A stretch of 6,282 bases of DNA from IMG/VR virus record IMGVR_UViG_3300029080_000086, positions 1 to 6,282 of that record. One strand, given 5' to 3'. Each line of letters starts with the position of its first letter. Within the stretch, counting starts at the first letter, position 1. The notes beneath the pieces were generated by a model. The model did no database searches. It saw only the letters and a list, made by a program, of their open reading frames with translations, and was not told where the DNA came from. A program made the position numbers and the translations under genes. The DNA is from a virus. Taxonomy: Duplodnaviria; Heunggongvirae; Uroviricota; Caudoviricetes. Below, piece by piece: positions 1 through 6,282 of the stretch.

Positions 1-768
<768 letters not shown>

Positions 769-835
769 GCGTAGTGGATCAGTAATTCAGGACACCTCGA
801 AATCCTGTTAATGTTAAAACAGTGAAAATGAGGTG

Positions 836-1169
836 ATGCATACTCAAAACTCGTCGGACTAAACGTACCTTTTCCCCGGAGTTCAAGCTTGAAGCTATCG
901 AACAGGTGGTTAAATACCAGCGTGATTTCAGAGAAGTCGCGCTGGCACTCGAGCTCAACCCTGACCATTTGAGTAAATGGATACGGTTGTATAAGCAGGA
1001 ACTTCAGGGTATTGAGCCCGCTGGTAATGCTATTACCCCTGAACAACGCGAAATTCAGCAGCTTAAAGCGCAGATAAAGCGCCTTGAGATGGAAAAAGAA
1101 ATACTCAAGCAGGCTGCCGTGCTGATGAGCGAAATCCCCGGAAAGCTGTCGCGCTACTCACATGGCTGA
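836..1169 (+). pseudogene. IS3-family transposase OrfA (IS911-like organisation), frameshifted near the N-terminus
   Basis: Main frame from 837 gives ...TRRTKRTFSPEFKLEAIEQVVKYQRDFREVALALELNPDHLSKWIRLYKQELQ...ITPEQREIQQLKAQIKRLEMEKEILKQAAVLMSE..., an HTH plus leucine-zipper OrfA. The only upstream ATG (836-838, preceded by GAGG) is in a different frame and hits TAA at 860-862, so a 1-nt indel near 845-860 is likely. The computed ORF needs a GTG start at 906. Confidence 0.7.
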
Positions 1170-1312
1170 AAGCAAAGTGGCCAGTGCGGGTTCTTTGTCA
1201 TTTATTCGGTATTCACCGTAGCGTTTATTACGCGCAGGTGAAGGGTGAAGCGTCCTGTTAATGTGCAAAGAATTGAATTACGAAGTCGGGTGAGGGCTTT
1301 CCATGCTCTCAT
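1170..1312 (+). pseudogene. IS3-family transposase OrfB, N-terminal stub (truncated)
   Basis: Immediately after OrfA the translation ...WPVRVLCHLFGIHRSVYYAQVKG... resembles the start of IS3-family OrfB (L-C-x-x-x-G-x-x-RS-x-YY), then stops. The expected 280-aa catalytic domain is absent. The 3' boundary is approximate. Confidence 0.4.
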
Positions 1313-1370
1313 GTCAACGCCACGATGTTTGACCGTTATTTGCCATTTTCATGCCCGCTAAATACTTTCG

Positions 1371-2223
<853 letters not shown>

Positions 2224-2224
<1 letters not shown>

Positions 2225-3621
2225 TGCTGAATCAGGAAACCGCAAAGGCAGCACGAACCGATTCAGGTTATATCCTTCGCGCACCGAGACGAATGCGGGT
2301 TGCTGATGCCGTTGCTCAGTATATGCGGGTGCCCATGGGGGCAGGGAACTCAGTCCCGTGGGATCCGCTGGTGGCACCGTATGTTATTGAGCCGATGAAC
2401 TGCCTGGCCTCGCGTGAATACGACGCAGTGATATTTGTTGGCCCGGCACGAACCGGCAAGACTATCGGCCTGATTGACGGCTGGGTGATTTACAACGTGA
2501 TTTGCGATCCTGCTGATATGCTGATCATTCAGATGACGGAGGAAAAAGCCCGCGAACACTCCAAAAAACGACTCGCCAGAACGTTTCGCGTCAGCCCGGA
2601 AGTGGTCAGTCGCCTGAGTCCGAACAAAAATGACAACAACGTTTATGACAGAACATTCCTTGCTGGTAACTACCTGAAAATCGGCTGGCCGTCAGTCAAT
2701 ATCATGTCCTCATCAGATTATAAATGCGTCGCGCTGACGGATTATGACCGTTTTCCGGAAGATATTGATGGCGAGGGGGATGCTTTCTCTCTTGCCTCAA
2801 AACGTACCACCACATTTATGTCCAGCGGTATGACGCTGGTGGAGAGTTCCCCCGGCAGGGATGTGAAGGATGTGAAATGGCGACGGACTTCACCGCATGA
2901 GGCTCCACCAACCACGGGGATCCTGTCGCTCTATAACCGTGGTGATCGCCGTCGCTGGTACTGGCCCTGTCCACACTGTGGTGAGTATTTTCAGCCCTGC
3001 GGCGATGTGGTTGCTGGTTTCCGTGATATTGCCGATCCCGTGCTGGCAAGTGAGGCGGCTTATATTCAGTGTCCTTCCTGTTCAGGACGGATTATGCCTG
3101 AACAAAAACGTGAGCTGAACGGACGTGGGGTCTGGTTGCGGGATGGTGAATCCATCAATGCGGATGGCAGTCGTTATGGTGATCCCCGACGCTCACGTAT
3201 TGCGTCATTCTGGATGGAGGGTCCGGCAGCTGCTTACCAGACACTCTCGCAACTCGTTTACAAACTGCTTACTGCAGAACAGGAATACGAGACAACCGGA
3301 AGTGAAGAAACACTCAAGACGGTTATCAATACCGACTGGGGATTACCTTATCTTCCCCGCGCCAGCATGGAGCAACGAAAAAGTGAACTGCTTGAGCAGC
3401 GGGCAGAGCCAGTTCCTTCCCGCAGTGTGCCGGATGGCGTTAATTTCCTTGTGGCGACAGTGGATGTGCAGGCGGGACGTCATCGCCGTTTTGTGGTTCA
3501 GGTAACGGGCTATGGCAGCCGTGGCGAACGCTGGATTATTGATCGTTACAACATCACGCAGTCATTGCGCGGTGACAGCGACGGGGAGAGCCAGCGAATT
3601 GATCCGGCCAGCTATGGGTGA
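2224..3621 (+). pseudogene. Phage terminase large subunit (lambda GpA family), C-terminally truncated at a deletion junction
   Basis: Walker A-like FVGPARTGKT near residue 75; cysteine pairs CPHCGE ... CPSCSG as in lambda gpA (CPHCGEE); ATVDVQ and WIIDR motifs align with lambda gpA DSQLD and WLIDR. The ORF is 465 aa against about 640 for gpA and stops at TGA 3619-3621, just after tape-measure-like sequence begins in another frame. Confidence 0.8.
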
Positions 3622-4468
3622 TCAGCAGAGGCAGCGATATCAGGTACAACTGAGTCTTCGCCAGAAATACCAGCAACAGCTGGAGCAGTTGAGGCGGGAT
3701 AGTGAGCAGAAAGGGACATATAACACGGATGACTACAGAAAGGCCGAGCAGGCGCTGACGGAGAGCCTGAACCGACAACTGAATGAGAATCGCCGTTATT
3801 GGCAACAGCTTGAAATTGCTCAGGGTAACTGGAAAAACGGTGCTATGCGGGCGTTTCAGAATTTCACGGCAGATGCGGATAATGCGGCAGGCACTGCTGA
3901 GCAGATGCTTACAGCGGCATTTAACAGTGCAGGTAATGCACTGGCAACGTTCTGTACTACCGGAAAACTGAACTTCAAATCTTTTACCGCCTCGCTCCTT
4001 TCTGATCTGGCAAAAATCATGGCTCAGATGTCCATGATGCAGGCAGTTAAGGGGATTGGTTCGGCGTTTGGCTGGGGGAGTGCAGCAACTGCCAGTGTGA
4101 CGCCCAATGCTGATGGTGGTGTTTATCAGTCTGCTGATTTGAGTCGCTACAGTGGCACGGTGGTTAACCGTCCGACGTTTTTTGCTTTTGCAAAAGGTGC
4201 AGGTGTGATGGGGGAAGCTGGGCCTGAAGCCATTCTGCCTCTGCGTCGTGGTGCTGACGGTAAGCTGGGGGTTGTGGCGGATATTGGTGGTTCAGGTATG
4301 GCGATGTTTGCCCCGCAGTACAACATCGAGATCAATAACGATGGCACGAACGGGCAGATAGGTCCGGCTGCCCTGAAGGTGGTTTATGACCTCGGGAAAA
4401 AAGCAGCAGCGGACTTTATGCAACAGCAGTCCCGTGATGGTGGTCTGTTCTCCGGAGGTGGACGATGA
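3617..4468 (+). pseudogene. Tail tape measure protein (gpH-like), C-terminal about 284 aa only
   Basis: Gln/Ala-rich, coiled-coil-like sequence followed by a Gly-rich C-terminus. Its stop overlaps the start of a near-lambda gpM (ATGA at 4465-4468), exactly as for H/M in lambda. The first 35 codons of the computed ORF (3512-3616) overlap the terminase in another frame and are probably not tape measure. Confidence 0.65.
4454..4460 (+). promoter_or_regulatory. Shine-Dalgarno (GGAGGTG) for gpM
   Basis: GGAGGTG lies 4 nt upstream of ATG 4465, with stop/start overlap ATGA. Confidence 0.5.
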
Positions 4469-4794
4469 AAACCTTCCGCTGGAAAGTGAAACCCGGTATG
4501 GATGTGGCTTCGGCCCCTTCTGTAAGAAAGGTGCGCTTTGGTGATGGCTGTTCCCAGCGAGCGCCTGCCGGGCTGAATGCCAACCTGAAAACGTACAGCG
4601 TGACGCTTTCTGTCCCCCGTGAGGAGGCCACGGTACTGGAGTCGTTTCTGGAAGAGCACGGGGGCTGGAAAGCCTTTCTGTGGACGCCGCCTTATGAGTG
4701 GCGGCAGATAAAGGTGACCTGCGCAAAATGGTCGTCGCGGGTCAGTATGCTGCGTGTTGAGTTCAGCGCAGAGTTTGAACAGGTGGTGAACTGA
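4465..4794 (+). CDS. M: Phage minor tail protein M (lambda gpM), 109 aa
   Basis: Translation MKTFRWKVKPGMDVAS...VTCAKWSSRVSMLRVEFSAEFEQVVN is near-identical to lambda gpM as recalled (a few substitutions). Length is exactly 109 aa and the stop overlaps the gpL start. Confidence 0.9.
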   Translation: MKTFRWKVKPGMDVASAPSVRKVRFGDGCSQRAPAGLNANLKTYSVTLSVPREEATVLESFLEEHGGWKAFLWTPPYEWRQIKVTCAKWSSRVSMLRVEFSAEFEQVVN

Positions 4795-5492
4795 TGCAGG
4801 ATATCCGGCAGGAAACACTGAATGAATGCACCCGTGCGGAGCAGTCGGTCAGCGTGGTGCTCTGGGAAATCGACCTGACAGAGGTCGGTGGAGAACGTTA
4901 TTTTTTCTGTAATGAGCAGAACGAAAAAGGTGAGCCGGTCACCTGGCAGGGGCGACAGTATCAGCCGTATCCCATTCAGGGGAGTGGTTTTGAACTGAAT
5001 GGCAAAGGCACCAGTACGCGCCCCACGCTGACGGTTTCTAACCTGTACGGTATGGTCACCGGGATGGCGGAAGATCTGCAGAGTCTGGTCGGCGGAACGG
5101 TGGTCCGGCGTAAGGTTTACGCCCGTTTTCTGGATGCGGTGAACTTCGTCAACGGAAACAGTGACGCCGATCCGGAGCAGGAGGTGATCAGCCGTTGGCG
5201 CATTGAGCAGTGCAGCGAACTGAGCGCGGTGAGTGCCTCTTTTGTACTGTCCACGCCGACGGAAACGGATGGCGCTGTTTTTCCGGGACGTATCATGCTG
5301 GCCAACACCTGCACCTGGACCTATCGCGGTGATGAGTGCGGTTATCACGGTCCGGCAGTCGCGGATGAATATGACCAGCCGACGTCCGATATCACGAAGG
5401 ATAAATGCAGCAAATGCCTGAGCGGCTGTAAGTTTCGCAATAACGTCGGCAACTTTGGCGGCTTCCTTTCCATTAACAAACTTTCGCAGTAA
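4794..5492 (+). CDS. L: Phage minor tail protein L (lambda gpL), 232 aa, with C-terminal cysteine cluster
   Basis: Translation MQDIRQETLNECTRAEQS...CTWTYRGDECGY...CSKCLSGCKFRNNVGNFGGFLSINKLSQ is near-identical to lambda gpL as recalled. The conserved Cys residues that coordinate the Fe-S cluster in gpL are present. Confidence 0.9.
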   Translation: MQDIRQETLNECTRAEQSVSVVLWEIDLTEVGGERYFFCNEQNEKGEPVTWQGRQYQPYPIQGSGFELNGKGTSTRPTLTVSNLYGMVTGMAEDLQSLVGGTVVRRKVYARFLDAVNFVNGNSDADPEQEVISRWRIEQCSELSAVSASFVLSTPTETDGAVFPGRIMLANTCTWTYRGDECGYHGPAVADEYDQPTSDITKDKCSKCLSGCKFRNNVGNFGGFLSINKLSQ

Positions 5493-5496
5493 TCCC

Positions 5497-6127
5497 ATGA
5501 CAGAGACAGAATCAGCGATTCTGGCGCACGCCCGGCGATGTGCGCCAGCGGAGTCGTGCGGCTTCGTGGTGAGAACGCCGGAGGGGGAAAGATATTTTCC
5601 CTGCGTGAATATCTCCGGTGAGCCGGAGGAGTATTTCCGGATGTCGCCGGAGGACTGGCTGCAGGCAGAAATGCAGGGTGAGATTGTGGCGCTGGTCCAC
5701 AGTCACCCCGGTGGTCTGCCCTGGCTGAGTGAGGCTGACCGGCGGCTGCAGGTGCAGAGTGATTTGCCGTGCTGGCTGGTCTGCCGGGGTGAGATTCATA
5801 AATTCCGCTGTGTGCCGCATCTCACCGGGCGGCGCTTTGAGCACGGGGTGACGGACTGTTACACGCTGTTCCGGGATGCTTACCATCTGGCGGGGATTGA
5901 GATGCCGGATTTTCATCGCGGGGATGACTGGTGGCGTCACGGTCAGAATCTCTATCTGGATAATCTGGAGGCCACAGGGCTGTATCAGGTGCCGTTGTCA
6001 GCGGCGCAGCCGGGCGATGTGCTGCTGTGCTGTTTTGGTTCATCGGTGCCGAATCATGCGGCCATTTACTGTGGTGACGGCGAGCTGCTGCACCATATTC
6101 CTGAACAACTGAGCAAACGAGAGAGGT
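5497..6127 (+). pseudogene. K: Phage tail tip assembly protein K (lambda gpK; MPN/JAMM plus NlpC/P60 domains), C-terminal tail replaced
   Basis: Translation MTETESAILAHARRCAPAESCGF...VALVHSHPGGLPWLSEAD (JAMM motif H-x-H-x7-S-x2-D) ...GVTDCYTLF...NHAAIY (NlpC/P60-like Cys/His) ...EQLSKRERY is near-identical to lambda gpK up to KRERY. After about 6126 the frame runs on through gpJ-derived sequence out of frame with no stop before the window end. Alternative starts are 5455 (longest ORF) and 5641 (ATG with GGAGGAG upstream, the start of the 199-aa lambda K annotation as I recall it). Confidence 0.75.
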
Positions 6128-6282
6128 ATGACGCCGGACAGCACCACAGACCAGCTGCAGAACAAAACGCTCTGGTCGTCATACACCGAAATCATCGATG
6201 TGAAACAGTGCTACCCGAACACGGCATTGGTCGGCGTACAGGTGGATTCGGAGCAGTTCGGCAGCCAGCAGGTGAGCCGTAA
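6128..6282 (+). pseudogene. J: Host specificity / tail tip protein J (lambda gpJ), internal segment, continues beyond the window
   Basis: Frame from 6128 gives MTPDSTTDQLQNKTLWSSYTEIIDVKQCYPNTALVGVQVDSEQFGSQQVSRN, which I recognise as an internal stretch of lambda gpJ (roughly residues 220-275). The gpJ N-terminal 220 or so residues and all of gpI are absent upstream. Confidence 0.65.

What the first reader, a model, noticed from the sequence alone, without database searches (positions are those of the whole stretch)
3560..3640. Out-of-frame fusion of large terminase to the tape measure C-terminus: head and tail-shaft genes deleted
The GpA-type terminase reading frame is homologous through about ...WIIDRYNI...IDPASY and stops at 3619-3621. 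From about 3617 a different frame encodes a tape-measure-like C-terminal region that runs into gpM with the canonical ATGA overlap. In a lambdoid phage about 10 kb (portal, protease/scaffold, capsid, head-tail connectors, tail tube, chaperones, most of the tape measure) lies between these points. The block therefore cannot produce particles. The ATPase (Walker A) part of the terminase is retained while the C-terminal nuclease/portal-binding part is lost.
Basis: partly seen in the sequence, partly recalled or inferred. Interest (0 to 1): 0.45.

Follow-up and report, generated by a model that had tools for sequence, protein, structure and literature searches.

The report
Prophage deletion scar at recurrent breakpoint
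A 9.8-kb deletion in a decaying lambda-like prophage of E. coli has joined the first two thirds of its DNA-packaging (terminase) gene to the last quarter of its tail-length (tape measure) gene. This is ordinary prophage decay, except that the break in the terminase gene lies at a spot where at least fourteen different deletions in other E. coli strains also end.

Summary
Window 2224-3621 encodes a GpA-type large terminase with a whole ATPase domain. Its nuclease domain stops at profile position 116 of 294. From 3614 a +1 frame encodes the last 284 residues of a lambda-type tape measure protein, which runs into gpM through an ATGA overlap. Against an intact relative (E. coli 20Ec-P-124, 99.8% identical up to the break), exactly 9,807 bp are missing, with a 3-nt microhomology (TAT, 3613-3615). 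The lost genes run from the terminase C-terminus through portal, protease/capsid, connectors and tail tube to the chaperones and 740 tape-measure codons.

The same junction occurs in one complete genome (E1620) and in four metagenome contigs. The element is also broken by IS debris upstream and by a gpK|gpJ deletion downstream.

There is one unexpected extra. The terminase breakpoint (…CCGGCCAGCT-A-T-C|) is shared by at least 14 junction classes with different partners (portal, tape measure ×3, gpJ, lom, tail fibre, ymfL). The tape-measure breakpoint has three left partners. The terminase site lies in an unusually stable imperfect inverted repeat. The cause of this hot spot is unresolved.

The parts
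1..1784 (.). Nest of IS fragments that replaces the left part of the prophage. It holds an IS21 IstA N-terminus (1-327 +), IS3-family transposase pieces (340-1169) and an IS21 IstB C-terminal fragment (minus-strand ORF 1371-1817, which overruns this part by 33 nt).
   Evidence: NCBIfam hits. Homology to the intact prophage starts only at 1785. Window 1-1315 is 99.8% identical to IS-rich regions of ~100-kb E. coli plasmids.
1785..2224 (+). DUF1441 (small-terminase-position) gene lacking its first 17 codons. The remaining ORF is 1811-2224.
   Evidence: PF07278 profile 19-146/147. Window 1785 corresponds to L003 15986, and the intact CDS starts at L003 15934.
2224..3621 (+). Truncated GpA-type large terminase: 464 native codons, then Gly and a stop. 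The ATPase domain is whole. The nuclease domain is cut at profile position 116/294.
   Evidence: Full-length relatives are 700 aa and identical through ...IDPASY, then continue PEDWDVLL....
3613..3615 (+). Deletion junction. The 3-nt microhomology TAT is shared by the terminase (AGCTAT|CCGG) and the tape measure gene (GGTAT|GGGTG).
   Evidence: Side-by-side alignment with the intact terminase and tape-measure sequences.
3614..3621 (+). ATGGGTGA: an internal Met codon of the tape measure gene now overlaps the terminase stop. This geometry would allow coupled re-initiation, but that is inferred, not shown. Automatic gene callers start the fragment at TTG 3599.
   Evidence: Sequence. Gene call in L007.
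3614..4468 (+). C-terminal 284 codons of a lambda-type tape measure protein (about the last 27%).
   Evidence: PF09718. Lambda gpH 8iyk_H residues 568-853. L003 27624-28442.
4465..4794 (+). gpM-like minor tail protein, full length, with an ATGA overlap to the tape measure stop.
   Evidence: PF05939 1-108/108. ORF coordinates.
4794..5492 (+). gpL-like minor tail protein, full length.
   Evidence: PF05100 1-206/206.
5497..6129 (+). gpK-like (JAB + NlpC/P60) tail tip protein, truncated at its 3' end.
   Evidence: PF14464 and PF00877. Homology to L003 ends at 30136.
6124..6282 (+). Second deletion junction (6124-6129), followed by an internal fragment of gpJ. About 1.29 kb is missing: the gpK 3' end, gpI and the gpJ 5' end.
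   Evidence: Window 6124-6282 matches L003 31423-31580. Junction alignment.

Best explanation
The region 3560-3640 is the scar of an illegitimate, microhomology-mediated deletion inside a lambda-like prophage of E. coli. The prophage has a DUF1441 + GpA terminase, a ClpP-capsid fusion head module and a lambda-type tail.

The deletion joined terminase codon 464 to tape-measure codon ~741 through a shared TAT. It removed 9.8 kb: the terminase C-terminus, a gpW-position gene, portal, protease/capsid, decoration and connector genes, tail terminator, tail tube, chaperones G/T and about three quarters of the tape measure gene. The join is out of frame, so the terminase ORF stops after one extra codon.

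The remnant is a non-functional fossil. It lacks a complete nuclease domain, all head genes and the tail shaft. It is further damaged by IS debris on the left and by a gpK|gpJ deletion on the right.

Shown: the two homologies, their exact ends, the microhomology and the recurrence of the junction in independent assemblies. Inferred: the mechanism (replication slippage or end-joining at microhomology) and whether it happened in one step or two.

In addition, both endpoints are recurrent deletion endpoints in E. coli prophages. The terminase endpoint is a strong hot spot whose cause is not established.
For: Domain truncation.

Match at 99.8% to an intact terminase up to window 3615, with tape-measure homology resuming at 3613.

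Annotated intact reference with the gene list of the gap.

The same junction in E1620 and in four metagenome contigs.

PGAP annotates the equivalent E1620 genes as 'incomplete; partial in the middle of a contig'.

Alignment to the lambda gpH C-terminus.

Hot-spot evidence:
- Thirteen rightward classes and one leftward class all break within ...CCGGCCAGCT-A-T-C.
- In the two 90%-identity protein clusters that hold 436-494-aa stubs, 7 of 9 distinct truncation classes end at codon 463/464.
- Each class is rare in complete genomes (0-2 of 5,426), which argues for many separate events.
- The site sits in a DNA fold with z = -3.3 and at the inner end of a perfect 9-nt inverted repeat.
Against: Nothing contradicts the deletion-scar reading.

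Against over-reading the hot spot:
- An unbiased 50%-identity representative sample shows terminase fusion breakpoints spread over the gene (aa 199, 210, 320, 340, 353, 358, 396-399, 425, 430, 487, 523). Only 2 of about 15 fall at the site.
- Six partial copies sampled from complete genomes end elsewhere.
- Much of my sampling was seeded from this window, so stubs of similar length were favoured.
- Some classes could be nested secondary deletions rather than independent events.
Confidence: 0.93

Rival explanations
1. Two-step origin. An ancestor already carried a portal|tape-measure deletion with the same tape-measure endpoint, as in Qin-locus prophages of strains PSS-10 and FDAARGOS_1077. A second deletion of about 1.1 kb then removed the rest of the terminase, the gpW-position gene and the portal stub.
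For: L005/L006 and ten further genomes have portal 18926 | tape measure 27624, the identical right endpoint. The left flank of that junction (CAGGCCCGTTAT) matches the terminase site (CCGGCCAGCTAT) at 9 of 12 positions. L001 shows a similar first-step deletion with a tape-measure allele 98.5% identical to the window's.
Against: It requires the second deletion to end exactly on the first junction. The tape-measure endpoint also pairs with a third partner (terminase aa 523, P0232). It therefore behaves as a recurrent endpoint in its own right, which removes the need for a shared ancestor.
Confidence: 0.25
2. The terminase endpoint is hot because an insertion sequence once sat there. Transposase- and IEE-dependent IS excision then removed the IS together with variable lengths of flanking DNA by microhomology-mediated end joining.
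For: [quoted passage not shown] IEE has MMEJ activity and is present in more than 30% of E. coli assemblies (PMC9943667). The pattern fits: one fixed end, a variable other end, 2-6 nt of microhomology and no IS left behind.
Against: No IS-occupied allele was found. None of 54 intact copies sampled from 1,863 genomes was split. Three IMG/VR pattern scans for a foreign base after TAT, TATC or TATCC found nothing, against at least 120 intact copies. The junction classes lie in at least two chromosomal loci (the Qin locus and a prfC/dinI-side locus) and on two terminase alleles, so several insertions at the same nucleotide would be needed. Rightward deletions far outnumber leftward ones (13 to 1), although my sampling favoured rightward ones.
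Confidence: 0.15
3. The terminase endpoint is hot because of local DNA structure or a site-specific break. The site lies in a stable imperfect inverted repeat (L003 17786-17876) and in a 20-nt imperfect palindrome, CCAG-CTA-TCCGGA-AGA-CTGG. Stalling or cleavage there (for example hairpin processing or an unknown nuclease) would leave an end that is rejoined downstream at 2-6 nt microhomologies.
For: The DNA fold has z = -3.3, with 1 of 200 shuffles as stable. A perfect 9-nt inverted repeat has its left arm ending at 17814, exactly where the breakpoints begin. The right partners share no motif beyond microhomology to GCTAT(C). Both a leftward and many rightward classes exist. Recognisable Chi sites lie only to the left of the site, and none in the opposite orientation occurs in the 18 kb to the right. 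That arrangement would favour long rightward degradation.
Against: A 9-bp stem with a 44-nt spacer is weak compared with palindromes known to be cleaved in vivo. The other recurrent endpoints (27624, 28443, 18717, 18371, 30136) show no significant structure. TCCGGA occurs 20 times in the late region, so a simple restriction site does not explain a single hot spot. The site has no similarity to the cos region. No intein lies at this codon in the family; the inteins sit at aa ~50-87. All of this is post hoc.
Confidence: 0.3
4. The junction is an assembly chimera or a sequencing artefact.
For: None specific. Prophage repeats often cause misassemblies.
Against: The identical junction is in five independent assemblies, including a closed chromosome. 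The overlap is only 3 nt, far below any assembler k-mer.
Confidence: 0.01

Closest known systems
Phage lambda gpA-family large terminase (Pfam GpA_ATPase PF05876 + GpA_nuclease PF20454)
   Same: A complete N-terminal ATPase domain with a Walker A motif. The start of the endonuclease domain is present. The gene follows a small-terminase-position gene with a start/stop overlap.
   Different: Only 464 of 700 codons remain. The nuclease domain stops at profile position 116 of 294, and the C-terminal portal-docking region is absent. It is a pseudogene and not a family variant.
Phage lambda tape measure protein gpH (PDB 8iyk chain H; Pfam Tape_meas_lam_C)
   Same: It aligns to gpH residues 568-853, through the true C-terminus. 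It is followed by gpM, gpL and gpK in lambda order with the ATGA overlap.
   Different: The N-terminal ~740 codons that set tail length and bind the chaperones G/GT are missing. It has no promoter, no ribosome binding site and no in-frame upstream partner of its own.
Cryptic lambdoid prophages of E. coli (the Qin locus and relatives) that decay by internal deletions
   Same: The same gene repertoire and the same kind of pseudogene pairs ('terminase missing C-terminus' next to 'tape measure missing N-terminus'), as annotated by PGAP in strains PEC41, E1620, CAVP819 and EC27.
   Different: The window's combination of alleles and its IS nest is not present in any of 5,426 complete E. coli genomes.
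IS-excision-enhancer (IEE)-associated deletions in EHEC (Kusumoto 2011, as cited in PMC9943667)
   Same: One fixed endpoint, a variable second endpoint up to tens of kb away, short microhomology and no element left behind.
   Different: No IS has been found at the fixed endpoint here. The events occur in several loci and on several alleles.

Membership tests
GpA-type large terminase | N-terminal ATPase domain with Walker A | tested here: met
   PF05876 E = 3.6e-72, profile 2-247/247. GPARTGKT at residues 73-80.
GpA-type large terminase | Complete C-terminal endonuclease domain | tested here: not met
   PF20454 profile 1-116 of 294 only. The 700-aa relatives continue for 236 more residues.
GpA-type large terminase | Packaging or cos-cleavage activity | not testable with these tools
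   Absence is expected from the truncation. No portal, capsid or cos region is present in the window.
Lambda-type tape measure protein | Tape_meas_lam_C domain and C-terminus adjoining gpM | tested here: met
   PF09718 1-75/76. 8iyk_H residues 568-853. ATGA overlap at 4465-4468.
Lambda-type tape measure protein | Long N-terminal helical length-determining region preceded by the G/T chaperone genes | tested here: not met
   Homology starts at L003 27624, which is codon ~741 of 1,018. The G/T genes lie in the deleted block.
Functional (inducible, particle-forming) lambdoid prophage | Complete head, tail and packaging modules | tested here: not met
   Relative to L003, the window lacks portal, protease/capsid, connectors, tail tube, chaperones, gpI, the gpJ 5' end and the small-terminase 5' end.
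IS/IEE-mediated adjacent deletion | An IS present, or demonstrably formerly present, at the fixed endpoint | tested here: not met
   No split intact copy in the sample. No foreign sequence after TAT/TATC/TATCC in IMG/VR. The search was not exhaustive.
Intein/homing-endonuclease target site | Relatives carrying an insertion at the same codon | tested here: not met
   Among the best 150 representatives, the two-stretch proteins of more than 1,000 aa carry their insertion at query aa ~50-87, not at 464.

The most novel reading that the evidence does not exclude
The terminase breakpoint (L003 17810-17817, window 3609-3616) is a sequence- or structure-determined fragile site. It repeatedly and independently inactivates this widespread family of E. 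coli lambdoid prophages through one-sided, microhomology-joined deletions. The cause could be processing of the unusually stable inverted repeat, or an unrecognised site-specific nuclease or transposase activity. The tape-measure site at 27624 would be a second such site. If so, the window's junction is a join between two preferred break points and may have arisen more than once.
Probability: 0.3. Interest if true: 0.6.

Novelty: already known. Interest (0 to 1): 0.3.

Why it matters
As a single locus it matters little. It is a well-defined example of how a lambdoid prophage is gutted, with exact endpoints and an intact comparator.

The wider pattern could matter more. Prophage decay is usually modelled as random deletion filtered by selection. 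Here one nucleotide-scale position in an essential packaging gene collects at least 14 different deletion junctions, across two loci and two terminase alleles. Several other endpoints also recur.

If this reflects a specific break or stalling mechanism, it would be a concrete and testable route by which E. coli disarms resident prophages. It would also be a caveat for inferring common ancestry from shared deletion endpoints.

Tried and rejected
- The exact junction 28-mer was not found in GTDB species representatives. A shorter 15-mer scan returned only chance matches in unrelated taxa and wasted the second scan.
- The JGI metagenome scan for 'site + non-C base' gave one true hit (the same junction) and one chance hit.
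- An IS at the site was looked for and not found.
- The restriction-site idea (T^CCGGA) was rejected, because TCCGGA occurs 20 times and CCGG 170 times in the 18-kb late region.
- A Chi-protected end was rejected. The nearest Chi is 780 nt to the left, and no Chi-like 8-mer precedes the site.
- A pseudo-cos site was rejected. The alignment score to the cos region (10) is within the shuffle range (8.5 ± 1.2, maximum 12).
- An intein or homing site at codon 464 was rejected.
- Hairpins at the other recurrent endpoints are not significant.
- Contigs that end exactly at the site (P0220, L278-L281) looked at first like evidence for a repeat or IS. They are more simply explained by the last allele-distinguishing SNP lying 41 nt upstream, so I did not use them.
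- Literature searches found no description of this hot spot.
- I noted a resemblance of the left flank to the 3' end of REP elements (10 of 13 positions, compared from memory). It was not tested and I place no weight on it.
- Whether the window and E1620 share the junction by descent cannot be decided. A core of about 520 nt around it is 93-100% identical, but that core is conserved in all alleles.
Full report
**What is in the window**

The window is the right-hand remnant of a lambda-like prophage, preceded by a nest of insertion-sequence fragments.

- Positions 1-1784 hold an IS21 IstA N-terminus, IS3-family transposase pieces and an IS21 IstB C-terminal fragment on the minus strand (its ORF, 1371-1817, overruns into the next part). 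The first 1,315 nt are 99.8% identical to IS-rich stretches of ~100-kb E. coli plasmids.
- From 1785 the sequence is prophage. It starts with a DUF1441 gene in the small-terminase position that has lost its first 17 codons.
- Next comes a GpA-type large terminase ORF (2224-3621), then a tape-measure C-terminal fragment (3614-4468).
- These are followed by gpM (4465-4794), gpL (4794-5492), a 3'-truncated gpK (5497-6129) and an internal piece of gpJ (6130-6282).

**Checking the observation**

The terminase ORF ends ...IDPASYG with its TGA at 3619-3621. Pfam finds the whole ATPase domain (profile 2-247/247, E = 3.6e-72). Of the endonuclease domain it finds only positions 1-116 of 294. Relatives that are identical through ...IDPASY are 700 aa long and continue PEDWDVLLTDVF....

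The translation from 3617 carries Tape_meas_lam_C (1-75/76, E = 1.4e-24). It aligns to lambda gpH in the solved tail-tip structure 8iyk over residues 568-853 of 853. It is therefore tape-measure C-terminus through to the natural stop, which overlaps the gpM start as ATGA. The two frames differ by +1.

**Defining the deletion**

The best intact comparator is a prophage of E. coli 20Ec-P-124 (locus L003).

- Window 1785-3615 equals L003 15986-17816 at 99.8% identity.
- Window 3613-4449 equals L003 27624-28442 at 87%. Identity is 98.5% to the tape-measure allele of strain A21005-2 (L001).
- The three overlapping bases, TAT, are present in both parents: terminase AGCTAT|CCGG and tape measure GGTAT|GGGTG.

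The gap is 9,807 bp. It contains the terminase 3' third, a small gpW-position gene, portal, the ClpP-protease/major-capsid fusion, DUF2190, a connector gene, tail terminator-like and gpU-like genes, the tail tube, the chaperones G and T, and the first ~740 tape-measure codons.

The junction is not an artefact. It is identical in three ENA gut-metagenome contigs, in a further metagenome contig and in the closed chromosome of E. coli E1620. In E1620, PGAP annotates the two halves as incomplete pseudogenes.

**How it most likely arose and what it does**

The 3-nt microhomology, the absence of filler and the absence of any mobile element at the join point to illegitimate recombination, either replication slippage or microhomology-mediated end joining. 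That mechanism is an inference.

The product is non-functional for particle production. This is over-determined by the IS truncation of the upstream gene and by a second deletion at 6124-6129. That second deletion joins gpK (L003 30136) to the interior of gpJ (L003 31423).

The junction happens to place an internal tape-measure Met codon across the terminase stop (ATGGGTGA, 3614-3621). This geometry could permit coupled re-initiation. I have no evidence of expression. The allele is rare: its 465-aa product is on 4 contigs in the protein collection, and the junction is in 1 of 5,426 complete genomes. I therefore treat it as a fossil.

A two-step history cannot be excluded. Qin-locus prophages in PSS-10, FDAARGOS_1077 and ten other genomes carry portal 18926 | tape measure 27624, the same right endpoint. 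Their left flank matches the terminase site at 9 of 12 positions.

**The unexpected part: recurrent endpoints**

While looking for the intact ancestor I found that other E. coli prophages break the terminase gene at the same place but join it to different partners. After ...GATCCGGCCAGCT the following continuations occur.

| Continuation | Partner | Source |
|---|---|---|
| AT\|GGGTGATC | tape measure 27624 | window, E1620 |
| \|GTGGACGC | tape measure 26411, with a 10/12 imperfect repeat | PEC41 |
| A\|AGTGGAGC | tape measure end, 28442 | CAVP819, EC27 |
| AC\|CTGATCC | portal 19840, in frame | P0002 |
| Y\|SAQRQELV... (protein level only) | portal, 13 codons further upstream | P0234 |
| AC\|GTGCTGGTGG | portal 3' part | P0128 |
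| ATC\|TTCAGACC | lom, in frame | P0004 |
| ATC\|AGCCCGTC | a tail assembly gene | P0125 |
| ATC\|TGCGCGAG | near the prophage end, next to a nitroreductase and dinI | P0127 |
| AT\|TGCATCCG | tail fibre | P0001 |
| ACC\|GGAGTCGG | tail fibre | IMG/VR locus |
| ACC\|GTCAGGG | gpJ | IMG/VR locus |
| ACC\|TTGGCACGG | gpJ | IMG/VR locus |

One leftward deletion joins ymfL (GGGGTA|) to TCCGGAAG at the same site. That makes 13 rightward classes and 1 leftward class. Where the partner could be read, microhomologies are 2-6 nt.

Several results argue for many separate events:
- Each class is rare in complete genomes: 1, 2, 2 and 0 genomes for the four I counted.
- The classes sit in at least two chromosomal loci.
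- They sit on two terminase alleles that are only ~78% identical upstream of L003 17540 and nearly identical from there on.

**How strong is the hot spot?**

In the two 90%-identity clusters that collect stubs of 436-494 aa, 7 of 9 distinct truncation classes end at codon 463/464. Among the loci that BLAST ranked highest for bringing terminase and tail together, 3 of 5 distinct junctions fall within 3 nt of each other.

The hot spot is nevertheless not exclusive. An unbiased search of 50%-identity representatives shows fusion breakpoints at aa 199, 210, 320, 340, 353, 358, 396-399, 425, 430, 487 and 523, with 2 of about 15 at the site. Six partial copies sampled from complete genomes end elsewhere. 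Much of my sampling was seeded from this window.

I judge the enrichment real. Its size is uncertain.

Other endpoints recur too:
- Tape measure 27624 has three left partners: terminase 17816, portal 18926 and terminase aa 523.
- Tape measure end 28442 has two.
- L003 18716-18719 serves once as a left end and once as a right end.
- L003 18370/18371 is used twice.

The window's junction is therefore a join between the two most reused endpoints.

**Why is the terminase site hot?**

This is unresolved. The site lies in CCAG-CTA-TCCGGA-AGA-CTGG, a 20-nt imperfect palindrome. It also lies at the inner end of a perfect 9-nt inverted repeat, CGGCCAGCT...AGCTGGCCG, separated by 44 nt. The 120-nt region folds as single-stranded DNA with z = -3.3, and only 1 of 200 shuffles is as stable. 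The other recurrent endpoints show no such structure.

I rejected several explanations:
- A simple restriction site, because TCCGGA occurs 20 times nearby.
- Chi protection.
- A pseudo-cos site.
- An intein or homing site at this codon; inteins in the family sit at aa ~50-87.

IS excision promoted by IEE is known to give exactly this pattern of fixed-end, microhomology-joined deletions up to more than 40 kb (PMC9943667). However, I found no IS-occupied allele, and several loci and alleles are involved.

A structure-provoked break or stall is my leading guess, at about 0.3. The IS route is at about 0.15. The remainder is 'unknown, or weaker than it looks'.

**Comparison with what is known, and verdict**

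The finding itself is a textbook prophage-decay scar. The kind is well known, and the equivalent junction is already annotated as pseudogenes in RefSeq.

Interest for the locus alone would be about 0.15. I raise it to 0.3 because of the recurrent-breakpoint pattern. I could document that pattern but not explain it, and I did not find it described in the searchable literature.

Noticed in passing
window 3609-3616 (= L003 17810-17817): The terminase breakpoint is shared by at least 14 different deletion junction classes in other E. coli prophages. Partners are portal ×3, tape measure ×3, gpJ ×2, a tail assembly gene, lom, tail fibre ×2, the prophage end and, leftward, ymfL. The site lies in a DNA fold with z = -3.3 and at the inner end of a perfect 9-nt inverted repeat.
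   Followed up: partly
window 3613-3616 (= L003 27624-27627): The tape-measure breakpoint is also reused. It pairs with portal 18926 in Qin-locus prophages of at least 12 genomes, and with terminase aa 523 in protein P0232 (…RDGLG|MGDQQRQRYQ, 6-nt microhomology TTGGTA).
   Followed up: partly
window 6124-6129: A second deletion joins gpK (…GAGAGGTAT|) to the interior of gpJ, removing about 1.29 kb (the gpK 3' end, gpI and the gpJ 5' end). Two other strains break gpK within 25 nt of this point (L013 at L003 30143, L002 at 30160).
   Followed up: partly
window 1-1784: A nest of IS fragments (IS21 istA 5' end, IS3-family pieces, IS21 istB 3' end on the minus strand) abuts the prophage at 1785 and removes the first 17 codons of the DUF1441 gene. 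Positions 1-1315 are 99.8% identical to IS-rich regions of ~100-kb E. coli plasmids (for example AP029047, AP045050). No complete E. coli genome has the whole arrangement.
   Followed up: partly
L003 16039, 16568, 17036: All three Chi sites (GCTGGTGG) of the 18-kb late region lie in the first 620 nt of the terminase gene, on the coding strand. There is none in the opposite orientation anywhere in the late region. RecBCD entering from a break would therefore be stopped leftward but not rightward.
   Followed up: no
L003 16425-17540 versus L006/L002/L004: Two terminase alleles differ by 20-50% per 60-nt window up to about L003 17540 and are 95-100% identical from there through the portal start. 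This is a sharp mosaic boundary inside the terminase gene, 270 nt upstream of the hot spot.
   Followed up: partly
proteins P0261, P0268, P0289, P0305 and others: Many distant GpA terminases of 1,030-1,100 aa match in two stretches, with an insertion of ~340-380 aa after query residue ~50-87, near the Walker A motif. These are presumably inteins.
   Followed up: no
L257 (Logan ERR1623126 contig): One prophage carries two scars in series: terminase hot spot | portal 19840 (in frame), and protease gene (…GGGCGTTA|) | tape measure end 28442. The second uses the same right endpoint as the CAVP819/EC27 junction.
   Followed up: no
deletion junctions not involving the terminase site (L005, L006, L257, window 6124-6129): Four of about eight such junctions have TA or AT at the crossover (portal|tape measure TA, terminase 17946|18717 TA, protease|tape measure end GTTA, gpK|gpJ AT). 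This may be more than chance, but the sample is small and partly biased.
   Followed up: no

What the first reader, a model, noticed from the sequence alone, without database searches (positions are those of the whole stretch)
6100..6282. gpK fused to an internal part of gpJ: deletion of the gpK C-terminus, all of gpI and the gpJ N-terminus
The gpK-like sequence is lambda-like up to ...EQLSKRERY (about 6126). The next bases, read in a different frame from 6128, encode MTPDSTTDQLQNKTLWSSYTEIIDVKQ..., which belongs to the interior of gpJ. This implies a deletion of about 1.4 kb in lambda terms. The gpK reading frame continues through gpJ-derived DNA with no stop inside the window, so if expressed it would give gpK catalytic domains with a foreign out-of-frame tail. 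A short microhomology (GTAT) at the breakpoint is possible but cannot be verified from memory.
Basis: partly seen in the sequence, partly recalled or inferred. Interest (0 to 1): 0.45.

Follow-up and report, generated by a model that had tools for sequence, protein, structure and literature searches.

The report
Deletion scar in decayed lambda-like prophage
The end of this window is a real deletion junction inside a heavily eroded lambda-like prophage of E. coli, where the tail gene K is joined out of frame to a small interior piece of the tail-fibre gene J; this is ordinary prophage decay, not a new system.

Summary
The junction is real and sits at window 6128/6129. Window 4330-6128 aligns to lambda 12965-14763 (H 3' end, M, L, K). 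Window 6128-6282 aligns to lambda 16054-16208, inside J and starting at J Met184. The deletion removes the last 36 codons of K, all of I and the first 183 codons of J. It spans 1,291 bp in lambda terms and 1,678 bp against the closest intact relative, a 99.2%-identical E. coli prophage. The two sides share only 2 bp (AT), not GTAT.

The K frame does stop in the window, at TAA 6280-6282, giving a 261-aa ORF of 211 aa K plus a 50-aa out-of-frame tail.

The same junction occurs at 100% identity in four contigs from four metagenome or read-set assemblies. It is absent from 5,426 complete E. coli genomes and 50,697 phage records.

It is one of at least three microhomology deletions in this locus:
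- terminase A' joined to 'H at 3613-3615;
- K' joined to 'J';
- J' joined to 'stf, 190 bp past the window.

The locus is flanked by IS debris. Other E. coli prophage remnants, including K-12 Qin, carry analogous but different junctions. Verdict: an ordinary scar in a defective prophage, of low interest.

The parts
5497..6129 (+). K-derived part of the fusion ORF: codons 1-211 of a 247-codon lambda-type gene K (tail tip assembly protein, Prok-JAB plus NlpC/P60 domains)
   Evidence: 99.2% nt identity to the intact K of L003. 95.4% to lambda through nt 14763. Pfam Prok-JAB at residues 4-103 and NLPC_P60 at residues 111-208, covering profile positions 1-89 of 105.
6128..6129 (+). Deletion junction: 2-bp microhomology AT shared by the K side (GGTAT|ACC) and the J side (AGGAT|GAC)
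   Evidence: Three-way comparison of the window with the L003 K side and L003 J side, and with lambda.
6128..6282 (+). J-derived DNA: J codons 184-234 plus the first two bases of codon 235, the end of the FNIII-A domain onward. J continues to codon 298 just past the window.
   Evidence: Window 6128-6282 matches lambda 16054-16208 at 97.4% and L003 7194-7348 with 2 mismatches in 155 nt. Pfam FNIII-A_GpJ profile positions 102-125 of 126. The extension past the window is seen in L004 and L005.
5497..6282 (+). K' fusion ORF, 261 aa: 211 aa of K plus a 50-aa out-of-frame tail (DAGQHHRPAAEQ...PAGEP), with stop TAA at 6280-6282
   Evidence: ORF list and translation.
4794..5492 (+). Intact gene L (minor tail protein L, 232 aa)
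   Evidence: Pfam Phage_tail_L over its full length, E = 5e-101. Collinear with lambda.
4465..4794 (+). Intact gene M (minor tail protein, 109 aa)
   Evidence: Pfam Phage_min_tail positions 1-108 of 108.
3613..4468 (+). 3' remnant of the tape-measure gene H
   Evidence: Window 3613-6129 matches L003 3001-5517, and the L003 tape-measure gene spans 782-3856. Pfam Tape_meas_lam_C.
3613..3615 (+). Second deletion junction, terminase large subunit A' joined to 'H, with 3-bp microhomology TAT
   Evidence: Window 1785-3615 matches L002 2821-4651 (terminase). Window 3613 onward matches L003 3001 onward (H). Three-way comparison.
2224..3621 (+). Truncated terminase large subunit gene: complete ATPase domain, nuclease domain cut at profile position 116 of 294
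   Evidence: Pfam GpA_ATPase and GpA_nuclease. 99.2% identity to L002.
1811..2224 (+). DUF1441 gene lying where a small terminase subunit gene would be
   Evidence: Pfam DUF1441, E = 7e-35. The same gene is annotated upstream of the terminase in L002.
1..1817 (.). Insertion-sequence debris bounding the remnant on the left: IS21/IS100-type istA 5' fragment (1-327), IS3-family orfA fragment (906-1169) and an istB 3' fragment on the minus strand (1371-1817)
   Evidence: Pfam HTH_38, HTH_Tnp_1 and IstB_IS21. Bases 1-1315 are 99.8% identical to IS3/HTH regions on E. coli plasmids.

Best explanation
Window 6100-6282 is the scar of a spontaneous deletion in a defective lambda-like prophage of E. coli or a close relative. 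Illegitimate, microhomology-level recombination joined K codon 211 to J codon 184 through a shared AT. That removed about 1.7 kb of the ancestral prophage: the K 3' end, gene I, a small ORF and the J 5' end.

The product is a pseudogene-like ORF. It keeps both K domains, Prok-JAB and most of NlpC/P60, and adds 50 residues of out-of-frame J-derived sequence before a TAA. The J fragment has no proper translation start, and a further deletion truncates it 345 bp downstream.

Shown here: the junction, its coordinates, the missing genes, the 2-bp overlap, its presence in four independent assemblies, and the other deletions in the locus.

Inferred: the mechanism (RecA-independent slippage or end joining), the host being E. 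coli, and the fusion ORF having no function.
For: - Two collinear high-identity blocks meet at 6128: against lambda and against the 99.2%-identical intact prophage L003.
- The overlap at the junction is only AT.
- The K frame ends at TAA 6280-6282. The J frame is open only from 6113, and ATG 6128 is J Met184.
- Pfam places K' at NLPC_P60 profile positions 1-89 of 105 and the J piece at the last 24 positions of FNIII-A_GpJ.
- The identical junction, at 100% identity over 1.6-5.0 kb, occurs in contigs from four separate assemblies: OBVG01002064.1, ERZ27239369, SRR22500037 and ERZ918756.
- The same locus carries two more junctions with 2-3 bp overlaps: A'::'H at 3613-3615, and J'::'stf 190 bp beyond the window.
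- IS fragments bound the locus on the left.
- Portal, capsid, tail tube, I and most of J are absent.
- Other E. coli prophage remnants show analogous but different junctions. K-12 Qin has nohA abutting stfQ.
Against: - No bacterial chromosomal gene lies in the window or in any recovered contig. All end in IS or tail-fibre repeats. Chromosomal prophage status and the host species are therefore inferred from 95-99% identity to E. coli prophages, not shown.
- All copies are identical, so there is no test of whether M, L and K' are under selection.
- An independent K::J deletion in two E. coli genomes has its K breakpoint within 8 bp of this one. A purely random-breakpoint model does not predict that.
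Confidence: 0.93

Rival explanations
1. Assembly chimera: the K and J pieces were joined by an assembler, not in the cell.
For: Lambdoid tail genes are multi-copy in E. coli. One search found a median of 4 matching places per genome, and such repeats break and mis-join short-read assemblies. All contigs that carry the junction are short, at most 5.6 kb.
Against: The junction is identical in four contigs from four different assemblies made with different assemblers and k-mer sizes, k119 and k127 among them. The two sides share only 2 bp, so there is no repeat through which a de Bruijn graph could cross over. The locus holds two more deletions of the same kind.
Confidence: 0.02
2. Natural mosaic variant: 6128-6282 is the genuine 3' end of an alternative, intact K or I gene in some lambdoid phage.
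For: Lambdoid phages are mosaic. The K ORF is open for 261 codons and ends in a clean stop.
Against: The 155 nt are 97.4-98.7% identical to the interior of J and are read out of frame. None of 50,697 phage records covers more than the K part of the query in one place. I and the first 183 codons of J, both needed for lambda tail-tip assembly, are absent, and the J fragment ends after 345 bp.
Confidence: 0.01
3. The deletion arose by homologous recombination or IS action, for example between two resident prophages or next to a transposase, rather than by microhomology-level illegitimate recombination.
For: The window is IS-rich on its left. E. coli genomes carry several similar prophages. The independent deletion in L002 used a 16-bp imperfect repeat.
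Against: No IS sequence or IS end lies at or near 6128. The K and J sides share 2 bp only. Both sides are closest to the same parent type, L003, at 99.2% and 98.7%.
Confidence: 0.03
4. Domesticated remnant: the M-L-K' block, or K' alone with its JAB and NlpC/P60 catalytic domains, is kept by the host for a cellular function.
For: M and L are intact. K' keeps the JAMM-like HSHPx7SxxD motif and the Cys and His residues of NlpC/P60 (sequence, domains; assigning these as catalytic residues is my inference). The remnant is found unchanged in four samples.
Against: Identity among the copies is 100%, so there is no divergence from which to infer purifying selection. The junction is absent from 5,426 complete E. 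coli genomes, so it is rare. The NlpC/P60 profile is cut at position 89 of 105 and replaced by random out-of-frame sequence. Every neighbouring gene is also truncated.
Confidence: 0.02

Closest known systems
Bacteriophage lambda tail-tip gene block H-M-L-K-I-J (NC_001416, nt 10542-18903)
   Same: Same gene order. Nucleotide identity is 95-97% for the 3' end of H, M, L, K up to nt 14763, and J nt 16054-16398.
   Different: Lambda nt 14764-16053 are missing: the K 3' end, all of I and J codons 1-183. Most of H and everything from W to T are also missing. The K here is the long 247-codon form with an N-terminal JAB domain, whereas the lambda record annotates only 199 codons.
Intact lambdoid prophage of E. 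coli SCEC020023 (NZ_CP025950.3, 1541038-1550314) and similar prophages in other strains
   Same: 99.2% identity over window 3613-6129 and 98.7% over 6128-6282. This is the best available model of the undeleted parent.
   Different: It has complete H, K (247 aa), I, an extra 339-nt ORF and J (3,414 nt). The window lacks 1,678 bp of this stretch.
Prophage remnant of E. coli USDA-ARS-USMARC-49610 and Z142-6 (NZ_CP104123.1, between Qin-type lysis/cold-shock genes and lom-stf)
   Same: Same DUF1441-terminase module at 99.2% identity. It also has K fused directly to an internal J fragment, and PGAP annotates both as partial pseudogenes.
   Different: It is an independent event: K nt 14771 joined to J nt 15670 through a 16-bp imperfect repeat. 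The K segment is only 95.9% identical to the window. The other deletions differ too (terminase joined to the 3' end of L; J nt 16487 followed by lom).
Cryptic prophages Qin and DLP12 of E. coli
   Same: Late-gene regions collapsed by large deletions so that distant genes abut. In K-12 Qin, nohA directly overlaps stfQ. In strain BE2-5, DLP12 reads Nu1 fragment - 104 bp of H - 496 bp of J - stf.
   Different: The breakpoints and retained pieces differ. The window shows no nucleotide similarity to the K-12 Qin region itself, and its chromosomal site is unknown.

Membership tests
Lambda gpK family (tail tip assembly protein K; Prok-JAB + NlpC/P60) | N-terminal JAB/MPN domain | tested here: met
   Pfam PF14464 Prok-JAB at residues 4-103, E = 8e-14, above the gathering score.
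Lambda gpK family (tail tip assembly protein K; Prok-JAB + NlpC/P60) | Complete NlpC/P60 domain and native C-terminus (247 aa in close relatives) | tested here: not met
   PF00877 is matched only over profile positions 1-89 of 105. The last 36 native residues are replaced by 50 out-of-frame residues.
Lambda gpK family (tail tip assembly protein K; Prok-JAB + NlpC/P60) | Sits in a working tail-tip operon, followed by overlapping gene I and by J | tested here: not met
   Gene I is absent. J is reduced to codons 184-298.
Lambda gpJ / TipJ central tail fibre | Full-length ORF of about 1,130 aa with its own start and a receptor-binding C-terminus | tested here: not met
   Only lambda nt 16054-16398 remain, that is 345 bp. 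The frame is open only from window 6113. Downstream the fragment is joined out of frame to the interior of stf.
Defective (cryptic) lambdoid prophage | Phage structural genes present but interrupted by inactivating deletions, with essential genes missing | tested here: met
   There are three deletion junctions: A'::'H, K'::'J and J'::'stf. No portal, capsid, tail tube or I gene lies between terminase and stf.
Defective (cryptic) lambdoid prophage | Integrated in a bacterial chromosome, with attachment site, integrase and flanking host genes | not testable with these tools
   The window and all recovered contigs (at most 5.6 kb) end in IS or tail-fibre repeats. No complete genome in the collections carries the locus.
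Illegitimate (microhomology) deletion | The two parental sequences share only a few bases at the junction, with no IS end and no long repeat | tested here: met
   AT (2 bp) at K::J, TAT (3 bp) at A::H and AA (2 bp) at J::stf. No repeat in the window spans the junction.

The most novel reading that the evidence does not exclude
The K/I gene boundary (lambda nt about 14756-14771, the purine-rich GAGAGAGGTA stretch just upstream of the I start) may be a preferred breakpoint for deletions in lambdoid prophages. Two independent K::J deletions, this one and the one in E. coli USMARC-49610/Z142-6, break within 8 bp of each other on different K alleles. Alternatively, the retained M-L-K' block may be a domesticated peptidase module. 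Neither idea is excluded and neither is supported beyond a post-hoc coincidence. I estimate the chance of that coincidence at about 2%, given how the second case was found.
Probability: 0.04. Interest if true: 0.3.

Novelty: already known. Interest (0 to 1): 0.08.

Why it matters
It matters little beyond annotation. The ORF at 5497-6282 should be labelled a K pseudogene or fusion and 6128-6282 a J fragment; neither is a novel protein. The locus is a clean worked example of how lambdoid prophages erode through successive microhomology deletions and IS insertions. The exact junction could serve as a lineage marker for the E. coli clone that carries it in gut metagenomes.

Tried and rejected
- Exact 24-mer across the junction: 0 hits in GTDB species-representative genomes, 0 in IMG/VR and 1 in JGI/ENA metagenome contigs.
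- Exact-protein look-ups of the fusion ORF with the ATG 5497 and TTG 5455 starts found nothing. The gene callers had used the internal ATG at 5641, and that version found the contigs.
- I tried to place the locus on a chromosome. No complete E. coli genome covers more than 61% of the window in one place. The left flank matches only IS copies, many of them on plasmids. The right flank matches only generic J and stf pieces. One such match led to DLP12 in strain BE2-5, which is a different remnant.
- Comparison with K-12 Qin found no nucleotide similarity to the window.
- Rfam found no family in the window. The repeat search found nothing at the junction.
- I did not run the large protein-database searches or a structure prediction. 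Nucleotide-level identity already answers the question.

Full report
**Observation**

The window's ORF map shows, left to right:
- IS fragments;
- a DUF1441 gene (1811-2224);
- a truncated terminase large-subunit gene (2224-3621);
- a tape-measure 3' remnant ending at 4468;
- M (4465-4794) and L (4794-5492);
- an ORF that ends exactly at the last base of the window.

Pfam confirms each assignment.

BLASTN of the window against lambda NC_001416 (annotation) gives two collinear blocks that meet at one base. Window 4330-6128 matches lambda 12965-14763 at 95.4%. Window 6128-6282 matches lambda 16054-16208 at 97.4%, E = 1e-71. Lambda K ends at 14875, I spans 14773-15444 and J starts at 15505. The missing 1,291 bp are therefore the K 3' end, all of I and J codons 1-183. 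Window ATG 6128 is J Met184.

**Closest intact parent**

A whole-window megablast against 5,426 complete E. coli genomes found prophages 99.2% identical over window 3613-6282, split into two pieces. In E. coli SCEC020023 (L003), window 3613-6129 matches L003 3001-5517 and window 6128-6282 matches L003 7194-7348. That prophage has a 247-aa K, gene I, an extra 339-nt ORF and a full J. Relative to it the deletion is 1,678 bp.

At the junction the K side reads GGTAT|ACC and the J side AGGAT|GAC. Only AT (window 6128-6129) is shared. With lambda itself only A is shared.

**Reading frames**

- K starts at ATG 5497 and is native for 211 codons; Tyr211 is 6127-6129.
- It then reads 50 codons of J-derived DNA out of frame and stops at TAA 6280-6282, the last three bases of the window.
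- K' keeps Prok-JAB (residues 4-103) and NlpC/P60 profile positions 1-89 of 105.
- The J frame is open only from 6113. Its only start is the internal Met184 codon, 1 nt after the GAGG that would normally serve gene I. Independent translation of the J piece is therefore unlikely; this last point is inference.

**Is the junction real, and who else has it?**

- No phage record among 50,697 covers more than the K part of the query in one place.
- No complete E. coli genome has the junction. The only two genomes with full query coverage do it in two pieces spread over 760 bp.
- An exact 24-mer across the junction is absent from GTDB representative genomes and from IMG/VR. It occurs once in metagenome contigs, in OBVG01002064.1 (L004).
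- Exact-protein look-ups found the truncated terminase ORF and the K' ORF, as called from ATG 5641, on contigs from ERZ27239369, ERZ918756 (human gut metagenome, PRJEB6456), ERZ28566121 and SRR22500037.
- Six contigs overlap the window, five at 100% identity and one (L006) at 99.97%. Four of them, L004, L005, L008 and L009, span the junction, all at 100%.

With only 2 bp shared between the sides, a recurrent assembler artefact is not credible. The junction is a real allele carried by a lineage seen in several samples.

**Beyond the window**

L004 and L005 extend past base 6282. J continues only to lambda nt 16398 (codon 298), 345 bp in all. It is then joined through a 2-bp overlap (AA) to the interior of a side-tail-fibre gene, about 425 nt into the stfR homologue of L002, in a different frame.

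Inside the window, the terminase gene is joined to the 3' part of H at 3613-3615 through TAT.

So the late region has been reduced by at least three microhomology deletions to: DUF1441 - A' - 'H - M - L - K' - 'J' - 'stf. On the left it is bounded by an istB fragment, an IS3 orfA fragment and an IS21/IS100 istA fragment.

**Comparison with other remnants**

- E. coli USMARC-49610 and Z142-6 carry a remnant with the same DUF1441-terminase module (99.2%). It has a different history: terminase joined to the 3' end of L, K nt 14771 joined to J nt 15670 through a 16-bp imperfect repeat, and J ending at 16487 before lom. PGAP already labels these genes partial pseudogenes.
- FORC 064 has I (about 15254) joined to J (16138).
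- DLP12 of strain BE2-5 is Nu1(261) - H(11136-11239) - J(15660-16155) - stf.
- K-12 Qin has nohA abutting stfQ.

Small relic pieces of lambda-type tail genes stitched together by deletions are thus routine in E. coli. Reviews of 'grounded' or defective prophages describe this decay (for example PMC6379469, listed; title and abstract only were seen).

**Function**

According to recent lambda structure papers, gpK is needed for tail assembly but has not been seen in virions (PMC10721106; PMC12617516). Without I, most of J, the tail tube, the portal and the capsid genes, no tail or particle can be made from this locus. This follows from established lambda genetics and is inference here. I commit to K' being a pseudogene product without function. 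The copies are identical, so selection cannot be assessed.

**Loose end**

The K breakpoints of this deletion and of the independent USMARC-49610 deletion lie within 8 bp of each other. Given the way the second case was found (would have reported any breakpoint in a range of about 770 bp), I estimate the chance of this at about 2%. It is a post-hoc observation, and FORC 064 breaks elsewhere. It is a weak hint of a hot spot at the K/I boundary, nothing more.

**Verdict**

The feature is an ordinary deletion scar in a defective lambdoid prophage. It is an already known kind of thing and of low interest.

Noticed in passing
window 3613-3615: A second deletion junction. The terminase large-subunit gene, cut inside its nuclease domain, is joined to the last ~0.86 kb of the tape-measure gene H through a 3-bp overlap (TAT). 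This removes everything from the terminase 3' end through W, B, C, D, E, the F genes, Z, U, V, G, T and most of H.
   Followed up: partly
L005 5160-5161 (190 bp beyond the window end); also L004 4740-4741: A third deletion junction. J codon 298 is joined out of frame to the interior of a side-tail-fibre (stf) gene through a 2-bp overlap (AA), so the J relic is only 345 bp long.
   Followed up: partly
window 1-1817: A patchwork of insertion-sequence fragments: an IS21/IS100-type istA 5' end, an IS3-family orfA fragment and an istB 3' fragment on the minus strand. Bases 1-1315 are 99.8% identical to a segment found on ~100-kb E. coli plasmids. Most recovered contigs (L004-L007) start inside this patchwork, at window 1312-1732.
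   Followed up: partly
L002 6222-6237 (E. coli USMARC-49610; same in Z142-6): An independent K::J deletion (lambda 14771 joined to 15670) through a 16-bp imperfect repeat. Its K breakpoint lies within 8 bp of the window's. The J left end is also within about 10-25 bp of the J left end in the DLP12 remnant of strain BE2-5 (L010, lambda 15660). These may be weak deletion hot spots.
   Followed up: partly
L001 (lambda NC_001416) 14133-14875: The lambda reference annotates K as 199 aa from nt 14276. Reading from nt 14133 gives the first ~45 residues of the long 247-aa K (the JAB-domain form seen in the window and in L003), then runs out of frame. The reference lambda sequence therefore seems to carry a frameshift relative to its relatives in the K 5' region.
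   Followed up: no
window 5641-6282: Public gene calls for this ORF start at the internal ATG 5641 (213 aa) and so miss the JAB domain. Exact-sequence look-ups with the full-length ORF therefore fail.
   Followed up: yes
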